Part shown: positions 1-64,000 of the stretch, one piece after another
Numbering within the stretch: position 1 is the stretch's first letter
Layout: each line of letters starts with the position of its first letter
Source of the DNA: Escherichia coli
GTDB lineage: Bacteria > Pseudomonadota > Gammaproteobacteria > Enterobacterales > Enterobacteriaceae
Length of the DNA stretch: 64,000 nt
Direction: 5' to 3' (one strand)
NCBI RefSeq assembly: GCF_030384885.1
Contig: NZ_CP128613.1
Notes under the pieces: model-generated
The model's input: only the letters and a program-made list of their open reading frames with translations
Told to the model about the DNA's origin: nothing
The model's database searches: none
Translations under genes and position numbers: made by a program

Positions 1-1246
1 CCCAAATCACATCGTTCCAGTCGCGTGCGTTGACGTCATCATCGCAAACGATCACAAATTTAGTGTACATAAACTGGCGTAAGAACGACCAGACGCCCAT
101 CATGACGCGCTTCGCGTGTCCGGCGTACTGTTTTTTGATTGTCACTACCGCCAGACGATATGAACAGCCTTCCGGCGGCAGGTAAAAATCGACAATTTCC
201 GGGAACTGTTTTTGCAGAATCGGCACGAACACTTCGTTCAACGCTACGCCCAGTACCGCGGGTTCATCTGGCGGACGCCCGGTATAGGTGGAATGGTAAA
301 TCGCATCTTCACGCTGGGTAATATGCGTCACGGTGAATACCGGGAAACTATCGACTTCGTTATAGTAACCGGTGTGGTCGCCATACGGCCCTTCCGGCGC
401 CGTTTCACCTTGTTCGATATACCCTTCCAGCACAATCTCCGCACTGGCGGGCACTTCAAGGTCATTGGAGATACACTTCACCACTTCGGTCTTGGTGCCG
501 CGCAGCAATCCGGCAAACGCATATTCTGAAAGTGTATCCGGAACGGGCGTTACCGCACCGAGAATCGTTGCGGGATCAGCACCCAGCGCCACAGAAACCG
601 GGAAACGTTCGCCCGGATGTGCCGCGCACCACTCCTGATAATCTAGCGCGCCGCCGCGATGCGACAGCCAACGCATAATCAGTTTGTTTTTACCAATCAG
701 CTGCTGGCGATAAATACCCAGATTCTGCCGTTCTTTATTCGGGCCGCGCGTCACTGTCAGCCCCCAGGTAATCAGCGGCGCGGCATCTTCCGGCCAGCAG
801 GTCATAATGGGAATGCGATTGAGATCGACGTCATCGCCAGAGACGATTTTTTGTTGGCAGGGCGCACCACGCAGTCGCTTTGTCGGCATGTTCAATACTT
901 GTTTAAACTGCGGCAGTTTATCAAACAGGTCGCGGAAACCTTTTGGCGGCTCCGGCTCTTTCAGAAAAGCCAATAATTTACCCACTTCACGCAGCGCCGA
1001 AACATCTTCCTGCCCCATGCCCATCGCCACGCGCTTCGGCGTACCGAACAGGTTGCAAAGCACCGGCATTGAGTACCCTTTAGGGTTTTCGAATAACAGC
1101 GCAGGCCCACCTGCACGCAAAGTGCGGTCAGCAATTTCAGTGATTTCCAGATGCGGATCCACCGGGAGAGTGATACGTTTTAGCTCACCCTGCTGTTCAA
1201 GCAGCGTCAGGAAGTCGCGTAAATCGTTATATTTCATGGCATCCAT
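1..1246 (-). CDS. ubiD: 3-octaprenyl-4-hydroxybenzoate decarboxylase UbiD, partial (3' end runs off the window start)
   Basis: Reverse-strand translation from 1246 reads [16 protein letters not shown]..., matching the UbiD N-terminus; open frame continues to position 1; not in ORF track because no stop lies within the window. Confidence 0.88.
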
Positions 1247-1367
1247 TGTAGCCTCTTAATCTGCGCCCATTATACGGCGTTCATCTTTGCGATGCTGTAA
1301 ATTTGTTAAATTAGCGTGAACTCTGACGGTATAACGCAAACCGGGGAATATAATTAACTTAGCGTAA

Positions 1368-2680
<1,313 letters not shown>

Positions 2681-2721
2681 CCTGTACTCCATATGACAAC
2701 CGCCCTGACGGGCGGTTGAAT

Positions 2722-3498
2722 TTATTCTTCAGTTTTTTCGCTTTCTGCTTCAGCGTCGTTTTCCTCTTCCCGGTTTCGACCCTTACCAACGTAAAAGCGT
2801 GAGAAGAAGACACCAATTTCAAACAAGCAGTACATCGGGATCGCCAGCAGCGTTTGCGAGAAGACATCCGGCGGCGTCAGCAACATCCCGACGACGAATG
2901 CGCCAACCAGCACATACGGACGTTTTTTGCGTAAGTCTTCTGGCGAGGTAATCCCCATCCAGCACAGCAACACAATTGCCACCGGCACTTCAAAGGAGAC
3001 ACCAAACGCCATAAACAACGCCATAACGAAGCTTAAATAGCTGGCGATGTCGGTGGATACCTGTACCCCTTCCGGCGCGGTATTGGCAAGGAAGCCAAAT
3101 GCCAGAGGAAAGACCACAAAGTAGGCGAACGCCATGCCGATATAAAACAACAGAGAGCTGGAAACCAGCAGCGGCACCACCAGGCGACGTTCATGCTTAT
3201 ACAGCGCTGGGGCGATAAACGCCCACACCTGATAGAGAATCACCGGCGCTGACAGAATCAGCGACACCATAAAGGTCAGCTTGATCGGCGTAAAGAACGG
3301 TGAGGCCACGTCGGTGGCGATCATCGTTGAACCTTGCGGCAACTGCTTGATCAATGGCGCGGATACCAGGTGATAGATGTCATTGGCGAAATAGACCAGA
3401 CACAGGAATATCACGATCACCGCGATAATGCAGTTCAGCAGACGCTTACGCAGCTCAATCAGGTGCGTGATAAGCGGTTGAGTATCTTCTACAGACAT
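2722..3498 (-). CDS. tatC: Twin-arginine translocase subunit TatC
   Basis: 258 aa multi-pass membrane protein [21 protein letters not shown]... Confidence 0.95.
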
Positions 3499-3500
3499 GT

Positions 3501-4016
3501 TTACGGTTTATCACTCGACGAAGGGGAAGGTGCAGCGGTTTTCGGTTCAGCGTCCGCAGCTGGTTTTACCGCCGGCTCTGGCGTGGTTTCTGGCTTCTGT
3601 TGCGGCGAACTGGCCTGCGTTTGTGCAGCGGCAGGCGTTACGCCTTCATGCGCAGCTTCATTATCTTTCACCACCGGGTTATGGATGGTGTGCGCTTCAT
3701 CGCTCGCCTTTTCAGGATCGTTTGCAACGTAGGAACGCTTCATCGACTCCGCGGCCTGGCGTAGTTCATCCATCGACGCTTTCAGTTCGGGCGTCAGGTT
3801 AGTGAGGCTCGCCTTTTCAACCTTTTTCAGGCTGTCCTGAAACTCCTGGAGTTTTAACTCCTGGGTCAGTTCGTTCTGCACCGTTGTCGCCAGTGAACGC
3901 AACGCGCGAATCCAGCCAGCTACCGTTTTTACCGCCACAGGCAGTCGTTGCGGCCCCAGAACGACGAGGCCGATGATGAACACCAATAGCAGTTCGCTAA
4001 AACCGATATCAAACAC
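3501..4016 (-). CDS. tatB: Twin-arginine translocase subunit TatB
   Basis: 171 aa [26 protein letters not shown]... Confidence 0.95.
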
Positions 4017-4019
4017 GGA

Positions 4020-4289
4020 TTACACCTGCTCTTTATCGTGGCGCTTCGCGTCTTCTGTTTTAGCCTGTTCCTGATTCGTATCCGCCTGCTTATCGGCGAT
4101 AGTTTTCGCAGTAAAATCAGCATCCTGACTGGTTTTATCCTGCTTTGGTTCATCATCGCTCATTGCTTTTTTAAAGCCTTTGATCGACGCACCAAGATCG
4201 GAACCGATGGAGCCGAGCTTTTTGGTGCCAAAAAGCAGTACAACGATGACGGCAATAATCAATAACTGCCAAATACTGATACCACCCAT
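4020..4289 (-). CDS. tatA: Twin-arginine translocase subunit TatA
   Basis: ORF 4020..4331; start trimmed to Met15 ([27 protein letters not shown]...), giving the 89 aa TatA. Confidence 0.9.
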
Positions 4290-4367
4290 ACATGTTCCTC
4301 TGTGGTAGATGATGATTAAACAAGGCCGCATTATACGTTACACGGCCCGCCTTGAGCGATGAAAAAA

Positions 4368-6610
<2,243 letters not shown>

Positions 6611-6623
6611 TTCCGGTCTCCTG

Positions 6624-7379
6624 TCAGAACTTATAACCACGATGCAGCGCCACAACCCCTGCCGTCAGGTTGTAATAGTCGACACTTTCGAATCCAGCAT
6701 CCTGCATCATAGCTTTCAGGGTGTCCTGATCGGGATGCATGCGGATAGATTCAGCAAGATAACGGTAGCTGTCAGCGTCGTTCGCGACCAGTGAGCCAAT
6801 ACGCGGCAGCACATGGAAGGAGTAAGCGTCATAGGCCTTACTTAACGGCTCGATAATCGGCTTCGAGAACTCAAGCACCAGCAGTCGGCCGCCAGGTTTC
6901 AGAACGCGATACATTGAACGCAGAGCTTTATCTTTGTCAGTGACGTTACGCAGACCAAACGAAATGGTGATGCAATCAAAGGTGTTATCCGGGAACGGCA
7001 GCGCCTCAGCGTTCGCCTGAACATACTCAACGTTGCCAATCACACCAATATTACGCAGCTTCTCGCGGCCCATTTTGAGCATGGATTCATTGATATCAGC
7101 AAGGACCACTTTGCCAGTTTCACCCACCAGGCGGGAGAATTTCGCTGTCAGGTCGCCAGTACCGCCTGCCAGATCCAGCACGGTCTGCCCGCGGCGTACG
7201 CCACTGCAATCAATCGTGAAGCGTTTCCACAAACGATGTATGCCAAAAGACATCAAATCATTCATGACATCGTATTTCGATGCCACGGAATGGAAAACGT
7301 GGGCGACCATATCCGCTTTTTGTTCCTTCGCGACGGTCTGAAAACCAAAGTGCGTCGTTTCTTGTGACTTATCCACCAT
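6624..7379 (-). CDS. ubiE: Ubiquinone/menaquinone C-methyltransferase UbiE
   Basis: 251 aa [41 protein letters not shown]...; SAM-binding LDLAGGTGD motif. Confidence 0.95.
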
Positions 7380-7473
7380 CTCAATGCCTGCTCATCAAAA
7401 AATTGTTCCAGAAGTGTAACAGATTGGGCGTCGATGCCCTAGATTTCTACCCGGCTTAACTACCCCCAATGGG

Positions 7474-8901
7474 CTAGCGCGACTGCTGATTATATTCATC
7501 ATCGCGTTGATAAGCTTCATCATTCGGCTGCTCCGGTACCGACCGCAGTCGATACTCTTCATCCTGGCTCACCGCTTGTTCAGCCAAATCCGGATTAATC
7601 TCGCGTTTAATTTCTACTCCTAAACCGCGAAACGCTTCTGCCTGCGCCAGCACATTTCCGCGACCTGAAGAGAGTTTTTTCATTGCCTGGCGATAGTTGT
7701 CCTGTGCTTTGTCCAGACTTTGACCAATCGCGGACATATCATCGACAAACAAGCGCATTTTGTCGTACAACTTGCTGGCGCGATCGGCTATTTTCTGGGC
7801 GTTACGACTTTGATGCTCATAGCGCCAGAGGTTGGCGATAGTGCGCAGCGCCACCAGCAGCGTGGTCGGGCTAACCAGCATGATATTGTTTTTCAACGCT
7901 TCGGTGATCAGCTCCGGCTGGCGGTCAAGCGCCAGTAAAAAAGCGGGTTCAACGGGAATAAACATCAGCACGTAATCCAGGGTTCGCAGCCCCGGCAGCT
8001 GTTGATAATCTTTGCGTCCCAGCAAACGGATATGGTTACGCACCGACGCGATATGTTCCTGTAGCGCGCTTTCGCGGGTGTAGTCGTCTTCTGCGTTGAA
8101 ATAGCGTTCATAGGCGACCAGTGTCATTTTTGCGTCGATCACCACATCTTTGCCCTGCGGCAACCGCACGATGACATCCGGCTGCATCCGCGAGCGGGCG
8201 TCATTTTCGATGCTGACCTGGGTTTCATATTCATACCCTTCACGCAGACCGGAAGCCTCCAGCACACGCGTCAATACTACCTCGCCCCAGTTGCCCTGGG
8301 TTTTATTGTCGCCTTTCAGCGCACGCGTCAGGTTGATCGCTTCCTGGGCCATTTGCGCGTTGAGCTGCTGGAGATTGCGTATTTCGTGAGTCAGGGTATG
8401 GCGTTCTTGTGCTTCTTTACCGAAACTGTCCTGAACCTGACGACGAAAACCGTCCAGTTGTTCACGTAGTGGCGACAACAGGCTGTTCAGACTCTGACGG
8501 TTTTGCTCATCAACCCGGCGATTGCTGTGCTCGAAAATACGGTTGGCGAGGTTTTCAAACTGCTCACTGAGGCGCTGTTCGCTGTTGATCATTTGGCGAA
8601 TTTTATCGTCAGCATGTTGCTGTACGGCCTCCATTCGCGTGGTGACTTCACGCAGATCCGCCTCCAGCGAGGTGTTAATGCTTTGCAGACTGCGCACTTC
8701 ATTATTGAGTAACTCGCACTCAGCACGCCAATGTTCGCTTTGGGTAATTTGTTGTTTTGCCGCACTTAACTCCGCGATCATCTCTTCACGTTCAGCGAAT
8801 TGCTCGGCTTTTTGCTGCGCATGCTGATAACTGGCAATCAGCCAGCCAATCGCCACGCTCACCAACGCAATAACTGCGTAAACCATGATTGAGATATCCA
8901 C
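7474..8901 (-). CDS. rmuC: DNA recombination protein RmuC
   Basis: ORF 7474..8994; product trimmed to a GTG start (VDISIMVYAVIALV...) giving the 475 aa RmuC length; coiled-coil-rich N-terminus. Confidence 0.85.
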   Translation of the reverse strand: MDISIMVYAVIALVSVAIGWLIASYQHAQQKAEQFAEREEMIAELSAAKQQITQSEHWRAECELLNNEVRSLQSINTSLEADLREVTTRMEAVQQHADDKIRQMINSEQRLSEQFENLANRIFEHSNRRVDEQNRQSLNSLLSPLREQLDGFRRQVQDSFGKEAQERHTLTHEIRNLQQLNAQMAQEAINLTRALKGDNKTQGNWGEVVLTRVLEASGLREGYEYETQVSIENDARSRMQPDVIVRLPQGKDVVIDAKMTLVAYERYFNAEDDYTRESALQEHIASVRNHIRLLGRKDYQQLPGLRTLDYVLMFIPVEPAFLLALDRQPELITEALKNNIMLVSPTTLLVALRTIANLWRYEHQSRNAQKIADRASKLYDKMRLFVDDMSAIGQSLDKAQDNYRQAMKKLSSGRGNVLAQAEAFRGLGVEIKREINPDLAEQAVSQDEEYRLRSVPEQPNDEAYQRDDEYNQQSR

Positions 8902-9018
8902 AACGCCTCCAGCCTCATTACTTACCCGCACAAAATAGAATTGTGCTGTACAAACGTCCAGTTTGAAAGAAGTTTCCTGCGAGGCGCTACGCAAAACGAT
9001 CCTTAATTTTTATTATTT

Positions 9019-9056
9019 TATCCCACAATATGAGACGTAGTTTATATTGTGGGATA
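9019..9056. promoter_or_regulatory. 13-bp inverted repeat (TATCCCACAATAT / ATATTGTGGGATA) in the rmuC / IclR-gene divergent intergenic region; candidate operator
   Basis: Inverted repeat read directly from the sequence, about 60 bp upstream of the IclR-family gene start. Confidence 0.4.
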
Positions 9057-9113
9057 TATCACCTTTTCCCCACGTCATTATGTGGAACACTTCAGCAATA
9101 TCATCAGGAGAAA

Positions 9114-9884
9114 CGTATGGCAGATACCTCTTCAACCACCGCTGGCGCACAAACGTTATTACGCGGGCTGGCGGTTCTTAATGCTGTTTATAACGGCTGC
9201 CATGACCTGAAAAGTATCGGCGAGTTCACCGGCACGACCCGGAGCACAACCCATCGTTTAGTCACCGTTCTGGTGGAACAACGCTACCTGCGCCACGTCC
9301 CAACGCAGGGCTACCAACTGGGCGCCAAACTGATCGAATTCGGTGCCAGAGCGCTGGAAAGCACCTCGCTGTACGAAATTGCGCTGCCCGTTTTGCAGCG
9401 TCTGGCCCGTTACACCCTGGACACCGTGCATCTGGGGATCGTTGAAGGCGACGAAGTGCTGTATCTGGAGAAGATCAACAGTCAGCGTGGGCTGGAAATG
9501 CGCTCACGCCCAGGCCATCGCATGCCACTGGCAATCACCGGCATCGGCAAGGCATTGATCCTCAACCGAACAGAAGAAGAGTGGCGCACGCTGTTTAAGA
9601 CCTGTGGTGATGAAACAAAACTGGGCACATTTATTCAGAACATGCGTCGTTATGCCGCCAGTGGTTTTGCTTTTGATCTGGAAGAGAACGAGCCGACTAT
9701 CCGTTGCGTTGCAGCGCCGGTTTACAACGCCCGGGATGAAATTGTGGCGGCTATTTCTGTCGCCAGTACCACTACGTATATGTCACTGGCGCGTCTGGAA
9801 GAACTGGCACCTTACGTCAAATCCTGTGCAGAAGAGATATCCGCTGAACTGGGCTGGGGTAAGCACGTCCGCAAAAATAAATAA
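9114..9884 (+). CDS. IclR/KdgR-family transcriptional regulator
   Basis: ORF 9030..9884; start trimmed to MADTSSTTAGAQTLLRGLAVLNAV (RBS AGGAG upstream); N-terminal HTH plus IclR-type effector domain (about 256 aa). Confidence 0.8.
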   Translation, partial: RMADTSSTTAGAQTLLRGLAVLNAVYNGCHDLKSIGEFTGTTRSTTHRLVTVLVEQRYLRHVPTQGYQLGAKLIEFGARALESTSLYEIALPVLQRLARYTLDTVHLGIVEGDEVLYLEKINSQRGLEMRSRPGHRMPLAITGIGKALILNRTEEEWRTLFKTCGDETKLGTFIQNMRRYAASGFAFDLEENEPTIRCVAAPVYNARDEIVAAISVASTTTYMSLARLEELAPYVKSCAEEISAELGWGKHVRKNK

Positions 9885-9907
9885 ACCATGACTAAAGGAA
9901 ACGGCTA

Positions 9908-10912
9908 ATGTCGGGAAACACCTCATTTATTGCCCTGGACTGGGGAACGTCATCGCTTCGGGCATGGCGTTTTGGCGACTCACCAAATCCACAAGAAAAA
10001 CGTGAATTCCCGTGGGGGATCATGAAATTACCCTCCCAGGCAGCAACACGTGAGGACGCTTTCCACGATACGTTTTTACGTGTCTGCGGCGACTGGCTGG
10101 CACAATCCCCATGCCCGATTCTGGCTTGCGGCATGATCGGCAGTGCGCAAGGGTGGCAACCCGCAGCTTATTTACCTTGCCCGGTCACTCTCGAGGGTCT
10201 GGCAAAGCAGTTGACGCCTGTTATCTACCAGCAGCAGACAATGCTGCACATCATTCCCGGCGTGATTAAAGAAGGTGAAATGCCCGAAGTGATGCGTGGC
10301 GAAGAGACACAAATCTTCGGTGCTATCTCGATGGAACCGGCCCTGCAAAACGCGCTCCGCCAGGGTATGCCTGTGCTGATTGGCTTACCTGGCACACATG
10401 CGAAATGGGCGGTAGTTGAAAACAACACCATTACCGATTTTCGAACCTTTATGACAGGCGAGTTATTTGATGTTTTATCCCGCCATTCGATTCTCGGTGC
10501 CACCATGCGTTCGGGAGATGAACCGCACTGGGATGCCTTCGCCCACGGGCTGACAGCGGCACAAGAGCATCATCAGACCGGATTATTATCGACGCTGTTT
10601 TCGACCCGTTCGCGCCTGCTGACCAGTAATCTTACGCCGTCCTCACAGGGGGATTACCTTTCAGGATTACTGATAGGCCATGAATTATGCGGTCTGGCAT
10701 CCAGTTTGCTACGTGATTTACCCGCCACAACACCGATCGCCTTAATCGGTAGCGCCACTCTGAACAGCCGCTATTCACAAGCATTCAGCCACGTTTTTCC
10801 CGACAGACAGCTACACGCCATTCCTAATGCCACTGAACAGGGGTTATGGCGAATCGCCCACGCTGCCGGGCTACTCTCCACCAACGCCAGGGAATGTACT
10901 CATGCCATTTAA
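9908..10912 (+). CDS. 2-dehydro-3-deoxygalactonokinase (DgoK)-family sugar-acid kinase
   Basis: 334 aa; motifs ALDWGTSSLRAW, MRGEETQIFGA, GTHAKW...ITDFRTFMTGELF align with DgoK hallmark motifs. Confidence 0.8.
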   Translation: MSGNTSFIALDWGTSSLRAWRFGDSPNPQEKREFPWGIMKLPSQAATREDAFHDTFLRVCGDWLAQSPCPILACGMIGSAQGWQPAAYLPCPVTLEGLAKQLTPVIYQQQTMLHIIPGVIKEGEMPEVMRGEETQIFGAISMEPALQNALRQGMPVLIGLPGTHAKWAVVENNTITDFRTFMTGELFDVLSRHSILGATMRSGDEPHWDAFAHGLTAAQEHHQTGLLSTLFSTRSRLLTSNLTPSSQGDYLSGLLIGHELCGLASSLLRDLPATTPIALIGSATLNSRYSQAFSHVFPDRQLHAIPNATEQGLWRIAHAAGLLSTNARECTHAI

Positions 10913-11531
10913 TACGCTTTTGCAAAAAACCGGGTTAGTCGCCATTTTACGCGGCGTGAAACCGGATGAGATTGTCGCCATCGGTGAAAAGCTGTATGCC
11001 GCTGGATTTCGCCTGATTGAGATTCCCATGAACTCGCCGGAGCCGTTGCAAAGTATCAGTTTACTGCGCGACGCCCTGCCTAAGGACTGCCTGGTCGGAG
11101 CCGGAACGGTGCTTTCGGTGGAGCAAGTCGTCGCGGTTAAAGAGGCTGGAGGCCAGATTATCGTAATGCCGCATTGCGATACTGCGGTGATCCGTCGTGC
11201 CCGTGCGCTGGGTATGTATTGTGCGCCTGGCGTCGCTACGCCCACCGAAGCTTTTGCTGCCATTGAACATGGCGCCAATGCCATCAAGCTGTTCCCGGCT
11301 GAACAAATTACGCCTGAAGTCACCAAAGCCTGGCGTGCGGTTATTCCACAATCCGTTCCGATGTTACCGGTTGGCGGTATCACTCCAGACACAATGGCGC
11401 GTTATCTGAGCCACGGCGCAAACGGCTTTGGCCTCGGTTCTGCGCTATATCGCCCCGGCATGACGCCAGAGCAAGTCTATGAAAATGCAGTACTGTTTAT
11501 GAACGCATGGAACAATTTAAATAGCAAATAA
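10902..11531 (+). CDS. KDPGal/KDPG aldolase (DgoA/Eda-family)
   Basis: ORF 10827..11531; start trimmed to MPFNTLLQKTGLVAILRGV at 10902, overlapping the kinase stop (translational coupling); strong resemblance to DgoA. Confidence 0.8.
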   Translation: MPFNTLLQKTGLVAILRGVKPDEIVAIGEKLYAAGFRLIEIPMNSPEPLQSISLLRDALPKDCLVGAGTVLSVEQVVAVKEAGGQIIVMPHCDTAVIRRARALGMYCAPGVATPTEAFAAIEHGANAIKLFPAEQITPEVTKAWRAVIPQSVPMLPVGGITPDTMARYLSHGANGFGLGSALYRPGMTPEQVYENAVLFMNAWNNLNSK

Positions 11532-11555
11532 CTGATAAATAAGGATATAAAAGCA

Positions 11556-12530
11556 ATGATAAAACATCTTACCTTACCGAAAAAAATGGCTGCAATGGTA
11601 CTTCTTGCCGGCGCTGCCCTCAGCACTGCGCCTGTGCAGGCGGCCTCCTGGCCAACCAAACAGATCGAGTTAGTCGTACCCTACGCGGCCGGAGGCGGTA
11701 CGGATCTGGTTGCCCGTGCCTTTGCTGATGCCGCCAAAAACCATTTGCCCGTCAGCATCGGGGTTATCAATAAACCTGGCGGTGGCGGCGCTATCGGCCT
11801 GAGTGAAATCGCCGCTGCCCGCCCTAACGGTTACAAAATGGGTTTAGGCACGGTTGAACTGACCACCCTTCCCAGTCTCGGAATGGTGCGTTTTAAAACC
11901 AGCGACTTTAAACCCATTGCCCGTCTGAATGCGGATCCTGCGGCTATCACCGTCCGTGCCGATGCACCGTGGAATAGCTATGAAGAATTTATGACTTACG
12001 CCAAAGCGAATCCCGGAAAAGTACGCATTGGTAACTCAGGCACCGGAGCAATCTGGCATCTGGCGGCAGCTGCACTGGAAGACAAAACGGGCGTGAAGTT
12101 TTCTCATGTCCCATATGACGGCGCAGCCCCTGCCATTACAGGCCTGTTAGGCGGGCATATTGAAGCGGTTTCCGTAAGCCCAGGTGAAGTTATCAATCAT
12201 GTGAAAGGCGGCAAGCTGAAGACACTGGTAGTGATGGCGGATGAACGTATGAAAACCATGCCTGACGTCCCGACGTTAAAAGAGAAAGGCGTTGATCTCT
12301 CCATCGGCACCTGGCGCGGCCTGATTGTGTCGCAAAAAACGCCGCAGGATGTGGTTGATGTTCTGGCTAAGGCCGCAAAAGAGACGGCTGAAGAGCCTGC
12401 ATTCCAGGATGCTCTGCAAAAGTTGAATCTCAACTATGCATGGCTTGATGGTGCCAGCTTCCAGACCCAAATCAACGAACAGGAAAAGTACTTTGACGAG
12501 TTACTAACTCGGCTGGGCTTGAAAAAATAA
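11556..12530 (+). CDS. tctC: Tripartite tricarboxylate transporter substrate-binding protein (TctC/Bug family), periplasmic
   Basis: 324 aa with N-terminal signal peptide MIKHLTLPKKMAAMVLLAGAALSTAPVQA; TctC-like fold motifs. Confidence 0.8.
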   Translation: MIKHLTLPKKMAAMVLLAGAALSTAPVQAASWPTKQIELVVPYAAGGGTDLVARAFADAAKNHLPVSIGVINKPGGGGAIGLSEIAAARPNGYKMGLGTVELTTLPSLGMVRFKTSDFKPIARLNADPAAITVRADAPWNSYEEFMTYAKANPGKVRIGNSGTGAIWHLAAAALEDKTGVKFSHVPYDGAAPAITGLLGGHIEAVSVSPGEVINHVKGGKLKTLVVMADERMKTMPDVPTLKEKGVDLSIGTWRGLIVSQKTPQDVVDVLAKAAKETAEEPAFQDALQKLNLNYAWLDGASFQTQINEQEKYFDELLTRLGLKK

Positions 12531-12546
12531 TCCCGAGGTACGGTCG

Positions 12547-13053
12547 ATGAACACAAAACAGTCTGTTGCTCAACTCGCCGTACCGCACCGCAAGCGCTTT
12601 TCATCCACTGTGGTGGTGGCGCTGTTACTTTGTGTGGTTGCTGGCGCGGTGATAATTAATGCCGCTGATTTTCCAGCAACTGCCATTGAAACGGATCCCG
12701 GTGCAAGTGCCTTCCCTACTTTCTATGCCTGCGCTCTGATTGTGCTCGCTGTCTTACTGGTGATACGCGATCTTTTGCTGGCAAAACCAGTCCCTTGCGC
12801 CAACGCACAGGAAAAACCGGCATTCAGGAAAACGGCAACGGGAATTGCGGCAACCGCGTTTTATATTGTGGCGATGAGCTACTGCGGTTATCTCATTACT
12901 ACTCCTGTTTTCCTCATCGTCATTATGACGTTGATGGGCTACAGGCGATGGGTACTCACACCGGGTATTGCGCTGCTGTTAACGGCAATCCTCTGGTTGC
13001 TGTTTGTCGAAGCGTTACAGGTGCCATTGCCTGTCGGCACATTTTTCGAATAA
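12547..13053 (+). CDS. tctB: Tripartite tricarboxylate transporter small membrane subunit (TctB family)
   Basis: 168 aa, four hydrophobic segments; position between tctC and tctA. Confidence 0.7.
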   Translation: MNTKQSVAQLAVPHRKRFSSTVVVALLLCVVAGAVIINAADFPATAIETDPGASAFPTFYACALIVLAVLLVIRDLLLAKPVPCANAQEKPAFRKTATGIAATAFYIVAMSYCGYLITTPVFLIVIMTLMGYRRWVLTPGIALLLTAILWLLFVEALQVPLPVGTFFE

Positions 13054-13065
13054 CAGGGGCCTGCA

Positions 13066-14556
13066 ATGTTTGAAAGTGAACTTTTAACTCAGGGGTTTTC
13101 GACATTACTCAGTAATCCTCAGGCGCTGCTGTTTGCCACGTTTGGAGTGATACTGGGTATTATGATTGGCGCTCTGCCTGGCCTGACAGCGACCATGGGT
13201 GTGGCGATTTTGCTGCCTTTCACCTACGGCATGGAGCCTGTTTCTGGCTTGTTGATGATTTGCGGTGTCTTTTTTGGTGGTGTGTATGGTGGTTCTATCA
13301 CCGCAATTTTGCTCAAAATTCCCGGTACGCCTGCCGCCGCTGCCACCGCCATTGACGGTTATGAGTTAACGAAGCAGGGAAAAGCCGGGCTGGCATTAAG
13401 TGCCGCCACGTTCTCTTCTTTTAGCGGTGGAACGCTCAGCATTATCGTATTGATGTTTCTCTCTCCGGTACTTGCCAGTTGGGCGTTGAAATTTAGTGCC
13501 TCGGAGTCCTTCGCCCTGGCAACCTTCGGACTAAGTATTATTGCCAGTATTTCCGGTGAGTCACTGATTAAAGGGCTGATTGCCGGGGTTGGCGGATTAC
13601 TGATCGCAACGATAGGCCTCGATCCGATGGGCGGTTTTCCACGCTTTACGGGCGGGTTTGTGGAACTGATGAATGTGCCATTTATCCCGGTGATGATTGG
13701 TCTGTTTGCTGCTTCAGAAGCGTTCCGTTCTATGGAACAAAATCAGCATATTCGTCAGAGCGCGAACGTGGCTATCGGCAGTCTGTTACTGCCCTGGCAA
13801 ACGCTACGCCGCATCGCATTAACCATTTTGCGCTCATCAGGATTAGGGGTTTTTATCGGCATGATCCCCGGTGCGGGGGCAGATATTGCAGCTTTTGTTG
13901 CCTATAACGAAACTCGTCGTTTCAGTAAGACGCCTGAAAACTTTGGTAAGGGTGAGATTAAGGCGGTGGCCTCCTGTGAGGCAGGCGCGAATGGCTGCAC
14001 CGGTGGCGCATTGTTACCTATGCTGACGTTGGGGATCCCAGGCGATGCGGTAACTGCCATCATGCTGGGCGCGTTAACGTTACAAGGGATGCAGCCAGGC
14101 CCACTGATGTTTACCGACCACGGCGATATGGTTTATACGCTGTTTGTCGGCATGATCTTTTGTTACTTCATGCTGCTAGTTCTTGGACTGCTCTCTTTGA
14201 AAGTCATCGGTAACGTGGTGAAGATCCCCGGCAATATTCTCACGCCGATGATCCTCGCACTTTGTGTGGTCGGGACTTATGCGTTGAACAATAGCCTGTT
14301 TGATGTTGGCATTATGCTGATTGCAGGCGTGGTGGGCTATTTCATGCAAAAAGGGGGGTATCCGGCATCACCCGTAGTGCTGGCATTGATTATGGGGCCA
14401 ATGGCGGAAAGTAATTTTCGCCGTGCGCTGTCGCTTTCTGGTGGGTCACTCGACTTTCTGTATACCCGACCGATAACCCTGGCATTGCTGACACTGGCAG
14501 CCTTTACGCTACTGACGCCAATAATACGCAAAATTATGCGCTTACGGCGTCAGTAA
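13066..14556 (+). CDS. tctA: Tripartite tricarboxylate transporter large permease (TctA family)
   Basis: 496 aa polytopic membrane protein; TctA-like glycine-rich hydrophobic segments. Confidence 0.85.
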   Translation: MFESELLTQGFSTLLSNPQALLFATFGVILGIMIGALPGLTATMGVAILLPFTYGMEPVSGLLMICGVFFGGVYGGSITAILLKIPGTPAAAATAIDGYELTKQGKAGLALSAATFSSFSGGTLSIIVLMFLSPVLASWALKFSASESFALATFGLSIIASISGESLIKGLIAGVGGLLIATIGLDPMGGFPRFTGGFVELMNVPFIPVMIGLFAASEAFRSMEQNQHIRQSANVAIGSLLLPWQTLRRIALTILRSSGLGVFIGMIPGAGADIAAFVAYNETRRFSKTPENFGKGEIKAVASCEAGANGCTGGALLPMLTLGIPGDAVTAIMLGALTLQGMQPGPLMFTDHGDMVYTLFVGMIFCYFMLLVLGLLSLKVIGNVVKIPGNILTPMILALCVVGTYALNNSLFDVGIMLIAGVVGYFMQKGGYPASPVVLALIMGPMAESNFRRALSLSGGSLDFLYTRPITLALLTLAAFTLLTPIIRKIMRLRRQ

Positions 14557-14610
14557 TTGATATCGCTCCCCGACGTTGGGGAGTATGAGACTGATGACAA
14601 ACGCTAAATT

Positions 14611-14710
14611 GCCTGATGCGCTGCGCTTATCAGGCCTACCACAGAAATGCAATATATTGAATTTGCATGCTTTTGTAGGCCGGGTAAGGCGATCACGCCG
14701 CATCCGGCAT
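14611..14710. repeat. REP/BIME cluster (two inverted REP units: GCCTGATGCGCTGCGCTTATCAGGCCTAC ... GTAGGCCGGGTAAGGCGATCACGCCGCATCCGGCA)
   Basis: Characteristic enterobacterial REP palindromes read from the sequence. Confidence 0.6.
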
Positions 14711-14741
14711 GAACAAAGCACACGTTAACAACAATCGGAAT

Positions 14742-14768
14742 GCTCCCCTAAGCCAGGGAGCTTTTTTT
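14742..14768 (+). terminator. Hairpin (GCTCCC..GGGAGC) followed by T7 run; rho-independent terminator between the tct operon and the 3' end of udp
   Basis: Stem-loop plus U-tract on the + strand, immediately abutting the udp stop. Confidence 0.4.
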
Positions 14769-15531
14769 ATTTCAGCAGACGACGCGCCGCTTCCACCACG
14801 ATTTTCACCGCCTGGCTTTCGGTTTGTTTCATCGTCTCAGCATTCGGGATCTCTTGTTGGGTACGATTGACGATAACGCCCGCCACCATACCGGCACGAA
14901 GGCCCTGGCTTGCACACATGGTCAGCAGGGTTGCAGATTCCATTTCATAGTTCATTACGCCCATCGCCTGCCACTCTTCCATAGAACCTTTAAAGTGACG
15001 GACTACGCGACCAGAGTAAGTATCGTAACGTTCCTGACCCGGGTAGAAGGTATCAGAAGAAGCCGTCACACCAACGTGAGTGGTGGCACCAATTGACTTC
15101 GCCGCTTCAACCAGCGCGGTCGTACATTCGAAATCTGCGACAGCCGGGAACTCCAGCGGAGCGAAGTGCAGGCTCGCGCCATCCAGACGAACAGACGCCG
15201 TGGTCACCAGCACATCGCCGACATTGATATGCGGCTGGATAGCGCCCGTTGTACCGATACGCAGGAAGGTGCGAATGCCCAGCTGTGCCAGCTCTTCAAC
15301 CGCAATAGAGGTAGACGGGCCGCCGATACCGGTAGAGCAGACGATAACAGGTTTACCATCCAGCTCTGCACGCCAGGTGGTGAATTCGCGGTGAGATGCC
15401 AGCTTAACCGGCTTATCCATCAGCGCGGCGATCTTTTCCACACGATCCGGGTCGCCAGGGACGATGGCAAGCGTAGCCCCTTGTAAATCGTTTTTAGTGA
15501 GGCCGAGATGAAAAACATCAGACTTGGACAT
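14767..15531 (-). CDS. udp: Uridine phosphorylase
   Basis: ORF 14767..15537; start trimmed to [31 protein letters not shown] (253 aa). Confidence 0.95.
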
Positions 15532-15603
15532 ATACAACTCCTCTGTGAATCGGTTTAGTCAGAAGAAGCAAAAAGACACTTTACCGAAGGGTTTAACATT
15601 TTT

Positions 15604-15619
15604 TCGTGACACTCATCAC
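15604..15619. promoter_or_regulatory. CRP-like site (GTGA-N6-TCAC) in the udp promoter region, promoter-proximal
   Basis: cGTGAcactcaTCACc; spaced about 54 bp from the second site, consistent with the known tandem CRP arrangement of the udp promoter. Confidence 0.5.
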
Positions 15620-15657
15620 CTTGATGCAAATGCGTTGCATAAATTTACCCAGCAAAA

Positions 15658-15673
15658 GTGATGCGAATCACAT
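15658..15673. promoter_or_regulatory. CRP-like site in the udp promoter region, promoter-distal
   Basis: Reverse complement reads aTGTGAttcgcaTCAC. Confidence 0.5.
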
Positions 15674-15792
15674 AAATCACTCTTCATTCTGCATGACTGC
15701 ATAAAAGATGAGCCGATTCAGGCAATGTGATTTGTTGCATGCTGACTATAGTTAACATTGCGCAACATTTTTATAAGGGTACGGAGAATACC

Positions 15793-16605
15793 ATGGCAAC
15801 AACACAACAATCTGGATTTGCACCTGCTGCATCACCTCTCGCTTCGACCATCGTTCAGACCCCGGATGACGCGATTGTAGCAGGCATCACCTCTATCCCT
15901 TCACAAGGGGATAACATGCCTGCTTACCATGCCAGACCAAAGCAGAGCGATGGCCTACTACCAGTGGTCATTGTAGTGCAGGAAATTTTTGGCGTGCATG
16001 AACATATCCGCGATATTTGTCGCCGTCTGGCGCTGGAGGGGTATCTGGCTATCGCACCTGAACTTTACTTCCGCGAAGGCGATCCGAATGATTTTGCCGA
16101 TATCCCTACGCTGCTTAGCGGTCTGGTAGCAAAAGTGCCTGACTCGCAGGTGCTGGCCGATCTCGATCATGTCGCCAGTTGGGCGTCACGCAACGGCGGC
16201 GATGTTCATCGCTTAATGATCACCGGATTTTGCTGGGGTGGACGTATCACCTGGCTATATGCTGCGCATAACCCGCAACTGAAAGCGGCGGTGGCATGGT
16301 ACGGCAAACTGACAGGCGATAAGTCGCTGAATTCACCGAAACAACCTGTTGATATCGCAACCGATCTTAACGCGCCGGTTCTCGGCTTATATGGTGGTCA
16401 GGATAACAGCATTCCGCAGGAGAGCGTTGAAACCATGCGCCAGGCGCTGCGGGCTGCTAATGCGAAAGCAGAGATTATCGTCTACCCGGATGCCGGGCAT
16501 GCATTCAACGCCGATTATCGCCCGAGCTATCATGCTGAGTCGGCGAAAGATGGCTGGCAGCGTATGCTGGAGTGGTTTAAGCGGTATGGTGGGAAACGGA
16601 ATTAG
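15793..16605 (+). CDS. ysgA: Dienelactone hydrolase-family protein YsgA (DlhH)
   Basis: ORF 15727..16605; start trimmed to MATTQQSGFAPAASPLAS...; alpha/beta hydrolase motif GFCWGG. Confidence 0.85.
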   Translation: MATTQQSGFAPAASPLASTIVQTPDDAIVAGITSIPSQGDNMPAYHARPKQSDGLLPVVIVVQEIFGVHEHIRDICRRLALEGYLAIAPELYFREGDPNDFADIPTLLSGLVAKVPDSQVLADLDHVASWASRNGGDVHRLMITGFCWGGRITWLYAAHNPQLKAAVAWYGKLTGDKSLNSPKQPVDIATDLNAPVLGLYGGQDNSIPQESVETMRQALRAANAKAEIIVYPDAGHAFNADYRPSYHAESAKDGWQRMLEWFKRYGGKRN

Positions 16606-16996
16606 TTTCCTCTTATTCTATATTTGAGATGGTGAGTGAACGAATGCGTTTTGCTGCCATCTCTGTCCCCCAAAAAATAATCAGTATGAATTGATTGGAG
16701 AGCACGACTCCGCTATTTGACCTTAAGAAAGTCGGCAAGTCATAGTCATAAATGAGTCTCTTCACTGGCAGACACCTTAAAGATTTACCATCAACTCCCA
16801 TTCTCAAACAAACATTAATTATTATCAACACATTCACATTAATTATAAATTACCTCAGACCTTCCTGATAAAAAGATATTAAAGTGAAACATTTTGTTTT
16901 TCACATTTTAGTTCATCCCTTTTAGGCGTAAATAAAGGTAAAAAATAACAATACTATTTTTCTTTCACAAAAAAATTAACAAAAGGTTTTTCAAGG

Positions 16997-18145
16997 ATGA
17001 GTGATATTATCTACCTGACCATAACCGGAGAACAACACGGATGTATTTCCTCTCGTTGTGGAACGAGCACATCAATAGGTAATCGCTGGCAGATTGGTCA
17101 TGAAGATGAAATCTTCGCATTCTCGCTCTCTAATAGTATTACGAATACAGGAAAAGGGTCACATTTGCATGGCCTTAGTTTCTGTAAGTTGATTGACAAA
17201 AGCTCCCCGTTACTTATTAACGCTATTAACAATAACGAGCAGTTGTTCATGGAGTTTGACTTCTATCGGATCAATAGATTTGGTCGATGGGAGAAATATT
17301 ACAACATTCAACTCCGCGGCGCGCTCTTATCAGCAATCAATCACCTGTTTACGGAGAACAATCTGGATACAGAAACCATCACTGTCAGTTATGAATATAT
17401 ACTCTCCAGGCATCTGATTGCTAATACTGAATTTAGTTATTTGGCATTTCCCGATAACTACAATCGTCTGTTTATACCACGGCCAAAAACTAAAGATGAT
17501 AATGGCCTCAAAACACTCAATAGTAAAGCTGTTGGCAGACTGCTTGCTGCTGGCGGCATATACAATGGGAATATCGAAGGATTCAGGGAAACAGCAAACA
17601 AGTTGGGGGGAGATGCACCTGCTGGTTACGATCAAGTTATGGATAACAAAGGGTTACTCATCGCTGGTGCTTCAATAGTTGCTGGAGCAGTTCTGGGGAG
17701 AATGAGACTCCCTGATTTGGAATCACTTGAGCATTTCGGAGCCAGAGGAGCAGTATCAGGAAGACCATTTAATCCCGACCTTGCCGGTGGTCCAATAGAA
17801 AATCTGACGACAGATGGCGTAACAATCAACAGGGAAGGTATCGCTATTGTTGAAAAACACATAGCCAGATTTGGTCATGACCCTGTAAATGAAGTGATGA
17901 TCAATAGACTGAAAGACATTGAGAAAGGAAAAATCCCCCCAGAACAAGTAGATCTTAACTTCTATACTCATGAATGTCGGGAATATCAGCGTTACTGTAA
18001 TCTTGGTTGGGAAACAGGACAACCTGATGGTGACGCAGGCTATGCACTCTGGAATCATACGCATACTGCTACTCTAGAAGATTATAAACTTAAGGGAGAA
18101 CTTAATGACTTATACCACCAGGACGCACTTGACTATGATAACTGA
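16997..18145 (+). CDS. Hcp (T6SS tube protein TssD) N-terminal domain fused to a C-terminal extension of unknown function, Hcp-ET-like; not associated with a T6SS gene cluster
   Basis: 382 aa; residues 1-155 carry the Hcp hallmark ...HGLSFCKLIDKSSPLLINAINNNEQLFMEFDFYRI...; residues about 156-382 are an extension with no Hcp counterpart; RBS AAGGA upstream; AT-rich. Confidence 0.75.
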   Translation: MSDIIYLTITGEQHGCISSRCGTSTSIGNRWQIGHEDEIFAFSLSNSITNTGKGSHLHGLSFCKLIDKSSPLLINAINNNEQLFMEFDFYRINRFGRWEKYYNIQLRGALLSAINHLFTENNLDTETITVSYEYILSRHLIANTEFSYLAFPDNYNRLFIPRPKTKDDNGLKTLNSKAVGRLLAAGGIYNGNIEGFRETANKLGGDAPAGYDQVMDNKGLLIAGASIVAGAVLGRMRLPDLESLEHFGARGAVSGRPFNPDLAGGPIENLTTDGVTINREGIAIVEKHIARFGHDPVNEVMINRLKDIEKGKIPPEQVDLNFYTHECREYQRYCNLGWETGQPDGDAGYALWNHTHTATLEDYKLKGELNDLYHQDALDYDN

Positions 18146-18380
18146 AACTGAAATTAACATACTGAAAGTTATGGCTGAGAAAGATATAAACTGGAACTGG
18201 ATGAATCTCGATCGCACACTATCTATAAGGCAAATTCCAGGATTCGGTAATGTTGTTAACATTGTTAACAAATTAGCTAACGAGGGTTTGGTTATTATTG
18301 AGGATAGCGGACATAAGTCTATGCCTCACTACCACGTTACTGATAAGGGATACAATCTCGTGAAAAGTGAGAATAAATAA
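18105..18380 (+). CDS. Small protein overlapping the 3' end of the Hcp-fusion gene; candidate cognate immunity protein (alternative start at 18135)
   Basis: 91 aa ORF with GGGAG RBS; overlaps the upstream stop, typical of toxin-immunity pairs; no recognisable family. Confidence 0.5.
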   Translation: MTYTTRTHLTMITETEINILKVMAEKDINWNWMNLDRTLSIRQIPGFGNVVNIVNKLANEGLVIIEDSGHKSMPHYHVTDKGYNLVKSENK

Positions 18381-18528
18381 CGTAGCGTTGATTACTGAAC
18401 AAATCGCTCAGGATTATATTTTGCGAAAAAAATGATTCGGTTATTTCTGTGTCTGAACGGCCGCAGATAGCAAAATGGCTTCCGGTGATGGAAGCCATCA
18501 GATTATTGGCAAAGTGCGTGTTGTTCAT

Positions 18529-18559
18529 GCCGGATGCGGCGTGAACGCCTTATCTGGCC
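18529..18559. repeat. REP element (GCCGGATGCGGCGTGAACGCCTTATCTGGCC)
   Basis: REP consensus palindrome downstream of metE. Confidence 0.55.
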
Positions 18560-18666
18560 AACTAAATCTTGAAAATTCAATAAATTGAATAAATTATGTA
18601 GACTTGGTATCAGGCAGTTTTGCCTCTTTCATCGTACTGCAATTTACAGTGACTCGTTAATACTCA

Positions 18667-20928
18667 TCACCCCCGACGCAAATTCTGCGCCGCCTGCACC
18701 ATGTTCGCCAGTGCCGCGCGGGTTTCTGGCCAGCCGCGCGTTTTCAGACCACAGTCCGGGTTGACCCACAGACGCTCTGCCGGAATGCGTTTTGCCGCTT
18801 TCTTCAGCAGGGCTTCAATCCATTCCACGCTCGGTACGTTTGGCGAGTGAATGTCATAGACGCCAGGACCGATTTCATTTGGATAATCAAACTCTTCAAA
18901 CGACTCCAGCAACTCCATGTCGGAACGCGAGGTTTCGATTGTGATGACGTCTGCGTCCAGCGCCGCAATCGAATCCATGATGTCGTTGAACTCGCAGTAA
19001 CACATGTGAGTGTGGATTTGCGTGTCATCTTTCGCTACGGCAGCGTTGATACGGAAAGCCTCCACGCCCCACTGGAGATAGGCATCCCAGTCGCTGCGAC
19101 GCAGCGGTAAACCTTCGCGTAGCGCCGGTTCATCAATCTGGATGATGCCAATTCCAGCGGCTTCCAGATCGGCCACTTCATCACGAAGCGCCAGCGCAAT
19201 TTGTTTGGCGATGGTTTCACGGCTGACATCTTCACGCGGGAACGACCAGCAGAGAATGGTCACCGGGCCAGTCAGCATCCCTTTCACCGGTTTGTCGGTC
19301 AGCGATTGCGCATACTTTGCCCACTCCACGGTAATCGGTGCCGGGCGGCTAACGTCACCAATGACAATCGGCGGTTTCACGCAGCGGGAACCGTAGCTCT
19401 GTACCCAACCGTTTTGTGTAAAGACAAAACCGTCGAGGTGCTCACCAAAGTATTCCACCATGTCATTACGCTCGGCCTCACCATGCACCAGCACATCCAG
19501 ACCCAGACGTTCCTGCTCAACAATGGCCTGCTTGATATGTTCTGCAATGCCCGTACGATAGTTGTTGGCGTCGAGATTACCCTTTTTGAAATCCAGACGC
19601 AGGGTACGGATTTCTGTGGTTTGCGGGAAAGAGCCAATCGTGGTGGTCGGCCACGCGGGCAGTTTAAAACGCGCACGCTGGGCTTCAGCACGCACTTCAT
19701 AGACATTCGCACGCTGACTGTCCTGGGCGGTGATCGCCGCCAGACGCTTTTCTACTGCCGGATTATGTACACGAGTAGAGTGACGACGCGCCTGAATCGG
19801 TGCACTCCACTCTGCCAGAGCTGCCGTGTCACCACTGTTCAGCGCATCGCGCAGCAATGCCAGTTCATGGCATTTTTGCAGGGCGAAGGCAAACCAGCTT
19901 TTCACTTCTGCATCAAGACGCGTTTCCACGCTCAGGTCGATAGGGCTGTGCAGCAATGAGCAGGAAGATGCCACCCACAAATCACGTTTGCCGACAATGT
20001 CCTTAATTTGCGCATATTTCTCGGTAAGATCGGCGCGCCAGACGTTACGACCATTGATAAGACCCGCAGACAGCAGCCAGTCAGAAGGCAGACGCTTGTG
20101 CAGTTCAGCAACGTCATCTTTACCATGTACGAGATCGACATGCAGCCCCTGAACAGGCAGCGCAGTAATGGTGTCGAGGTTTGGCGTTACGCCTTCAAAA
20201 TAGGTGGTCAGCAGCAGTTTCACCTGGCCCTGGAGCGCGTCGTAAGCGGGTTTATAGGCGTCCAGCCACGCCTGCGGCAGTTCCAGCACCAGTGCGGGTT
20301 CGTCGATCTGTACCCACTCAATGCCACGTTTTGCCAGTTCTGCCAACACTTGCTGATAAACCGGCAGAATGTCGTTTAGCAGGCTCAGGCGATCAAACTG
20401 TTCACCTTTCACTTTACCCAGCCACAGGTAGGTAACCGGTCCCAGCAGCACGGGCTTGACCTTGTGGCCCAGCGCCAGCGCCTCGTCCACTTCCTCCAGC
20501 AGCTGCGTCCAGGTCAGTTTGAACTGTTGGCCTTTAACGAACTCCGGCACCATGTAGTGATAGTTGGTGTTAAACCATTTGGTCATTTCCGCTGCCGCCG
20601 CAGGTTCGCCAGTCGGCGCACGTCCACGACCAATACGGAACAGGGTGTCGATATCTACCGAACCATCTTTGTTCTGATGACGTGGCGGAACGTTACCCAG
20701 CAGCAGACTGGTGGTCAGTACATGATCGTACCAGGCAAAATCGCCCACCGGCAGCAGGTCGATACCCGCTTGCTTTTGTTGATCCCAGTGACGAGCACGC
20801 AGTTCACGCCCTACCGCCAGCAGTTCTTCACGCGTGGTGTTCCCGGCCCAATAACTCTCTTGCGCTTTTTTCAGCTCGCGACGCAGGCCAACGCGAGGGA
20901 AACCGAGGGTGTGATTCAATATTGTCAT
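18667..20928 (-). CDS. metE: Cobalamin-independent methionine synthase
   Basis: 753 aa [30 protein letters not shown]... Confidence 0.95.
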
Positions 20929-21163
20929 TTTTCTTCCTCTAATTATATGTAAATCCTATGGATTTTGAATTTAGGGAAGGCGGCAAGTTTATTCATCCCC
21001 GGGAGCTTACTGAAGTAAGTGACCGGGGTGAAGAAACGCAGCCAACGCACCATAAATTTAAAAGACGAAGGATTTTAGCCGTCCAGATGTTTACACATCC
21101 ATAATTGGCGGTTACTGTATATTCCTCAAGCGCAAATTATTCATGCCGAAGTGAAGGACTTTC

Positions 21164-22117
21164 ATGATCGAAGTAAAACACCTGAAAACGCTACAAGCGT
21201 TGCGGAACTGCGGCTCACTCGCAGCCGCTGCGGCGACGTTGCATCAAACGCAATCCGCCCTGTCTCACCAGTTTAGCGATCTGGAACAACGCCTTGGCTT
21301 CCGGCTATTTGTGCGTAAAAGCCAGCCGCTTCGGTTTACACCGCAGGGAGAAATCCTGTTGCAACTGGCGAATCAGGTGCTGCCGCAAATCAGCCAGGCA
21401 CTGCAAGCCTGCAATGAACCGCAGCAGACGCGCCTGCGCATTGCCATTGAGTGCCATAGCTGTATTCAGTGGCTGACGCCCGCGTTAGAAAATTTCCATA
21501 AGAACTGGCCGCAGGTGGAGATGGATTTTAAATCGGGCGTGACGTTTGACCCGCAGCCCGCGTTGCAGCAGGGTGAGCTGGATCTGGTGATGACCTCCGA
21601 TATTCTGCCGCGCAGTGGCCTGCATTATTCGCCGATGTTCGATTATGAAGTGCGTCTGGTGTTGGCACCTGACCATCCACTGGCGACAAAAACGCGAATC
21701 ACGCCGGAAGATCTCGCCAGCGAAACGCTGTTGATTTATCCGGTGCAGCGTAGCCGACTGGATGTCTGGCGGCATTTTCTTCAGCCCGCAGGCGTTAGCC
21801 CGTCACTGAAAAGCGTCGATAACACCTTGTTGTTGATTCAGATGGTTGCCGCGCGGATGGGCATCGCTGCGCTACCGCACTGGGTGGTGGAGAGTTTTGA
21901 ACGCCAGGGTCTGGTGGTCACCAAAACCCTGGGCGAAGGCTTGTGGAGCCGACTGTACGCCGCCGTGCGCGATGGCGAGCAGCGTCAGCCGATTACAGAA
22001 GCGTTTATTCGCTCAGCGCGCAATCACGCCTGCGATCATCTGCCGTTTGTGAAGAGCGCGGAGCGACCCACTTACGATGCACCCACAGTGAGGCCAGGAT
22101 CACCAGCGCGCCTGTAA
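21164..22117 (+). CDS. metR: LysR-family regulator MetR
   Basis: 317 aa [45 protein letters not shown]... Confidence 0.95.
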
Positions 22118-22904
22118 TAAACGTTGGCCAGTGCGGCTGTTGGTGCCAGATAGCCAGGTTAACCAACAGCCCTGCCGGAACGTGCATATTATTCATAATG
22201 CCCAGCGTTCCGGCGTCCACCTGAGTCGCGCCGTAGTTCCACATAAAGTAGCCAATACCGGAAGCCACCACGCCAAGAAACACCAGAATGCCCCATTGCA
22301 GCGTGGTTTGCGGCATTTTCTGCGCATTTCCCAGCAAGAACCATGCAATCACCGCCACCAGGAACGCGCCAAGATAGAACCACGCAAAGGCGTTATGCTG
22401 CGGCATCGGGCGAGTTTCCATCAGGCGTTTGTAACCCACCATGCCGATGGCAAAAGTGATATTGGAGAGTTGTACCAGTAACAGGCCGGTCCAGAAGTGG
22501 TCGGTGACCTGATCATAGCGAATAATTCCGGCACCAATCACCGCCAACAAGGCGCTAAAAGCATAGCCCCAGCGCAGACGGCGCTTACTCATGATGTCAT
22601 AAATCAGCGTGATGTAGAGCGGAGTCAGTACGGTGAACAGCAACAGCTCGGAGACCGTCAGGTAGAGATAGGCGCGAAAACTCAGCATATACATCACGCC
22701 AAGCTGCATCGCGCCCACCAGCATATACAGGCCAACCGTTTTCAGGCTATTGCCACGGGTACGCAGAAACGGCAGAAACACGAGTGCCGCCAGGCCAACG
22801 CGCACCAGCACTGCAAAATAGCTATCGACGTGCCCCGCAAGGTACTCGCCATAAAAGCTAAAGGAGAAGGCCCACAGAATCGTGGTGATGATAAGTAGCG
22901 CCAC
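22005..22904 (-). CDS. yigM: Biotin transporter YigM (BioP), EamA/DMT family
   Basis: 299 aa 10-TM protein; 3' end overlaps the metR 3' end convergently by 113 bp. Confidence 0.85.
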
Positions 22905-22979
22905 AATGGAAAACTCTTTGATTAACGAGTATCCATTGTAGCGAAGTATCAGGTTGACAACTGACCAAATAAAGAACGA

Positions 22980-23780
22980 TTACGATAAATAGAGTTTACG
23001 CAGATAATGCGGCACCGCGTCTTCGGCATTAGTACCAATCACTTCCAGCTCCGGATGCAGATCTTTCAGACGCTGGTGCGCACTGCCCATAATGCAGCCT
23101 TTACCTGCCATCGACAGCATTTCGGCGTCGTTCATCCCGTCACCAAAGGCAATACAATCTTTCAGACTGTAGCCCAGTTTCTTCGCCACCGCTTCCAGGG
23201 CATGGCCTTTTGAAACGCCGCCCGCCATCACTTCCAGACAAGTTAGGGTAGAGAAACTGACATTGACGCGATCGCCCCAACGAGCGTTGATTGCCTGTTC
23301 CAGCGGCAGCAGTTGTTCATGAGAATCACAGGTGAAGAACACTTTACTGACGCCTTCCGGATCCAGTAATCCTGGCTCATACAGCGCATACTTGAACACC
23401 GCTTCTTTAAAAAAGCGCATCTCTTCCGGGCGGTGGCGATTCATAAACCATTCGTCGTCGCGATAAACGTTAGTAATGATGTCCGGGTTGTCGTTGACCA
23501 CGCCAAACAGATCGCTGGCAATGTCGCGATCCAGGTTATGAGCAAAAATCAGATTGCCATCCAGATCGTGAACACGCGCGCCATTGGAGGTAATCATGTA
23601 AGACTTAATCTCCAGATTATCGCGAATTTGCCCTACATCAACGTGGTGGCGACCGGTCGCAAACACAAAGTTAATGCCGCGCGCGGTGAGGAGCTTCAGA
23701 GTTTCTTTGGCGTAAGGGGATAACGTATGGTCGGGAGAAAGTAACGTGCCATCTAAATCAGACGCAACAACCTGGTACAT
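22980..23780 (-). CDS. yigL: HAD-family phosphatase YigL
   Basis: ORF 22980..23906; start trimmed to MYQVVASDLDGTLLSPDHTL (266 aa; HAD DxDGT motif). Confidence 0.85.
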   Translation of the reverse strand: MYQVVASDLDGTLLSPDHTLSPYAKETLKLLTARGINFVFATGRHHVDVGQIRDNLEIKSYMITSNGARVHDLDGNLIFAHNLDRDIASDLFGVVNDNPDIITNVYRDDEWFMNRHRPEEMRFFKEAVFKYALYEPGLLDPEGVSKVFFTCDSHEQLLPLEQAINARWGDRVNVSFSTLTCLEVMAGGVSKGHALEAVAKKLGYSLKDCIAFGDGMNDAEMLSMAGKGCIMGSAHQRLKDLHPELEVIGTNAEDAVPHYLRKLYLS

Positions 23781-23787
23781 AAGAAAT

Positions 23788-24810
23788 TTAAACCTCTGTA
23801 GAGCGGTTTCCGCTGGGTGAGTTATGCCTGTTGAAAAAATCAACAATGGCGTGGAGCGCGACTGAGCGCATTGCGTCCTTTTCAAAAAGGATCTCATGGT
23901 ACGCACCTTTAATTACCAGCGGTCGTCCTCCTTCGACAGGATGGCCCGCAGCGGTGCGGAGTTCACAAAAACGGTCGTGCATGCGGTTATCCACCACGCG
24001 TTCCTCTTCAGCCTGCAAGAGAAGCGTTGGCGTGGCGTCATCACCCGCACCGGCTAACACCTGTTCGCCAGCCAGAATACTTTCGCGTACCCAATGGTAG
24101 GTCGGCCCACCGACGCGAATCGTTGGGTCATCAGCATAGAAGCGTAAGTTACGTCGATATCGCTGTCTGCTGTGGGTCAGTACGTTGATAGCAAACGGCA
24201 ACGCGCGCCAGCGCCCGGTGCCTATTGCATAGCCATCACGGAAACGTGGATGTGCTTCGGCCCAGTTAAGGATCTGCCGCGCCATAAATGACGGCATACG
24301 AATCACGATCCCAAACATTGGTGCAGTTAGCGCAATGGCGTCACATACACCTGGATGGCGTTGCAGAAATAACGTGGAGATCGCACCGCCCATCGAATGT
24401 GCCAGTATATAGCGCTTACGCCACGGACCGGGCTGGACCTCCTGTTGCCAGAATGCCGCCAGATCATCAACATAATCATTGAAGCGATTAACATGCCCAA
24501 GATGCGGATCGGCTAACAGGCGACCGGAACGTCCCTGCCCGCGATGGTCGATGATTAAGACATCAAACCCCAAATGGAACAGGTCGTAGGCCAGTTCCGC
24601 ATATTTTACGTAGCTCTCAATACGCCCCGGGCAGATGACTACCACCCGGTCATGGTGCTGTGCGCGAAAACGGACAAAGCGCACCGGAATGTCATCTACA
24701 CCAGTAAACTCTGCTTCATCACGCTGACGCCAGAAATCAGTCAGCGGTCCCATGGTAAAAGCAGCAAACGCGTTTTCTCTTGTTTCCCAGTCTTTTTGCT
24801 GCTGAAACAT
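23788..24810 (-). CDS. pldB: Lysophospholipase L2
   Basis: 340 aa MFQQQKDWETRENAFAAFTMGPLTDFWRQRDEAEF...; lipase GHSMGG motif. Confidence 0.9.
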   Translation of the reverse strand: MFQQQKDWETRENAFAAFTMGPLTDFWRQRDEAEFTGVDDIPVRFVRFRAQHHDRVVVICPGRIESYVKYAELAYDLFHLGFDVLIIDHRGQGRSGRLLADPHLGHVNRFNDYVDDLAAFWQQEVQPGPWRKRYILAHSMGGAISTLFLQRHPGVCDAIALTAPMFGIVIRMPSFMARQILNWAEAHPRFRDGYAIGTGRWRALPFAINVLTHSRQRYRRNLRFYADDPTIRVGGPTYHWVRESILAGEQVLAGAGDDATPTLLLQAEEERVVDNRMHDRFCELRTAAGHPVEGGRPLVIKGAYHEILFEKDAMRSVALHAIVDFFNRHNSPSGNRSTEV

Positions 24811-24920
24811 CGGGTAATCTGCCTCTTAAACCACGTAAAATCGTTTTTTTAAGCGTGCCTGACACAACGCTTCGACAGTAGCGTATTGTGGCACAAAAAT
24901 AGACACACCGGGAGTTCATC

Positions 24921-25541
24921 ATGACCTTAGAATGGTGGTTTGCCTACCTGCTAACATCAATCATTTTAAGCCTGTCGCCAGGCTCTGGTGCAATCAACAC
25001 CATGACCACCTCGCTCAACCACGGTTATCGTGGTGCGATGGCGTCTATTGCCGGTTTGCAGACGGGGCTGGCAATACATATTGTGCTGGTTGGCGTGGGT
25101 TTAGGAACGCTATTTTCCCGCTCAGTGATTGCGTTTGAAGTGTTGAAGTGGGCAGGTGCAGCTTATTTGATTTGGCTGGGAATACAGCAGTGGCGCGCCG
25201 CTGGCGCAATTGATCTTAAATCGTTGGCCTCAACCCAATCACGCCGACATTTGTTCCAGCGCGCAGTTTTTGTGAATCTCACCAATCCCAAAAGTATTGT
25301 GTTTCTGGCGGCGCTCTTTCCGCAATTCATCATGCCGCAGCAGCCGCAACTGATGCAGTATATCGTGCTCGGCGTCACCACTATTGTGGTCGATATTATT
25401 GTGATGATCGGTTACGCCACCCTCGCCCAACGGATCGCATTATGGATAAAAGGGCCAAAACAGATGAAGGCGCTGAATAAGATTTTCGGCTCGTTGTTTA
25501 TGCTGGTAGGAGCGTTGTTGGCATCGGCGAGACATGCGTGA
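24921..25541 (+). CDS. rhtB: Homoserine/homoserine-lactone efflux protein RhtB (LysE family)
   Basis: 206 aa [31 protein letters not shown]... Confidence 0.9.
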
Positions 25542-25549
25542 AAAATAAT

Positions 25550-25579
25550 GTCGGATGCGGCGTAAACGCCTTATCCGAC
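25550..25579. repeat. REP element between convergent rhtB and rhtC
   Basis: GTCGGATGCGGCGTAAACGCCTTATCCGAC palindrome. Confidence 0.5.
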
Positions 25580-25602
25580 TTACTCTGATGACGCGTCTGG
25601 CA

Positions 25603-26223
25603 TCAACGCGAAATAATCAAATGAATGCCAAATCCGGCAAATAACGCCCCGGCAAAACCATCAATCCACTTCGCCAGACGTTGATAACCACGGCGCATTT
25701 GCGGTAGAGCAAACAGGCTGGCAACCACCGTAAACCACGCCAGCGTTTCGACAATAATCAACGCGAAAATGCCCCAGCGCTCAGTGGTGCCGACGTTCTC
25801 ACCAACAAACAATGAGAATACCGAACCAAAGTAGATAATCGCTTTCGGATTGGCGAGATTAGTCAGTAATCCTTTGAGGAAACTACGCCCGCTTTTCGCC
25901 AGCTCGACCTGTGGCGCAGGCGCAGAAACAGCCTCTTTTTTCAGCGCGCCACGCAGCATCTGGTAACCCATCCAGCAAAGATACAGGCCACCGCCCACCA
26001 TAATCAGCGTATGCAGCCAGGCCATTTTTTCGATAATCAAATGCAGGCCAAGCAACGCGATCCCTGCCCAAACCATTACGCCGCAGGTAATGCCCAGCAC
26101 GCCCATCATCGCCTCTTTACGGGAACGACTGACAGCGGTCTGAGAAACAAAGAAGAAATCGGGACCGGGGCTCATAAGCGCCACAATATGAACCATGGCA
26201 ACGGTGAGGAATAACATCAACAT
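25603..26223 (-). CDS. rhtC: Threonine efflux protein RhtC (LysE family)
   Basis: 206 aa MLMLFLTVAMVHIVALMSPGPDFFFVSQTAVSRSRKEAMMGVLG... Confidence 0.9.
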   Translation of the reverse strand: MLMLFLTVAMVHIVALMSPGPDFFFVSQTAVSRSRKEAMMGVLGITCGVMVWAGIALLGLHLIIEKMAWLHTLIMVGGGLYLCWMGYQMLRGALKKEAVSAPAPQVELAKSGRSFLKGLLTNLANPKAIIYFGSVFSLFVGENVGTTERWGIFALIIVETLAWFTVVASLFALPQMRRGYQRLAKWIDGFAGALFAGFGIHLIISR

Positions 26224-26286
26224 ACAATTGACTCGCGGAGAAATCGTTTACGGAGTCTTCATCCTGGCACTTTTTTATGCTGCTGA

Positions 26287-28116
26287 CTACTCTTCGTCAT
26301 CGCCATCGACATGCGCACGGATAAGTGCCATAAACGGTTTGCCAAAGCGTTCCAGCTTGCGCATCCCAACGCCGTTAACGCTGAGCATTTCGCTGGCGGA
26401 GATCGGCATCTGTTCCGCCATCTCAATCAAGGTCGCATCGTTAAACACCACATACGGCGGGACATTACTTTCATCGGCAATCGATTTACGCAGTTTGCGT
26501 AATTTAGCGAACAGTTTACGATCGTAATTGCCGCCGAACGATTTCTGCATCGCCTTCGGTTTAAGCGCCACAATACGCGGCACGGCAAGTTGTAAAGAGG
26601 ATTCGCCGCGCAACACAGGCCGTGCGGCTTCTGTCAGTTGTAATGCCGAATGCTGGGCGATGTTTTGCGTCACCAGACCGAGGTGGATCAACTGGCGGAT
26701 TACGCTCACCCAGTGCTCATGACTTTTATCGCGACCCATGCCGTAGACTTTCAGTTTGTCATGACCATAGTCGCGGATTCGCTGGTTATTGGCGCCGCGA
26801 ATCACTTCCACTACATAGCCCATACCAAAACGCTGATTCACACGACCAATGGTGGAAAGCGCAATCTGCGCATCGGTTGAACCATCGTATTGTTTCGGCG
26901 GATCGAGGCAGATATCGCAGTTCCCGCACGGCTCCTGCCGCCCTTCGCCAAAGTAGTTCAGCAGCACCAGACGACGGCAAGTTTGCGCTTCGGCAAACGC
27001 GCCCATCGCATTGAGTTTATGGCGCTCGATATCCTGCAACTGCCCCTGCGGCTTCTCTTCCAGACAACGGCGCAGCCACGCCATATCAGCCGGATCGTAA
27101 AACAGCATCGCTTCCGCGGGCAGGCCATCACGCCCGGCGCGACCGGTTTCCTGATAATAGGATTCGATATTGCGTGGAATATCAAAGTGAACCACGAAGC
27201 GGACGTTAGGCTTGTTGATGCCCATGCCGAACGCTACCGTCGCCACCACAATTTGCAGGTCATCACGCTGGAATTTTTCCTGCACGTCCGCACGGACATC
27301 GTTTTCAAGCCCGGCGTGATAAGCCGCTGCGCTGATACCCTTGCTTTGCAGACGTGCGGCGGTGTCTTCTACTTTCGCACGACTATTACAGTAAATAATC
27401 CCCGACTTACCGCGTTGTTCCTGCACGTAGCGCATCAACTGATCGAGCGGTTTGAATTTCTCCATCAGCATGTAGCGAATGTTCGGGCGATCAAAACTGC
27501 TGATTTGAATCAGCGGATCGTTCAGCCCCAGCAGGCGCACGATATCCTGCCGCGTGGTGTCGTCGGCGGTGGCGGTTAGCGCCATAAACGGCAGAGTAGG
27601 AAAACGCTGACGCAGCTGACCGAGCGCGGCGTATTCCGGGCGGAAATCGTGCCCCCATTGGGAGATACAGTGCGCTTCATCAACGGCTAATAACACTGGA
27701 TTCCAGTGCGCCAGATGCTCAAGGAAGTTATCCAGCATCAGGCGTTCCGGCGCGATATACAGCAGGCGGATTTGCCCGGTGCGGCAGCCTGTCATTACTT
27801 CAAGCTGCTGCTCGCGGGTTTGCGTCGAGTTAAGGCACGCCGCCGCCACGCCGTTGGCCTGTAGCTGATCCACCTGATCTTTCATCAACGAAATCAGTGG
27901 TGAAACAACCACGGTAAGACCGTTTAGCAGTAAGGCAGGAATTTGATAGCAAAGGGATTTTCCGCCACCAGTGGGCATGACGACCAGGCAATCGCTACCG
28001 GAAAGTACGGTGTCGATAATCTCTTCCTGGCCGGGGCGAAACTGTTGGTAGCCAAAGGTTTCTTGTAAAACCTGTTTAGCCCCGGACTCCAGATTCAACA
28101 CTTCCGCCTGCGCCAC
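26287..28116 (-). CDS. recQ: ATP-dependent DNA helicase RecQ
   Basis: 609 aa [35 protein letters not shown]...; DEAH box, zinc-binding and HRDC regions. Confidence 0.95.
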
Positions 28117-28247
28117 ATTAACCCCGATTGCCTGAAATAAAAACAGGCGCTATTTTCAGCGCCTGCGCGAGAAACTGCAATGCTTTTAGTCTCTGAGAGG
28201 GTAATCCTGGATGCTGGATTCCAGTTTTGCCTTTCAATCAACTCACA

Positions 28248-29117
28248 TTAGAACAAGTCGTTCAGCATAACCCCCACACCCACACGGGTCTGGTTAAAGT
28301 TATAGTCGATGAGCGATTCGCCATAACCGCTGTAAACCTGGGTATAAAGGCGCACATGCCTGGTGATCGGGTAACTTAAGCCTAACTCCGCACCACCGTA
28401 ACCGGTGTTCCAGTTGTACTGTCCTTTCGCACTCAGCACCGCATCACCCAGGTGATAGCCGATTTTAAGCTGGTAGTAACCCATATATTTGGTGATATCT
28501 GGGTTATCGTCAGTATTCCCCACCACATACCACGGCTTCACCTCTACCAGCCAGTTACCGTTTTCTGCCATCAGACGGGTATAAAGGCGGTTCCAGCTGC
28601 GGGAAGTCGGGTCTGAACGCCCGTTAGAGTCGTGGTTATAACCCATCTCCACATCGCGCAGCGTCCAGCCAGCAAAGCGGTAATCTGTGGCAAAACCAAG
28701 GAACAATTGCGGTTCGTAGTTGGTTTCACGAAACGGTGAAGACTCTTCGCTATTGGACAGTTGCCACCAGGATTTTTGCGTGTAAGAAGCTCCCAACACC
28801 GAATTTGGCCCCAATATTCCGCGCCACAGCGGAAATGCCAGGCTCAACTGGAATTTCACTTCATCCTTACGCGCGTTTTCCGCCCAGTCATAACTGGCGA
28901 TCGCTTCTTTGTTCAGATCGCTGGTTTGGGTGTAGATGAGGTAGTTGGTGTCATAAGGATAGAGCGTGAAAGGATTGTCATGCTCCTGCAGCATATTCGC
29001 AATAATACTGCCACGCACCGCAGGCGCGTCATGCACCTCTTTTACCGTTGCCTCTTGCGCATACACTGCCATTGGCAACATAAACACCGGCAACAACCAG
29101 CCCTGCAGAGTCCGCAT
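28248..29117 (-). CDS. pldA: Outer-membrane phospholipase A
   Basis: 289 aa with signal peptide MRTLQGWLLPVFMLPMAVYA. Confidence 0.95.
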   Translation of the reverse strand: MRTLQGWLLPVFMLPMAVYAQEATVKEVHDAPAVRGSIIANMLQEHDNPFTLYPYDTNYLIYTQTSDLNKEAIASYDWAENARKDEVKFQLSLAFPLWRGILGPNSVLGASYTQKSWWQLSNSEESSPFRETNYEPQLFLGFATDYRFAGWTLRDVEMGYNHDSNGRSDPTSRSWNRLYTRLMAENGNWLVEVKPWYVVGNTDDNPDITKYMGYYQLKIGYHLGDAVLSAKGQYNWNTGYGGAELGLSYPITRHVRLYTQVYSGYGESLIDYNFNQTRVGVGVMLNDLF

Positions 29118-29281
29118 CGGTCGTGTTCTCCGTAACGAATTATTGATTAGATGAATATTTTTCTGCGGGCTATTTTACATACTTAACTCCTTTGCCGTTA
29201 GTTATCCCTTCCTAAAGTAGAAACCAACAAAAAAGAAGCATAAAATCAACATTTCATTAACCAATGAAGTGTAAGGATGAT

Positions 29282-29749
29282 ATGTCTGCCGTACTGACCG
29301 CTGAACAAGCCCTGAAATTAGTGGGTGAGATGTTTGTTTATCACATGCCATTTAACCGTGCGTTAGGGATGGAACTGGAGCGTTACGAAAAAGAGTTCGC
29401 ACAGCTGGCCTTTAAAAATCAGCCAATGATGGTGGGTAACTGGGCGCAAAGCATTTTGCACGGCGGGGTCATTGCGTCGGCGCTGGATGTCGCCGCAGGT
29501 CTGGTGTGCGTGGGAAGTACCTTAACCCGCCACGAAACCATCAGTGAAGATGAACTACGCCAGCGGCTATCGCGGATGGGGACCATTGATCTTCGCGTCG
29601 ATTATCTGCGCCCAGGCAGGGGCGAGCGTTTTACTGCTACCAGTAGTCTGTTGCGTGCAGGCAATAAAGTCGCCGTTGCCCGCGTTGAATTACACAATGA
29701 AGATCAGCTTTATATTGCCAGTGCCACCGCCACCTATATGGTAGGTTGA
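29282..29749 (+). CDS. yigI: Hotdog-fold thioesterase YigI
   Basis: ORF 29264..29749; start trimmed to [25 protein letters not shown] (155 aa). Confidence 0.85.
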
Positions 29750-29800
29750 TAACGTAAAAGCAGGTAAACTGCTTTTACCCATAAAAAATGAGTTTTTCCA

Positions 29801-30691
29801 ATGGATATCAAACAAACGCGGCAGGGCGTATTACTCGCTCTTGCCGCTTATTTTATTTGGGGTATTGCGCCAGCGTACTTCAAGCTGATTTACTACGTGC
29901 CCGCCGATGAGATCCTGACGCATCGCGTGATCTGGTCGTTTTTCTTTATGGTGGTGCTGATGAGCATTTGCCGCCAGTGGTCCTATTTAAAAACGCTGAT
30001 TCAGACACCACAGAAAATTTTTATGCTGGCAGTCTCTGCCGTGCTGATTGGTGGCAACTGGCTACTGTTTATCTGGGCGGTGAACAATCACCATATGCTG
30101 GAAGCGAGCCTTGGTTACTTTATTAACCCGCTGGTGAACATTGTGCTGGGGATGATTTTCCTCGGCGAGCGATTCCGCCGGATGCAATGGCTGGCGGTGA
30201 TTCTGGCGATATGTGGTGTATTGGTCCAGCTCTGGACTTTTGGTTCGCTGCCAATCATCGCGCTGGGGCTGGCGTTTAGTTTTGCCTTCTACGGCCTGGT
30301 ACGCAAGAAAATTGCCGTTGAAGCGCAAACCGGCATGTTAATCGAAACCATGTGGCTGCTGCCCGTGGCGGCGATTTACCTGTTTGCTATTGCCGACAGC
30401 TCAACCAGCCATATGGGGCAAAACCCGATGTCGCTGAATTTACTGCTGATCGCCGCCGGTATTGTCACCACCGTGCCACTGTTATGTTTTACCGCAGCAG
30501 CTACACGCTTACGACTCTCAACATTAGGCTTTTTCCAGTACATTGGGCCGACGCTAATGTTCCTGTTGGCAGTGACGTTTTATGGTGAAAAACCGGGAGC
30601 CGATAAGATGGTGACTTTCGCCTTTATTTGGGTAGCGCTGGCAATTTTTGTGATGGATGCGATTTATACGCAGCGTAGAACGTCCAAATAA
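29801..30691 (+). CDS. rarD: EamA/DMT-family transporter RarD
   Basis: 296 aa MDIKQTRQGVLLALAAYFIWGIAPAYFKLIYYVPADEILTHRV... Confidence 0.9.
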   Translation: MDIKQTRQGVLLALAAYFIWGIAPAYFKLIYYVPADEILTHRVIWSFFFMVVLMSICRQWSYLKTLIQTPQKIFMLAVSAVLIGGNWLLFIWAVNNHHMLEASLGYFINPLVNIVLGMIFLGERFRRMQWLAVILAICGVLVQLWTFGSLPIIALGLAFSFAFYGLVRKKIAVEAQTGMLIETMWLLPVAAIYLFAIADSSTSHMGQNPMSLNLLLIAAGIVTTVPLLCFTAAATRLRLSTLGFFQYIGPTLMFLLAVTFYGEKPGADKMVTFAFIWVALAIFVMDAIYTQRRTSK

Positions 30692-30785
30692 AAAATAAAT
30701 ATATTCTGAAAAAATATGCCGACTCTTGCATGAGAGTGGGCATATTGCCATGCTGACAGGAGACTCACACAAGGATGTAAAATTT

Positions 30786-31166
30786 ATGTTGCGTATATTT
30801 ATCCCAACATCTAACGGTAAGATTTCCAGACGTCGTTATATATTTTCATTTATTTTAATAAATTTCATTTTTGCCTTTCTTATTATCTTTTTTAACGATG
30901 GGGACGCAGGTTTTCTTGTTATTGTCTCTACCATCGCACTCCATTATCTCGTCATCAACATGAATTGCCAACGACTCCGTGATAGTGGTTTCATATATAT
31001 AAAAACTTATATTTTTGGTACATTAGCAGTATATATCATCTCTATCATCACAATGATAGCCGAACATTTTGATTGTTCAGGCAATGGTTCGATGATTTTT
31101 TTGATTTGTTATTTTTCCACTTTCAGTATGCTAATGCTTGCACCTACTGATTCATCAAAACAATAG
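30786..31166 (+). CDS. yigG: Small inner-membrane protein YigG (start uncertain; alternative start at 30726)
   Basis: ORF 30726..31166; internal Met gives [24 protein letters not shown]... (126 aa); AT-rich, hydrophobic. Confidence 0.55.
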
Positions 31167-31179
31167 TTATGGAGTATTT

Positions 31180-31560
31180 ATGAGTAAGGAATATATGAAC
31201 GATGGTTCATTAAGTGAAAAATGGAAATATCGCTTTAGTTTTTATGATCAACATGGCTTTCCTGGATTCTGGGGGGCAACACCAGAATATAAAGCAGCAT
31301 TTAAAGCATTAAAAGTAAGACAACGATTAACTATTCAAATTAATTTCATTGCTTTCTTCTGTTCCTGGATCTATCTATTTGTTCTGGGTTTATGGAAAAA
31401 AGCAATTATAGTTCTATTACTTTGCATTCTATCTCTATTTGTTGGTGCACTAATTGGCGTTAACATTTTGGGAATTGCCGTAGCAGCCTATGTTGCTGTT
31501 AACACGAACAAATGGTTTTATGAGAAAGAGGTAAAAGGGTTAAATACCTGGAGCCTTTGA
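31180..31560 (+). CDS. yigF: Small inner-membrane protein YigF (DUF2628)
   Basis: ORF 31138..31560; internal Met gives MSKEYMNDGSLSEKWKYRFSFYDQHGFPGFWGA... (126 aa). Confidence 0.6.
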   Translation: MSKEYMNDGSLSEKWKYRFSFYDQHGFPGFWGATPEYKAAFKALKVRQRLTIQINFIAFFCSWIYLFVLGLWKKAIIVLLLCILSLFVGALIGVNILGIAVAAYVAVNTNKWFYEKEVKGLNTWSL

Positions 31561-31602
31561 ATAACTGGTGGCTTAGCCGGGCTAAACCACCACTCTCGTT
31601 TT

Positions 31603-32553
31603 TTACAACCAGTTCTTCCGTTTAAAGTACAGATACGGTGCCAGGCCCGCGAGGATCATAAAGATAATCGCGCCTGGGTAGCCGAAGCTCCACTTCAGTT
31701 CCGGCATAAACTCAAAGTTCATCCCGTAGCTGGAAGCGACCAGCGTCGGTGGCAGGAACACCACGGATACCACCGAGAAGATTTTGATGATGCGGTTCTG
31801 CTCGATATTGATAAAGCCCATCGCCGCCTGCATCAGGAAGTTCACCTTCTGGAACAGGGATTCGTTATGCGGCAGCAGGGATTCGATATCTCGCAGGATT
31901 TCACGCGCCTGCTCCAGTTGCCCACCCGGTAAGCGTGCTTTACGTACCAGGAAGTTGAGCGCGCGCTGGGTATCCATCAGACACAGGCGAACTTTCCAGC
32001 CGATATCTTCCAGCTCCGCCAGTGTGGAGAGTGCTTCGTCGTACTCATCGCCCTGATGCCCTTCCATAATTACCCGGCTCAACTGCTCCAGGTCGCTGTA
32101 GATATTTTCAATTTCATCTGCCAACTGTTCGATTTTGGTTTCGAACAGATCCAGCAGCAGCTCGTAGGCGTTACCGTCCACCATTGACTGGCTACGGGCG
32201 CGCATACGATACAGACGAAAAGCGGGCAGTTCACGCTCACGCAGAGTAAACAGACGACCATCACGGATGGTAAATGCCACAGTGGAGTTACCGGCGTGAT
32301 CTTCCGCATCTTCAAAGAAGAAGAAGGAGTGAATATGCAGGCCGTCATCGTCTTCAAAGAAACGTGCAGATGCTTCGATGTCTTCCAGTTCCGGGCGGGT
32401 TGCCAGGCTCTGGCCAAGTTCAGATTGTACGCGCAGTCGCTCGTCGTCATCCGGTTCGACAAGATCAATCCATACTGCATTTACAAGGGGTTGTGACTCT
32501 TCGACTTCCAGCCGGGTCAGTCGGTTATTTTCCAGTTGAAATGCGCTCAGCAT
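31603..32553 (-). CDS. corA: Magnesium/cobalt transporter CorA
   Basis: ORF 31603..32568; start trimmed to [15 protein letters not shown] (316 aa); GMN motif ([11 protein letters not shown]). Confidence 0.95.
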
Positions 32554-32922
32554 GACCGGGACTCCCAATGCTTAAAATATCGGACAGTTCGGTGGGCACA
32601 CAGAAACAAATTGGGTTTCAGACCATTAAACAGCCTGACTCAGCGCGACGGGAAAAATTGAGGTCGCTGACAACCGCTAAGGCTATCAGCAAAAAGGGAT
32701 AGCCTTAGGAGTTGATCCTGAATGACAGGATAGTGAGCCAGTATCTACTGGGTGTGTCCAAGGCGAATGTCCTCTTAGAGTGATCGTGCGCGCATGTTAC
32801 GCCAGCAAAATTTTGCCGTCAACACGCAACAGAACACCACAGAACAATAGTTGAACTTCGCGCTTTTTGGTACTCGTCAAGGTCGCTAACAGGATAAAAA
32901 AATCCCACATCCAGGACCTATA

Positions 32923-33687
32923 ATGGCGCATCGGCTACTCATTGGTAAAGGAATGATCACCTTGAATCTCAAACGGATTTTTCTCGCCCTCACCTTACTT
33001 CCCTTGTTTGCTGTTGCCGCTGATGATTGCGCATTATCAGATCCGACACTGACCGTACAGGCGTATACCGTTAATCCTCAAACAGAGCGGGTGAAAATGT
33101 ACTGGCAAAAAGCCAATGGCGAAGCGTGGGAAACGTTACATGCGCTGCTGACGGATATTAATAGTCAGGGTCAGGTGCAAATGGCGATGAACGGCAGCAT
33201 CTATGATGAAAGCTATGCGCCGCTCGGTTTGTACATCGAAAACGGTCAGCAGAAGGTGGCGTTAAATCTCGCTTCAGGTGAAGGGAATTTCTTTATCCGT
33301 CCTGGCGGTGTGTTTTATGTCGCGGGAGATAAAGTCGGTATCGTTCGTCTGGATGCCTTTAAAACCAGTAAAGAGATTCAGTTCGCGGTGCAGTCAGGGC
33401 CAATGTTGATGGAAAACGGCGTAATTAATCCGCGTATTCATCCCAACGTCGCCTCACGCAAAATTCGTAACGGTGTTGGGATTAATAAACAAGGGAACGC
33501 CGTGTTTTTGTTGAGCCAGCAGGTGACAAATTTTTATGATTTTGCCTGTTATGCCAAAGCGAAACTGAACGTTGAGCAACTGCTTTATCTTGATGGCACG
33601 ATTTCACATATGTATGTGAAAGGCGGGGCAATCCCGTGGCAACGCTATCCTTTTGTTACCATGATTTCCGTCGAGCGGAAAGGTTAA
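32923..33687 (+). CDS. yigE: DUF2233-family secreted protein YigE
   Basis: 254 aa with signal-like N-terminus, recognised as YigE. Confidence 0.8.
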   Translation: MAHRLLIGKGMITLNLKRIFLALTLLPLFAVAADDCALSDPTLTVQAYTVNPQTERVKMYWQKANGEAWETLHALLTDINSQGQVQMAMNGSIYDESYAPLGLYIENGQQKVALNLASGEGNFFIRPGGVFYVAGDKVGIVRLDAFKTSKEIQFAVQSGPMLMENGVINPRIHPNVASRKIRNGVGINKQGNAVFLLSQQVTNFYDFACYAKAKLNVEQLLYLDGTISHMYVKGGAIPWQRYPFVTMISVERKG

Positions 33688-33769
33688 GCATTGTACACTC
33701 GAGGAGGCCAGACAAACTGGGACTGGCTACACAGCTGGAAAATCATCAGATAAATGAAGGGAAACAAAA

Positions 33770-34672
33770 ATGAAAAAAACGCTCGCAACGTTATTTTTAT
33801 TAACGTGTCTGGGATCATCATCCGCCTATGCGGATAACGCTTTGATTTTACAAACTGATTTTAGCCTGAAAGATGGTGCCGTCTCGGCGATGAAAGGGGT
33901 CGCATTCGGCGTTGACCATAATCTTAAAATCTTTGATTTAACACACGAAATTCCACCGTATAACATCTGGGAAGGCGCTTATCGCCTGTATCAGACTGCC
34001 AGTTACTGGCCGCAAGGTTCGGTGTTTGTTAGCGTGGTCGATCCGGGCGTAGGCACTGACCGTAAATCGGTAGTGCTGAAAACCAAAAACGGTCAGTACT
34101 TCGTTTCACCAGATAACGGTACGCTCACTTTGGTGGCACAAACTCTGGGTATTGATAGCGTCCGGGAAATCGATGAAAAAGCTAACCGCCTGAAAGGTTC
34201 TGAAAAGTCATATACCTTCCACGGTCGTGACGTGTATGCCTACACCGGTGCACGCCTGGCTTCCGGGGCGATCACGTTCGAACAGGTGGGGCCAGAGCTT
34301 CCTGCAAAAGTTGTCGAACTTTCTTATCAGAAAGCAAAAGCAACAAAAGGTGAAGTGAAGGGAAATATCCCGATTCTCGATATTCAGTATGGCAACGTCT
34401 GGAGCAATATCAGCGACGAGTTGCTGAATCAGGCAGGAATCAAACTCAACGACACGTTGTGTGTGACCATTTCCGAAGGTTCCCAGAAAAAATACGAAGG
34501 GAAAATGCCGTATGTCGCAAGCTTCGGCGATGTGCCGGAAGGCCAGCCGATGGTGTATCTGAACAGCTTGTTGAATGTTTCCGTGGCGCTGAATATGGAT
34601 AATTTCGCGCAGAAACATCAGGTTGCGTCTGGTGCTGACTGGAATATTGATGTGAAGAAGTGCGCTAAGTAA
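33770..34672 (+). CDS. Secreted DUF62-family protein (SAM hydroxide adenosyltransferase / SAM hydrolase fold) with N-terminal signal peptide
   Basis: 300 aa; signal peptide MKKTLATLFLLTCLGSSSAYA; DUF62 hallmarks ILQTDFSLKDG, VVDPGVGTDR, VSPDNGTLT, TFHGRDVYAYTGARLASG. Confidence 0.75.
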   Translation: MKKTLATLFLLTCLGSSSAYADNALILQTDFSLKDGAVSAMKGVAFGVDHNLKIFDLTHEIPPYNIWEGAYRLYQTASYWPQGSVFVSVVDPGVGTDRKSVVLKTKNGQYFVSPDNGTLTLVAQTLGIDSVREIDEKANRLKGSEKSYTFHGRDVYAYTGARLASGAITFEQVGPELPAKVVELSYQKAKATKGEVKGNIPILDIQYGNVWSNISDELLNQAGIKLNDTLCVTISEGSQKKYEGKMPYVASFGDVPEGQPMVYLNSLLNVSVALNMDNFAQKHQVASGADWNIDVKKCAK

Positions 34673-34681
34673 GGTGCTGAT

Positions 34682-34712
34682 GCGGGATGCGGTGTGGCGC
34701 ACCGCATCCCGC
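34682..34712. terminator. Strong 13-bp-stem hairpin (GCGGGATGCGGTG-TGGCG-CACCGCATCCCGC) between the convergent DUF62 gene and uvrD; likely bidirectional terminator
   Basis: Perfect inverted repeat read from the sequence between two convergent stop codons. Confidence 0.55.
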
Positions 34713-34726
34713 AACGGAATCGTAAA

Positions 34727-36889
34727 TTATACCGTCTCCAGCCGGGCGTAAGCCGCCACCAGCCATTTAATACCCTGGCCCTGAAATGCCACCTGCAAAC
34801 GACTATGTTCGCCGCTGCCTTCCATATTGACGATAGTCCCTTCACCAAACTTGGCGTGTCGTACGCGCTGGCCGAGTTTGTAACCGCTGTCGTTCTCAAC
34901 CATCGGCGTACCCATACGCTGATGGCTGACCGGGCGGCTTACCGTAGCGCGTAAACGCACCTCTTCCACACACTCTTCCGGCAACTCGCCAATAAAACGC
35001 GACGGGCGATGGTAAACCTCTTTGCCATACAGACGCCGGGTTTCCGCGTAGGTCAGCGTCAGTTTCTGCATCGCGCGGGTTACGCCAACGTAGGCCAGAC
35101 GGCGTTCTTCTTCCAGACGCCCGCCTTCATCCAGCGACATCTGGCTTGGGAACATGCCCTCTTCCATACCGACAATAAACACCTGCGGGAATTCCAGACC
35201 TTTCGCCGAGTGTAGCGTCATCAGCTGTACCGCATCCTGCCAGGTATCCGCCTGCCCTTCACCTGCTTCCAGTGCCGCATGGGAGAGGAACGCCTGCAGC
35301 GGCATTAAATCTTCGTCTTCTTCGTTGTAGCTGAACTGGCGCGTTGCCGTCACCAGTTCCTCTAAGTTTTCGATACGCGTCTGGCCTTTTTCGCCCTTCT
35401 CCTGCTCGTACATGGTGCGCAGGCCGGAGTCTTTAATTACCCGATCAGTCTGTACATGCAGCGGCATATCGGCAGTTTCTTGCGCTAAGGCGTCGATCAG
35501 TTCCATAAACCGTTGCAAAGCGCTGGCAGCACGTCCGGCGAGGGCTTTTTCCTGCAACAGTTCACGACATGCCTGCCAGAGTGTTAACTGGCGATCGCGC
35601 GATGTCTGACGTACCACGTCCAGCGTCCGGTCACCAATACCCCGCGTTGGCGTATTGACCACACGCTCAAAGGCCGCGTCGTCGTTACGGTTGGCAATCA
35701 GGCGCAGATACGAGAGCGCATCTTTGATTTCCTGGCGTTCGAAGAAGCGCATCCCGCCATAAATACGGTACGGCATACTGGCTTGTAATAACGCCTCTTC
35801 CAGTACACGCGACTGGGCATTGCTGCGATAGAGAATGGCGCACTCGGCGAGCGCCCCGCCGTTATCCTGCCAGGTCTTGATACGGTTAACCACAAAACGC
35901 GCTTCGTCGAGTTCGTTAAAAGCGCAATAGAGGGAAATCGGCTCACCGTCCGCGCCATCGGTCCACAACTTTTTACCCAAACGCCCGTTGTTGTTTTCAA
36001 TCAGGGCGTTCGCCGCGCTCAGAATGTTGCTAGTGGAGCGGTAGTTTTGCTCCAGACGAATGGTTTCGGCACCGGGGAAATCATTGAGGAAACGCTGAAT
36101 ATTCTCTACCTGCGCCCCACGCCAGCCGTAGATTGACTGGTCGTCATCGCCAACGATCATCACTTTGCCAGTATCGCCCGCCAGCAGGCGGATCCACGCA
36201 TACTGAATGTTGTTGGTATCCTGGAATTCGTCTACCAGGATATTGGTAAAACGTTCGCGGTAGTGTTGCAGGATATGCGGCTTGTTAAGCCACAGTTCGT
36301 GGGCGCGTAGCAGTAGTTCAGCGAAGTCTACCAGGCCCGCGCGGTCGCACGCTTCCTGATACGCCTGGTACACCTTCTGCCAGGTCTGCTCCACCGGATT
36401 ACCGTAGCTTTGAATATGATGCGGACGCAGCCCTTCATCTTTCTGGCTGTTGATGTACCACATTGCCTGGCGCGGCGGCCACTGCTTCTCGTCGAGGTTC
36501 ATGGCTTTGATCAGACGCTTAAGCAGGCGCAGCTGGTCTTCGCTGTCGAGGATCTGGAAATCCTGCGGCAGGTTGGCGTCCATATGGTGCGCACGCAGCA
36601 GACGGTGTGCCAGCCCGTGGAAAGTGCCGACCCACATACCGCCCTGACTGGTGCCCATCAGTTGCCCGATACGATGGCGCATTTCCGCCGCCGCTTTGTT
36701 GGTAAATGTCACCGCCATAATCGAGTACGGCGAGCAGTTTTCCACGCTCATCAGCCAGGCGATACGATGCACCAGTACGCGCGTCTTACCACTGCCCGCG
36801 CCCGCCAGCACCAGAAGGTTGCTGCGTGGCGCGGCCACCGCTTCGCGCTGTTTGTCATTAAGGCTGTCGAGCAGGTAAGAAACGTCCAT
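34727..36889 (-). CDS. uvrD: DNA helicase II UvrD
   Basis: ORF 34727..37075; start trimmed to MDVSYLLDSLNDKQREAVAAPRSNLLVLAGAGSGKTRVL (720 aa). Confidence 0.95.
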   Translation of the reverse strand: MDVSYLLDSLNDKQREAVAAPRSNLLVLAGAGSGKTRVLVHRIAWLMSVENCSPYSIMAVTFTNKAAAEMRHRIGQLMGTSQGGMWVGTFHGLAHRLLRAHHMDANLPQDFQILDSEDQLRLLKRLIKAMNLDEKQWPPRQAMWYINSQKDEGLRPHHIQSYGNPVEQTWQKVYQAYQEACDRAGLVDFAELLLRAHELWLNKPHILQHYRERFTNILVDEFQDTNNIQYAWIRLLAGDTGKVMIVGDDDQSIYGWRGAQVENIQRFLNDFPGAETIRLEQNYRSTSNILSAANALIENNNGRLGKKLWTDGADGEPISLYCAFNELDEARFVVNRIKTWQDNGGALAECAILYRSNAQSRVLEEALLQASMPYRIYGGMRFFERQEIKDALSYLRLIANRNDDAAFERVVNTPTRGIGDRTLDVVRQTSRDRQLTLWQACRELLQEKALAGRAASALQRFMELIDALAQETADMPLHVQTDRVIKDSGLRTMYEQEKGEKGQTRIENLEELVTATRQFSYNEEDEDLMPLQAFLSHAALEAGEGQADTWQDAVQLMTLHSAKGLEFPQVFIVGMEEGMFPSQMSLDEGGRLEEERRLAYVGVTRAMQKLTLTYAETRRLYGKEVYHRPSRFIGELPEECVEEVRLRATVSRPVSHQRMGTPMVENDSGYKLGQRVRHAKFGEGTIVNMEGSGEHSRLQVAFQGQGIKWLVAAYARLETV

Positions 36890-36947
36890 TGGCACCGCCG
36901 CGTAAAAATAGGTTGGGCGGAGAAGCGCAACGCCCTCCGCCAAAAAG

Positions 36948-36963
36948 CTGGGTATATATACAG
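36948..36963. promoter_or_regulatory. LexA (SOS) box upstream of uvrD
   Basis: Reverse complement CTGTATATATACCCAG fits CTGT-N8-ACAG, about 60 bp upstream of the uvrD start. Confidence 0.7.
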
Positions 36964-36972
36964 ATTTGCTGA

Positions 36973-37689
36973 TTATATCAGCGAGGTCAGAGATGCCAAC
37001 CGGGAAATTTCCAGATGCGGGAGTAAACGGCTGTCCCAGGTTTGCATCAGATCGCCATTTTCCGGTCTGATCCAACAGGCCTGCATTCCGCTGCGAATTG
37101 CCCCACCCACGTCAGTGGTGAGATCGTCCCCAACATGTAAGATCTCGCCGATCGGCACGTTGAGTTTTTCCGCCGCCAGGAAGTACATATCGCTGAACGG
37201 TTTCGAGCGCCCGTGCGGACCAGCGCGCAGCACAAACTCAAAATAATCCCCCAAACCAAACAGCTCCGGCTGGGCGTTACCGTTGGTGATCGCCACCAGC
37301 GGCCATTTCTTCGCCAGCTGTTTTAAGGTGTCGTGCGTTTGCTGCGGAACGTCGATCCGGCTACGCCATTTGGCAAAGTTGATCATTGCCGCGTGTGCGC
37401 CTGCACTGGCTTCTTCTGCGCTCAGCCCGGCGTCGAGCATCGCTTGTTCTATTGAGCGAAAACGCCAGCGCGTCACATCATGATAAATCTCGGGTTCCGC
37501 TTCCCGTACCGCCTGACGCAGACGTTGCAGATCTTCATTCTGGAAGCTGCGCAGCGCCGGATGGTAATTTTGCACAAAGGTAAGCGCCTCCTGCTCAGTG
37601 CGCAAAATCACCGGACGGTTATCGTAAAGGGTATCATCCAGGTCAAAGGTGAGCGCCGAGATGCGCCCCAAAGGCCGGTAAAAACGCAT
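36973..37689 (-). CDS. yigB: HAD-family phosphatase YigB (riboflavin pathway)
   Basis: 238 aa [30 protein letters not shown]... Confidence 0.85.
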
Positions 37690-38585
37690 TATTTCCCCCG
37701 TTTGGCGCGTGGATGCGCCGCATCGTACACCGAGGCAAGGTGTTGAAAATCAAGATGAGTATAGATTTGCGTGGTAGAAAGGTTGGCATGACCCAGCAGC
37801 TCCTGTACACCACGAAGATCACCGCTCGACTCCAGCATATGCGTAGCGAACGAGTGACGTAATTTATGCGGGTGAACGTGATTATTCAGCCCTTGTTTGA
37901 TGCCCCATTCGGCAAAACGTTTCTGCACATTACGCGCGGAGATGCGCTTGCCCAGTTTCGACAGGAAAAGCGCATCGTCTTCGCTTCCAAACAGGTCACG
38001 CAAATCAAGCCAGTGCTCAATCCACGCCACAGCGTTGCGACCAATCGGCAGGCGGCGCTCTTTGCTGCCTTTCCCCATCACCCACACTTCACCGGACTCC
38101 AGGTCGAGGTGTTTGATATCGAGCCCCACCAGTTCGGAAAGACGCAGACCCGCGCCGTACATCACTTCCAGCATTGCCCGATCGCGCACGGCGAGGGGAT
38201 CGTTGATATCAATATCCAGCAGCCGATTTATATCATCGACGTCGATATTTTTCGGCAGATGACGCGGCGCTTTCGGTGCCGAAACACCTTTTGCCGGGTT
38301 AGCTTTGAGTTCGTTCTGGCTGACCAGCCAGTCAAAAAAGCTACGTAGTGCAGAGAGGCGTAATGCGAGGCTTGCCGCGACCAGCCCTTTACGGCGACTG
38401 CGTACTGCAAAATTGCGCACCATCGTCACATCACATTGCTGCCAGCTTTGCAGGCCGTTTTCGCTGGCAAAATTGATGATCGCCTCAAGCTGGCGCTGGT
38501 AGTTAAGCAGGGTTATCGGGCTAAGCTGACGCTCCACGCTCAGATAACGTAGGTAGCGTTCTACATCGGTGTGTAAATCGGTCAT
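37689..38585 (-). CDS. xerC: Site-specific tyrosine recombinase XerC
   Basis: 298 aa [37 protein letters not shown]...; C-terminal R..HxxR..Y catalytic region. Confidence 0.95.
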
Positions 38586-39289
38586 ACGCGTTCAATCCAA
38601 CGCTCCAGAAGCTCCGGCAACATCAGCGCAATTTCATGAAGTAACTGCGTTCCCTGCCCTTGTTGATAGTGACTGGCATCGCGGCTGGTGAACAGCACGA
38701 CACCCAAATCAGCATCGCTTCCCAGCATCGACATCGCCACCGATCCCACCGCTTTCGCTTCCGGTAGCACCACCAGCAGCTCCGGTCCGTTAAGCGGCCC
38801 AAGATAGTGCTGTTCCTGCCCCAGACGCTGAATACGCAGCGGTTCGAAAGACTGACGGCTTAATGCGAGATGAGTGTGGTTCGACGGCGCACCTAAGCGC
38901 CAGCGATCCGGAAACAGGCGCAGACTCGCACCTGCCAGGCCGAGATCGCGCGCCCAGCGGTGAAAACGCATCAGCATATCGTCGAGACTGCTGGCGGCGG
39001 TGAGACTACGCTGCAGGTAAAGTAAGCGATAGAACAAGCCTTCGTTGGCGATAGCCTGTTCCATCAACAGCGCCATGTTCTCTTCCAGAACATGAATATG
39101 ATGACGTGCGCGGGCCATGTGCCACTCGACCAACGAAACGGTGCCGCGTACCGGATGCGGCACACGTATCGCTTCTACTGCGCGCGCATTGCGGATAAAA
39201 AACTCAGGATTTTTAATCAGATAATCGACAACCGCCCGGTCATCTAGCTCCGTGAGTGTTTCCTGCAGTTCTTCCCCTGGTTGCTTCAT
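38582..39289 (-). CDS. yigA: DUF484-family protein YigA
   Basis: 235 aa; conserved position between dapF and xerC. Confidence 0.8.
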
Positions 39290-40110
39290 AGATGAATAAA
39301 TCCGTCGTAGACATGTACCGCCGGGCCAGTCATATATAACGGGTGACCCGGACCTTTCCAGGCGATATCAAGACGACCGCCGGGGAGTTCCACGCGTACT
39401 TCTTCGGCCAGCAAACCTTGCTGAATCCCTACCGCCACCGCCGCACACGCGCCGCTGCCGCAGGCCTGGGTTTCTCCTGCCCCACGCTCATAAACGCGTA
39501 AACGAATATGCTCGCGCTTAACCACTTGCATAAAACCGATATTAGCGCGCTCCGGAAAACGTTCGTGGCTTTCCAGAACAGGACCAAGCGTTTCTACCGC
39601 TGCAGTATCGACATCATCAACCTGAATCACGCAGTGCGGATTTCCCATCGACACCACGCCGCATAAGATTGTCTGCTCGGCGGCGCGCATAATATAGGTC
39701 TTTTCCGCTTTGTTAGCGCGAAATGGCACGGCAGAAGGTTCGAAGTTGGGTTCGCCCATATTTACGCGCACCAGATCGTCATCGGTGACGGTCAGAACCA
39801 TCCGCCCGTTGGCAGTGCTGACGCGGATATCGCGCTTATTGGTCAGCCCTTTCAGGCGCACAAAGCGGGCAAAGCAGCGCGCGCCGTTGCCGCACTGCGC
39901 CACTTCACTGCCATCAGCATTGAAAATGCGATAGTGAAAATCCAGTTCCGGATCATACGGTGGCTCAACCACCAGCAGTTGGTCAAACCCTATCCCCAGG
40001 TGCCGATCCGCCAGGCGACGAATCAGTTCTGGTGAAAAAAAGACATTCTGCGTTACCGCGTCGACGACCATAAAATCGTTGCCAAGGCCATGCATTTTCG
40101 AGAACTGCAT
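39286..40110 (-). CDS. dapF: Diaminopimelate epimerase
   Basis: ORF 39286..40113; start at second Met, [21 protein letters not shown] (274 aa). Confidence 0.95.
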
Positions 40111-40146
40111 CATTTACTCCAATCACGCGGGTACAGAAACTGACTT

Positions 40147-40350
40147 TTAGTAATTCACCTGGGATGGACCATCGCCAGTGGCGCGATCGTTTTTATCCGG
40201 CACCGTGGATTGCGTTTGCGTCTCTACCGGTTTGGTCGGTGGCGGTGCGTTTTTATCTGCAGGCGGGAAATAGAGCGGACCTTTCAGACCGCAGCCCGTC
40301 AGGCTGAAGAGAGTAAGTAATACAGTGAGTGCCTTAAACACGTTTTTCAT
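40147..40350 (-). CDS. yifL: Small lipoprotein YifL (LptM)
   Basis: 67 aa MKNVFKALTVLLTLFSLTGCGLKGPLYFPPADK... with lipobox LTGC. Confidence 0.85.
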   Translation of the reverse strand: MKNVFKALTVLLTLFSLTGCGLKGPLYFPPADKNAPPPTKPVETQTQSTVPDKNDRATGDGPSQVNY

Positions 40351-40538
40351 TATGGATTGCCTGTAAAGTTCATCGCTTTCTGCTTTCTATCATCGCAGGA
40401 GAAGACGTAAAAGCAAGCGTTTAGCGACTCTTTATGAAGTCTGAAAAATGAGGAATTGCTGCGAGTATAACGCTTACACGTGGTGATTTATGTTTTGCTG
40501 GTAGTTTCGTGATCGGCACCTCGCGCCAGGATGGCTTT

Positions 40539-42017
40539 ATGCACTATCGCAATGTGGTTTGTTTGTTGTCTTGTTCGTTATTCTTATCCCCGGCATGGGG
40601 ATGTCGGCTTTCCGCGCCTGAACATAATATTTACCAGAAACAGGGAAAAGGCGTGGTGTACCTGCGCCCTTATAAAGAAACAAATCTTTCTCTACCTGAC
40701 GTGAATTACAAGAGTTTGCGTCGTTTACCTAATTTATTAATAGACGCAACAACACAAGATGAATGGAATAAAGAACCACCTCTGACTGATCTAACAACTG
40801 ACAACCTCTATGAGGGCGCACAAGCCTGGTATCCCCATTACTCCTGGCATAGCGATGGTCGCTATATCCTCTACGCGGGTGAAGTAGTGCAAAATCCTCA
40901 CGACGCACCACCCGTCGATATCGCCTCATTCAAGGCATGGGGAGATTTTGCCGCGGATAAACACAGTCTCTATTTTGAAGGCAAGCGCACCGATAACAAT
41001 GGCGGGGGAAATAGCTTAGATATCAAAACACTGCATCAGGTGGAATTCCGGCCTCCCTGGGATCCTGACTTACTGGGGCTGATATTACGTGACGCTAATT
41101 TCTTGTATATCAATGGGCATCGCCTCGCAGATCCCGATAGTTTCCGTGTGCTGGCACAAAAGTCATGGGATCAGCGAGGAAAGTTTTCTACCGCGTTTAA
41201 TCCCTGTGTGGCTATGCCATTTGGCCCTTGGGATACCCTGGCTCGTACACGGACCAAAATCCTGATCAACGGCGAACAGCTTGATGCCGACCCGGACACC
41301 TTTTCCGTCGTGCGCTGGATGCCCGGCTCACTCTTGACCTGGCGTGATAAAAACGGGCTACAGCGTAAAGTCCTCGACAAGGAAAATCTGGCGTGGGATG
41401 AAGATTTAACAAAGCACTGTCTGGATTTTTCTCTGCTGGAAAAGAAAGTGTTCTGGCGTAAAGGGCCTGCTTGTAAACAGGAAGAAGTACCGGGGCTCGA
41501 TCCTGAACAGTTCCACCCCATCAGTGATGCTGTCGCCCAGTATCAGGATTCGCTTTATACCATCATCGAAACAGAGTCTGGTGACCGCAACCTGGAGATC
41601 GTAAAACTTGATGATCCCAATCTTATTATCAACAAACGTTTCAACGCCGGGAAACGCCATGGCTATTTACTTACGCGTGCCGAAGGGTGGCCAAACCATT
41701 CCGGTTTACACGTGTTTGAATCTGACGGACCGCTGATCTTACTGGATAACCACTCTCCGGATGAACGCGAAGCCCATCTTGATGACCATCCCTTTTTGCG
41801 CAGATGGTATGCCCGCGATAACCGCTACGTTTACAGCTTTGATGGCGCGCAGCTCTGGCGATACCGCACCGCGGATCCGAAACAAGTTCGCTTAATCTGG
41901 AAGGAACAACATTCGGGATATGGCTATGGCGTAAATTACAAAACGGGATATCTGGACGGAAAAATTACCGATGACGGCGAATTTATTCCTGCCCCGCGCA
42001 ATGAGGCGACAAAATGA
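40539..42017 (+). CDS. Secreted repeat protein, paralog 1 (DKNYY-like repeats; unknown function)
   Basis: ORF 40509..42017; start trimmed to MHYRNVVCLLSCSLFLSPAWG (signal-like); internal repeats such as DANFLYINGHRLADPDSFRV / TKILINGEQLDADPDTFSVV. Confidence 0.65.
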   Translation: MHYRNVVCLLSCSLFLSPAWGCRLSAPEHNIYQKQGKGVVYLRPYKETNLSLPDVNYKSLRRLPNLLIDATTQDEWNKEPPLTDLTTDNLYEGAQAWYPHYSWHSDGRYILYAGEVVQNPHDAPPVDIASFKAWGDFAADKHSLYFEGKRTDNNGGGNSLDIKTLHQVEFRPPWDPDLLGLILRDANFLYINGHRLADPDSFRVLAQKSWDQRGKFSTAFNPCVAMPFGPWDTLARTRTKILINGEQLDADPDTFSVVRWMPGSLLTWRDKNGLQRKVLDKENLAWDEDLTKHCLDFSLLEKKVFWRKGPACKQEEVPGLDPEQFHPISDAVAQYQDSLYTIIETESGDRNLEIVKLDDPNLIINKRFNAGKRHGYLLTRAEGWPNHSGLHVFESDGPLILLDNHSPDEREAHLDDHPFLRRWYARDNRYVYSFDGAQLWRYRTADPKQVRLIWKEQHSGYGYGVNYKTGYLDGKITDDGEFIPAPRNEATK

Positions 42018-43342
42018 AAGGTCAAATAATCACAGTTGCACTCATCCTGTTGGGGCACACATTTCTGACACCTGCTGTACAGGCCATAGGGTTCGACTAT
42101 TACAATGATCACGGTGTTATGTCTTACGGTAAAGGTTATGGGGAGGATGAGAAAATTATTGCCCAATTTCCGAAGATGAACAGAGCCGATTTGCGCCTTG
42201 TGACAAATATATCCGGGAAGCGGGAGTTAGTGGAAGGCTATATACCCACCGATGAAATAAGCATAAAAAATGAGGAATACCACTGGGTGACAGACGGCCA
42301 CGTTATTCTCTGGCGTGGCAAAATCGTTAGCAATCCACCGGGAACACCCACTGTCGATATTGCCAGCTTTCAAGCTATGGGCCGCTTCGCGGTCGATAAA
42401 TATAGCCTCTATTTTGACGGACAGCGCACCGAAAGTAATAGCGGCGCGTCACGTGTTGATCTGGCGACACTAAAAGCTATCGAAGGTAACTCTACCACGC
42501 TGGTGGATAGTAAAAATCTCTACTTGTCCGGTCGACGTCAGGGGAGCAGCAGTAATGTTACTGTATTAGAAAAAAGATGGTGGGGTATTAATCCACGTCT
42601 TATGAGTGTAAACAGAAATTTGTATTCCAATGATCTGCTTATCCGCAGTGGGCAGAATATTTATTTAAATGGCGTTCACCTTACGGCAAATGCAGACTCA
42701 TTTGAGATAATTCGCTGGATACCTCATTCACTGCTGGTTTTTCGCGACAATAAGGGTATGCATCGTTATCCCTTTGGTCAATTATCAGGCAAGGCAATAC
42801 CCGTAGATGATGACGTCTCTTTTGAAGTAGGGGAAAGTCGCGTTCGCTGGCGTAAACAGCTCACGCCCGACCGTCAGTGGAGCCAGTGGATAGACCTACC
42901 AAGTATTGAACCTGAACAATTTCATCTGATTACTGACAATATTGCGCAGTATAAAGATCGGCTGTATGTAACAAAATTATCGACTTTTGGTGAAGACCAG
43001 CTTGAAATAATCCCGCTGGATTCGCCAGACCTGGTCATTGATCACTCATTTAATCGCGGCAAACAGCATGCTTACTTTATCCACCAATTACGGTCACGCA
43101 AGAGCGTGCAAATTATTCCAACTAACAGCCCGCTAACTAAAAACGATCGCTTTGCTTATGACGATCGCAATGTTTATACATGGACCGATACAGAGGTAAG
43201 GATTACACCCTCCCCCTGCCCAGCGAAAACATACGTCAGAGAAAAGAATGTCCGTGAAATTCATAACAGCGACATTATTATTCCGGTGACGGAGGAATCG
43301 TGCCGGAACGCAGCAGCAGACGGGCAAACTTTGAAGCCCTGA
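42014..43342 (+). CDS. Secreted repeat protein, paralog 2 (DKNYY-like repeats; unknown function)
   Basis: 442 aa; signal peptide [24 protein letters not shown]; start ATG overlaps the upstream stop (ATGA); shares blocks VDIASF.A.G.FA.DK.SLYF.G.RT and EPEQFH.I.D..AQY.D.LY with paralog 1. Confidence 0.7.
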
Positions 43343-43389
43343 CACCATGCCGCTATACTGCCGCCATCACCTTAAAACAGGAAACAACA

Positions 43390-43710
43390 ATGAACGACAG
43401 TGAATTTCATCGCCTGGCTGATCAACTCTGGCTGACCATTGAAGAGCGTCTGGATGACTGGGATGGCGACAGCGATATCGACTGCGAAATCAACGGCGGT
43501 GTGCTGACCATTACCTTTGAAAATGGCAGCAAAATCATTATCAACCGTCAGGAACCGCTGCACCAGGTTTGGCTGGCAACCAAACAGGGCGGCTACCATT
43601 TTGATCTGAAAGGCGACGAATGGATTTGCGACCGTAGCGGCGAAACCTTCTGGGATTTGCTGGAACAGGCGGCAACGCAGCAAGCGGGTGAAACAGTCAG
43701 TTTCCGCTAA
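43390..43710 (+). CDS. cyaY: Frataxin homolog CyaY
   Basis: ORF 43300..43710; start trimmed to [37 protein letters not shown] (106 aa). Confidence 0.95.
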
Positions 43711-43749
43711 GATTGCATGCCGGATAAGCCTCGCTTTCCGGCACGCTCA

Positions 43750-46296
43750 TCACGAAAAATACTGCTGTAATAGCGGCGTGTCGTGATCCTGATTGGCAGG
43801 CGGCATGTTGCCGATAGATTTGGTGCGGAACGGAATCACCTGTTCACGACCATCAACCGTCACAATTTGATAGAACTGCGGCAGGTTGAAGTTGATGAAG
43901 CTTGAGCCGTAGGTAAAACGGTCGTGCGATGACGAGTAGAAGCGACTGACGTCACGCACCAGCTCCTCTTTGCTGCCTTCGCAGTGGTGATACACCTCAA
44001 CCCGGTTGCTTTCGTCGAGAATGTAGATATTAAAGCCATTCTCGTCTTGCGTTTCTTCGAAGAAGAACTGGATGATCCCTTCGCTGGCAAAGCCGTCCAC
44101 CACCGCCGGTAATTTGACGTGATTGGTTTCAACCTGCACTGACAGGCCGTGCAGTTTGTTATGCGAAATAGCGCCATAAAACTCGATGGCATTTTCCAGT
44201 TTCTGTACCGATACATTCAGGCGTTCGAAGAATAAGCCCCAAGTTTGACCAGAAACGCGCAGCGCCTTGAAGCGCCCGGTTTCCTGGCGGGTGCTGGACA
44301 GACGCAGTTCAATGCACTCAGAAACCAGTTGCTGCACGCGAGTACGGATTAAGCCGCGCAGATGCTGGCTGTAGCAGAAGACTTCCACGCTATCTGGCGG
44401 TGCGGCGTCCTGATGCATTTTGCCGAGAATAGTTTTCAGGGCTTCGATCATCGACTGCTCGCCGTTGAAGTGCAGCGTACGCACTTCGTTCCACGAGTTG
44501 CGGTACAGCAGGTCAACGCTACCTACCAGGCAATTTTGGTTTTCGCCAAAGCTGAAGACGTCCAACTTACGGAAATCAAAATGCACCACCTGATTGCGGA
44601 ACGCAGCTGTCGGGTCATATTCCAGGTTAACGATAATCGCCAGATGGCGAATTTCACACGGGCTGTAGAGCGCTTTTGGCGTCGGTGCAGGCAGGCGCAG
44701 CGGGAAATGGTGCGACACATCGGCGACCATCTCCTGCAACTTAGGCAAATCGACAATGCCGTTGCCTTTAATATACAAGCGGGTGCGCGAGGTCAGCAGG
44801 CCGTTAAACCATGCCCACGCCACCAGTTTATTCAGGTAACGGTTATATTCCAGCGGCTGATGGCTGATGATCGACTCAATATTTGGCGCGCGGTTATACA
44901 GATACCAACCTGAACGGTTAGCCCGGCCCGGCGGCACATAAATAAAGGTCAGATTCGGTTCCGAGAGATCGGGCGAAATCTGCGGGTTTACCAGCGTCAC
45001 TTTACCTGGCAATGCTTCAAACGCAGCGTACAGTTTACGCGTCAGAACACCGATATCCTGTGGGCTGGCGGAGACGCTAAGGTTATTGCGACGCGCAAAG
45101 CGGATCAGATTACGGTAGCTCTGCATCATTGCATCGAGCAGCTCGTTGTGCGCCTCACGCACCTGATCAATCTTCCAGTTAGCGCGGTTATCGAGCATTG
45201 CAAGACGACCATCGTCCCATTCCCACTCTTTCACTAACTGGGTTAGCACTTCACGACGCCAGCCTACACAGGCGCGTTCACGGCTGAGTTTTTCGCACAC
45301 TTTTAAATAGAAGCAGCGACGCACTAAATCCAGACGGGTGAAATCTTCAATCGCCGTCAGGTATTCAGTAACACGCTCCAGCATCATGCAGTACGGATCG
45401 AGACCAAACGATACAATCTCGCCGTCGTGCAAACGCTGTTTGATATCTTTCGCCAGCAGACGTGGGTTCGGGTATTCCCAGGAATAGGCTTCCAGCAGCA
45501 GTGTTTTCAGCACCGCTTTGTATGGGGAATCGATACTCTTATAGAGCTGCCAAAGGCTGGCACCAAAGTACTCTTCGGCAGAAAGTGAGCTTAAGCCGCC
45601 GAGATCCAGCCATTCATTAGGAGTAAGCACGCCCTGCGCGTAAAGCGTCATCACATAGTCGTCGTAATGCTCTTCTTCGTCACACGGCACCATATTCCAC
45701 AGAATACGCTTACCCGCGAGACGCACGGCAGTGCGATAAAATTCGTCAAGCAGCAGTATATGCTGGGTGGAGCCACAATCTTCGCCCCCCAGGCTGCCGC
45801 TTTCATTATGACGGAAGCGATTTTCATCAATCAGGAAGAAGCTAACTTCCACGCCCAGCGAGGCGGCCCAGCTTTCCAGCAGGCTGCATTTACGTTGTAG
45901 TAACTGGCGCTCTTCGCTATCAAGCCAGGATTGATGACAGACCCAGATATCCAGGTCAGAGGAACAACTTTGCCCTACGGACGAGGTGCTGCCCATGGTG
46001 TATACACCAGTAATTGGAAGCTCACCTTTCGGCGGATCCTGTACTGACATTCCACGATACAGTTCAAGCTCGTTCAGGTAGTGGCGTTGAGTTTCATCAG
46101 GCGTGTAAAGGCAAATGCCTTTGGGAACGTTACCATCAAGGTAACCCGGCATTAGCGGATGGTGATAGTGCAACAATGTCGGCAGTAGACTGTAGACCTG
46201 CTGGAATGCAGGCCCCATAGCAGCAAGCGCGCGATCCACACGCAATTGATTTATGGCATCCAGTCTCTGTTTCAGAGTCTCAATATAGAGGTACAA
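43750..46296 (-). CDS. cyaA: Adenylate cyclase (class I)
   Basis: 848 aa ...[30 protein letters not shown]...; initiation codon is TTG (ttg tac ctc tat att gag on the reverse strand). Confidence 0.95.
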
Positions 46297-46682
46297 GACG
46301 TATCGCCTGATTTGCTACCCGTCATGACTGTGATTCCGCCAACATCAACGGTAACACGCGGCATTCGGGATATTTCGTATGTCAAAGGTAACCGTTACCA
46401 CTTTTCGCGCCTGGTTTTTTTAGTTTCACGACGAAAAAATGGTCTAAAACGTGATCAATTTAACACCTTGCTGATTGACCGTAAAGAAAGATGCGCTACA
46501 TACAAGTGTAGCACCGTTTATTCTCTGTAAATTCCTTATTACGACGGCGTGAAACGCCTGTCAGGATCCACTGCCAGACCTCATTTTACGGTTTGCGCAG
46601 GCGTCTACGTTTCACCACAACACTGACATCGCTCTGGCAAGGATGTTAGGATGGACCACGGATGATAATGACGGTAACAAGC

Positions 46683-47624
46683 ATGTTAGACAATGTTTTA
46701 AGAATTGCCACACGCCAAAGCCCACTTGCACTCTGGCAGGCACACTATGTCAAAGACAAGTTGATGGCGAGCCATCCGGGCCTGGTCGTTGAACTGGTAC
46801 CGATGGTGACGCGCGGCGATGTGATTCTTGATACGCCGCTGGCGAAAGTAGGCGGAAAAGGCTTATTTGTTAAAGAGCTGGAAGTCGCGCTCCTCGAAAA
46901 TCGCGCCGATATCGCCGTACATTCAATGAAAGATGTGCCGGTTGAATTCCCGCAAGGTCTGGGGCTGGTCACTATTTGCGAGCGTGAAGATCCTCGCGAT
47001 GCATTTGTGTCCAATAACTATGACAGTCTGGATGCGTTACCGGCAGGCAGTATCGTCGGGACGTCCAGTTTACGTCGCCAGTGCCAACTGGCTGAACGCC
47101 GCCCGGACCTGATTATCCGCTCCCTGCGCGGCAACGTCGGCACTCGCCTGAGCAAACTGGATAACGGCGAATACGATGCCATCATTCTTGCCGTAGCCGG
47201 ACTAAAACGTTTAGGTCTGGAGTCACGCATTCGCGCCGCACTGCCACCCGAGATTTCTCTTCCGGCAGTAGGGCAAGGTGCGGTAGGTATTGAATGCCGC
47301 CTTGATGATACTCGCACTCGCGAGCTGCTTGCCGCGCTGAATCACCACGAAACTGCACTGCGTGTTACCGCAGAACGCGCCATGAATACCCGTCTCGAAG
47401 GCGGATGTCAGGTGCCAATTGGTAGCTACGCCGAGCTTATTGATGGCGAAATCTGGCTGCGTGCGTTGGTCGGCGCGCCGGACGGTTCGCAGATTATTCG
47501 CGGTGAACGCCGCGGTGCGCCGCAAGATGCCGAACAAATGGGGATTTCGCTGGCAGAAGAGCTACTGAATAACGGCGCGCGCGAGATCCTTGCTGAAGTC
47601 TATAACGGAGACGCCCCGGCATGA
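46683..47624 (+). CDS. hemC: Porphobilinogen deaminase (hydroxymethylbilane synthase)
   Basis: ORF 46662..47624; start trimmed to [20 protein letters not shown] (313 aa). Confidence 0.95.
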
Positions 47625-48361
47625 GTATCCTGGTCACCCGCCCGTCTCCCGCAGGAGAAGAGTTAGTGAGCCGTCTGCGCACACTGGGGCAGGTGGCCTG
47701 GCATTTTCCGCTGATTGAGTTTTCTCCGGGTCGACAATTACCGCAACTTGCTGATCAACTGGCAGCGCTGGGAGAGAGCGATCTGTTGTTTGCCCTCTCG
47801 CAACACGCGGTTGCTTTTGCCCAATCACAGCTGCATCAGCAAGAGCGTAAATGGCCCCACCTACCCACTTATTTTGCCATTGGACGGACCACCGCACTGG
47901 CGCTACATACCGTAAGCGGACAGAAGATTCTCTACCCGCAGGATCGGGAAATCAGCGAAGTCTTGCTACAATTACCTGAATTACAAAATATTGCGGGCAA
48001 ACGTGCGCTGATATTACGTGGCAATGGCGGTCGTGAGCTAATTGGGGATACCCTGACGGCGCGCGGTGCTGAGGTCACTTTTTGTGAATGTTATCAACGA
48101 TGCGCAATCCATTACGATGGTGCAGAAGAAGCGATGCGCTGGCAATCCCGCGAGGTGACGACGGTCGTTGTTACCAGCGGTGAAATGTTGCAGCAACTCT
48201 GGTCGCTGATCCCACAATGGTATCGTGAGCACTGGTTACTACGCTGCCGACTATTGGTCGTCAGTGAGCGTTTGGCGAAACTCGCCCGGGAACTGGGCTG
48301 GCAAGACATTAAGGTCGCCGATAACGCTGACAACGATGCGCTTTTACGGGCATTACAATAA
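47621..48361 (+). CDS. hemD: Uroporphyrinogen-III synthase
   Basis: 246 aa [34 protein letters not shown]...; 4-bp overlap with hemC. Confidence 0.9.
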
Positions 48362-48382
48362 CTCTCATAACAGGAAGCCATA

Positions 48383-49570
48383 ATGACGGAACAAGAAAAA
48401 ACCTCCGCCGTGGTTGAAGAGACCAGGGAGGCCGTGGACACCACGTCACAACCTGTCGCAACAGAAAAAAAGAGCAAGAACAACACCGCATTGATTCTCA
48501 GCGCGGTGGCTATCGCTATTGCTCTGGCGGCGGGCGTCGGTTTGTATGGCTGGGGTAAACAACAGGCCGTCAATCAGACTGCCACCAGCGATGCCCTGGC
48601 TAACCAACTTACGGCACTGCAAAAAGCCCAGGAGAGCCAAAAAGCCGAGCTGGAAGGCATTATCAAGCAACAAGCTGTACAGCTTGAGCAAGCGAATCGT
48701 CAGCAAGAAACGCTGGCAAAACAGCTGGATGAAGTCCAACAAAAGGTCGCGACTATTTCCGGCAGCGATGCTAAAACCTGGCTGCTGGCCCAGGCTGATT
48801 TCCTGGTGAAACTCGCCGGAAGGAAGCTGTGGAGCGATCAGGACGTCACGACCGCTGCAGCGTTGCTGAAAAGTGCAGATGCCAGCCTGGCGGATATGAA
48901 TGACCCGAGTCTGATTACCGTTCGTCGGGCAATTACCGATGATATCGCCAGCCTTTCTGCGGTATCGCAGGTGGATTATGACGGCATCATCCTTAAGCTG
49001 AATCAGCTTTCTAATCAGGTAGATAACCTGCGTCTGGCCGATAATGACAGCGATGGTTCACCAATGGATTCCGACGGTGAAGAGCTTTCCAGTTCCCTCA
49101 GCGAATGGCGTATCAATCTACAAAAAAGCTGGCAGAACTTTATGGACAACTTCATTACGATTCGCCGTCGTGATGACACCGCCGTACCACTGTTAGCACC
49201 GAATCAGGATATCTATCTGCGCGAAAATATTCGCTCCCGCCTGCTGGTCGCGGCACAAGCCGTACCGCGTCATCAGGAAGAGACTTACCGCCAGGCGCTG
49301 GAGAATGTCTCCACCTGGGTACGTGCTTACTACGATACTGATGATGCCACCACCAAAGCGTTCCTCGACGAGGTGGACCAGTTAAGCCAGCAAAATATCT
49401 CGATGGATCTCCCGGAAACCCTGCAAAGCCAGGCGATGCTGGAAAAACTGATGCAGACCCGCGTGCGTAACCTGCTGGCACAACCGGCAGCAGGGACAAC
49501 GGAAGCTAAACCTGCACCTGCACCTGCACCGCAAGCTGATACTCCGGCAGCCGCGCCGCAAGGAGAATAA
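48383..49570 (+). CDS. hemX: HemX family membrane protein
   Basis: 395 aa; N-terminal TM segment then Q/A-rich coiled coil; conserved position. Confidence 0.9.
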
Positions 49571-49572
49571 CC

Positions 49573-50769
49573 ATGCTAAAAGTGTTATTGCTCTTTGTGT
49601 TGCTGATTGCGGGGATCGTGGTCGGCCCGATGATTGCCGGTCATCAGGGTTACGTGCTGATCCAGACCGATACCTACAATATCGAAACCAGCGTCACGGG
49701 CCTGGCGATCATTTTGATTCTGGCGATGGTAGTGCTGTTTGCCATTGAGTGGCTACTGCGGCGGATCTTCCGCACAGGCGCACACACCCGTGGGTGGTTT
49801 GTCGGACGTAAGCGTCGCCGTGCCCGTAAGCAGACCGAACAGGCGCTGCTGAAACTAGCGGAAGGCGATTATCAGCAAGTTGAAAAGCTGATGGCGAAAA
49901 ATGCCGATCACGCTGAACAACCGGTGGTGAACTATCTGCTGGCTGCCGAAGCCGCGCAACAACGCGGTGATGAAGCACGCGCCAACCAACATCTGGAACG
50001 CGCAGCGGAGCTGGCCGGCAACGACACAATTCCGGTAGAAATCACCCGTGTACGTCTGCAACTGGCCCGTAATGAAAACCATGCAGCACGTCACGGCGTT
50101 GATAAGCTGCTGGAAGTTACGCCACGCCATCCGGAAGTATTACGTCTGGCGGAACAGGCGTATATCCGCACTGGTGCATGGAGTTCGCTGCTGGATATCA
50201 TCCCATCAATGGCAAAAGCCCACGTTGGCGATGAAGAGCATCGTGCAATGCTGGAACAACAGGCATGGATTGGCCTGATGGATCAGGCGCGTGCCGATAA
50301 CGGTAGCGAAGGTTTGCGTAACTGGTGGAAAAACCAAAGCCGGAAAACGCGTCATCAGGTGGCGTTACAGGTGGCAATGGCGGAACATCTTATTGAATGT
50401 GACGATCATGATACTGCCCAGCAAATTATCATCGACGGCCTGAAACGCCAGTATGACGATCGCCTGCTGCTGCCGATCCCGCGTCTGAAAACCAATAACC
50501 CGGAACAGCTGGAAAAAGTGCTGCGCCAACAGATCAAAAACGTGGGCGATCGCCCGTTGTTGTGGAGCACACTGGGTCAGTCGCTGATGAAGCACGGCGA
50601 ATGGCAGGAAGCATCGCTCGCCTTCCGCGCGGCGCTGAAACAACGTCCGGACGCCTACGATTACGCATGGCTTGCCGACGCGCTGGACAGACTGCACAAG
50701 CCGGAAGAAGCCGCAGCGATGCGTCGCGATGGCTTGATGTTAACGTTGCAGAACAACCCGCCACAGTAG
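49573..50769 (+). CDS. hemY: HemY protein (TPR-containing inner-membrane protein)
   Basis: 398 aa MLKVLLLFVLLIAGIVVGPMIAGHQGYVLIQTDTYNIETS... Confidence 0.9.
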   Translation: MLKVLLLFVLLIAGIVVGPMIAGHQGYVLIQTDTYNIETSVTGLAIILILAMVVLFAIEWLLRRIFRTGAHTRGWFVGRKRRRARKQTEQALLKLAEGDYQQVEKLMAKNADHAEQPVVNYLLAAEAAQQRGDEARANQHLERAAELAGNDTIPVEITRVRLQLARNENHAARHGVDKLLEVTPRHPEVLRLAEQAYIRTGAWSSLLDIIPSMAKAHVGDEEHRAMLEQQAWIGLMDQARADNGSEGLRNWWKNQSRKTRHQVALQVAMAEHLIECDDHDTAQQIIIDGLKRQYDDRLLLPIPRLKTNNPEQLEKVLRQQIKNVGDRPLLWSTLGQSLMKHGEWQEASLAFRAALKQRPDAYDYAWLADALDRLHKPEEAAAMRRDGLMLTLQNNPPQ

Positions 50770-50780
50770 CTCTTTCTCAC

Positions 50781-50805
50781 CCGGAGGCAAGCACCTCCGG
50801 GGCCT
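50781..50805 (+). terminator. Hairpin CCCGGAGG-caagca-CCTCCGGG immediately after hemY; putative rho-independent terminator
   Basis: Inverted repeat followed by a T-rich stretch. Confidence 0.45.
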
Positions 50806-50816
50806 TTCTGATATAT

Positions 50817-51013
50817 AAAAAAACGCCTGCTCTTATTACGGAGCAGGCGTTAAAACAGGTCTGTATGACAACAAGTGGGTGCTTCACTCAACGTTGTGTC
50901 CATGGTGTCTGATGAGGCATAAGCGACATCTGTCAGTGGACGATAAGCACCGTAAACGGCTCTGCGTCATTCCGGAGTTTATGAGGCACTAAGGCGAACA
51001 TAAGAGATGGAAT
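50817..51013 (-). ncRNA. glmZ: Small RNA GlmZ (SraJ/RyiA), regulator of glmS
   Basis: Reverse strand reads GTAGATGCTCATTCCATCTCTTATGTTCGCCTTAGTGCCTCATAAACTCCGGAATGACGCAGAGCCG... and ends in terminator GCCTGCTCCGTAATAAGAGCAGGCGTTTTTTT; matches GlmZ as recalled and its known hemY-aslA intergenic position; exact 5' end within a few nt. Confidence 0.8.
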
Positions 51014-52898
51014 GAGCATCTACTCGTTTATTATGCCACAGAGAACCGGGAAATAACATCCCTTAACACTTGTTATGAGATAATTCTGTAATCCTCTTTG
51101 CTTCCTGAGTAATAACTTCCTGAGTGAATATTTCTCCTGCGCACGATTCTACACATATATATAATGAATAATAAAAGTCATTCAATTAATAACATATATA
51201 TTAATTGCCGTTAAAACTAAAAACAGCATCAATAATCAACGCGATATAACATCACCGCCTTACATATCACCTGCGCCAGAGGTAGGATTGAAAACGCTCT
51301 CCTGATTTTCCAATTCATTATCTGGATAAATAAATAATTTATTTTTATCACTATTATTTATGCAATCATCCTGTCAGGGAGAAGGATCTCAATTATCAAT
51401 GCTTAATTACGTCAACATTTTGACGACATGAAACCGGAGCATTTTGCATGGAATTTTCGTTTTCACCCAAACTTCTTGTTGTGGCTGTCGCCGCCGCTCT
51501 TCCACTCATGGCCAGCGCAGCAGATACCCCGTCAACCGCCACCGCACGCAAAGGCTTTGCCGGATACGATCACCCAAACCAGTATCTGGTTAAACCGGCG
51601 ACCACTATTGCCGACAACATGATGCCGGTGATGCAGCATCCTGCACAAGACAAAGAAACCCAGCAGAAACTGGCGGAACTTGAGAAAAAAACCGGTAAGA
51701 AACCGAACGTGGTTGTTTTCTTGCTGGATGATGTGGGCTGGATGGACGTTGGCTTTAACGGCGGCGGCGTGGCGGTGGGTAACCCTACACCAGATATCGA
51801 CGCCGTTGCCAGCCAGGGGCTGATTTTAACTTCGGCGTATTCTCAACCGAGTTCTTCCCCAACCCGCGCCACGATTCTCACCGGACAATACTCCATCCAC
51901 CACGGCATTCTGATGCCGCCAATGTACGGGCAACCGGGCGGTCTGCAAGGGTTAACCACGCTGCCACAGTTGCTGCACGATCAGGGCTACGTCACCCAGG
52001 CTATCGGGAAATGGCATATGGGGGAAAACAAAGAGTCGCAGCCGCAGAACGTTGGCTTTGATGATTTCCGCGGCTTTAACTCGGTATCTGATATGTATAC
52101 CGAATGGCGTGATGTTCATGTCAACCCGGAAGTCGCCCTGAGCCCGGATCGTTCTGAATACATCCAAAAACTGCCGTTCAGCAAAGATGACGTTCATGCC
52201 GTGCGCGGCGGTGAACAGGAAGCCATTGCCGACATTACGCCGAAATATATGGAAGATCTGGATCAACGCTGGATGGAATATGGCGTTAAGTTCCTCGACA
52301 AGATGGCGAAGAGCGATAAGCCTTTCTTCCTCTACTACGGCACTCGCGGCTGTCACTTCGATAACTACCCAAATGCGAAATATGCGGGTAGCTCTCCGGC
52401 GCGCACCTCTTACGGCGACTGCATGGTGGAGATGAACGATATCTTCGCCAATCTGTATAAAGCACTGGAGAAAAACGGTCAGCTTGATAACACGCTGATT
52501 GTGTTCACCTCTGATAACGGTCCGGAAGCTGAAGTTCCGCCGCACGGTCGCACGCCGTTCCGCGGTGCGAAAGGTTCTACATGGGAAGGCGGCGTTCGTG
52601 TGCCAACCTTCGTTTACTGGAAAGGGATGATCCAACCGCGTAAATCTGACGGTATTGTCGATCTGGCGGATCTCTTCCCTACGGCGCTGGATCTGGCAGG
52701 ACATCCTGGAGCGAAAGTGGCGAATTTAGTGCCGAAAACCACCTTTATTGATGGTGTGGACCAGACATCTTTCTTCCTGGGAACAAATGGTCAGTCTAAC
52801 CGTAAGGCCGAGCACTACTTCCTCAATGGCAAACTTTCTGCTGTGCGTATGGATGAGTTCAAGTATCACGTCCTGATCCAGCAACCGTACGCGTATAC

Positions 52899-54148
<1,250 letters not shown>

Positions 54149-54400
54149 CCACTACATACCCAGAGCGGGTATCAGGGTGGATTCACCGGCACTGTAATGC
54201 AAACGGCGGGATCGTCGGTGTTTAACCTGTACACCGATCCGCAGGAAAGCGACTCTATCGGCGTGCGCCATATCCCAATGGGTGTACCGCTACAGACCGA
54301 AATGCACGCGTATATGGAGATCCTGAAAAAATATCCGCCGCGCGCGCAGATTAAATCTGATTAAGCCGGCGCTATCGCTACATCGGGCCACACTGACCTT

Positions 54401-54504
54401 GCCGGATGCGGCGTGAACGCCTTATCCGGCCTACAAGCCTTGCAAATTCAATAAATTGCAGCGTCCTGTAGGCCGGATAAGATGCGTCAGCATCACATCC
54501 GGCA
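54401..54504. repeat. REP/BIME cluster between aslA and aslB
   Basis: GCCGGATGCGGCGTGAACGCCTTATCCGGCCTAC ... GTAGGCCGGATAAGATGCGTCAGCATCACATCCGGC. Confidence 0.55.
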
Positions 54505-54538
54505 ATCAACCGCAGGCGGTCACAAAATGGCTGCTTTT

Positions 54539-55774
54539 TTACTTATTCACCACCATCAAATGCGCCTGCATAATGTCGCTGGCCGGACGACCGTGCGCCA
54601 GCAAATCAGCCATTGCTTTAAGATATGGCGGTAGATAGCGGAAATAACGCTGATACCCGGCACACAAGTAATTTAGCCCCGGCTTACCGCTGGCATCGAG
54701 CATAAAGCGGTGTTTCGGGCAGCCTCCCCAACATGCTTTTAACACGTTACAACTGCGACACTGCGCCGGTAACTGCTTAAATTTATTTTCTCCAAACACC
54801 TGCTGCTGCGGGGAATCTACCATTTCTGCAATTGTTTGCTGAAGCATATTCCCCAGTCGATATTGCGGATAAACATAGTGATCGCAGGCGTAAACGTCGC
54901 CGTTGTGTTCGACAATCACCGAGCGTCCACAGGTCGGCTGATGATGGCAAACCGCACCCGGCGCACCGACAAAATTGGCAAACGCCCATTCGGTATTCAT
55001 CACGAAAATCTTGCCGACGTCACGTTTGATCCAGTGGTCAAAAATTGCCACCAGAAACTCACCGAACTCATCGGGGCGCACCGACCATTCTGTCAGTTCC
55101 CCCTGAATATCACCAGGCGCATGTAATTTCAGTCCATTGCGGGCAGCTGTTTCATCAGCCAGGCGCTCCACCACCGGAATAAACTGGATGAACTCCACGC
55201 CTGCATTGCACAAAAAATCATAAACCTGTAACGGTTGCTGCGCGCTGGTGCGGTTGACACAGACCAGCACGTTATAGTCGACATGATGTTTTTGCAGGAG
55301 CGTCAGGGCACGCATCACCAGCTTATGCGTGGGTCTGCCACCTTTGGTCACGCGATATTGATTGTGGATCTCAGCCGGACCGTCCAGCGATAACCCAACC
55401 AGAAAATGATTTTCTGCCAGAAATGAACACCATTCATCATCGAGCAGCACACCGTTAGTCTGAAAGCTGTTACTTACCTTCCTACCAGCACCATATTTCG
55501 CCTGTAGCGCCACGGCACGGCGGTAAAAATCCAGCCCGAGTAACGTTGGTTCGCCGCCCTGCCAGGTAAAAGCCACTTCGTTTTGGGGTTCGCTGGCAGC
55601 GATATAGTGACGGACATACGCTTCCAGCGTGTCATCGTCCATATGCGCAACTGGCTTTTCGCGGTAAAGGGATTGTTTTTCGAGATAAAAACAGTAGTCA
55701 CAGTTCAGATTACAATCGGAACCGCTTGGTTTCGCCATCACATGAAAAGCACGCGTTGGAACCTGTTGCAGCAT
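54539..55774 (-). CDS. aslB: Anaerobic sulfatase-maturating enzyme AslB (radical SAM)
   Basis: ORF 54539..55804; start trimmed to MLQQVPTRAFHVMAKPSGSDCNLNCDYCFY (CxxxCxxC radical SAM motif); 411 aa. Confidence 0.9.
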   Translation of the reverse strand: MLQQVPTRAFHVMAKPSGSDCNLNCDYCFYLEKQSLYREKPVAHMDDDTLEAYVRHYIAASEPQNEVAFTWQGGEPTLLGLDFYRRAVALQAKYGAGRKVSNSFQTNGVLLDDEWCSFLAENHFLVGLSLDGPAEIHNQYRVTKGGRPTHKLVMRALTLLQKHHVDYNVLVCVNRTSAQQPLQVYDFLCNAGVEFIQFIPVVERLADETAARNGLKLHAPGDIQGELTEWSVRPDEFGEFLVAIFDHWIKRDVGKIFVMNTEWAFANFVGAPGAVCHHQPTCGRSVIVEHNGDVYACDHYVYPQYRLGNMLQQTIAEMVDSPQQQVFGENKFKQLPAQCRSCNVLKACWGGCPKHRFMLDASGKPGLNYLCAGYQRYFRYLPPYLKAMADLLAHGRPASDIMQAHLMVVNK

Positions 55775-55885
55775 GGTCGCTCCTTGCCTGAAGTCATCCT
55801 TCAATACGTTAAGGGCGAAATCATACCGTGTAGCAATGAGTGATTACGGGCGTTTATTGCGAAGGGAGAGTGATGAAATGCACAG

Positions 55886-55912
55886 AAAACAAAAAACCCC
55901 GCCGAAGCGGGG
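55886..55912 (-). terminator. Rho-independent terminator of the tRNA operon (CCCCGCTTCGGCGGGG + U-run on the reverse strand)
   Basis: GC-rich hairpin followed by T-run immediately 3' of tRNA-Pro. Confidence 0.55.
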
Positions 55913-55920
55913 TTCAAAAT

Positions 55921-55997
55921 TGGTCGGCGAGAGAGGATTCGAACCTCCGACCCACTGGTCCCAAACCAGTTGCGCTACCAAGCTGCGCTACTCGCCG
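55921..55997 (-). tRNA. proM: tRNA-Pro (anticodon UGG)
   Basis: Reverse complement CGGCGAGTAGCGCAGCTTGGTAGCGCAACTGGTTTGGGACCAGTGGGTCGGAGGTTCGAATCCTCTCTCGCCGACCA; cloverleaf with UUUGGGA anticodon loop. Confidence 0.95.
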
Positions 55998-56039
55998 AAA
56001 TACTGCTTTTTGAATTTTTAGTTCAATTCTTTAAAGTCG

Positions 56040-56126
56040 TGGTGCGAGGGGGGGGACTTGAACCCCCACGTCCGTAAGGACACTAACACCTGAAGCTAGC
56101 GCGTCTACCAATTCCGCCACCTTCGC
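56040..56126 (-). tRNA. leuT: tRNA-Leu (anticodon CAG), 87 nt with long variable arm
   Basis: Reverse complement GCGAAGGTGGCGGAATTGGTAGACGCGCTAGCTTCAGGTGTTAGTGTCCTTACGGACGTGGGGGTTCAAGTCCCCCCCCTCGCACCA. Confidence 0.95.
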
Positions 56127-56146
56127 ATTGTCACAACTTCTAATAA

Positions 56147-56223
56147 TGGGGTGGCTAATGGGATTCGAACCCACGACAACTGGAATCACAATCCAGGGCT
56201 CTACCAACTGAGCTATAGCCACC
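56147..56223 (-). tRNA. hisR: tRNA-His (anticodon GUG) with G-1
   Basis: Reverse complement GGTGGCTATAGCTCAGTTGGTAGAGCCCTGGATTGTGATTCCAGTTGTCGTGGGTTCGAATCCCATTAGCCACCCCA. Confidence 0.95.
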
Positions 56224-56280
56224 ACTACAAATCTTGTTACGCGGTATTACTACCACCGCAGCTCAAGCGCCGGGACTAAA

Positions 56281-56357
<77 letters not shown>

Positions 56358-56459
56358 TTAGCGCCGTTGCGGGGGTGGATAATACGGACTTCCCACCCCT
56401 CTGTCTAGTCCCTTTTTAAATAAATTGCGCGTTTGGTTACGGTTTGTGCGTTTTGCTGC

Positions 56460-57845
56460 TTATTCCTCCAGTTTATGCGCTTTACCGTGGCGATTAAGCC
56501 CAAAAACTTTATAAATTGCCGTCACCGCCAGCATAAAGATGATGCCGACAAACAGCGACATACGCGTATCTTCATTAAAGTACATGCCGATCAAAACGCA
56601 AATCAGGAATGCCATTGTTACGTAGTTGGCCCACGGGAACAGGATTGAGCGGAACGGATGGCTGGCAATCGCCGCTTTGTGCGCTCGACGAAAACGCAAC
56701 TGGCTAATCAAAATCACAAACCATGGCACCATCCCCGGAAGCACGCTGGCACTGTAGACATAGACAAACACACGCTGTGGATTGGGAATGATGTAGTTCA
56801 GGCATGAGCCAATTAACAGAATAGCAATTGATACCGCCACGCCTGCAACCGGAACACCTTGACGGGAAACTTTCGCCATCGCCGCCGGTAACTGACGGTT
56901 TTTCGCCAGCGCATAGAGCATACGTCCGCAACTGTACATGCCGCTGTTACAGCCAGAGAGCGCAGCCGTCAGCACCACAAAGTTGATAATACCCGCCGCT
57001 GCGGTAATGCCGATTTTGGCGAAAGTCAGTACGAACGGGCTGCCGTTGCTGCCAATTTCATTCCACGGGAAGATGGTGACAATAACGAAAATCGCACCTA
57101 CGTAGAAAATCAGGATTCGCCACAGCACTTTGCCAACGGCACTGCGCAGTGTCACCTGCGGATTCTTCGCTTCACCGGCCGTAATGCCAATCAGCTCCAC
57201 GCCCTGGTAAGACGCCACCACGATACACAATGCGGTCAGGAACCCTTTCCAGCCACCCGCAAAGAAACCGCCATGCTCTGTGAGATTGCTAAAACCAATC
57301 GACTGCCCGCCATTGCCAAAGCCAAAGAAAATCACGCCCAGGCCAATGACAATCATCACGATAATCGTGGTGACTTTGATCATCGCGAACCAGAATTCGA
57401 TTTCACCGTACAACCGCACCGCCGCCAGATTCGCCAGTGCCACCAGCGCCACCGCGATCAATGCCGGTATCCATTGCGCCATCTCCGGGAACCAGAACTG
57501 GACATAAACGCCAATGGCGGTGATTTCTGAGATCCCCACCGCCATCCACATAAACCAATAAGACCAGGCGGTGAGATAGCCAAAGAACGGGCTCATATAA
57601 CGATGCGCATAAACGGCGAACGAACCGGTAACCGGTTCGAGGAACAACATTTCGCCCATTGAACGCATGATGAAAAAGACGAACAGCCCGGCGATGATAT
57701 AGGCCAACAATACGGATGGCCCGGCCCATTTCAGGGTACTGGCGGCCCCCATAAACAGGCCGACGCCAATGGTGCCCCCCAGGGCGATGAGTTCGATATG
57801 TCGAGCTTCCAGCCCACGCTGTAGCTCTGGTTTGTTATCTGCCAT
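56460..57845 (-). CDS. yifK: Amino-acid permease YifK (APC family)
   Basis: 461 aa [36 protein letters not shown]... Confidence 0.9.
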
Positions 57846-57993
57846 AAATCCTCGTGTTGTGTTTGCATGCTTTCCGGTGTTACCGGTTATCGTTATGGGT
57901 ACATCGAGTGTTGCGAATGTTTTCGTAATTCAGGAGAAATGGCAAATAAAGCATTAAAAATTTGAATGCTTTGTGTAATAAAAAGACAGGCAG

Positions 57994-58017
57994 GCGACGA
58001 AGTGACCACTCCGTCGC
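57994..58017 (-). terminator. Hairpin (GCGACG...CGTCGC) with downstream U-rich tract on the reverse strand; candidate terminator after wecG
   Basis: Inverted repeat plus T-rich run read on the reverse strand. Confidence 0.35.
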
Positions 58018-58035
58018 TTTACAGAGAGAGGAAAA

Positions 58036-58776
58036 TCAGAGGTTGCCGGTGTAATGCCAGCGTAAATAACGCAGCAAACGAAGCTGACGCTTAATGCGGC
58101 TCGGCTGCGAAAGCAGGCGGTAGAGCCACTCCAGCCCCAGCGTTTGCCAGATTTTCGGTGCGCGTTTCACGTGACCGGTGAAAACATCGTAAGTCCCGCC
58201 AACGCCCATATACAGCGCATCCGGATGCACCAGACGGCAGTCGCGCATGAAGATCTCCTGCTTTGGCGATCCCATCGCAACGGTGACGATTTGCGCTCCG
58301 CTGGCATGAATGCGTTCAAACAGCGCCTGACGCTGCTCGGGTTTAAAATAACCATCCTGACTGCCAACGATATTCACATTCCACTGGTTGCGCAGTTTAG
58401 CTTCCGTCTGTGCCAGCACTTCAGGTTTACCGCCCACAAGAAATACCGGCGTCCCTTCTTTACCTGAACGCGCCATCAGCTCTTCCCAGAGATCGGCCCC
58501 GGCAACGCGGGAAACCTGCGCCTGCGGGTACTTTTTACGTACTGAACGTACAACGCTGATGCCATCAGCATATTTAAATTCGGCAGCGTTAATTAACTCC
58601 CTGACCTCGGCGTTATCTTCAATGGTCAGCATTTTTTCGGCATTAATGGCAACCAGCGTTCCCTGCTTAAGCTGCCCGTCAGCAAACAGATAATCGAGGG
58701 CGTGCTGCATATCACGCCAACCAATCAACTGTAAGCCACGCAGCGTATAGGTCGGTGCTGTGGTGTTGTTATTCAT
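58036..58776 (-). CDS. wecG: UDP-ManNAcA transferase WecG (ECA biosynthesis)
   Basis: 246 aa [31 protein letters not shown]... Confidence 0.9.
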
Positions 58777-58778
58777 TG

Positions 58779-60131
58779 TTATCCTTCAACCTGCGTCCGG
58801 AGCGATGATTTTGTACGTTTATGAATGAGTCCGGCGCTTTCAAAAAGCCAGTACAACAGTTTTGCGATCATCAGACATGCGCCGAAGACCACGATAAAAA
58901 AGACAACGCGTGAGACAAACGAATCCAGCCCTTCACGCGCCAGCACGATCATATTGAAGATCGCCCCGAAGCAGAAACTGTGCAATATCGCAGCCTTATA
59001 GCGATTAGTTTCGCGATTGCCCAGTTCATACAGCCAGTCGAACCATTTGATGATCAGTCCAACCACAATCGCCCCGAGCGGGATGAACAACGCGCCGCCC
59101 ATAACAACCAGTGAGCCTATAAGCGTAGGCGAGATCGCCAGCCCGGAGTGGTTATTCAGCACTTCCCAGGTAAAGTAGTTGGCGGAGTTCAGTACCATAC
59201 TCGGGCGACCCGGCCACAGCCAGGAAGGGATAAAGACATAGAAATCGCGGACAATGGGAGCCAGGCCCTGGAAGTCGATGTTGTCGTAGTTCTGCAACAG
59301 CAATGCCAGATTCTCCCACGGTGAAAAGGTATCGCGGGTGAGATAGAGAAACGTATAGAACGCTTCATCGCCGCTCACATTCATTCCATAGCGTTTTAGC
59401 GCCAGCCAGAACATGCCCACAATCCCCAGCACGCCCGCCGCCGCCAGCATCCACAACGAAATCCAGCCGCGAATAATGCCAATAAACAGGAAGATAGCGA
59501 ATGCGATGATGATATTGGCGCGAGTGCCGCCGACAATCATATAAGTCAGCAAGCCAAAGGCGACCGTGCTGACGAGGAAAAACAGCCACGCTTTGCTGTC
59601 CTGGCGCAGAAAGTAGACCACCAGCATTGCTGGGATGAAAAAGTAAAAGAAGCGCTTTAACGCCACGCCGGAGACTTCACTGGAGAAGATCTGACTGTAG
59701 GAGTTAAGCCGGAACAGCAAAAATCCGTTGTGCATGAAGAAGATGCCGACGCTCACCAGTGCAATGCCCATCAGAATCACCCATGTGAGATTGGTCTCCA
59801 CGCGGTTCATGGTAAACAATGGGCGGCGCGGTACATCGGTAGTGCGTTTGCGTAGGCGGGTTTTGTAAGTGACGTAGTAAACCGCATAGAAGCAGCCCGC
59901 AGAAAGCAACGCCTGTAACAAGATTTCTGGCGGCGCGACACCAACATCAAAGCGAAATACCAGCACGCTGGTCAGCGGAAAGCCGAAGAAAAAGGTGAGC
60001 AAAAACAGCAATGAAAAGAAGACATTGAAGTTAAAGCGCACACGGCGAAACTCAAACCAGGTCAGCGTGGCGATAAACAGCGTGCAGAGCAGCCAGACAA
60101 CAAACAAGCCACTGAATTGCAGCAGACTCAT
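58779..60131 (-). CDS. wzyE: Enterobacterial common antigen polymerase WzyE
   Basis: 450 aa polytopic membrane protein. Confidence 0.9.
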
Positions 60132-61207
60132 GCGACCTCCCCGGCGGCAATCGCCAACGCCCGCTGCCAGCCTTGCAGATAGTTCGGGCTAAAGAAGGCA
60201 ATGGTGTTTTTATCCACCGACGCCAGCTGGCGCTGCGCTTCACGCACAATATCCTCGTTGAGATCGTCGGTAGTAAACAGCACCGGCAAATGCTGTTCCG
60301 TCATATCCTGCCAGAACGGATTTTCCCGGTTAAGCACACAAGGAATACCCGCCTGAATCAGTAAGCACAGCGTACCAATGCCCTGCTGGCGGGCAAAAAT
60401 AAAGTAACCGAGATCGCACTGACGAAGTAGCGCCAGATAGGCATCAAATTCCAGTTTTTCGCTCAGAACTTGCAGATTTTCTTCGCTGAATAACGCCAGC
60501 CCCGCCAGGCGAACTTCATTGATATATGCATCGTTATTGGGTGGATATCCCATCGGCACCACGACTTTTACCGTATCGCCAAATTGCTGATGAACGGCGC
60601 GTAAGGCGGCGACATGCTCATTGCTGCGGTCACCGGAGTTCCCCACCAGAATGGTCATTTTCCCTTCACGTTGGCGATCGTTCGCCATCGTATTGAGAGA
60701 AGGGTCCATCCGCGTCGGGAAGTACAGCAGTTCGCCCCGCACCTTTGGATGCGTTTTGGCAAAAAAACTCAAATCACCGCGGGTGGCAAATACACAGCCG
60801 ACTCGCTTTTGCGCCAGGCGACGCAACGGGTAAAAAAGCTTATATCTCAAGCCACTGGAAAGCTCATACAGGTCTGCCCCCCAGATATGCCAGAAAAACT
60901 GGCTGGGCTTAATGCCACCACTCAGCAGAGCCAGCCACAGTTTGGGATTGAACTGACCGTGGAAAAAAAATCGCTGCTGACGGTTAGCTTTTGCTTTCGC
61001 GATGACCGCTTCCGCCAGCGATTTTTTCCCAGGGAAAAATTGCACAGAAAGCGCCGGACAGCTATCACTTAAGCCATCGTCCTTGCCAACAACCATAAAC
61101 TCGCGCGCATGCTCGCTCGTCGCGGCCAGCACGTCGTTGAAAAACCGCAAAACGGTTTGGTTATGGTGAGGGATATCCGATCCCAGTACGTGAATCAGTA
61201 CAGTCAT
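60128..61207 (-). CDS. wecF: TDP-Fuc4NAc:lipid II Fuc4NAc transferase WecF
   Basis: 359 aa [33 protein letters not shown]... Confidence 0.9.
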
Positions 61208-62454
61208 GCCCGCCTACGCCAGAGTAAAAACACGCCACAACAAAGAGAAAAATAGACGATATAGGTTGCCATATAGGCCTGCGCCGCGCCCAGTGCACCA
61301 TGCGCAGGGATTAGCCAGTGGGCAAATACCATCAATAAAGTGAACTGGCTGACTTCCGCCAGAATATAAAACCGCAGTGACGCTTTGGCGATCACCAGAT
61401 AACCAAAGACATAAGCGCCCACTTTTAACACATCACCCACTAACTGCCAGGCAAAGAGATCGCGCATAGCGGTAAATTTATTCGACAACAGCAGCCAGAT
61501 AGCAAAATCACGCAGCAACCAGACGGTAAAACTCGCCGCCGCCACTGCCGGTAAGACGAATTTCAGCGATTTAACCACTTCCCGGGTGATATCGCGCTTT
61601 TCCGTTAGCCGCGACAACGTGGGCAGCAAATATACGCTGAACGATGCCGTAATAAATTGCAGGTAGGCATCGGAAATACTGCTCACCCCTTGCCAGATCC
61701 CCACTTCATCCCAGCTATACTGCGCCGCCAACAGTTTACGCATCATGATGTACGCAACGGGCAAGGTCACCGACGTAATCAACGCCATGAGCGTAAATTT
61801 GCTCAACTGCCCTGCCAGGCCGTTATCCCAGCAGGGTTTCAGATAGCTTAACGGGATGGCACCACGTTTGATCAACATGATGACGGCAGGAATCACCACC
61901 AACGCGGGAATCAACGCCAGCCCCAGCAACGCCCCTTCATAACCACCCAAACGGTAACTGACGTAGTACGCGAGAACGCCAATCAAGCTACCGACAATCA
62001 GCGATAACGCATTACCAGCGGCATCGCGAAAGCCTTTCATCAACGCCAGTAACAGGTTGCCCCAGGCGATCCCCATTTGCACCAACGCCACTAAACGCAC
62101 CAGCCCCTGATAGTCGGTATTACCAAACAATCCCTGGCTAATTGGCGCTGCCGCCAGCACAAAAACCAGCGCCATCAGCGTAGAGAAGCCAAGCACCATC
62201 GCTGATGAAGTACCGACCACGCGGCGCAGCTGCTGCGGATTATCATGGTACTGGGCAACGTATTTGGTTACGCCGTTAAAGATGCCTGCCCCAGCAAGCA
62301 CGCCGAGCACGGTAATTAACTGGCGGAAATTTGCCGCCAGCCCAAGCCCCGCCGGACCAAATGACACCGCCAGCAACTTACCGACCAGTAACCCGGCACC
62401 AATCTTGACCAGTGTACTGGCCGCCGTCCACAAGGACGCTTTTGCCAACGACAT
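61204..62454 (-). CDS. wzxE: ECA lipid III flippase WzxE
   Basis: 416 aa 12-TM MOP-family flippase. Confidence 0.9.
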
Positions 62455-62455
62455 A

Positions 62456-63586
62456 TCAGGAGAAGTAGTTCAACAAGGTCGCAATTACCGTGCGCTGATT
62501 GACGGGCGACAGGTTGTAGAACAACGGCAGGCGCAGCAGGCGCTCGCTCTCTTTGGTGGTGTAGCGTTCTTCACCGTGGAACTCACCAAAGCGTTCCCCC
62601 GCAGGGCAACCGTGCAGCGGAATGTAATGGAACACCGCCATGATTTCCGCTTCTTTCAGAAAGTTAATCAACGCGCTCCGGTCATCAATATCCCGCAGTT
62701 TAATGTAGAACATATGCGCGTTCTGCACGCAGCCATCCGGAATCGATGGTAGCTCGATACGCCCGGCTTTCGCCAGAGGCGCTAACGCATCGTAGTAGTT
62801 TTGCCACAGCGCCAGACGTTGCTGGTTGATACGATCCGCAGCTTCCAGTTGCGCCCACAGGTACGCAGCTTGCAGATCGGACATCAAATAGCTGGAGCCA
62901 ATATCGCGCCAGGTATATTTATCGACCTGACCACGGAAGAACTGGCTGCGGTTTGTGCCTTTTTCACGGATGATCTCGGCTCGTTCGATTAACGCTTTAT
63001 CGTTAATCAGCGTCGCGCCGCCTTCACCGCCCGCCGTGTAGTTTTTGGTTTCATGGAAGCTAAAGCAGCCAATATGACCAATGGTTCCCAGCGCACGCCC
63101 TTTATAAGTGGACATCACGCCCTGAGCGGCATCTTCCACCACAAACAGATTATGCTTTTTCGCCAACGCCATAATGGTGTCCATTTCACAGGCCACGCCT
63201 GCGTAATGCACCGGCACGATAACGCGCGTTTTGTCAGTGATCGCCGCTTCAATCAGCGTTTCGTCGATGTTCATGGTGTCCGGGCGAACATCCACAAAGA
63301 CGATTTTCGCGCCACGCAGCACAAAGGCATTGGCGGTGGAGACAAAGGTGTAGCTCGGCATGATCACTTCATCGCCAGGCTGGATATCGAGCAGCAGCGC
63401 CGCCATCTCCAGAGAAGCGGTGCAGGACGGCGTCAGTAACACTTTGGCGCTGCCAAAACGTTGCTCCAGCCACTGCTGGCAGCGACGGGTAAAACCGCCA
63501 TCGCCACACAGTTTGCCGCTACCCATTGCCGACTGCATATAGTCGAGTTCGGTTCCCACCACCGGCGGTGCGTTAAATGGAATCAT
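62456..63586 (-). CDS. wecE: dTDP-4-amino-4,6-dideoxygalactose transaminase WecE
   Basis: 376 aa MIPFNAPPVVGTELDYMQSAMGSGKLCGDGGFTRRCQQWLEQ... (DegT/PLP aminotransferase). Confidence 0.9.
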   Translation of the reverse strand: MIPFNAPPVVGTELDYMQSAMGSGKLCGDGGFTRRCQQWLEQRFGSAKVLLTPSCTASLEMAALLLDIQPGDEVIMPSYTFVSTANAFVLRGAKIVFVDVRPDTMNIDETLIEAAITDKTRVIVPVHYAGVACEMDTIMALAKKHNLFVVEDAAQGVMSTYKGRALGTIGHIGCFSFHETKNYTAGGEGGATLINDKALIERAEIIREKGTNRSQFFRGQVDKYTWRDIGSSYLMSDLQAAYLWAQLEAADRINQQRLALWQNYYDALAPLAKAGRIELPSIPDGCVQNAHMFYIKLRDIDDRSALINFLKEAEIMAVFHYIPLHGCPAGERFGEFHGEERYTTKESERLLRLPLFYNLSPVNQRTVIATLLNYFS

Positions 63587-63590
63587 GTGA

Positions 63591-64000
63591 TCACCTGTAT
63601 AACCAGTACGCGGTGCTTTCTACATTCGCACCACTTTGTATGTATCGTTTAAGCGCGGCGGTGTTGCCCATCTGGGTCGCCACCCGCAAAGTTGTTTTAC
63701 CGCGAGCATACGCCCAGTTTAGCGCCGTTTGCATCAGCTCAGCACCTGCACCGCGTCCAGCCAGCAGGCCAATTCGTGTATCTGTCGCATTGAGTTCCCG
63801 TAAAGAGACATAGCCGCGAATATCGCCGGACGCCGCACGTAAAATCAGACATTGATGATCAAAGGTGCCGCGCACGGCATTTTCAATCCACTGCGCATAA
63901 AAGCGACCGCTGGCGTCAGGCGCATACCATGGCGCACGAAAACGGCTTTGCGCAAATGCGGCGCTGGCTAACTGACGTAATGCGGGAATATCTGTCTCTT
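63591..64000 (-). CDS. wecD: dTDP-fucosamine acetyltransferase WecD (RffC), partial (5' end beyond window end)
   Basis: Reverse frame is open from 64000 down to stop at 63591 (...[64 protein letters not shown]...); ORF track shows only the Met-initiated C-terminal 94 aa. Confidence 0.85.

Follow-up and report, generated by a model that had tools for sequence, protein, structure and literature searches.

To our knowledge, the passage of T6SS effectors with cytoplasmic targets from the periplasm into the cytoplasm is largely unexplained, and the only elements implicated in it are the glycine zipper of Tde1, the transmembrane domains (TMDs) of prePAAR effectors and, on grounds of analogy, Pyocin_S. 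Here, a further candidate is described, a module of about 65 amino acids located between the carrier and the toxin part of a predicted Hcp effector of Escherichia coli. In its modular position it resembles the cytoplasm-entry domains of CdiA-CT (reviewed in PMC9086364), which are exchangeable N-terminal sub-domains of polymorphic toxin cassettes and govern the passage across the inner membrane of the target. These CDI domains depend on specific receptor proteins of the inner membrane, and their secretion system differs from the T6SS. No similarity to the module was detected for them on the level of sequence or fold.

The general layout of the effector, an orphan Hcp that carries a toxin at its C-terminus and has an immunity gene downstream, is that of the Hcp-ET effectors of Enterobacteriaceae, found in E. 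coli as well. These effectors, including Hcp-ET1 as an "HNH-DNase," were reportedly presented by Ma et al. in Virulence in 2017. They have been summarized as specialized effectors, and the accessible text of these summaries does not describe the module (PMC6730261, PMC6099711).

With respect to function, the glycine zipper of the Agrobacterium DNase effector Tde1 is, by analogy, probably the closest counterpart of the hydrophobic helix within the module. Permeabilization of the inner membrane and delivery both require this zipper, whereas secretion does not (Ali et al., 2023, PMC10240207). The likeness lies in a small-residue hydrophobic element of the GxxxG type, which is placed outside the catalytic domain of a T6SS nuclease effector. 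In Tde1, however, consecutive GxxxG repeats are present at the N-terminus (residues 12–51) and also bind the adaptor Tap1 (DUF4123), whereas the module harbors a single short internal helix behind a three-helix element and is not accompanied by an adaptor gene. A sequence relationship between the module and Tde1 was not detected.

A second point of comparison is the Pyocin_S/IMT domain (PF06958), on which the import of pyocin G across the inner membrane depends (Atanaskovic et al., 2022, PMC9040868). In the Hcp-ET3/4-type fusions of E. coli, which do not contain the module, Pyocin_S precedes the DNase and takes the place of the module. Both are situated between the delivery part and the nuclease and are tied to cytoplasm-acting nucleases in T6SS effectors. 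The folds are unrelated, since Pyocin_S is an L-shaped β-sheet domain of approximately 140 amino acids and the module is helical with approximately 65. An Hcp-ET3/4-like protein used as positive control was recognized by PF06958 with an E-value of 2.2e-40, whereas the fusion protein described here gave no match to this family at E ≤ 10.

A true homolog among the described systems is the non-PIX region shared by Pse3 and Pse4 of Pantoea agglomerans (amino acids ~141–213). A profile of the module matches Pse3-like proteins at residues 142–217 with an E-value of ~1e-49, and the amino acid identity is 77–80%. Experiments have established Pse3 as an antibacterial T6SS effector (bioRxiv 10.1101/2023.07.16.549128; Cell Rep 2024), and Pse3/Psi3 are homologous to the toxin and the immunity protein of our locus. 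The carrier differs: Pse3 and Pse4 use PIX, which binds VgrG as cargo, while a covalent Hcp fusion is present here. In the accessible preprint text the homology of the shared region is noted, yet the region is neither named nor delimited, its hydrophobic helix is not remarked upon and no function is assigned to it (Carobbi et al., bioRxiv 10.1101/2023.07.16.549128).

The Hcp fusion and its immunity gene

The window, the whole stretch of 64,000 nucleotides of E. coli DNA that was analyzed, contains the fusion gene on the plus strand at positions 16997–18145, with the stop codon counted in. It encodes a protein of 382 amino acids composed of Hcp, module and toxin, which is annotated as tssD in near-identical E. 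coli genomes; the public protein cluster holding exactly this protein has 1511 members. The gene order is udp-ysgA-tssD-hyp-metE. The effector-immunity pair lies in an islet of low GC content (positions 16620–18560), inserted between ysgA and metE, where the GC content amounts to 32–45% in comparison to approximately 54% in the flanks.

The N-terminal Hcp (TssD) tube-protein domain comprises residues 1–147 (plus strand, 16997–17437). It was identified by PF05638 (residues 6–135, E = 3.6e-14) and TIGR03344 (residues 1–147, E = 2.9e-35), by PDB matches to the Hcp chains 6a2v and 3he1, and by a β-rich AF2 model. An Hcp/TssD N-terminus, an extension of 235 amino acids (at least 120 are required for this class) and a downstream immunity ORF place the protein among the specialized Hcp effectors. 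An assignment to the prePAAR/TMD effectors with Eag chaperones does not fit, as the N-terminus is an Hcp and no DUF1795 chaperone gene is adjacent.

The C-terminal toxin domain (residues ~247–382, plus strand, 17735–18142) is modeled by AF2 as all-α, with block-mean pLDDT values of mostly 88–97. It gave no Pfam or NCBIfam match at E ≤ 10 and no fold match in the PDB, and it is 71–77% identical to Pantoea proteins of 348 amino acids that correspond to Pse3 (bioRxiv 10.1101/2023.07.16.549128). Fragments of the fusion protein are named "HNH/colicin DNase" at NCBI. This name was rejected based on the lack of an HNH profile match at E ≤ 10, the all-α model in place of a ββα-Me (His-Me finger) fold and the lack of a PDB fold match. 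Secretion and antibacterial activity have been demonstrated for the homologous toxin on the PIX carrier in Pse3, and the Hcp fusion is, judged by its sequence, a predicted effector.

The putative immunity gene, annotated as hypothetical protein, overlaps the stop codon of the toxin and encodes 81 amino acids from an ATG at position 18135 (18135–18380, plus strand); a longer form of the ORF starts at 18105. In Cronobacter, in Pantoea and on a plasmid, a small homologous ORF is located behind this toxin, too. The protein gave only weak winged-helix matches in Pfam and NCBIfam and contains no hydrophobic segment, with a maximal Kyte-Doolittle 15-residue mean of 1.15.

A conserved module between carrier and toxin

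Homology between the fusions of Hcp, PIX and DUF8093 begins only around residue 173. The true linker between Hcp and the cassette is the carrier-specific junction of residues ~148–172 (plus strand, 17438–17512), and AF2 assigns pLDDT values below 50 across residues 141–172. The module follows with residues ~173–237 and consists of three short helices, a Gly/Ala/Ser-rich hydrophobic helix of 15–16 residues and an Arg/Lys cap.

The three-helix part (residues 173–216, plus strand, 17513–17644) is rich in invariant or near-invariant columns and has the consensus TLNSKxxGRLLAAGGIYNGNxEGFxxTAxxLGGDAxxGYxQV. In the AF2 model of the C-terminal part its helices span residues 177–190, 193–203 and 207–216 with a pLDDT of 86–94. 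Over the whole module the signature TLNSK..GRLLAAGGIYNGN..F..TA..LGGDA..GY.Q..N...[hydrophobic 15-16]..R/K can be given, to which the fusion protein conforms. Scans of the entire protein and of the module alone against Pfam and NCBIfam returned nothing beyond Hcp even at E ≤ 10, and a fold search of the PDB found no match for the module.

The hydrophobic helix, GLLIAGASIVAGAVLG, covers the 16 residues 219–234 (plus strand, 17651–17698). The preliminary description had already seen a small-residue, GxxxG-like hydrophobic stretch at this position, accurate to within 1–2 nt, and its placement between the Hcp domain and the C-terminal domain agrees with the Hcp boundaries given by Pfam and NCBIfam. 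It is the sole strongly hydrophobic stretch of the protein: the Kyte-Doolittle 15-residue mean reaches 2.27, and only two sliding windows of the entire fusion protein have values of 2.0 or more. Almost every soluble ORF of the window stays below this maximum (mostly ≤2.1), and true membrane proteins lie above it, at 2.4–3.5 and with many sliding windows. Small residues are spaced by four positions in G219xxxA223, A225xxxA229 and S226xxxG230xxxG234. The last of these fits the (G/A/S)xxxGxxxG form of the glycine-zipper membrane motif, for which GxxxGxxx(G/S/T) is the other form (Kim et al., 2005, cited in PMC10240207).

The helix is no chance feature. Among 105 homologs, G219 is conserved in 100, I222 in 102, A225 in 101, S226 in 105, G230 in 101 and G234 in 105. 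Across 69 cluster representatives the equivalent uncharged stretch has a length of 15–16 residues in 59 and of 17–22 residues in the other 10, and even divergent sequences retain both the hydrophobic character and the length. Only 40 of the 69 show the strict (G/A/S)xxxGxxxG pattern, so the zipper as such is not universal. Directly behind the helix, the fusion protein carries the basic cap R235-M236-R237 (plus strand, 17699–17707), and an R or K follows the hydrophobic stretch in 62 of the 69 representatives. The ten residues upstream are net negative in 44/69, while the ten downstream are net positive in only 29/69; the charge asymmetry is a tendency and not a rule.

As a transmembrane helix the segment is marginal, being too short and too weakly hydrophobic for a classical one. 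It has 16 apolar residues, a Kyte-Doolittle 19-residue mean of 1.62 and a Wimley-White octanol 19-residue sum of +0.7 kcal/mol, and the octanol mean over the representatives is +1.9 kcal/mol. AF2 models it at residues 224–232 with a pLDDT of 25–31 in the full-length protein, and at residues 221–232 with a pLDDT of 48–60 in the C-terminal part. Burial as a β-strand or core helix had been named in the preliminary description as the prediction that would speak against a membrane segment; the AF2 models do not appear to bury the segment in this way and show a short helix of low confidence.

The module profile matched 99 cluster representatives, of which 89 scored E ≤ 1e-10. In proteins with other toxins the matches stop at positions 59–70 of the 77 profile positions. 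The change from conserved to variable sequence falls right after the helix, and the sequence downstream differs between the toxin families. Five types of carriers precede the module (Hcp, PIX, DUF8093, VgrG and PAAR-like), and at least 24 mutually unrelated C-terminal toxin domains follow it. A PIX profile scan of genome contigs yielded three loci, all of which contain the module. The preliminary description had treated the segment as a feature of an Hcp-fusion linker, unusual in such a protein. On the contrary, the module travels with the toxin cassette and is also present behind the other carriers, and it is common: E. coli K-12 YhhZ contains it (E = 1.8e-31), DNA matching at least its first half is found in 3864 of 5426 complete E. 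coli genomes (71%), and it is present on hundreds of conjugative plasmids, among them IncHI2. Following the model of a link that reportedly exists between Tde1 and tape-measure proteins, a phage-borne relative was looked for as well; the search of a phage collection returned only a Salmonella genome contig that had been mis-filed there.

The module is under strong purifying selection. Its nucleotide identity between loci is 54–86% (68–77% between the window and loci of the same type), and the synonymous sites are saturated, with a pS of 0.62–0.86 in most pairs. Among copies of the same type pN is 0.04–0.17, and dN/dS is about 0.05–0.08 where it can be computed. Since the amino acid sequence is kept in spite of saturated synonymous sites and low nucleotide identity, the conservation acts at the protein level.

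The toxins linked to the module are small (80–200 amino acids) and, by all appearances, cytoplasmic in their action. Pfam families with a nameable activity are available for seven downstream domains, namely HNH, Colicin_D tRNase, Tox-HNH-EHHH, cytidine deaminase, Endonuclease_NS_2, EndoU and Ntox17. By family assignment all seven are expected to attack nucleic acids, where Ntox17 is a predicted toxin and its nucleic acid target our own reading. Two further domains match only DUF6883 and DUF4258. Among the 99 module-bearing representatives no domain of a periplasm-acting toxin of the lipase or transglycosylase type was found, and none of these proteins is large enough for one, an indirect sign that effectors on the same carriers with such toxins (PIX-lipase, PIX-transglycosylase, Hcp-ET2) may lack the module. 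In line with a cytoplasmic target, the downstream immunity proteins look cytoplasmic, as 11 of 11 ORFs from nine toxin families are free of any stretch resembling a signal peptide or a transmembrane segment.

Proposed passage across the inner membrane and competing explanations

A membrane-related role is the best reading of the helix. We propose, with a probability of about 0.5, that the module is a portable device which moves cytoplasm-acting toxins across the inner membrane of the victim. More tentatively, it may represent a self-contained cytoplasm-entry cassette for the T6SS toxins of Enterobacterales, a third solution beside Pyocin_S/IMT and the Tde1 zipper, in which the docking site of the conserved small-residue helix would be the membrane of the prey or one specific protein of its inner membrane.

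Mechanistically, the module would take no part in loading or secretion. After the T6SS has left the effector in the periplasm of the target, the marginally hydrophobic helix would partition into the inner membrane, with its acidic or polar N-terminal flank remaining outside and the Arg/Lys cap being drawn inward by the membrane potential. The small-residue face formed by G219, A223, S226, G230 and G234 could then pack on further copies of itself or on the helices of an inner-membrane protein, and the small downstream toxin domain would thereby be carried into the cytoplasm. The AF2 models support this reading, as they appear to leave the helix unpacked (pLDDT 25–60) while the three-helix part (86–94) and the toxin (mostly 88–97) are confidently predicted. 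As described in the accessible preprint text, deletion of amino acids 141–200 in Pse3 and Pse4 did not impair T6SS secretion (Carobbi et al., bioRxiv 10.1101/2023.07.16.549128). According to our mapping onto the module, all three helices are lost in this variant, together with 11 of the 16 hydrophobic-helix residues. Therefore, any role of the module comes after export. Against a translocation function count the shortness and weak hydrophobicity of the helix, the zipper pattern that is not universal and the incomplete charge asymmetry. In addition, the T6SS may release part of its cargo directly into the cytoplasm, and a module of this kind would then not be needed.

The same deletion bears on the explanation that survives best among the alternatives, although it is unlikely. 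Here, the module would be a passive spacer or loading aid. Its task would be to tether the toxin to the carrier, to hold the toxin in a compact or partly unfolded state during transport, as in the lumen of Hcp, or to interact with a carrier or chaperone of the attacker. Its invariable position between carrier and toxin and the flexible helix in the AF2 model would suit such a role, and packing constraints do exist, since each ring presumably accommodates a single extended Hcp (PMC13323088). The unaffected secretion of Pse3 and Pse4 after loss of the equivalent region argues against it. Moreover, the module is shared by carriers that load in different places, the tube lumen and the spike, and no chaperone or adaptor gene accompanies the module-bearing loci examined; at our locus the neighbors are ysgA and metE. 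The near-invariant residues and a dN/dS of 0.05–0.08 reflect far more constraint than a spacer needs.

This constraint also speaks against a module that serves only as a homology handle for swapping toxin-immunity cassettes between carriers and has no further biochemical function. Comparable boundaries of cassette swapping are the VENN motif of CdiA and the end of the Rhs core. The break-point directly after the helix, the combination of at least 24 toxins with five carrier types, and a frameshift junction inside the helix at one locus all speak for such a handle. Nevertheless, with a nucleotide identity of 54–86% and saturated synonymous sites it is the protein sequence that is kept, which makes this explanation improbable; a handle acting at the DNA level only was rejected on dN/dS. 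A boundary for recombination and a biochemical role are not mutually exclusive.

Equally improbable is a helix that acts as a recognition or cleavage site for a protease or quality-control factor in the inner membrane of the target, such as FtsH, which would release the toxin. FtsH is required when nuclease colicins and pyocin G are imported (PMC9040868), and the toxins linked to the module include Colicin_D and HNH. The module itself shows no similarity to the Pyocin_S domain. This explanation amounts to one form of translocation and not to a separate alternative.

The preliminary description had considered the segment as part of a membrane-inserting or pore-forming effector. Of this, the membrane-related role is kept as the best reading, but an autonomous pore-forming toxin, in which the segment itself would be the toxic element that depolarizes the target, is quite unlikely. 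The glycine-zipper pattern and the hydrophobicity would fit a pore former, and over-expression of the N-terminal zipper region of Tde1 alone permeabilizes the inner membrane of E. coli (PMC10240207). In contrast, only one helix is present here, which is short and marginal, and the attached domains are nucleases, deaminases and similar enzymes. The immunity proteins are small and soluble and co-vary with the C-terminal toxin and not with the module. As the module is common to effectors with many different immunity proteins, sister cells would be unprotected against a toxicity borne by the module. For pore-forming T6SS toxins of the Tse4/Ssp6/VasX/Tme type, a membrane-active toxin domain with a membrane-associated or periplasmic immunity protein would be expected, whereas a soluble immunity protein of 81 amino acids and a separate, confidently folded toxin domain are found here. 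Finally, although small-residue helices often pack tightly in protein cores, the modular distribution in effect refutes a buried core helix of the toxin domain, as this helix stands in front of 24 or more unrelated toxin domains, and its packing in the AF2 models is not confident.

Significance for T6SS effectors of Enterobacterales

What is new here is a widespread and strongly constrained module, which has been delimited, carries no family annotation and is placed where a translocation function is expected. Even if the inference of translocation should fail, a domain without annotation would remain, for which a family entry is warranted. If the inference holds true, the module would serve as a sequence marker to find new cytoplasm-acting toxins and their boundaries, and as a handle to engineer the T6SS delivery of heterologous cargo. 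Pse3/Pse4, YhhZ and the Hcp-ET of the window would then be tractable models for the crossing of the inner membrane. Since the module occurs in YhhZ of K-12, in Pse3/Pse4 and on IncHI2 plasmids, its mechanism as well as any receptor would be accessible by simple genetics.

Hydrophobic segment and pre-toxin module

Residues 219-234 of the 382-aa Hcp fusion (GLLIAGASIVAGAVLG, nucleotides 17651-17698) form the most hydrophobic stretch of the whole protein, with a Kyte-Doolittle mean over 15 residues (KD15) of 2.27. This exceeds the value of almost every soluble ORF in the window and stays under that of the true membrane proteins encoded there, which reach 2.4-3.5 and contain many such stretches. 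As a transmembrane helix the segment is marginal (16 apolar residues, KD19 1.62, Wimley-White octanol +0.7 kcal/mol). Its small residues are spaced as G219xxxA223, A225xxxA229 and S226xxxG230xxxG234, of which the third is a classic example of the (G/A/S)xxxGxxxG pattern. Six positions (G219, I222, A225, S226, G230 and G234) show little or no variation among 105 homologues (consensus KGLLI[AT]GASVAAGLTMGRMRF). The glycine-zipper hydrophobic segment of the preliminary description is real and non-random, and its sequence and coordinates were given correctly. The window copy, with AVL in place of LTM at 231-233, is more hydrophobic than most homologues. Within 69 module representatives the apolar stretch is 15-16 residues long in 59, directly followed by Arg/Lys in 62 and preceded by ten residues of net negative charge in 44; small residues account for ~60% of the stretch, and the strict glycine-zipper pattern is present in 40.

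A search with the C-terminal 235 residues yielded 703 relatives. In proteins with differing N-termini the homology starts sharply at residue ~173 (K-T-[LI]-N-S-K) and takes in the hydrophobic segment. A module profile (residues 170-246), run against 1.84 billion cluster representatives, retrieved 99 proteins, 89 of them with E<=1e-10, and many profile matches end at positions 59-70 of 77, just past the helix, with unrelated sequence beyond. Clustering revealed at least 24 unrelated groups of C-terminal domains and, as N-terminal carriers, Hcp, a DUF8093/PF26362-type domain, a 'MLHHYQAKS' domain, described as PIX by Carobbi et al. (bioRxiv 10.1101/2023.07.16.549128), and one VgrG; a PAAR-like domain is followed by a more divergent copy. 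The module is independent of carrier type and toxin fold. Because of this common start, the break after the helix and the number of toxin groups, the segment closes a ~65-aa module that moves with toxin cassettes. It had been regarded as an oddity of the Hcp linker, which does not hold, since the module stands behind several carriers and the Hcp-specific junction proper comprises residues ~148-172.

AF2 models were obtained for the full-length protein (mean pLDDT 60.7) and for residues 165-382 (mean pLDDT 81.9), the latter from a mixed alignment including module-only rows of other toxin families. Both display three helices (177-190, 193-203 and 207-216; pLDDT 86-94 in the shorter model) and a confident, all-alpha toxin domain (block-mean pLDDT mostly 88-97). 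The segment forms a short helix (221-232) of low positional confidence (pLDDT 25-31 and 48-60). Neither model makes it a buried strand or a helix of the core, which would have spoken against the preliminary description.

Toxin domain, immunity candidate and islet

The fusion gene (16997..18145, plus strand) encodes an N-terminal Hcp/TssD tube-protein domain (PF05638, residues 6-135; TIGR03344, residues 1-147), which is also matched by Hcp chains of the PDB. The toxin domain (17735-18142, residues ~247-382) has no match in Pfam, NCBIfam or the PDB. Its conserved residues are H288, R291, D295, N298, D319, H325-E326-x-x-E329, W352, N353, H356 and H374. The names 'HNH endonuclease' and 'colicin', which NCBI gives to fragments of the domain, are not supported by this all-alpha fold lacking database matches. 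Pse3 (348 aa; Carobbi et al.) matches Pantoea homologues of the domain, and the domain corresponds to the Pse3 toxin.

The immunity candidate (18135-18380, 81 aa; start ambiguous, ATG at 18105 or 18135) is homologous to ORFs that stand behind this toxin in Cronobacter, in Pantoea and on one plasmid. Only weak winged-helix matches were obtained (E 0.025-0.15), and some records name it 'MarR family transcriptional regulator'.

Both genes lie within a ~1.9-kb low-GC islet (16620-18560; GC 32-45% vs. ~54% in the flanks) in the ysgA-metE gap of the E. coli chromosome (udp-ysgA-[islet]-metE), and this exact locus is present in 845 genomes. In related genomes the effector gene is frameshifted (2013C-4282) or broken by IS2 or IS903B. 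3' of the immunity gene a REP/BIME-like palindrome, gccggatgcggcgtgaacgccttatctggcc, is located at ~18520-18560, which is probably why the 1.9-kb query has a median of 11 matches per E. coli genome.

Associated toxins and distribution

When one member of each C-terminal group was scanned with Pfam, the families matched were HNH, Colicin_D (tRNase), Tox-HNH-EHHH, cytidine deaminase, Ntox17, Endonuclease_NS_2 and EndoU, the latter on the VgrG carrier, as well as DUF6883 and DUF4258. All seven toxins of nameable activity target nucleic acids, Ntox17, a predicted-toxin family, by our own reading; lipases, amidases or muramidases are not among them. What follows the module is small, at 80-200 aa. 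Lipase and transglycosylase domains are absent from all 99 module-bearing representatives, none of which has the length to accommodate one. Loci of additional toxin groups lacking annotation were included in a survey of immunity genes. The 11 immunity-type ORFs examined downstream of the toxins, from nine toxin families, all encode small proteins without a signal-peptide-like or TM-like stretch (maximum KD15 <=1.53). Among the cases examined, the module is linked exclusively with small toxins that appear to act in the cytoplasm.

Module-like DNA, covering at least the first half, is present in 3864 of 5426 complete E. coli genomes, and in 823 of these the match spans >=80% of the module; at the DNA level, YhhZ-type matches cover the first half only. 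YhhZ of K-12 (392 aa) consists of Hcp, the module (residues 171-238) and HNH, and is followed in MG1655 (L009 2501-4092) by the immunity protein YrhA and IS1. MG1655 has no T6SS. Plasmids encode the module as well: 453 carry it, of which 432 are predicted to be conjugative, and Enterobacter, Salmonella and Klebsiella are the main hosts. On the Salmonella Heidelberg IncHI2A plasmid pN17S1352-1 (L019 3578-5155), a PIX-module-HNH gene and a YrhA-family immunity gene adjoin transfer genes (TraG-N, lytic transglycosylase); a conjugative plasmid here carries an orphan pair of T6SS effector and immunity genes. A search of a phage collection for a phage-borne relative gave a single match, which was a Salmonella genome contig. 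In Candidatus Pantoea varia (L008 2501-3500) a Pse4-like PIX-module-Colicin_D gene carries a frameshift inside the hydrophobic helix, leaving the Colicin_D toxin as a separate ORF.

Possible role of the module

We give about an even chance (roughly 0.5) to a role of the module in passage of the toxin across the prey inner membrane via the helix. Here, the effector would first be delivered to the prey periplasm, and the marginally hydrophobic helix would then enter the inner membrane with its Arg/Lys cap drawn inward. The conserved small-residue face could pack on its own copies or on an inner-membrane protein, and the toxin would thereby be taken across. Marginal hydrophobicity would suit a protein that has no chaperone in the attacker and needs to remain soluble there.

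As a functional precedent, the N-terminal glycine zipper of Tde1 from Agrobacterium comes closest; it is dispensable for secretion and needed for inner-membrane permeabilisation and DNase delivery (PMC10240207). Similarly, pyocin G needs its Pyocin_S/IMT domain to be imported through the inner membrane, and this domain occurs in T6SS nucleases (PMC9040868). In contrast to the fusion studied here, a 593-aa Hcp-ET3/4-type fusion of E. coli S103EC (L010 3495-5276, aroP-adjacent) lacks the module and bears Pyocin_S and a colicin-type DNase (Col-Pyo_DNase) instead. It is followed by three bacteriocin-immunity genes.

The helix might also be a handle for a protease or quality-control system, which would be a variant of the translocation reading. 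A passive spacer or loading aid is less probable than translocation. Pse3 and Pse4, the latter bearing Colicin_D, are antibacterial effectors secreted by the T6SS, and their immunity proteins are encoded downstream; the PIX domain of the effectors (aa 1-140) binds VgrG and by itself suffices for secretion (bioRxiv 10.1101/2023.07.16.549128). Deletion of aa 141-200 left their secretion unaffected (same preprint); mapped here (Pse3 residue + 29), the Pse3 deletion takes away all three helices together with 11 of the segment's 16 residues. The strong constraint on the module also argues against a spacer. An autonomous pore-former, as suggested in the preliminary description, is likewise weakened, since the immunity proteins are soluble and toxin-specific and the helix is weak; the membrane part of that proposal is partly right. 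The reading as a recombination boundary only is weakened by the substitution pattern. Synonymous sites between loci of different genera have reached saturation (pS 0.62-0.86 for most pairs) and non-synonymous differences are low (pN 0.04-0.17 among same-type copies; dN/dS 0.05-0.08 where computable), which indicates that the module is kept at the protein level and not merely as a homology handle for cassette exchange. A helix of the toxin core is excluded by the modularity.

The preprint gives the shared region no function, and the toxin of Pse3 is listed there as unknown (bioRxiv 10.1101/2023.07.16.549128). Our literature search found no paper naming the module. It is a new, unnamed member of a kind of element that is already known in polymorphic T6SS toxins, the pre-toxin or translocation element.

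Follow-up and report, generated by a model that had tools for sequence, protein, structure and literature searches.

The convergent genes metR and bioP (yigM) of Escherichia coli share 113 bp of coding sequence at their 3' ends, and this arrangement is very probably an ancient, genuine tail-to-tail overlap of two unrelated functional genes that stems from genome compaction and is no dedicated regulatory element. Within the 64,000-nucleotide stretch of E. coli DNA analysed here (the window), the overlap occupies positions 22005..22117 on both strands. The overlap is already known, being annotated, published and conserved in enteric bacteria; the published work lacks codon-position constraints, tail disorder and conservation depth, which the present analysis adds. 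With the folded parts of the two proteins predicted to abut and only expendable tails doubly encoded, the locus offers a clean textbook case of a tolerated long antisense overlap.

The ORF list places metR at 21164..22117 on the plus strand (317 aa, ATG start, TAA stop; a LysR-type activator of metE and metH) and bioP at 22005..22904 on the minus strand (299 aa, GTG start, TAA stop; a biotin transporter of the DMT/EamA family). The initial annotation had described a 113-bp convergent coding overlap of metR (+) and yigM (−) that would disappear if either ORF ended earlier; its exact length is borne out by the ORF coordinates, and neither frame contains an earlier in-frame stop. The comparison with K-12 that it proposed gives the same result, as the MG1655 RefSeq annotation carries a 113-bp overlap between bioP (b3827, 4011076..4011975) and metR (b3828, 4011863..4012816), with 0 differences from the window in the overlap sequence. 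A 100%-identical strain annotated by RefSeq/PGAP likewise has metR at 3065..4018 and bioP at 3906..4805, again overlapping by 113 bp. Both ORFs are real protein-coding genes of known families and functions and form a genuine convergent pair. More specifically, MetR matches the NCBIfam MetR equivalog NF011950 over residues 1-317 of 317 (740 bits) and contains the Pfam domains HTH_1 (residues 5-63) and LysR_substrate (residues 86-288), and a structure of its DNA-binding domain is available (5FO5). YigM matches TIGR00950 over residues 11-273 (310 bits), its Pfam EamA match extends to residue 275, and the RefSeq product name for bioP is 'biotin transporter'.

The coordinates define the phase of the overlap as (123:132), in which codon position 1 lies opposite codon position 1 and position 3 of each gene faces position 2 of the other. 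In the phase used by yigM, stops occupy just 9 of the 318 codons on the antisense strand of metR, leaving open runs of 4-57 codons. Because this phase is so poor in stops, the open frame alone is no evidence, and the case rests on conservation. A chance open frame was rejected as a full account, since the conservation of the overlap exceeds chance.

The region is present in 5,422 of 5,426 complete E. coli genomes. A set of 84 loci was assembled from 80 species in a GTDB scan together with Yersinia, Rahnella and Dickeya, 81 of these loci having a full alignment; a single genome scan gave only relatives with at least 90% identity. The overlap measures 113 bp in 79 of the 84 loci, 116 bp in two, 98 bp in two and 95 bp in one. 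In every one of these 84 loci the yigM stop falls at metR-relative nucleotide 842, and the interval from the metR start to that stop is free of indels. The overlap is thus conserved beyond close relatives, in Enterobacteriaceae (80 species) and in Yersinia, Rahnella and Dickeya, and the earlier suggestion of a conserved backbone feature proves correct in the K-12 annotation, in at least three families of Enterobacterales and in the literature. Two more distant metR loci have neither the overlap nor a bioP gene beside metR. Of 81 loci, 78 encode a MetR of 317 aa, and nearly all YigM proteins have 299 aa; neither gene runs past the 3' end of its orthologues through a lost stop or a frameshift. 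Distant MetR proteins measure 296-312 aa, so that the E. coli MetR tail exceeds theirs by about 5-20 residues at most.

The AF2 models divide the overlap into two zones. Zone A (22005..22063) specifies, on the plus strand, the last folded part of MetR (residues 281-300, comprising most of the helix 276-292 and the strand 296-298); its minus strand specifies the YigM tail, modelled with low confidence (residues 281-299), and the stop. In zone B (22064..22117) the minus strand encodes residues 263-280 of the last YigM transmembrane helix (259-280), and the plus strand the low-confidence MetR tail (residues 301-317) and the stop. In the MetR model, block-mean pLDDT falls from 95 over residues 291-300 to 46-51 from residue 301 onward, residues 303-313 scoring below 50. 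The YigM model has only moderate confidence (mean pLDDT 74), and its helix 259-280 is followed by values below 50 for residues 283-299. PDB 4AB5 aligns to MetR residues 87-296, PDB homology ends at 296, and the family models stop at MetR 288 and YigM 273-275. Both C-terminal tails are therefore predicted to be disordered. Under this model the folded parts of MetR and BioP would abut back-to-back in the DNA at about 22064, with no overlap between them: 22005-22063 on the plus strand would carry the last helix and strand of MetR (to about residue 300), 22065-22118 on the minus strand would carry the last transmembrane helix of BioP (to about residue 280), and each protein's poorly conserved tail of 17-19 residues would use the antisense of its partner's final folded element.

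Codon-position diversity, computed with the zones split at 22057/22058, follows this division. Between-species pi at metR position 3 in zone A is 0.27, compared with 0.05 and 0.04 at positions 1 and 2; at yigM position 3 in zone B it is 0.33, compared with 0.10 and 0.11. Because the wobble position faces the second codon position of the partner, synonymous drift in the constrained gene shows up as residue replacement in the tail that overlaps it. MetR has a mean pairwise identity of 0.93 for residues 1-280, 0.98 for residues 299-302 and 0.55 for residues 303-317, and YigM one of 0.69 for the tail beyond the junction versus 0.86 for the body. Both halves of the overlap nevertheless show a significant reduction in synonymous diversity. 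The zone A value for metR position 3 compares with 0.38 elsewhere in the gene, only 1.1% of equal-sized windows being as low, and the zone B value for yigM position 3 (0.34 in this comparison) compares with 0.42 elsewhere, no window being as low. Purifying selection is thus detectable in both frames inside the overlap and is weak on the distal tails themselves; dual constraint exists, yet it is modest.

A doubly constrained core lies at 22056..22070, where MetR S-A-E-R-P (298-302) is encoded opposite YigM W-V-A-P-R-S (279-284). Nearly all bases of this core are invariant, four-fold-degenerate sites included; among the 81 loci, 22058-22070 is invariant or nearly so with the exception of 22063, which varies in 9. 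Codon position 3 of YigM V280 is C in 81 of 81 loci, whereas all other conserved Val residues use three or four codons. Constraint in both frames would accordingly be confined to this junction of about 15 nt and a few scattered sites.

The stability of the overlap length follows from the fact that both stops are set by conserved residues of the partner. The bioP stop TAA (22005..22007, minus strand) is made of MetR Phe281 (TTT) and Ile282 (ATT) and is TAA in 81 of 81 loci; a second in-frame bioP stop lies 4 codons further, at 21993-21995. The tandem metR stops TAA-TAA (22115..22120, plus strand) are forced by the YigM Phe262-Ile263-Thr264 codons on the opposite strand, and TAA or TGA occupies the usual metR stop position (22115-22117) in 80 of the 81 fully aligned loci. 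MetR Phe281 is TTT and Ile282 is ATT in every one of the 81 loci, while all 14 other conserved metR Phe/Ile codons are polymorphic. Stop maintenance was rejected as the sole reason for the invariance of Phe281, as a change from TTT to TTC would give TGA, which is still a stop. YigM Glu299 and the TAA stop are also invariant, and together with the frozen Phe281/Ile282 codons this suggests that the tails, or the RNA, are not wholly free of selection.

Such frozen sites raise the question of whether both C-terminal tails are functional (BioP ...S-E-COOH; MetR motif AERP..D.PT..P.S), so that selection on protein locks the overlap in place, an explanation that we regard as possible but doubtful. 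Keeping YigM Glu299 and TAA invariant holds two synonymous sites of MetR fixed, and MetR A299-P302, 98% identical, freezes YigM V280 (GTC), A281 (GCT) and P282 (CCG). Between 74 and 78 of the 81 loci retain MetR D305, T308, P311 and S313, by way of an unusual fixation of YigM H276 as CAT, L273 and L270 as CTG, and V268 as GTG, and the depressed position-3 diversity in both zones would also be expected. However, no other part of either protein is as poorly conserved as its tail past the junction (identity 0.55 for MetR and 0.69 for YigM, the bodies reaching 0.93 and 0.86), and the modelled pLDDT of the tails falls below about 50. The tails are also naturally shortened in several lineages: MetR is reduced to 311-312 aa in Rahnella, Dickeya and one Citrobacter, and YigM alleles of 284-285 aa, ending in ...WVAPHS or ...WVAPRSA, form clusters of 42 and 66 sequences. 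Judging from these sequences, both tails would tolerate loss. One of the short-YigM clusters is named Salmonella Gaminara. Distant MetR homologues end at the E. coli equivalent of about residue 296 to 311, and their tail sequences are unrelated. A Keio-derived ΔyigM::Km strain grows in mineral-salts medium with biotin. Under the standard Keio design its yigM allele would presumably truncate MetR after about residue 287, and if it does so the MetR tail is not essential.

The initial annotation had also pointed out that RNA reading through either gene is antisense to its partner, which is true by geometry. From this point a regulatory device may be envisaged, in which mutually antisense mRNAs, polymerase collision or RNase III cleavage would couple the expression of the two genes reciprocally. 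We consider such a device improbable. Any full-length metR and bioP transcripts are bound to be complementary, the arrangement is conserved across Enterobacterales, and both genes show stronger conservation at synonymous sites inside the overlap than outside it. Biotin synthesis consumes S-adenosylmethionine, which makes a coupling between methionine and biotin physiologically plausible. The lower synonymous diversity is, however, more simply explained by constraint from the other reading frame, because the reduction is strongest at the junction, a stretch conserved in both proteins. Ten supplementary tables listing RNase III products captured by p19, which were consulted for double-stranded RNA, name neither metR nor yigM, and convergent 3' overlaps are generally about 38-fold poorer in such RNA than divergent 5' overlaps. 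In the Term-seq tables of Adams et al. 2021, no 3' end is assigned to metR or yigM. The literature searched contained no published test of whether the expression of one gene alters the level of its partner. Thus, antisense interference between metR and bioP is possible but unsupported, and we infer that the overlap has no regulatory role; a new question would arise only if antisense coupling were shown experimentally.

The single transcript-level datum found in the published literature concerns the bioP strand. A Rho-dependent termination region on the bioP strand (−) peaks at 22276, mapped from K-12 position 4011704 with an uncertainty of about ±800 nt. In supplementary file 2 of Adams et al. 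2021 this region (K-12 plus strand) has a Rho score of 5.07 (p = 1.3e-12), with 98 reads upstream and 21 downstream without bicyclomycin (BCM) and 300 and 326 reads with it, the signal having a resolution of about 800 nt and coming from one growth condition. Termination of bioP is thus Rho-dependent, as seen in this bicyclomycin-sensitive drop in coverage, and the drop would limit RNA antisense to metR. That Rho removes most transcription of the bioP strand in this region also weighs against an antisense device. Each transcript would end at putative sites inside the partner gene, and on the bioP strand Rho would terminate transcription after the ribosomes leave at the stop codon, keeping antisense RNA low.

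Given that there is zero intergenic DNA, no intrinsic terminator is accommodated between the genes, and a consensus scan of 20900-23100 found none at the junction (21900-22400). The sole terminator-like site in the scanned interval, at 21718-21730, lies inside metR and is within chance expectation. Two inverted repeats on the plus strand (22135-22171 and 22174-22214) are found just 3' of the metR stop within the bioP CDS; they are perfect in E. coli, and when folded they carry no U-tract. A bidirectional intrinsic terminator at the junction was therefore rejected, there being no terminator-like site, no U-tracts on the E. coli hairpins and no covariation. Over the 84 aligned sequences, hairpin pairing amounts to 82.3%, and shuffles give 81.7%; in helix 2, three of the pairs cannot form in 50-55 of the 84. 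In the first hairpin after the metR stop, 8 of 10 pairs are kept in at least 75 of the 84 sequences, a retention that is compatible with a role at the RNA level and is not evidence for one. A selected RNA structure downstream of metR was likewise rejected, as pairing is close to that of shuffles and the wobble positions vary without covariation. An Rfam search at a permissive threshold returned nothing in the overlap. A sub-threshold Rfam match to V_AS5 was seen in the metE-metR intergenic region.

A narrower form of the argument attributes the fixed geometry and the lowered synonymous variation to selection at the RNA level, with metR, which is induced at low methionine, and bioP under reciprocal antisense or collision control that links methionine/SAM supply to biotin uptake; Rho would then set the reach of each transcript into the partner gene. 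This we judge to be quite improbable.

Comparison with known systems places the pair more precisely. The closest case is the K-12 pair itself (b3828/b3827; Côté et al. 2016, PMC5120140), which consists of the same genes with an identical 113-bp sequence, the window copy being without differences. Among prokaryotic convergent pairs in general (Rogozin et al. 2002 via PMC2478687; PMC2174442), the tail-to-tail orientation, the phase and conservation across genera are shared features; where convergent genes overlap by at least 5 nt, the phase (123:132) is the commonest (49%; Lillo & Krakauer 2007, PMC2174442; PMC2478687). According to the same sources, convergent overlaps between well-characterised genes exceed 60 bp in only 178 of 3,035 cases; 54 of these were judged possibly real, and for the most part their conservation is limited to close species. 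The metR-bioP pair differs from the usual convergent pairs in that its 113 bp belong to this rare long tail of the distribution and are conserved across three families.

Two E. coli precedents lend some appeal to an antisense device at convergent genes. The neighbours mscL and arfA (Morra et al. 2023, PMC10070815) are likewise convergent and gammaproteobacterial, with complementary transcript 3' ends, and their antisense regulation and RNase III processing have been shown experimentally; unlike in mscL-arfA, the complementarity of metR-bioP lies in the coding sequence of both genes. Programmed head-on polymerase collision and bidirectional terminators at convergent pairs (Wang et al. 2022, 10.1101/2022.10.23.513370) likewise involve no space for separate terminators. 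That mechanism, however, needs a stem-loop between the gene boundaries, and at metR-bioP there is no intergenic DNA, no terminator-like site and no covariation-supported hairpin, so that no conserved stem-loop marks a point of collision or termination.

An annotation artefact, in which one ORF would end, or be translated only, upstream of the overlap, can be dismissed even though mis-annotation accounts for most annotated prokaryotic overlaps above 60 bp (124 of the 178 convergent ones among them): the stops are read directly in the sequence with no earlier stop in either frame, the lengths of 317 aa (78 of 81 species) and 299 aa (essentially all) are conserved, the Pfam domains run to MetR 288 and YigM 275, inside the overlap, a metR deletion reaching 22096 abolishes BioP function, and convergent overlaps are the only class in which genuine long overlaps have been found.

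The tail-to-tail arrangement matters chiefly in practice, for genetic work on either gene. Deletion, insertion or recoding in the last 113 bp of one gene harms its partner, a standard metR knockout entails loss of biotin uptake as well, and phenotypes ascribed to metR or yigM need to be interpreted with the particular allele in mind. The overlap was reported by Côté et al. 2016 (PMC5120140), who designed deletions around it, demonstrated the function of BioP and found that deletion of metR phenocopies the loss of yigM; the inactivation of yigM by a metR deletion in K-12 is thus already published. The primers of that study for deletion of yigM spare metR, their homology arm mapping to 22089-22138, and the arm for deletion of metR maps to 22097-22146, removing YigM from about residue 270.

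The convergent 3' ends of metR, which encodes a LysR-type regulator (21164-22117, + strand; 317 aa, ATG start, TAA stop), and yigM or bioP, which encodes the biotin transporter BioP/YigM (22005-22904, - strand; 299 aa, GTG start, TAA stop), share 113 bp across the two strands (22005-22117). This length, given in the initial annotation, is exact according to both the ORF list and the sequence, and the earlier stop that would have refuted the overlap is found in neither frame. The comparison with K-12 proposed there gives the same result: in MG1655, b3827 bioP (4011076..4011975, +) and b3828 metR (4011863..4012816, -) overlap by 113 bp whose bases are identical to those of the window. The PGAP annotation of an E. 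coli strain 100% identical to the window (metR 3065..4018, bioP 3906..4805) likewise yields a 113-bp overlap. By megablast the region is present in 5,425 of 5,426 complete E. coli genomes, with at least 80% query coverage in 5,422, and metR, bioP and yigL are annotated. Among the few complete genomes in which it is interrupted is that of E. coli Z135-6 (NZ_CP159632.1), where 42% of the query is matched, in two segments, and metR appears in the annotation as a 'hypothetical protein' plus a 'LysR family transcriptional regulator', which suggests that the gene carries an insertion.

On the metR antisense strand, in the phase of yigM, 9 stops occur in 318 codons and open runs extend over 4-57 codons, and on the yigM antisense strand, in the phase of metR, open runs reach 75 codons; the 37-codon open antisense frame here is unremarkable. 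Overlaps this long are nevertheless rare: of 3,035 convergent overlaps between well-characterised genes in 338 genomes, 178 were longer than 60 bp, and only 54 of the 178 were rated possibly real, mostly conserved only in close species (Pallejà et al. 2008). The feature that exceeds chance is conservation of the overlap. A scan with MetR of one genome per GTDB species returned 80 loci at a threshold of at least 90% identity, and in every scanned locus the last YigM codon lies at a constant distance from the metR start (tblastn). A frame walk over 81 loci found overlaps of 113 bp in 78, 116 bp in two (MetR of 318 aa) and 98 bp in one (Citrobacter gillenii, MetR of 312 aa). The arrangement persists outside the Enterobacteriaceae: Yersinia has a 113-bp overlap, Rahnella one of 95 bp (MetR of 311 aa) and Dickeya one of 98 bp (MetR of 312 aa), with the yigM stop at metR-relative nucleotide 842 in all three. 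Over the 84 loci the overlap is thus 113 bp in 79, 116 bp in two, 98 bp in two and 95 bp in one, and the conserved backbone feature suspected from the sequence is real, old and stably kept, as far as Yersinia, Rahnella and Dickeya.

In two more distant loci, L085 and L086, bioP does not adjoin metR. A yigL-like hydrolase converges on metR in L085 (MetR 61% identical) across a 30-bp gap (L085:3437-3466) and bioP is absent; the alternatives are that an ancestor of the Enterobacterales acquired bioP by insertion between metR and yigL, and that the L085 lineage lost it. The neighbours of metR in L086 (MetR 51% identical) are unrelated genes. The C-termini of distant MetR homologues, which have lengths of 296-312 aa, are unrelated in sequence.

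The distribution of variation within the overlap is revealing of how coding constraint is divided. The two genes meet in the (123:132) phase, in which position 1 faces position 1 and position 3 of each gene faces position 2 of its partner, a phase shared by 49% of convergent overlaps that are 5 nt or longer, more than any other (Lillo & Krakauer 2007, PMC2174442). The 81 loci full-length across both genes were aligned without gaps, and nucleotide diversity (pi) was computed per column by codon position. Within 22005-22057 it is 0.05, 0.04 and 0.27 at metR positions 1, 2 (yigM position 3) and 3 (yigM position 2), the pattern expected of selection on MetR alone; within 22058-22114 the corresponding values of 0.10, 0.33 and 0.11 point to selection on YigM alone. 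Mean pairwise amino-acid identity is 0.93 for MetR residues 1-280, 0.94 for 281-298, 0.98 for 299-302 and 0.55 for 303-317, and for YigM it is 0.86 (1-261), 0.81 (262-279), 0.87 (280-283) and 0.69 (284-299). With each wobble position opposite a second position, silent changes that accumulate in the constrained gene become amino-acid changes in the tail riding on the opposite strand, which accounts for the poor conservation of the tails.

The predicted structures of the two proteins divide at nearly the same point. In MetR, HTH_1 occupies residues 5-63 and LysR_substrate residues 86-288, and the NCBIfam MetR equivalog covers all 317 positions; the DNA-binding domain of the E. coli protein has been solved (5FO5, residues 1-92), and the regulatory domain of Neisseria meningitidis MetR (4AB5) aligns to residues 87-296. 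An AlphaFold2 model of MetR (52 sequences, mean pLDDT 91) ends its folded part with a helix over 276-292 followed by a strand over 296-298, with a block-mean pLDDT of 95 at 291-300, 46-51 from 301 and below 50 at 303-313. YigM has been described as a secondary transporter with ten helices (Finkenwirth et al., PMC4049904; Côté et al., PMC5120140), in which the EamA match reaches residue 275 and TIGR00950 spans residues 11-273; its model, of only moderate reliability (32 close sequences, mean pLDDT 74), ends the last helix (259-280) shortly before a stretch with pLDDT below 50 (283-299). The predicted folded ends fall at about 22063 (+) for MetR and 22065 (-) for BioP, so that the folded portions would abut without overlapping, and each low-confidence tail would be encoded antisense to the last folded element of the partner.

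Conserved residues in each protein fix the end of the other gene, and for this reason the overlap keeps its length. The bioP stop TAA (22007-22005, - strand) derives from the MetR codons Phe281 (TTT) and Ile282 (ATT), with a second in-frame stop four codons beyond; the metR stop TAA (22115-22117, + strand) and a second in-frame TAA (22118-22120) derive from BioP Phe262, Ile263 and Thr264. The tails are not quite free of selection. Diversity at metR position 3 in the first region (0.27 against a mean of 0.38) is below 98.9% of equal-sized metR windows, and that at yigM position 3 in the second region (0.34 against a mean of 0.42) is below every other yigM window. At 22004-22011, the codons TTT (Phe281) and ATT (Ile282) occur in all 81 loci, against polymorphism at all other conserved Phe (9/9) and Ile (5/5) codons of metR. 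The ATT codon retains the terminal Glu299 of BioP, itself invariant, and TTT makes the bioP stop TAA, not TGA; since both end translation, the need to keep a stop does not account for the invariance of TTT. At the junction, 22058-22070, encoding MetR A299-E300-R301-P302 and, on the opposite strand, YigM W279-V280-A281-P282-R283, is essentially invariant at all three codon positions, except for 22063, which varies in 9 of 81 loci. Four-fold-degenerate sites are fixed here: position 3 of YigM V280 is C in 81/81 loci, against three or four codon variants at each of the other conserved yigM valines.

Both tails are shortened in nature. MetR ends at 311-312 aa in three genera, and BioP alleles of 284 aa (...WVAPHS) and 285 aa (...WVAPRSA) lack the last 14-15 residues (proteins P0345 and P0346). 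The shorter allele stands for a cluster of 42 sequences and the longer for one of 66, which bears the name Salmonella serovar Gaminara; yigM also stops early (...VAPHS*) in MGYG-HGUT-00110 (L062:3845-3900). The yigM allele of the Keio collection, presumably of the standard design, would cut MetR after residue 287. A ΔbioH ΔyigM::Km strain derived from that allele is able to grow in a mineral-salts medium that contains biotin (Finkenwirth et al., PMC4049904); if MetR is indeed so cut, methionine prototrophy does not require its tail. Deletion of metR is synthetically lethal with bioA and also sensitises cells to a BioA inhibitor, the sensitivity arising because yigM is disrupted as well (Côté et al., PMC5120140). 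Mapped onto the window, the primers of that study retain only 22097-22146 in the right homology arm of the metR deletion, and BioP is therefore cut off near residue 270, midway through its last transmembrane helix; the arm of the yigM deletion (22089-22138) spares the entire metR coding sequence. The deletions were evidently planned around the overlap, which is standard annotation and has been both described and put to use in print.

No intergenic DNA separates the genes, a consensus scan found no terminator-like site near the junction, and Rfam has no match within the overlap. Perfect inverted repeats with 10-bp and 9-bp stems begin 18 nt past the metR stop, inside bioP (22135-22214, +), and would allow two strong hairpins in E. 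coli RNA (22135-22171 and 22174-22214; z = -2.3), both without a U-tract. The repeats are imperfect in most other genera, and the hairpins were rejected as selected structures because pairing over the 84 sequences (82.3%) is at the level of column shuffles (81.7%) and 50-55 of the 84 leave the wobble positions of helix 2 unpaired. On the bioP strand a Rho termination region has been mapped, with its best coordinate at K-12 position 4011704 (score 5.07, p = 1.3e-12; Adams et al. 2021, PMC7815308), corresponding to about 22276 on the - strand. Reads in 800-nt windows were 98 upstream and 21 downstream without bicyclomycin, and 300 and 326 with it (Adams et al. 2021, PMC7815308); the downstream window extends over the last part of bioP and some 530 nt antisense to metR. 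On the simplest reading, Rho would halt transcription of bioP near its stop codon or beyond it, and so limit antisense metR RNA.

The best-supported account is a passive one of compaction, partitioned coding constraint and factor-dependent termination. It ranks above a regulatory device in which antisense RNA or transcriptional collision couples methionine regulation to biotin uptake; although precedents exist in other systems, nothing in the sequence, alignments or published transcript tables considered here supports such coupling, and we regard it as very improbable. Neither gene appears by name in the remaining supplementary tables of Adams et al. 2021 (PMC7815308) or in any of ten supplementary tables listing RNase III products captured by p19, from a study in which such products were about 38-fold fewer from convergent 3' than from divergent 5' overlaps.

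Several minor observations concern the compared loci and the flanks. In Kluyvera genomosp. 3 YDC799 the yigM tblastn match falls into two parts in different frames (L049:4549-4707; residues 12-64 and 64-299), which suggests a frameshift, from either a pseudogene or an assembly error. The locus titled Chryseobacterium sp. 18061 has an Enterobacteriaceae-type metR-bioP arrangement, with a MetR 91% identical to that of E. coli and nearly identical to that of the Citrobacter sp. 18056 locus, and its assembly is probably mislabelled or contaminated. The metE-metR spacer (20954-21072, +) gives a weak Rfam match to the Vibrio antisense RNA V_AS5, probably by chance (28.7 bits where the gathering score is 96; E = 0.002), and a 48-aa ORF lies at 20958-21104 within the same intergenic region. 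To the left of metE, L001:1-281 of the identical strain (about 18100-18380 in the window) holds a tssD pseudogene of type VI secretion, disrupted by a frameshift, alongside a small hypothetical gene, at a position occupied in K-12 by ysgA.

Follow-up and report, generated by a model that had tools for sequence, protein, structure and literature searches.

The closest described relatives of the protein considered here are the DUF62 (R)-SAM hydrolases, namely PH0463 of P. horikoshii (structures 1wu8 and 2wr8), SaDUF62 and StDUF62 of Salinispora, MJ1651 of M. jannaschii and the T. maritima protein 2zbu. These are leaderless, cytoplasmic enzymes, and a homotrimer with active sites at the subunit interfaces is a criterion of the hydrolase subgroup. 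Their role is still debated, the current view being that they clear the inactive (R,S) epimer of S-adenosylmethionine (SAM) in the cytoplasm. The chlorinase SalL and the fluorinase FlA have the same fold and SAM-binding scaffold as the E. coli protein, but they are cytoplasmic proteins encoded in biosynthetic gene clusters, lack the catalytic triad described below and employ a halide as nucleophile. Among unrelated systems, the nucleotide-scavenging hydrolases UshA, CpdB and AphA of the E. coli periplasm offer a functional parallel, in that an exported hydrolase would turn a membrane-impermeant solute into a nucleoside and a usable product; their folds are different, and they hydrolyze phosphoesters, in contrast to an SN2 displacement at the sulfonium C5'. 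Finally, the phage T3-type SAMase (a SAM lyase) also destroys SAM, but it is a cytoplasmic protein of unrelated fold with an anti-restriction role, and it gives other products, reported to be MTA and homoserine lactone (PMC7877911).

A further member of the DUF62 family was studied in a window of 64,000 nucleotides from E. coli (the whole stretch of DNA analysed; assembly GCF_030384885.1, contig NZ_CP128613.1). The protein has in common with the (R)-SAM hydrolases both domains (PF01887 and PF20257), the fold, the Asp-Arg-His triad and 30-35% identity, and the expected chemistry would be the same, SAM and water giving adenosine and L-methionine. It is unlike them in its predicted cleavable Sec signal, in a clade-specific cysteine pair and in scores far under the equivalog cut-offs. 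Since the periplasm is not known to hold any SAM-dependent metabolism to protect, its role would have to differ from theirs. The explanation which best accounts for the whole, with a probability of roughly 0.5, is that of an exported DUF62 hydrolase which scavenges environmental SAM in the periplasm and whose gene was passed to Helicobacter.

The sequence-only reading had placed a 300-aa product between yigE and uvrD, and the gene coordinates (yigE, 32923-33687; uvrD, 34727-36889) agree with it; the ORF on the plus strand was confirmed, its ATG lying behind a Shine-Dalgarno-like sequence. The product is entered in RefSeq as WP_000751625.1, "SAM hydrolase/SAM-dependent halogenase family protein".

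33756..33762, plus strand: Shine-Dalgarno-like GAAGGGA, 7 nt 5' of the ATG, read from the sequence
33770..34672, plus strand: complete CDS, 300 codons and stop, for a predicted exported SAM hydroxide adenosyltransferase-family protein

The 82-bp spacer between yigE and the DUF62 gene showed no sigma-70 consensus promoter, so that the gene may be co-transcribed with yigE or rely on a weak promoter. An obligate coupling to yigE, which codes for an adjacent exported NAGPA-like protein, was rejected: K-12 has yigE without the DUF62 gene, strain 2014C-4587 has the DUF62 gene without yigE, and the pairing occurs in no other taxon. A defence-system or phage origin was likewise discarded, there being no PADLOC and no PHROGs matches.

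The E. coli protein is a genuine member of the SAM hydroxide adenosyltransferase (DUF62) fold family. The four motifs previously pointed out (TDFSLKDG, VVDPGVGTDR, SPDNGTLT and TFHGRDVYAYTG) are all found in the product, and the HMM search that had been suggested as a check gave both DUF62 domains far over the Pfam gathering cut-offs.

33845..34291, plus strand: SAM_HAT_N (PF01887), aa 26-174; Pfam 3.6e-53, 179.7 bits against a gathering cut-off of 26.3
34361..34642, plus strand: SAM_HAT_C (PF20257), aa 198-291; Pfam 1.4e-18, 67.4 bits against a gathering cut-off of 25.5
34040..34042, plus strand: Asp91 codon (GAT), triad residue; Tyr in the chlorinase SalL
34061..34063, plus strand: Arg98 codon (CGT), triad residue; Thr in SalL
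34220..34222, plus strand: His151 codon (CAC), triad residue; Tyr in SalL and Phe in the Synergistota branch of the exported clade

The AlphaFold model, a monomer, has a pLDDT of 92.3, and in Foldseek its target-normalised TM reached 0.90 to 2zbu, 0.90 to SalL and 0.86-0.87 to PH0463 (0.86-0.91 over 2zbu, SalL, 1wu8 and 2wr8; 0.84-0.90 to the DUF62 hydrolases). By sequence, the best PDB match is 2zbu (4.7e-44), followed by SalL and PH0463, the E-values against the halogenases SalL and FlA being 1e-35 and 1e-22. The triad Asp91/Arg98/His151 is shared by 2zbu and by 65 of 70 members of the exported clade; such an Asp-Arg-His triad is confined to hydrolases, where it activates the nucleophilic water (PMC10491745). 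Moreover, D30, D91-P-G-V-G, P114-D-N-G, G152-R-D and G208 are invariant in exported members, cytoplasmic relatives and solved structures alike, and other positions, K42, W67, R72, Q75, Y186, P201, N209 and W211 among them, are fixed in the exported clade and variable in cytoplasmic-type relatives. The NCBIfam models for (R)-SAM hydrolase equivalogs, NF058624 and NF053629, gave 131.3 against a cut-off of 350 and 117.3 against 470; thus, the protein is not to be filed as an equivalog of the (R)-SAM hydrolases, and its substrate specificity may differ from that of the characterised enzymes.

The N-terminus had been read as a classical Sec signal peptide, and the comparative evidence bears this out. 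The sequence MKKTLATLFLLTCLGSSSAYA, followed by DN, shows an n-region of charge +2, a hydrophobic core of 12 residues and small residues at -3 and -1, the signal being called by rules (basic n-region, hydrophobic h-region of 7-15 residues, polar c-region having small residues at -3 and -1) together with comparative evidence.

33770..33832, plus strand: predicted Sec / signal peptidase I signal peptide, aa 1-21 (MKK / TLATLFLLTCLG / SSSAYA), cleavage between AYA and DN
33833..34669, plus strand: predicted mature form of the protein in the periplasm (aa 22-300), with its first beta-strand at aa 24-29
34460..34462, plus strand: Cys231 codon, half of a putative periplasmic disulfide, co-occurring with the C-terminal Cys
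34661..34663, plus strand: Cys298 codon (KKC motif), other half of the putative disulfide, co-occurring with Cys231

In the AlphaFold model, residues 1-20 form a detached helix of low confidence and the folded domain begins at residue 24, about three residues past the predicted A-x-A cleavage site; the alignment to 2zbu opens at residue 5 of 2zbu and residue 28 of the query. A presequence of 20-48 aa with the same physicochemical pattern, and no sequence conservation, is present in 70 of the 71 closest homologues, which strongly suggests that the signal peptide is functional; export and cleavage of the E. coli protein would follow. A lipoprotein reading was rejected, since LLTC, with Thr at -1, does not match the lipobox pattern [LVI][ASTVI][GAS]C and, instead of Cys13, H. 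acinonychis has His and H. pylori SA213A has Gln. No twin-arginine (Tat) motif is seen either, the presequences of E. coli, Helicobacter and Aeromonas having no RR. Furthermore, the pair C231 and C298 occurs in 24/24 sequences of the proteobacterial subclade and neither cysteine is found elsewhere; most other exported members have no cysteine at all, cytoplasmic-type relatives have 0-11, and the means are 1.37 and 3.61, respectively. A C231-C298 disulfide is thus a probable stabiliser of the periplasmic protein. The Helicobacter pylori orthologue, HP0709, has been detected in outer-membrane vesicles (PMC8756444), which is weak evidence of location because the same proteome includes ribosomal proteins, and patients form antibodies against it (PMC11394471).

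The presequence-bearing homologues extend over at least 10 phyla, mostly diderm, and include Proteobacteria, Campylobacterota, Bacteroidota, Verrucomicrobiota, Planctomycetota, Synergistota, Thermotogota, Fusobacteriota, Ignavibacteriota, Desulfobacterota and Tissierellia; the carriers are for the most part environmental and free-living. Some distant homologues have true lipoboxes in place of the Sec / signal peptidase I presequence. The DUF62 family had been described as otherwise cytoplasmic, a statement that does not hold: when the 76 nearest full-length cluster representatives (50% identity) were classified by a BLAST-anchored procedure, 46 proved to carry a signal or lipoprotein-type N-terminus and 28 did not. 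Only the characterised and crystallised members are cytoplasmic, and the E. coli gene is, as judged from these N-termini, part of a large, multi-phylum exported branch, of which no study was found in the literature. Its members need not all be the same kind of hydrolase, given the Phe in place of His151 in the Synergistota branch, and in some the fusion partner is a further hydrolase domain or an inhibitor domain (Peptidase_M15, alpha/beta-hydrolase, emfourin, Y_phosphatase3). When the ORFs within 4.5 kb were clustered at 65 loci, no neighbourhood was conserved across phyla, so that operons give no clue to function; only lineage-specific synteny was seen, with recQ in Aeromonas and Edwardsiella, RNase T2 in Aeromonas and a 4HBT thioesterase in Chitinophaga, and at these loci a transporter, nucleoside or methionine gene was a conserved neighbour in no lineage.

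Outside Escherichia, the nearest relative is HP0709 of H. pylori and H. acinonychis, with ~91% amino acid and 85% nucleotide identity. Such protein identity between E. coli and H. pylori is anomalous, a judgement which rests on general knowledge because no other homologous gene pair, and hence no internal control, was found between the window and the H. pylori loci. In the tree, the Helicobacter clade is sister to that of Escherichia (bootstrap 100%), and the two are nested among Gammaproteobacteria, the next branches being Edwardsiella, Pasteurellaceae and Aeromonas; recQ, which adjoins the gene in Aeromonas and Edwardsiella, lies ~5 kb off in E. coli. A 220-bp direct repeat encloses the H. 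pylori copy, whose GC content is 42.9% against 38% in the flanks; the homology with E. coli stops 9 bp past the stop codon, and in H. acinonychis the gene occupies the same site. The identity points to inter-phylum gene transfer, and the direction was probably from the Escherichia lineage to Helicobacter, since HP0709 sits in an insertion scar. The copy would have moved into an ancestor shared by H. pylori and H. acinonychis and would then have been conserved, driven by the duplicated promoter/leader of the downstream gene, in our reading HP0710, which codes for an outer-membrane protein of the hom family. HP0709 is now a core gene of H. pylori, and dN/dS between E. coli and Helicobacter is about 0.06 (0.05-0.07), so low a ratio indicating purifying selection and a function that is being maintained. 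Contamination was discarded as the source of the H. pylori matches on account of the 15% nucleotide divergence, the native flanks in complete genomes and the thousands of strains involved. A plasmid vehicle was also rejected, the "plasmid" matches being mislabelled 4.9-Mb chromosomes, as was a phage vehicle, "Helicobacter phage Pt11444_1" being an over-extended prophage call with ordinary chromosomal neighbours. No report of a transfer of the DUF62 gene between Escherichia and Helicobacter was found in the literature. A non-synonymous SNP in HP0709 (gene position 145, D "safe" and N "risk") is among the top associations of a gastric cancer GWAS, whose authors were unable to interpret the gene (PMC6090961). 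In H. pylori biofilm, the gene, there annotated "salL", is up 2.87-fold, and the methionine permease metI is up 2.18-fold in the same table (PMC6212823).

As a mechanism, it is proposed that the protein would be exported by Sec and cleaved by signal peptidase I between AYA and D, and that the mature protein of ~31 kDa would fold in the periplasm, probably stabilised by the C231-C298 disulfide. The Asp91-Arg98-His151 triad would activate water, which would attack C5' of an adenosyl-sulfonium compound in an SN2 reaction; the likeliest substrate is SAM, as either sulfonium epimer, entering from outside through porins. Adenosine and L-methionine would then be taken up by the ordinary nucleoside and methionine transporters. 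SAM as the substrate, and scavenging as the role, are what we infer from the family chemistry and the predicted location. The sequence-only reading had considered SAM not to be expected in the periplasm; this was too strong, because a solute of ~400 Da should pass porins, which makes exogenous SAM a plausible substrate. SAM cannot cross the E. coli inner membrane, and at neutral pH it is a chemically labile compound. E. coli is prototrophic and H. pylori requires methionine, and we know of no periplasmic SAM-dependent metabolism in either species that would need (R)-SAM repair. Moreover, H. pylori has no de novo purine synthesis, imports adenosine by NupC and scavenges purines with the surface nuclease NucT (PMC13328217). 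A broader proposal, possible though doubtful as it stands, is that extracytoplasmic SAM cleavage is widespread and unrecognised, the exported branch of at least 10 phyla harvesting environmental or host SAM as a source of purine and of methionine or sulfur, and that H. pylori captured it as HP0709 from a gut bacterium of the Escherichia lineage.

Several other explanations have to be weighed against periplasmic SAM scavenging. The exported enzyme might have a physiological substrate other than SAM and serve detoxification or interference, not nutrition, candidates being decarboxylated SAM, a SAM-derived natural product or toxin, a competitor's metabolite or another 5'-sulfonium or activated adenosine compound. 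Scores well short of both equivalog cut-offs, the positions fixed in the clade (from K42 to W211), the lack of linkage to uptake genes and the accessory, sometimes pseudogenised state of the gene in E. coli, which fits a niche-specific substrate, all speak for it; nevertheless, the triad and the residues invariant across exported, cytoplasmic and solved proteins are all kept, no candidate compound is known, and the wide range of carriers, soil Bacteroidota as well as gastric Helicobacter, speaks for a ubiquitous substrate, so that we hold this reading to be unlikely. A role in host interaction, by production of extracellular adenosine (an immunosuppressive signal in mammals) or by depletion of host SAM at the mucosa, would suit host-associated carriers and notably H. 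pylori, in which the gene is core and under strong purifying selection after its horizontal acquisition. The presence of HP0709 in outer-membrane vesicles (PMC8756444), its seroreactivity in patients (PMC11394471) and the cancer-associated SNP (PMC6090961) are consistent with such a role. It cannot, however, be ancestral, as most carriers are free-living; the vesicle list includes cytoplasmic contaminants (PMC8756444), and the GWAS authors themselves could make nothing of the gene (PMC6090961). It is, on balance, improbable.

The two remaining alternatives concern location and chemistry. If the N-terminus were no working export signal, the protein would be a cytoplasmic, or inward-facing and membrane-anchored, hydrolase clearing (R,S)-SAM damage, as would fit the characterised DUF62 hydrolases, which are all cytoplasmic and (R)-SAM-selective. 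Against this stand the n/h/c presequence kept in 70/71 homologues and at least 10 phyla despite complete turnover of its sequence, the pairing and depletion of cysteines typical of exported proteins, the ~3 residues that alone separate the A-x-A site from the first beta-strand, and the lipoboxes that replace the Sec signal in some homologues, which together make a cytoplasmic enzyme very improbable. As for a SAM-dependent halogenase (chlorinase or fluorinase), the automatic annotation of HP0709 as "salL, adenosyl-chloride synthase", of the Prokka type, appears in PMC6212823 and PMC6090961, and the fold is indeed common to SalL and FlA; in that respect the fluorinase/chlorinase-type fold named in the sequence-only reading stands, but not as a pointer to halogenation, for the protein has the D/R/H triad of hydrolases where SalL has Y/T/Y, its score with the fluorinase model TIGR04507 is 83.6 against a cut-off of 400, on a partial match only, and no halometabolite gene cluster lies nearby. 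The active-site residues effectively refute this reading, to which hardly any likelihood is left.

With regard to the wider biology of the family, a large exported branch with an intact triad cannot serve the cytoplasmic clearing of (R,S)-SAM, and it offers a testable alternative, namely that extracellular SAM is harvested by bacteria or is acted on by them in some other way. If this were true, extracellular SAM would be a contested nutrient at mucosal surfaces, and "metabolite repair" would be only half of the biology of the family. The misleading annotations of HP0709 as "acetolactate synthase" and "adenosyl-chloride synthase" are corrected; this H. pylori core gene had been flagged by a gastric-cancer GWAS and by serology, but had so far defied interpretation. 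Moreover, the locus would provide a clean case of inter-phylum transfer between the Escherichia and H. pylori lineages with the insertion scar still visible, which early comparisons based on K-12 would miss, since K-12 is without the DUF62 gene.

Within E. coli, the gene is found in 2413 of 5426 complete genomes and is missing from 56%. The sequence-only reading did not count it among the genes of K-12, and rightly so: K-12 MG1655 lacks it and has a 146-bp REP-containing spacer instead. Strain HS-02 carries a decayed pseudogene and is at least one such strain; together with the 56% of genomes without the gene, this makes any benefit in E. coli conditional. Within Escherichia, dN/dS is 0.03-0.12, which again indicates a maintained function. 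The gene is proposed to be old but dispensable, an accessory gene of the species.

33688..34680, no strand: presence/absence segment, approximate; its place is taken by ~100 bp of unrelated spacer with REP sequence in K-12 and 3012 further complete genomes
34670..34724, no strand: inverted repeat between the DUF62 gene (called convergent) and uvrD, with 25-nt arms, 80% complementary

No T-run was found 3' of the inverted repeat, which is thus no canonical intrinsic terminator. It has a perfect 13-bp core (34682-34694 and 34700-34712) and is REP-like, and its right arm is partly kept in the empty site of K-12.

The SAM hydrolase gene lies between yigE and uvrD, with the coordinates and neighbours that had been called from the sequence alone:

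32923-33687, plus strand: yigE, upstream neighbour
upstream of the SAM hydrolase ATG, at a spacing of 7 nt: GAAGGGA
33770-34672, plus strand: SAM hydrolase ORF, 300 codons, ATG start
34727-36889, minus strand: uvrD, convergent downstream neighbour

At this locus the window matches E. coli strain 2013C-4282 with 100% identity, and PGAP there labels the encoded protein (WP_000751625.1) 'SAM hydrolase/SAM-dependent halogenase family protein'; the gene is not new, being in RefSeq under this generic family name. It is carried by 2413 of 5426 complete E. coli genomes, in every case at this site; K-12 MG1655, in agreement with the sequence-only reading, is without it and has a 146-bp REP-containing spacer in its place. 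E. coli can dispense with the gene, as 56% of the genomes do not carry it and a decayed pseudogene is found in strain HS-02.

The product contains both Pfam domains of the family, SAM_HAT_N (aa 26-174, 3.6e-53) and SAM_HAT_C (aa 198-291, 1.4e-18), and a sequence search of the PDB returned DUF62-fold proteins only: T. maritima 2zbu (4.7e-44), the chlorinase SalL (about 1e-35), the P. horikoshii SAM hydroxide adenosyltransferase PH0463 (about 1e-33) and fluorinases (about 1e-22). The AlphaFold model, built from a 70-sequence alignment, has a mean pLDDT of 92.3 and gives target-normalised TM-scores of 0.80-0.91 against solved DUF62 structures. In DUF62 chemistry C5' of SAM undergoes SN2 attack and L-methionine leaves, water being the nucleophile where the triad Asp91-Arg98-His151 is present (PMC10491745). 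All three residues are found here, whereas SalL, which has the same fold, carries Tyr, Thr and Tyr at the aligned positions; moreover, every residue invariant across exported members, leaderless relatives (DUF62 proteins starting directly at the domain) and solved structures is kept. Domains, fold and triad thus bear out the DUF62 family assignment made from the sequence. The kinship in fold with fluorinases and chlorinases, also noticed then, stands, but a halogenase identity does not: the fluorinase model gives 83.6 bits against a cut-off of 400, and together with the triad this makes a chlorinase or fluorinase practically negligible as a reading and points to a hydrolase-type member. HP0709 of H. 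pylori and its E. coli/Shigella orthologues are variously labelled 'adenosyl-chloride synthase (salL)' or 'acetolactate synthase'; neither label agrees with the domains or with the hydrolase triad, and both are misannotations. Domains, fold and triad are also common to the characterised (R)-SAM hydrolases, from which the protein differs in its predicted compartment and in its scores, well below the thresholds of both curated equivalog models (131 vs 350; 117 vs 470), so that it is best ranked as a family member and not as their equivalog. In the Synergistota branch of the exported clade (L045, L050, L056, L058, L067) Phe replaces His151 (YTFFGRD) while Asp91 and Arg98 are kept; this branch may be a mechanistic variant.

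Residues 1-21 (MKKTLATLFLLTCLGSSSAYA), after which comes DN, show the n-, h- and c-regions of a textbook Sec signal, Ala occupying positions -3 and -1, and the presequence is devoid of a twin-arginine motif. Lipoprotein processing at Cys13 was rejected, as the box LLTC has Thr at -1 and the Cys becomes His or Gln in Helicobacter alleles. Export was judged by these rule-based features and by comparison across homologue N-termini. A scan of one genome per species provided 80 loci (the best 80 of 124 confirmed relatives), of which 64, near-duplicate Aeromonas species being dropped, were joined with seven Escherichia/Helicobacter alleles (n=71). In this set the ORFs reach 20-48 residues upstream of the conserved domain start 'ALV-QTDFG', and in 70 of the 71 the extension is signal-like: its n-region is net-positive, its hydrophobic core reaches an 8-residue Kyte-Doolittle maximum of at least 2.0, and 12 or more consecutive residues are uncharged. 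Start-codon choice was biased towards signal-like starts, although most ORFs have a single plausible ATG. The extension usually ends in A-x-A (AFA|NE, ASA|K, AQA|Q), or in a lipobox in a few Bacteroidota. Between phyla the extensions are unrelated in sequence and share no more than their physicochemical pattern, as would be expected under selection for export.

Two further features, independent of each other, are consistent with this. In the proteobacterial subclade (Escherichia, Helicobacter, Aeromonas, Edwardsiella, Pasteurellaceae, Thorsellia, Neisseriales/Burkholderiales MAGs and one Desulfobacterales MAG) it has exactly two cysteines, C231 and C298, occurring together in 24 of 24 members and both absent outside the subclade; most other exported members have none, and leaderless relatives have 0-11. 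Such pairing and depletion is the pattern expected for a periplasmic disulfide, here putatively C231-C298, and for cysteine avoidance in exported proteins. Furthermore, in the AlphaFold model residues 1-20 form a detached low-confidence helix and the first beta-strand starts at residue 24, three residues past the predicted cleavage site, while the alignment to the sequence-matched solved relatives starts within their first ~15 residues, which leaves no room for a presequence in any of them. The Sec signal peptide recognised in the sequence-only reading is therefore well supported; the protein is very probably exported, and a non-functional N-terminal signal would be highly improbable in view of the layout, the homologous presequences, the cysteines and the domain start.

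That reading also took an exported member to be unusual in an otherwise cytoplasmic family; it is less unusual than supposed, though it has escaped notice. An exhaustive HMMER search covered 1.84 billion cluster representatives and identified 8752 members of the family at E <= 1e-3; among the 76 full-length proteins in the best 150, 46 have an N-terminus of signal or lipoprotein type, 28 begin with the domain itself and 2 are ambiguous, the export state being largely coherent within clades. The carriers among the best 80 of 124 relatives belong to Proteobacteria, Campylobacterota, Bacteroidota, Verrucomicrobiota, Planctomycetota, Synergistota, Thermotogota, Fusobacteriota, Ignavibacteriota, Desulfobacterota and the monoderm Tissierellia. 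In some exported homologues other hydrolase or inhibitor domains are fused on: those from Fervidobacterium MAGs (L074:5971-7887, L082:5953-7872) combine signal, DUF62, a second SAM_HAT_C and a Y_phosphatase3 domain with the HCxxGxxR motif, and others (P0161, P0206, P0240) carry Peptidase_M15, alpha/beta-hydrolase or emfourin. Full-text literature searches found no mention of exported DUF62 proteins, and 'signal', 'periplasm' and 'secret' do not occur in the two most recent DUF62 enzymology papers. Exported DUF62 proteins form a large and conserved branch that spans many phyla; its recognition and its compartment are new within the literature searched.

After E. coli and Shigella, the next matches are proteins of H. 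pylori and H. acinonychis of the same length, without indels and with 90-91% amino acid identity. Window 33770-34672 and L003:8001-8903, the H. pylori orthologue HP0709 (UniProt O25413), share 91.4% protein identity and 84.9% nucleotide identity (67% at third positions), and the H. acinonychis Sheeba counterpart (L088:6001-6903) occupies the same site as in H. pylori. The surroundings of HP0709 in complete genomes are genuinely chromosomal: it comes after flgR, uvrA, hopE, rsmH and HP0708, and next to it are either a hom-family OMP gene or one encoding an HD domain, with rpoN and dnaX beyond. Between the E. coli and Helicobacter genes dS is about 0.85-1.0 and dN about 0.05-0.06 (dN/dS 0.05-0.07), compared with a dS of 0.42 between H. 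pylori and H. acinonychis and of 0.10-0.31 among Escherichia alleles. Among species representatives, identity is 89-99% in Escherichia and Helicobacter and 65-76% in Aeromonas, Edwardsiella, Pasteurellaceae and Neisseriales; no Salmonella, Klebsiella, Citrobacter or other Helicobacter is found in the best 80 of 124 confirmed relatives. When the mature domains are placed in a neighbour-joining tree, the Escherichia clade (95% bootstrap) and the Helicobacter clade (98%) are sisters with 100% joint support, followed by Edwardsiella, Pasteurellaceae and Aeromonas.

This identity, together with sister clades nested in Gammaproteobacteria, indicates that the gene was transferred horizontally between phyla, the Escherichia lineage being the most likely donor and Helicobacter the recipient. 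The direction is suggested by the nesting of the pair, by loose synteny with recQ (adjoining the gene in Aeromonas and Edwardsiella, about 5 kb off in E. coli), by GC content (47.5% in E. coli, with yigE at 47.1%; 42.9% in H. pylori, in 38% flanks) and by an insertion scar in H. pylori, a 1.2-kb unit bracketed by a ~220-bp direct repeat with copies 71-81% identical:

L003:7708-7919 and L003:8909-9129: direct-repeat copies around HP0709

The repeat is the promoter/leader of the gene downstream of HP0709, in our reading HP0710 of the hom family of OMP genes, and a decayed start of this downstream gene survives in the upstream copy (ACCATAAAAAATATTCAC vs ACCATGAGAAAACTATTCAT). Homology to E. coli runs from about 25 bp before the ATG to 9 bp past the stop codon; direct fusion of the leader in H. 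acinonychis and strain SA213A has produced a start that reads MRKT and not MKKT. We conclude that the source was probably an Escherichia-lineage or very close enterobacterial gene and that the recipient was the ancestor shared by H. pylori and H. acinonychis; a third donor, as yet unsampled, is a possible alternative source. The E. coli-Helicobacter divergence rules out contamination, as do the native flanks. The search for a vehicle, plasmid or phage, was negative: the PLSDB 'plasmids' are 4.9-Mb E. coli and Aeromonas chromosomes, and 'Helicobacter phage Pt11444_1' (L094, PQ159899.1, 32 kb) reflects over-extended prophage boundaries. The latter record holds ordinary H. pylori chromosomal genes in L003 order, HP0709 included, with mraW annotated and the rest differently named or hypothetical. 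No report of this transfer was found in the searchable literature; K-12-based comparisons would miss it because K-12 is without the gene. The transfer giving rise to HP0709 is the one substantial addition to the sequence-only reading.

As to function, cytoplasmic DUF62 members have been proposed to clear the inactive (R,S)-epimer of SAM (PMC10491745). This role would not apply in the periplasm, where no SAM-dependent metabolism is known that would need protection. Since all family-invariant residues are kept and given the family chemistry, the simplest substrate would be SAM or a very close adenosyl-sulfonium. SAM is small enough for porins but is not known to have a route through the inner membrane of E. 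coli; adenosine and methionine have dedicated importers each, and H. pylori requires methionine. A periplasmic enzyme would thus turn impermeant SAM into two importable nutrients, by analogy with the classical periplasmic scavengers UshA, CpdB and AphA, a model to which we give a probability of roughly 0.45-0.5. The periplasm had been regarded as a place where SAM is not expected, but exogenous SAM should be able to enter it. With this correction, and that on how common the exported form is, the sequence-only interpretation was largely right. Scavenging fits the recipient particularly well, as H. pylori lacks purine synthesis, takes up adenosine via NupC and already scavenges purines by the surface nuclease NucT (PMC13328217). 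HP0709 is expressed in vivo, as antibodies of patients recognise it (PMC11394471); it has been detected in outer-membrane vesicles (PMC8756444), and biofilm cells induce it 2.9-fold, in a table that also lists the methionine permease metI (PMC6212823).

Against scavenging stand the low equivalog scores, the absence of linked uptake genes from the homologue neighbourhoods of every lineage, and the dispensability of the gene in E. coli, where most genomes are without it and HS-02 has it in decayed form. An extracellular substrate other than SAM is rather unlikely, considering the invariant residues, and a host-directed role in Helicobacter, by adenosine production or SAM depletion, still less likely. 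A gastric-cancer GWAS picked out HP0709, which its authors explicitly found uninterpretable owing to the conflicting annotations (PMC6090961). Periplasmic scavenging would give this GWAS and serology hit a concrete biochemical hypothesis, and the question of what DUF62 hydrolases are for a second, directly testable answer.

Several minor observations concern the E. coli locus. The HS-02 pseudogene (L087:4915-5772; 80.6% nucleotide identity, frameshift and internal stop) is heavily decayed between normal yigE and uvrD, at the same site as in the window, so the gene is lost by decay too and not by deletion alone. Strain 2014C-4587 (L093, equivalent to window 32705-34672) has the order ysgD, SAM hydrolase gene, uvrD, without yigE, the opposite of K-12, where yigE is present and the gene absent; the two adjacent exported-protein genes vary independently. 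The yigE product has a signal-like N-terminus (…KRIFLALTLLPLFAVAADD) and a PF09992 NAGPA 'phosphodiester glycosidase' match (2.4e-18), and is a second hydrolase of this locus that is uncharacterised and apparently exported. In addition, yigF (31181-31560, plus strand; DUF2628) is annotated as a frameshifted pseudogene in the RefSeq genome identical to the window, and has an internal stop in HS-02. Finally, between E. coli strains dS is very high, 0.08-0.55, in the last 300 nt of uvrD (34727-35026), with zero amino acid changes; it is 0.10-0.21 in the SAM hydrolase gene and 0.02-0.10, well below the uvrD end, at the 3' end of yigE. The pattern resembles a local hotspot where old alleles or imported DNA surround the presence/absence polymorphism.

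Follow-up and report, generated by a model that had tools for sequence, protein, structure and literature searches.

The question raised by this locus is whether a short palindrome located immediately upstream of uvrD is the operator through which LexA controls this gene. The window, by which we mean the whole stretch of DNA that was analysed, is 64,000 nt of an Escherichia coli chromosome (contig NZ_CP128613.1), and the first-pass annotation had placed an SOS box at positions 36948..36963 of it. We conclude that ATCTGTATATATACCCAGCT is almost certainly the LexA operator of the uvrD promoter, which would act by occlusion of the promoter and derepression. For this conclusion we used the sequence itself, its identity with the K-12 sequence, its rank in a weight-matrix scan, the promoter geometry and the conservation, all of which were observed directly, and the literature, from which LexA control and induction by DNA damage are taken.

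The work of Easton and Kushner in 1983 (NAR 11:8625) is said to be the primary demonstration of LexA control of uvrD, and the uvrD box reportedly appears in the SOS-box compilations of Lewis (1994), Fernandez de Henestrosa (2000) and Courcelle (2001). A LexA dimer binds a 20-bp box, and filaments of RecA on single-stranded DNA stimulate the self-cleavage of LexA, by which its targets are derepressed (PMC6590174, PMC11228462). In PMC3009722, the exact 25-mer AAATCTGTATATATACCCAGCTTTT is entered as the LexA motif that precedes uvrD, a UV-induced gene. Easton and Kushner (1983) is cited for uvrD in PMC7835731, and the cited title names attenuation.

Position and composition of the operator

The features on which the argument depends are the following:
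34727..36889, minus strand: uvrD, DNA helicase II, 720 aa, 2163-nt coding sequence (RefSeq annotation of the closest strain and of K-12; ORF list)
36946..36965, minus strand: LexA operator (SOS box) ATCTGTATATATACCCAGCT, 20 bp (sequence, weight matrix, K-12 identity, literature listing, cross-species conservation)
36973..37689, minus strand: yigB, the last gene of the dapF-yigA-xerC-yigB cluster

At 36948..36963 the plus strand reads CTGGGTATATATACAG, and its reverse complement on the minus strand, CTGTATATATACCCAG, is the 16-bp core of the operator. The half-sites are CTG at 36963..36961 and CAG at 36950..36948, which occupy positions 3-5 and 16-18 of the operator; over its 20 bp, ATCTGTATATATACCCAGCT has dyad symmetry and contains the near-invariant CTG-N10-CAG. 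The core had been described in the first-pass annotation as a fit to CTGT-N8-ACAG on the reverse strand. The fit extends to only 15 of the 16 positions, the right arm being CCAG (one mismatch), with the CTG-N10-CAG core intact, and the designation as the SOS box of uvrD stands, whereas the strand label is meaningless for a dyad-symmetric operator. The central spacer TATATATACC, which is AT-rich and (TA)n-like, equals the consensus at positions 6-13 and differs from it at 14 and 15; over its full length, the operator is off consensus at positions 1, 2, 14, 15, 19 and 20. C at position 15, which 7 of the 18 proven sites carry, is reported to be favourable to LexA binding (PMC5999292).

Between the 16-mer and the uvrD ATG (36889..36887, minus strand), 58 nt were counted, in good agreement with the distance of about 60 bp given previously. 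Along the minus strand, the order of the elements is the end of yigB, the promoter, a 6-nt spacer, the operator, a T-rich linker, a GC-rich hairpin which the linker precedes, a T5 run and the uvrD ATG.

Start of uvrD and neighbouring genes

The box had also been taken as an anchor for the shorter of two possible uvrD frames, the longer one being as follows:
34727..37075, minus strand: TTG-initiated 782-aa ORF (mechanical ORF list)

The 720-aa start was preferred to the 782-aa ORF with good reason, as judged from the annotation, from the conserved N-terminus and from the frame-breaking indels that were found upstream of the uvrD ATG in orthologues. The N-terminus MDVSYLLDSLNDKQREAVAA is conserved, and MDVSYLLDSLNDKQ was found to start at the homologous ATG (MDVS...) in more than 100 species. 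The 782-aa ORF was rejected as an artefact: its 62 additional codons would be read through the promoter, the operator and the hairpin, and would lie over yigB in a different frame. The 3' end of yigB holds the -35 element and most of the -10 element of uvrD, and the box is located 7 nt past the yigB stop codon. The gene order dapF-yigA-xerC-yigB-uvrD was found in both strain 2013C-4282 and K-12 MG1655.

Several observations on other parts of the window are recorded here. A 300-aa gene annotated as a member of the SAM hydrolase/SAM-dependent halogenase family (33770..34672, plus strand) is located between uvrD and yigE; it is not in K-12 MG1655 and is present in 2413 of the 5426 complete E. coli genomes (presence/absence polymorphism). 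According to the annotation of the closest matching strain, two adjoining DKNYY family genes are located at 40539..43342 (plus strand) between lptM and cyaY; the K-12 gene order presumably does not include them. For the closest matching assembly, the annotation gives tssD (type VI secretion tube protein) and yigF as frameshifted pseudogenes, and 1-nt indels between the window and this assembly were found near these genes, at about 17000..18150 and 31180..31560; their cause is either genuine variation between the strains or a sequencing error at homopolymers in one of the two assemblies. The idea that the window is colinear base for base with 2013C-4282 was abandoned, since offsets of 1-2 nt occur below about 31,200, and this strain is thus regarded as a close relative.

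Statistical evaluation of the LexA motif

A search with the bare consensus was uninformative as evidence: in the 64-kb window, the loose CTGT-N8-ACAG with at most one mismatch was found 23 times versus 18.4 ± 4.0 expected, that is, with no enrichment. A position weight matrix was therefore used instead, which was symmetrised, had 20 columns and was built from the 17 E. coli sites in Table 4 of PMC3009722, with uvrD left out. With this matrix, the uvrD 20-mer scored 15.41 bits and was ranked first among the approximately 64,000 positions of the window. The first-pass annotation had staked its site on a LexA weight-matrix scan, a poor score counting against it, and the site turned out to be the best match. 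The exact probability of 15.41 bits is 1.5e-6 per position (0.10 expected per 64-kb window), and 5% of the windows simulated with a first-order Markov model attained the score of the uvrD box; taken alone, these whole-window statistics would be only borderline. Within the 83-nt spacer between yigB and uvrD, the expectation of such a score is approximately 1e-4. When each site was left out in turn, uvrD was ranked 15th of the 18 proven sites, ahead of dinB, dinG and polB, and its HI-like index, calculated from 17 sites, was 7.8, within the membership range for proven LexA sites (HI < 15). The uvrD box is a weak yet normal member of the proven LexA set.

The loose-consensus count (23 versus 18.4) and the equal score in 5% of random 64-kb windows agree with the view that the site is a chance AT-rich palindrome, or a mere initial transcribed sequence, in which LexA has no role. 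However, the top match of the matrix falls exactly at the promoter of a gene that is proven to be regulated by LexA.

The second match of the matrix was as follows:
8944..8963, approximately 41 nt upstream of the start of rmuC (gene on the minus strand): rmuC (yigN) box AACTGGACGTTTGTACAGCA (weight-matrix rank 2, 14.44 bits)

AACTGGACGTTTGTACAGCA is the known SOS box of rmuC, with which the window has two genuine LexA operators, and it serves as a positive control for the matrix because it was absent from the training set. The gene rmuC is a classical member of the SOS set, and the published HI of its box is 8.8 (PMC11228462). The third match, TACTGTATATTCCTCAAGCG (21113..21132; 11.3 bits), is located in the divergent spacer of metE and metR and has one perfect LexA half-site, TACTGTATAT, with the other arm broken; the fourth (56454..56473; 11.1 bits) lies across the 3' end of a 461-aa ORF. 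Both were set aside as probably due to chance; about 0.7-0.8 matches of approximately 11.1-11.3 bits are expected per window.

Conservation within E. coli and across species

A 501-nt query around the site was found in 5425 of the 5426 complete E. coli genomes with 95-100% identity, always across yigB/uvrD, and strain 2013C-4282 matched it at 100%. The 38 nt over the -10 element and the box were 100% identical in 5413 of these 5425 genomes, and in the same proportion (5413/5425) the non-consensus bases at operator positions 14, 15, 19 and 20 are fixed. From the -35 element through the operator and the hairpin to the ATG, the sequence is that of K-12 MG1655; the single difference in 191 aligned nt is located further upstream, in yigB. 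The comparison with the K-12 uvrD promoter, which had been proposed as a check, thus gave an identical sequence, and the earlier statement that uvrD is under SOS control holds, the sequence being that of K-12, in which uvrD is a classical LexA-regulated gene; the literature agrees.

For the comparison across species, each of which was represented by a single genome, loci were retrieved with a degenerate pattern for the conserved UvrD N-terminal sequence NDKQREAVAAP, so that the retrieval was independent of the promoter. Among the 120 gammaproteobacterial loci retrieved, 118 had usable upstream sequence. Of the 118 species, 102 (86%) were found to have a box that scores 10 bits or more in the 250 nt that precede the uvrD ATG, and 70 (59%) one that scores 14 bits or more. 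As controls, 10 bits were attained by 0.95% of shuffled upstream regions and by 0.75% of 3334 real 250-nt windows from the same loci, and 14 bits by none of the 3334 real windows; the excess of boxes upstream of the uvrD orthologues over the controls is roughly 100-fold. By group, the numbers of species in which a box scored 10 bits or more were as follows:
Enterobacterales: 35 of 36
Vibrionaceae: 31 of 32
Pasteurellaceae: 11 of 13
Alteromonadales (broad sense): 22 of 24
Shewanella: 0 of 3
Marinomonas: 1 of 7

In an alignment of 10 Enterobacterales, CTGTA.A.A....CCAG, TTGG and TGNTATAAT were invariant; note that the part of the promoter upstream of the -10 element is also yigB coding sequence. 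In the same 10 species, the -10 element and the box are separated by a spacer of variable sequence and of 1-13 nt, and the leader on the 3' side of the box was unalignable beyond the closest genera. The same 16-mer core was found in E. albertii, Citrobacter and Phytobacter. An invariant box with a variable spacer and a variable leader is consistent with a protein-binding site that is constrained by its own sequence, and inconsistent with a constraint of start distance or of coding. The invariance of the arms in Enterobacterales despite a distance of 1-13 nt to the -10 element is also unlike a constraint on a transcription start or a discriminator, and it stands, together with the roughly 100-fold excess, against a chance palindrome or a mere initial transcribed sequence. 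Because the uvrD box is conserved both across species and among the E. coli genomes, we regard the chance reading as effectively refuted and leave it next to no probability.

The palindrome could also serve another factor or another transcript, namely as an element of an antisense promoter on the plus strand or as a signal at the 3' end of yigB. The short distance of only 7 nt between the yigB stop codon and the box is consistent with this, as is the lack of an intrinsic strand in a site with dyad symmetry. However, no plus-strand promoter-like site was found in 36500..37500, no plus-strand gene is annotated at the box, and a scan of 36500..37400 against Rfam (E <= 1) gave no family. Furthermore, in Vibrionaceae and Pasteurellaceae, of which the upstream neighbourhood is different, the box stays with uvrD, 7-17 nt from its ATG. 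A function of this kind is therefore very improbable, and the site is treated as the LexA operator of uvrD in what follows.

The 31 Vibrionaceae boxes have a form of their own. They are located just 3' of a TATAAT -10 element, with 7-15 nt left to the uvrD ATG, and in 31 of 31 the promoter-proximal arm is A/G/T-TG, not CTG (for example, TTATGTATAAATAACCAGTA; the loci include L003, L007, L011, L016, L017, L019, L020, L024, L034 and L063). CTG-N10-CAG was found in 0 of the 31 Vibrionaceae versus 33 of 35 Enterobacterales. The Vibrionaceae uvrD box has the look of an operator that is deliberately degenerate and conserved as such. A LexA-like box was absent from the 250 nt upstream of uvrD (best score, <1 bit) in Shewanella (L074, L076 and L110), Marinomonas (L027, L053, L060, L061, L086 and L088), Xenorhabdus ehlersii (L046) and Thalassotalea (L090 and L097), which suggests that in these lineages uvrD left the SOS regulon or is transcribed from further upstream.

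Promoter and model of repression

The following elements were assigned upstream of the operator and at its edge:
36972..36999, minus strand: sigma-70 promoter of uvrD (11 of 12 positions matched, TG before the -10 element)
36964..36967, minus strand: predicted transcription start, A (5-7 nt past the -10 element, from the geometry)

The promoter consists of the -35 element TTGGCA (36999..36994), a 16-nt spacer, TG at 36980..36979 and the -10 element TATAAT (36977..36972), the last of which overlaps the yigB stop codon TAA (36975..36973). This TTGGCA-16-TGaTATAAT is the sole promoter-like site in 36500..37500. The operator begins 6 nt past the -10 hexamer, and it would therefore cover the predicted start, from about +1 to +20 of the uvrD transcript, in keeping with the overlap of promoter or start that is typical of a LexA operator.

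With the operator in this place, repression would consist in a block of RNA polymerase at the start site. In the undamaged cell, a LexA dimer would bind both half-sites (CTG and CAG) and, lying over the predicted start, would hinder the binding of RNA polymerase, the formation of the open complex or the escape from the promoter. Upon DNA damage, RecA filaments on single-stranded DNA would trigger the self-cleavage of LexA, the operator would be vacated, and transcription of uvrD would rise. The combination of a weak, off-consensus operator with a strong, near-consensus extended -10 promoter would make repression leaky, and it would account both for a high basal level of helicase II and for an induction that comes early and is small, at around 2- to 4-fold. 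The GC-rich hairpin and the T-run of the 5' untranslated region may add a second, LexA-independent layer (attenuation).

The published measurements allow the share of LexA to be weighed. The HI of the uvrD box is 8.5, and for uvrD an induction by AZT of 2.1-fold and a dependence on cleavable LexA (lexA3) of 1.7-fold are given (PMC11228462). Ciprofloxacin induces uvrD up to a log2 value of 2.19 (PMC11002266). In a study in which LexA was measured on 28 native operators, a fusion of the uvrD promoter to GFP was UV-inducible and 'early', with a peak at 35-38 min regardless of the dose (PMC5999292). Such values would also agree with the view that LexA binds the site with little consequence, uvrD being approximately constitutive, with its level set by the leader attenuator, by a strong promoter and by transcripts that continue from dapF-yigB, and the box being marginal. 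The low ranking of the operator (HI 8.5; 15th of 18 by the leave-one-out matrix), the small size of the two effects in PMC11228462 and the arrangement of yigB and uvrD, between which there is no terminator-like site except the leader hairpin, all favour this view. On the other hand, the box is kept in 102 of the 118 species as the leader turns over, which argues for purifying selection on LexA control, and it is nearly invariant in the 5425 E. coli genomes. In addition, uvrD responds reproducibly to UV, ciprofloxacin and AZT, and nalidixic acid induces the Salmonella gene 13.9-fold (PMC8072944). We therefore consider a LexA site of little consequence unlikely, and keep the reading in which LexA occludes the start until damage occurs. 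How large a share LexA has in the expression of uvrD in vivo, and what the hairpin does, are less certain than the identity of the site.

Leader hairpin

Two elements were found between the operator and the uvrD ATG, downstream of the T-rich linker:
36916..36941, minus strand: leader hairpin GGCGGAGGGCG-TTG-CGC-T-TCTCCGCC in the uvrD 5' untranslated region (minimum free energy (MFE) and centroid structures)
36904..36908, minus strand: T5 run, which begins 7 nt past the hairpin stem (sequence)

The leader folds with about -20 kcal/mol into a GC-rich stem of 11+8 pairs, in both the MFE and the centroid structures. The hairpin of Citrobacter youngae has a compensatory change of G/C to T/A, and in other Enterobacterales the corresponding place is taken by hairpins that are not homologous to it. 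The z value of the whole 87-nt leader was +0.58 versus shuffled sequences, which is not significant, in a test that is blunted by the GC-rich composition. A scan with a terminator consensus made no call on the minus strand in the uvrD leader; it missed the hairpin because the gap of 7 nt between the stem and the T-run is atypical of an intrinsic terminator, in which the U-run follows the stem after 0-2 nt.

The 1983 title, the local structure and the one compensatory change together indicate that the hairpin is probably the published 'attenuation' site of uvrD, and a literature search for 'uvrD attenuator' gave no secondary description. It does not count as a canonical intrinsic terminator and, following the title, would act like an attenuator. 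Since yigB is followed by no further terminator-like element, transcripts that continue from yigB and the dapF operon may also end at the hairpin. The fixed non-consensus bases of the operator, the 16-mer core shared with E. albertii, Citrobacter and Phytobacter and the still more degenerate box of the Vibrionaceae leave room for a further reading. We propose tentatively, as a possibility that is open to considerable doubt, that the weakness of the operator is a selected trait which keeps uvrD leaky, early and low in amplitude across the gammaproteobacteria, and that the hairpin is both the terminator of dapF-yigA-xerC-yigB and the attenuator of uvrD.

Comparison with known systems

The value of the site is that of an annotation check: the window is confirmed as E. 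coli chromosome, the 720-aa start of uvrD is supported, and a textbook SOS operator is found at its place. The uvrD and rmuC boxes can be used as two internal positive controls for LexA scans of the window. The site itself brings no new biology; the degenerate box of the Vibrionaceae, the absence of the box in Shewanella and Marinomonas and the turnover of the leader hairpin are mildly interesting by-products. As far as the sequence permits a judgement, ATCTGTATATATACCCAGCT has all the features of a gammaproteobacterial LexA operator, and binding and LexA-dependent induction are taken from the literature.

The rmuC box resembles the uvrD box in having CTG-N10-CAG and a weak-to-medium strength (HI 8.8 versus 8.5; PMC11228462), and differs from it in the spacer GACGTTTGTA, which is not a (TA)n run, and in the gene and the promoter context. 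The recA operator, like that of uvrD, is a 20-bp site for a LexA dimer that is derepressed upon the triggering by activated RecA (RecA*). However, it is located between the -35 and -10 elements (PMC5999292), whereas the uvrD operator is located downstream of the -10 element, over the predicted start site. The recA operator is also stronger (20.8 bits with the leave-one-out matrix; HI 5.0, PMC11228462), and that of uvrD is weaker, with an earlier and smaller induction.

In Salmonella enterica, the orthologous uvrD is likewise regulated by lexA and induced by damage; its box is reported to be located 105 bp from the ATG with an HI of 11.48 (PMC8072944), compared with 56-58 nt and an HI of 8.5 in E. 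coli. In PMC8072944, Pang and Walker (1983) is cited for Salmonella uvrD, and the heterogeneity of uvrD in the absence of induction is described as LexA-independent.

The closest system is the uvrD operator of K-12 MG1655, which has the same sequence from the -35 element to the ATG, the same flanking genes, yigB and uvrD, and the same published 25-mer. Relative to K-12, there is no difference in the regulatory region; the window has the extra 300-aa gene downstream of uvrD and one synonymous-region mismatch in yigB. The site in the window is thus the uvrD SOS box of K-12, base for base, which is already known and was described forty years ago.

Follow-up and report, generated by a model that had tools for sequence, protein, structure and literature searches.

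The two genes and their surroundings

The window, that is, the whole stretch of 64,000 nucleotides that was analysed, carries on its minus strand the genes cyaA and rmuC, which are annotated with TTG and GTG initiation codons, respectively (Table 1). It is 100% identical to positions 3430606-3494605 of the chromosome of E. coli 2013C-4282 (NZ_CP027579.1), as established by megablast (two matches) and by an exact substring comparison, and the RefSeq annotation of that chromosome places, in window coordinates, cyaA (WP_105271959.1) at 43750-46296 and rmuC (WP_000355274.1) at 7474-8901. The coordinates that head a sequence-only reading of this DNA, 43750-46296, take in cyaA; rmuC lies outside them.

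Table 1. Coordinates in the window of cyaA, rmuC and the features around their starts
Feature	Position	Strand	Basis
rmuC CDS, 475 aa + stop	7474..8901	minus	translation, RefSeq, Pfam, NCBIfam
rmuC GTG initiation codon	8899..8901	minus	sequence, 80-genome comparison
GGAGG Shine-Dalgarno, 4-nt spacer to rmuC GTG	8906..8910	minus	sequence
Allele-specific rmuC leader patch (1-nt deletion + 5 substitutions vs K-12)	8911..8921	minus	pairwise alignment
31-codon in-frame upstream extension (TTG 8994, GTG 8931) giving a 506-aa ORF; read as probable untranslated leader	8902..8994	minus	
cyaA CDS, class I adenylate cyclase, 848 aa + stop	43750..46296	minus	ORF list, translation, RefSeq
cyaA TTG initiation codon	46294..46296	minus	sequence, conservation, literature
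TCAGGCGA, putative weak Shine-Dalgarno-like element (AGG), ~9 nt before cyaA TTG	46303..46310	minus	sequence; function presumed
In-frame stop (TAG) bounding the cyaA frame, 21 nt before TTG	46315..46317	minus	sequence

The cyaA locus has the expected arrangement, divergent from hemC and followed by cyaY, both in the 2013C-4282 genome and in the K-12 annotation, and hemC adjoins cyaA in some of the homologous loci described below as well. The K-12 gene (b3806) is the same in its TTG start, in the in-frame TAG at -21, in its length of 848 aa and in its neighbours hemC and cyaY. Pairwise alignment shows that the window and K-12 are base-for-base identical from -245 to +94 and that 91 nucleotide differences are spread across the gene and the 400 nt upstream of it. 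At the protein level there are eight amino-acid differences, none of them near the start. Six of these are clustered in the 15 residues 349-363 (A349E, S352T, S356K, G359E, E362D and A363G), which correspond to cyaA nt 1043-1094, at about 45203-45254 of the window, and just two lie elsewhere; the cluster looks like a short recombination patch.

RmuC, as the 475-aa protein, begins VDISIMVYAV, has a hydrophobic N-terminal segment at residues 3-24 and contains the RmuC domain (Pfam PF02646) at residues 136-432 (E 2e-109). Its K-12 counterpart, rmuC/yigN (b3832), is the same in its GTG start, its GGAGGCGTT spacer, its 475 aa and the position of ubiE downstream, and differs in eight amino acids and in the leader, where the patch found in the window opens the upstream frame. 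Comparison with reference proteins, the check named in the sequence-only reading, thus gave identical starts and lengths for b3806 and b3832. The two strains also differ in the upstream neighbour of rmuC, which in K-12 is udp, whereas in the window a 5.4-kb IclR/dgoK-like/TctABC insertion (9117-14556) separates rmuC from udp. This block is absent from K-12 and present in ATCC 25922, and it encodes an IclR-family regulator, a 2-dehydro-3-deoxygalactonokinase, a KDPGal aldolase and a tripartite tricarboxylate transporter of the TctABC type.

Further features of the window were recorded away from the two starts. Between ysgA and metE (16997-18379), RefSeq annotates a frameshifted pseudogene of tssD, the type VI secretion tube protein, together with a small hypothetical gene, and it also reports yigF as frameshifted (31179-31558). 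An adjacent pair of DKNYY-family genes lies between lptM and cyaY (41142-43945), directly downstream of the neighbour of cyaA, where K-12 has yzcX only.

The TTG start codon of cyaA

The cyaA frame reads TTG TAC CTC TAT ATT GAG from position 46296, just as the sequence-only reading had quoted it, although that reading gave no strand. No ATG, GTG or TTG lies between this TTG and the upstream in-frame TAG, so that the frame cannot start earlier than this TTG, and the next in-frame start-type codons after it are codons 18, 20 and 27. Of 5425 complete E. coli genomes, 5418 contain the exact 60-mer from -30 to +30 around the codon; seven carry it with one mismatch, which in the single one that was read falls at -25, outside the codon.

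Homologues were retrieved by a search with the N-terminal 200 aa of CyaA, and the DNA of nine matches, ranging from 98% to 47% identity, was examined. These nine loci include Salmonella enterica, Photobacterium sanctipauli and an Aeromonas veronii MAG, and several of them are metagenomic contigs. The homologous codon is TTG in every one of the nine, and alignment of the homology-search matches shows that the CyaA N-termini are homologous from residue 1. Outside Enterobacterales, codon 2 and the leader of these homologues are wholly divergent, and the TTG is still kept. The weak Shine-Dalgarno-like ATCAGGCGA is kept too in the five enterobacterial homologues (L087-L091).

The same protein comparison bears on whether translation of cyaA could begin downstream in the same frame, for instance at the ATG of codon 27 or 49, the TTG being merely the mechanical start of the ORF. 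The frame does offer ATGs at codons 27, 49, 83 and 101, but residues 1-26 are conserved at the protein level down to 47% identity, and none of the nine homologues has exchanged the TTG for another codon. The profiles point the same way: the first of the two Pfam domains, Adenyl_cycl_N (PF12633; residues 5-200, E 1e-82, followed by PF01295 at residues 228-825, E 5e-258), begins already at residue 5, and the alignment to the NCBIfam equivalog NF006977 (2045 bits, curated cut-off 1761) begins at residue 1 and covers 1-848 of 848. A downstream start is also contradicted by the published mutagenesis quoted below, in which changing the TTG to GTG or ATG alters the yield of adenylate cyclase, and the chance that it is the true one is vanishingly small.

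The start at the TTG therefore rests on the comparison, on the annotation and on published mutagenesis, the last of which is cited here at second hand. According to PMC5499595, mutagenesis of the cyaA start codon gave a ratio of 1:2:6 for UUG:GUG:AUG (Reddy et al. 1985). The same article states, with reference to Reddy et al. 1985 and Trotot et al. 1996, that the UUG is conserved among Enterobacterales and in other gamma-proteobacteria; PMC5622118 likewise cites Reddy et al. 1985. In addition, cya is listed among the genes whose inefficient UUG or GUG initiation is enhanced by polyamines (PMC7177335). That the UUG limits the yield of adenylate cyclase has thus been demonstrated by experiment for E. 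coli cyaA, and the weakness of the codon has been quantified in the literature. The proposal made from the sequence, that the TTG is a weak start that limits adenylate cyclase synthesis, agrees with the published ratio and with the invariance of the codon among the homologues. Mechanistically, the UUG (46296-46294), preceded by what appears to be a weak AGG-type Shine-Dalgarno element, would pair poorly with the initiator tRNA, so that initiation would be inefficient and adenylate cyclase would be kept low.

Some observations were made beside the main comparison. In L091, a metagenomic enterobacterial homologue, the gene caller chose a GTG that precedes the conserved TTG by 33 nt and adds 11 residues to the protein; this extension is a longest-ORF artefact of the same kind as the 506-aa rmuC ORF discussed below. 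In the intergenic region between hemC and cyaA, some 155 nt before the TTG, the minus strand carries TGTTAaattgaTCACG at 46450-46465. This motif resembles a CRP site (TGTGA-N6-TCACA), which we presume would fit the known repression of cyaA by cAMP-CRP. Scans of the cyaA and rmuC leaders for sigma-70 promoters and terminators gave matches no better than those in shuffled controls and yielded no transcription start against which the upstream rmuC candidates could be set.

The GTG start codon of rmuC

The longest ORF that can be delimited mechanically at rmuC (7474..8994, minus strand) starts with TTG and encodes 506 aa. The in-frame candidates upstream of the annotated GTG are this TTG at -93 (8994-8992) and a GTG at -30 (8931-8929). 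A further TTG, at 8903-8901, overlaps the annotated GTG and was set aside, as it is in the wrong frame. When the 506-aa ORF is compared with the NCBIfam equivalog NF007686 (1058 bits, cut-off 810), positions 1-475 of the 475 in the profile correspond to residues 32-506, that is, the alignment begins exactly at the GTG. The additional 31 residues gave no family match in Pfam and fall outside the NCBIfam RmuC profile.

The surroundings of the start were compared among species-representative genomes, restricted to Enterobacteriaceae, the best 80 of 399 matches being used; all the counts that follow refer to these 80. The codon homologous to the GTG is GTG in 72 of them, ATG in five and TTG in three. 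An in-frame stop codon is found at most 45 nt upstream of it in 63, and 54 have no further in-frame start between that stop and the codon. A G-rich motif resembling a Shine-Dalgarno sequence precedes the start in all 80, with a spacer of 4 nt in 73. Column entropy follows a codon pattern (0.91/0.65/1.44 for positions 1, 2 and 3) downstream of the start only, while upstream of it the only conserved columns are those of the Shine-Dalgarno positions.

These data also weigh on a start inside the annotated gene, at the ATG of codon 6 (8886-8884), which would give 470 aa and leave the GTG unused. Codon 6 is the first ATG in the rmuC frame, and gene finders lean to ATG; it is ATG, however, in just 12 of the 80 species, the others having ATT, ATC, CTG or GTG there. 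The GGAGG would stand 19 nt upstream of codon 6, as against the fixed 4-nt spacer before the codon at the GTG position, and that codon is itself ATG in five species. Initiation at codon 6 is accordingly held to be extremely improbable.

A strong GGAGG stands four bases before the GUG (8901-8899) of rmuC, and initiation at this codon would yield the 475-aa protein. The sequence-only reading had likewise preferred this product to the 506-aa one, in agreement with K-12 b3832, with RefSeq, with the 80 genomes and with the NCBIfam profile. In the accessible papers and supplements, no experiment was found that maps the N-terminus of RmuC or its initiation site directly; the rmuC start accordingly has comparison and annotation as its basis, two strong lines of evidence that agree. 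Neither rmuC/yigN nor cyaA appears in the TetRP supplement tables, in the TRAINSPOTTER supplements or in the main text of the retapamulin preprint, an absence that is uninformative. In E. coli GTG is a common start codon, opening about one gene in seven, and to our knowledge no regulatory meaning is attached to the GTG of rmuC.

The leader allele of rmuC and the reading of both starts

In K-12, ATCC 25922 and strain 11202 an in-frame TAA at -24 closes the rmuC frame and is followed by no start codon before the GTG, so that in these strains the GTG is the first possible start. The window differs from K-12 by the leader patch, in which it reads gtaag-taatgaggctGGAGGcgttGTG where K-12 reads gtaagttgttgcgtcaGGAGGcgttGTG; the patch puts the TAA out of frame, and consequently the frame is open back to the TTG at 8994. 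The longest ORF is therefore the wrong one, because it is an allele-specific 1-nt deletion in the leader that opens the upstream frame. As an indel that shifts the frame between alleles of one species, the deletion is also a strong argument against a coding role for the stretch.

Among 5426 complete E. coli genomes, 352 (about 6%) have the window-type leader, 17 of them matching exactly and 335 with one mismatch, and K-12-type leaders with at least 95% match are found in 4989 complete E. coli genomes. The patch occurs, besides the window, in Escherichia sp. MOD1-EC7003 (L007) and E. coli SCPM-O-B-8794 (L012), and in all three the frame is open from 8994. This openness, and the number of genomes that share the window-type leader, are what speaks for translation of this allele, wholly or partly, from the TTG at 8994 or the GTG at 8931, with products of 506 or 485 aa. 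Against it, the majority E. coli allele has the TAA at -24, which shuts the extension, and 63 of the 80 species (best 80 of 399 matches) have a stop close by that does likewise; among the differences between the alleles there is also a 1-nt indel, and such an indel would not be tolerated in coding sequence. Neither of the two upstream codons has a recognisable Shine-Dalgarno sequence, the extension finds no family and lies outside the RmuC profile, and RefSeq retains the 475-aa call even in the strains with the open leader. An upstream start is on these grounds considered very improbable. The 506-aa ORF would instead be a by-product of the 1-nt deletion in an untranslated leader, its translation not being expected, and we infer that in this strain the extension is left untranslated.

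Taken jointly, the best reading, and an almost certain one, is that both genes start at their annotated non-AUG codons, the UUG of cyaA and the GUG of rmuC, and that the 506-aa ORF is a by-product. Both starts are standard states of E. coli and are already annotated, and that of cyaA is in the literature as well; the original observation is correct and not new. Conserved non-AUG starts described in gamma-proteobacteria include spoT (UUG), hupB (GUG), tufA/fus (GUG) and infC (AUU), with cyaA in the same list (PMC5499595). cyaA resembles spoT, hupB, tufA/fus and infC in that a weak start codon is kept at a fixed position over a long evolutionary distance. The GTG of rmuC, too, is retained in 72 of the 80 Enterobacteriaceae genomes (best 80 of 399 matches), but, unlike the spoT/hupB/tufA/infC set, the codon is not strictly fixed, being ATG in five of these genomes and TTG in three.

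The relevance of these starts goes little beyond the quality of annotation. The intact UUG of cyaA, a documented brake on a potent signalling enzyme, shows that the strain is normal and no more, and rmuC offers a small, clear lesson for automated ORF tracks, since other alleles and other species point directly to the 475-aa product.

A single item is new, if mildly: the leader change itself, which creates both the 506-aa ORF and an overlapping upstream ORF, with no sign that either of them matters. The patch produces an out-of-frame ATG (8918-8916), which opens on the minus strand a uORF of 19 codons (8862-8918) that overlaps the rmuC GTG and ends at a TGA (8861-8859). That this allele, through the extension and the uORF, might change RmuC expression or give rise to an N-terminally extended isoform in the lineages that carry it is considered very unlikely. 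In its 5' 500 nt the rmuC region shares about 92% identity with most E. coli, and only 18 records reach at least 99%; this suggests that the leader and 5' region of rmuC may have been acquired by recombination import.

The out-of-frame ATG of the patch is also the only one close to the rmuC start on its upstream side. The in-frame upstream ATG, translation from which had been named in the sequence-only reading as evidence against the GTG, is absent from the window. An in-frame ATG 72 nt (24 codons) upstream of the rmuC GTG does exist in E. coli 2013C-3181 (L098) and GCM39-10-2-9-3-1 (L100), and it may be the one that was meant; the window has gaaacttc at this position instead. Both of these strains have a shifted leader related to that of the window, together with the udp-adjacent context, and RefSeq still calls the 475-aa protein in them.

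Follow-up and report, generated by a model that had tools for sequence, protein, structure and literature searches.

The minus-strand interval 50817..51023 of the window (the whole stretch of 64,000 nucleotides of Escherichia coli DNA that was analysed) is, with a probability of about 98%, the chromosomal glmZ gene of this strain. It is an ordinary, conserved and already known gene, to which this copy brings nothing new, and its presence here is biologically nothing new. What the analysis supplies are the corrected coordinates of the gene, together with an instance of a first-stage reader being able to recognise a known small RNA from raw sequence.

Identity and extent of the glmZ gene

A search of the whole window with Rfam 15 at gathering thresholds gives a match to GlmZ_SraJ (RF00083) at 51023..50817 on the minus strand, with a score of 218.4 bits and an E-value of 3.4e-56. 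The match spans positions 1-214 of the 214 in the model and shows no truncation. Beneath it cmscan suppressed a single overlapping match of lower score from the same clan. Alignment with glmZ of E. coli K-12 MG1655 (b4456; NC_000913.3 from 3986432) shows 207 of 207 bases to be identical, as they also are in strain 2013C-4282. The same Rfam model matches the K-12 and 2013C-4282 loci with a score equal to that in the window, and in K-12 the match begins exactly at the annotated start of b4456. The initial annotation had proposed a GlmZ small RNA on the reverse strand and had named an Rfam scan and an alignment with annotated E. coli glmZ as checks; the full-length match, far above the gathering score of 60 bits, and the identity of all 207 bases and of the start position bear this proposal out.

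50817..51023, minus strand: glmZ gene, primary transcript of 207 nt (from the Rfam match and identity with K-12)

The 5' end of the RNA, GUAGAUGCUCAUUCC, begins at 51023, and the minus strand from this position downward reads GTAGATGCTCATTCC.... The upper boundary had originally been placed at 51013, which is 10 nt short; the 5' motif quoted in its support occupies 51023..51009, so the gene extends over 50817..51023. The 3' boundary at 50817 was correct, and both the GlmZ 5' sequence and the intrinsic terminator that had been claimed are present, as read from the minus strand and from a terminator scan. In what follows nucleotide n of the RNA corresponds to window position 51024-n.

GlmZ of K-12 MG1655 (also SraJ or RyiA, b4456) thus shares with the present copy its 207 nt, start site, terminator, position between aslA and hemY, and distance of 424 nt to the aslA start. 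The K-12 RefSeq record annotates only 172 nt as glmZ, whereas the Rfam match here covers 207 nt; the published primary transcript is 207 nt long (PMC4152352). Among the records compared, glmZ is annotated only in the curated K-12 record. The automatic NCBI annotation has no feature beneath the glmZ match among the complete E. coli genomes listed, nor in the closest locus, that of 2013C-4282.

Genomic context

The glmZ gene is convergent with hemY, the stop codon of which lies 47 nt from the glmZ 3' end, and divergent from aslA, with 424 nt between the glmZ transcription start (+1) and the aslA start codon as in K-12. The names hemY and aslA are taken from the RefSeq annotation of loci that are 99.9% and about 96% identical to the window.

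49573..50769, plus strand: hemY coding sequence, 398 aa (from the open reading frame and RefSeq annotation of matching loci)
50780..50801, plus strand: G+C-rich hairpin CCCGGAGG-N6-CCTCCGGG (read from the sequence; conserved in K-12)
51448..52898, plus strand: 5' portion of aslA, cut by an insertion sequence at 52899 (from the list of open reading frames; aslA is an intact 1656 nt in K-12 and 2013C-4282)

The placement between hemY and aslA that had been given is confirmed by these reading frames and by the annotation of the matching loci, and the intergenic distance, put at about 680 bp, is 678 bp from the hemY end at 50769 to the aslA start at 51448. The region had further been described as AT-rich. 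This holds for the part between glmZ and aslA, where the GC content over 51000-51500 is 0.33-0.36 against 0.52-0.61 in the flanking genes, but not for GlmZ itself, which has a GC content of 47%. An aslA promoter had also been placed in the region; its presence follows from the gene arrangement, but it was not located by the consensus scan, which returned no plus-strand sigma-70-like site for it in the intergenic region.

The gene order in 2013C-4282 and K-12 MG1655 (RefSeq) is thrP, argX-hisR-leuT-proM, aslB, aslA, (glmZ), hemY, hemX, hemD, hemC. The hairpin at 50780..50801 starts 11 nt past the hemY stop codon, between the convergent 3' ends of hemY and glmZ, and is probably the terminator of hemCDXY. 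The hemX reading frame (48383..49570, plus strand) is polymorphic in length, encoding a protein of 395 aa in the window as against 393 aa in K-12 and 401 aa in 2013C-4282, and an indel of 18 nt separates the window from 2013C-4282 somewhere within 48001..52898. The four tRNA genes at 55924..56357 on the minus strand correspond to the argX-hisR-leuT-proM cluster annotated in both K-12 and 2013C-4282.

Architecture of the RNA

The RNA consists of two large stem-loops, a single-stranded region and a terminator hairpin that ends in a run of uridines. The letters of the terminator hairpin are AACGCCTGCTC-CGTAATAA-GAGCAGGCGTT, followed by TTTTTTT.

50959..51023, minus strand: stem-loop SL1, nt 1-65 (Rfam consensus structure mapped on the sequence)
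50878..50951, minus strand: stem-loop SL2, nt 73-146 (Rfam consensus structure mapped on the sequence)
50852..50877, minus strand: single-stranded region CACUUGUUGUCAUACAGACCUGUUUU, 26 nt, nt 147-172 (length and position as published)
50822..50851, minus strand: terminator SL3, nt 173-202, with an 11-bp stem and an 8-nt loop (terminator scan)
50821..50817, minus strand: U tail (U7), nt 203-207 (read from the sequence and terminator scan)

Each of these elements has a described role in the K-12 RNA. SL1 and SL2 are contacted by RapZ, as seen by cryo-EM (PMC9841335), and SL2 has a role in GlmZ cleavage (PMC4737144). The single-stranded region, published as 26 nt long, contains the glmS base-pairing site and an Hfq-binding module, and the oligo(U) tail is an Hfq-binding determinant (PMC4737144). 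The same work states that cleavage at 152/153 occurs 6 nt downstream of SL2, which puts the end of SL2 at nt 146 as mapped here. The RNase E cleavage sites are reported as 153/154 and 155/156 (PMC4737144); these correspond to 50871|50870 and 50869|50868 in the window and both fall within the heptamer UGUUGUC. Folding of the single sequence gives a z-score of -3.3 against dinucleotide shuffles.

Conservation and comparative structure

Among 5426 complete E. coli genomes the 207-nt glmZ is at least 99% identical in 5424, with a median of one copy per genome. The remaining two genomes contain no match to the 207 nt; a few genomes contain a second copy, and in one case the match is on a record classified as plasmid. 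The surrounding 801 bp are present in 5425 of the 5426 genomes, with the best match (99.9%) in 2013C-4282 and most at 95-99% identity, and this longer region is at least 99% identical in only 27 genomes as against 5424 for the RNA. The RNA is therefore under stronger constraint than its surroundings.

Homologues were sought in a collection of species-representative genomes with the exact pattern AACGTTGAGTGANGCNCC, which gave 120 loci, 93 of them with a GlmZ-like unit. They come from Citrobacter, Enterobacter, Salmonella, Yersinia, Serratia, Pectobacterium, Brenneria, Providencia, Proteus, Morganella and others. The alignment (A2) comprises 93 sequences, namely 92 homologues and the window sequence. 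The homologue left out, L097:2825-3084 on the minus strand, is 260 nt long and has an insertion of about 55 nt in apical SL2.

The GlmZ fold is supported by covariation in these Enterobacterales homologues. When the Rfam-derived structure is placed on the 93 sequences, standard pairs occupy 88.8% of the pair cells, compared with 35-39.6% when the 3' partners are slid. Double-sided changes occur at 11 pairs of this structure, 8 of which are among the 11 pairs of the terminator stem. An independent prediction by RNAalifold contains SL1 and SL2, the terminator and, within the single-stranded region, a mini-hairpin of 3 bp; 12 of its pairs show compensatory changes. The outer helix of SL1 is kept in all 93 sequences and shows compensatory changes between UA and CG at two pairs. 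In SL2 three helices are 98-100% paired across the alignment, with an exchange between UA and CG in 37 sequences at one pair; for SL2 and the terminator together the helices are between 93 and 100% paired. The two inner helices that the Rfam consensus gives SL1 were not retained, as only 26.6% and 65.4% of their cells are paired in the 93 sequences when mapped via the window sequence. An alternative inner SL1 helix from RNAalifold, with four invariant pairs, fits better.

The genomic setting of the homologues is conserved on one side. A hemY homologue is convergent and downstream of glmZ in 84 of the 86 homologue loci with enough flanking sequence, and aslA lies upstream in only 4 of 93. This reproduces the published observation that glmZ clusters with hemCDXY and that its upstream side is variable (PMC3045617). 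GlmZ of Salmonella, Yersinia, Serratia, Proteus and other Enterobacterales resembles the present RNA in its conserved SL1, SL2 and terminator and in its convergent downstream hemY. The homologues from Moellerella, Morganella, Providencia and Proteus do not contain UGUUGUC and instead read CC(A)GUCUGUAGACCUG at columns 187-200 of A2 (loci L023, L034, L036, L046, L060, L061, L065, L084, L090, L091 and L095, plus unlisted loci of identical sequence). The pairing with glmS must therefore be arranged differently in these genera.

The promoter and the upstream spacer

The sequence upstream of the glmZ +1 is TGTGGCATAATAAACGA. It contains an extended -10 element, TGgCATAAT, at 51038..51030 and a weak -35-like element, ATGTTAT, at 51059..51053, about 17-18 bp upstream of the -10.

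51024..51063, minus strand: glmZ promoter region, -1 to -40 (read from the sequence; near-identical to K-12)

In K-12 a single constitutive sigma-70 promoter drives glmZ and the region -40..+32 is sufficient (Gopel et al. 2011; PMC3045617). The K-12 promoter does not require sequences upstream of -40 for its activity, and the E. coli glmZ is not bound by GlrR and is independent of RpoN (PMC3045617). The glmZ promoter of the window was missed by a generic sigma-70 scan, its -35 element being too weak for the rule of that scan; it is assigned instead through its near-identity to the promoter that the cited study dissected in K-12. From -1 to about -110 the window is the same as K-12 except for a G in place of A at -23. 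This G is common to 2013C-4282, and G likewise occupies the aligned spacer column in L026, a divergent E. coli locus. The A-to-G change falls in the spacer between the promoter elements and most likely has no effect.

The upstream regions were also scored for the sigma-54 consensus, TGGCAC-N5-TTGCA at the right distance, over 11 positions and for its GG/GC core. Upstream of glmZ in the window there is no such -24/-12 element, the best agreement being 5 of 11 positions with no GG/GC core, equal to K-12; E. albertii and another E. coli reach 5-6 of 11. The possibility that the G at -23 creates a sigma-54 element is rejected on the same values. By contrast, 79 of the 92 other upstream regions scored match at 8-10 of 11 positions with the GG/GC core. 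Most other Enterobacterales GlmZ genes thus have a sigma-54 promoter whereas the Escherichia copies, including that in the window, do not, which agrees with the earlier work (PMC3045617). As read from its letters, the promoter is of the Escherichia sigma-70 type with no sigma-54 or GlrR elements.

Further upstream the AT-rich spacer differs from K-12 by about 25 substitutions. These cluster at 51130..51270 (-110 to -250 relative to glmZ), and the segment from -1 to -110 and the RNA are almost invariant. Across genomes the spacer between aslA and glmZ evolves much faster than GlmZ, with 95-99% identity against at least 99%. The spacer also holds a tandem direct repeat of ACTCAGGAAG with a period of 15, at 51125..51116 and 51110..51101 on the minus strand (-78..-102 from the glmZ +1). 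K-12 has the repeat in identical form, but in E. albertii and a divergent E. coli lineage it is degenerate. It was dropped as a candidate regulator site, being unconserved beyond typical E. coli and lying in the region upstream of -40 that is dispensable in K-12 (PMC3045617).

Pairing with glmS and proposed mode of action

None of the genes glmS, glmY, rapZ, hfq and rne is located within the 64 kb of the window, and the pairing test was therefore made on the K-12 glmS leader. Sliding windows of 30 nt of GlmZ were scanned against the K-12 glmU-glmS intercistronic region. The best local duplex joins nt 151-180 of GlmZ to positions -48..-22 of K-12 glmS with an energy of -23.8 kcal/mol. Within it UGUUGUC is matched to GACAACG and GACCUGU to ACAGGUU; on the glmS strand the duplex occupies the 5' arm of a hairpin predicted in the leader. 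Values of about -21 kcal/mol are attained by unrelated windows of 30 nt. With so small a margin over background (about 2.5 kcal/mol), the duplex supports the pairing model only when taken together with the identity of this RNA to the one validated in K-12. An earlier comparison of full-length GlmZ with the glmS leader by RNAduplex gave end-to-end pairing, with 481 of 500 shuffles at least as good, and was replaced by the 30-nt scan.

Glucosamine-6-phosphate is the first committed precursor of peptidoglycan and lipopolysaccharide, and GlmY, GlmZ, RapZ and RNase E form the textbook circuit that holds it at the right level. The same circuit gives intrinsic tolerance to antibiotics that inhibit GlmS. 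By analogy with the identical K-12 RNA, GlmZ in this strain would be transcribed constitutively and, together with Hfq, its single-stranded region would base-pair to the 5' arm of the glmS hairpin in which the ribosome-binding site is hidden. Opening of this hairpin would activate translation of the glucosamine-6-phosphate synthase mRNA and stabilise it. At high levels of glucosamine-6-phosphate, the adaptor RapZ would bind SL1 and SL2 and present GlmZ to RNase E, which would cut within the pairing sequence (153/154 and 155/156) and leave an inactive species of about 151-155 nt. When glucosamine-6-phosphate is scarce, the homologous decoy GlmY would sequester RapZ, allowing full-length GlmZ to accumulate. 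These steps follow the published scheme of Hfq-assisted anti-antisense activation of glmS, inactivation by RapZ and RNase E, and the GlmY decoy (PMC4152352; PMC4737144; PMC9841335), in which the glmS leader hairpin sequesters the Shine-Dalgarno sequence (PMC4152352).

An IS3-family insertion in aslA

An IS3-family element of 1258 bp (52899..54156, plus strand) is inserted in aslA, about 1451 nt into the 1656 nt of the gene, which is thus a probable pseudogene in this strain. The element begins with TG and ends with CA, has terminal inverted repeats that are imperfect, and lies between the two copies of a 3-bp target duplication, TAC, at 52896-52898 and 54157-54159. It contains orfA with an HTH_Tnp_1 domain and orfB with an rve domain; nearly identical copies at other sites bear the annotation IS3 family transposase, and the element is multi-copy in E. 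coli. At this site the element is absent from K-12 and 2013C-4282, and both junctions together occur in no complete E. coli genome of the collection. The best hit to the element that seemed to include the right-hand aslA junction (H28) was rejected as a shared insertion, as it lies in an unrelated island.

Within the element Rfam reports the isrC Hfq binding RNA (RF01387) at 52967..53089 on the plus strand, at full length and with 145 bits. The match corresponds to positions 69-191 of the element, overlaps the start of orfA, and has no counterpart in the K-12 and 2013C-4282 loci. In this window the family thus matches insertion-sequence DNA and not a chromosomal small RNA gene.

Alternative readings

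The strain might carry in its local context something that affects the neighbouring genes. It is very unlikely that the 424-nt spacer between aslA and glmZ contains a strain-variable regulatory element, or that the change at -23 or the IS3-family insertion tunes the expression of glmZ or aslA in this lineage. That either of these two changes has altered or silenced an otherwise intact glmZ is highly improbable: the promoter does differ from K-12 by a substitution between the -35 and -10 elements, and the 1258-bp insertion in aslA is missing from the K-12 and 2013C-4282 loci, but the G at -23 is shared with 2013C-4282 and L026, the K-12 promoter needs nothing upstream of -40 (PMC3045617), and the insertion lies 1.9 kb from the glmZ promoter on the far side of the aslA start.

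The identity of the RNA itself could be questioned in that GlmZ has a paralogous decoy, GlmY, which acts by sequestering RapZ only and does not pair with glmS. GlmY (SroF/Tke1) belongs to the same Rfam clan (CL00011), is homologous to GlmZ in sequence and structure (PMC4152352), and like it has a three-stem-loop architecture and binds RapZ; the one match suppressed by cmscan comes from this clan. However, the GlmZ model won the clan competition with 218 bits, the sequence is identical to that of b4456, and the locus is hemY-aslA, whereas glmY lies next to glrK/qseE, in the purL-glrK region (PMC3045617). The single-stranded region, moreover, has 26 nt and carries the UGUUGUC...GACCUGU complementarity to glmS, unlike that of GlmY, which has 12 nt and no such complementarity (PMC4737144). 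With its GlmZ-type 26-nt region and locus, the RNA is extremely improbable as a GlmY. A chance resemblance or a degenerate relic devoid of function can practically be disregarded in view of the E-value of 3.4e-56 over the full model, near-invariance in 5424 genomes and a fold supported by covariation. The preferred reading is thus that of a chromosomal glmZ gene.

A coding-sequence match near 6 kb

Elsewhere in the window Rfam reports an 'Erse small RNA' (RF02757) at 6005..6256 on the minus strand, at full length and with 318 bits. The match coincides exactly with the final 252 nt, counting the stop codon, of an open reading frame of 216 aa at 6005..6655, which sits between reading frames of 251 aa (6624..7379) and 546 aa (4368..6008). 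From inspection by eye, the 216-, 251- and 546-aa frames are presumably ubiJ/yigP, ubiE and ubiB, respectively. As the match coincides with the end of a reading frame, the claimed small RNA is the 3' part of a coding sequence.
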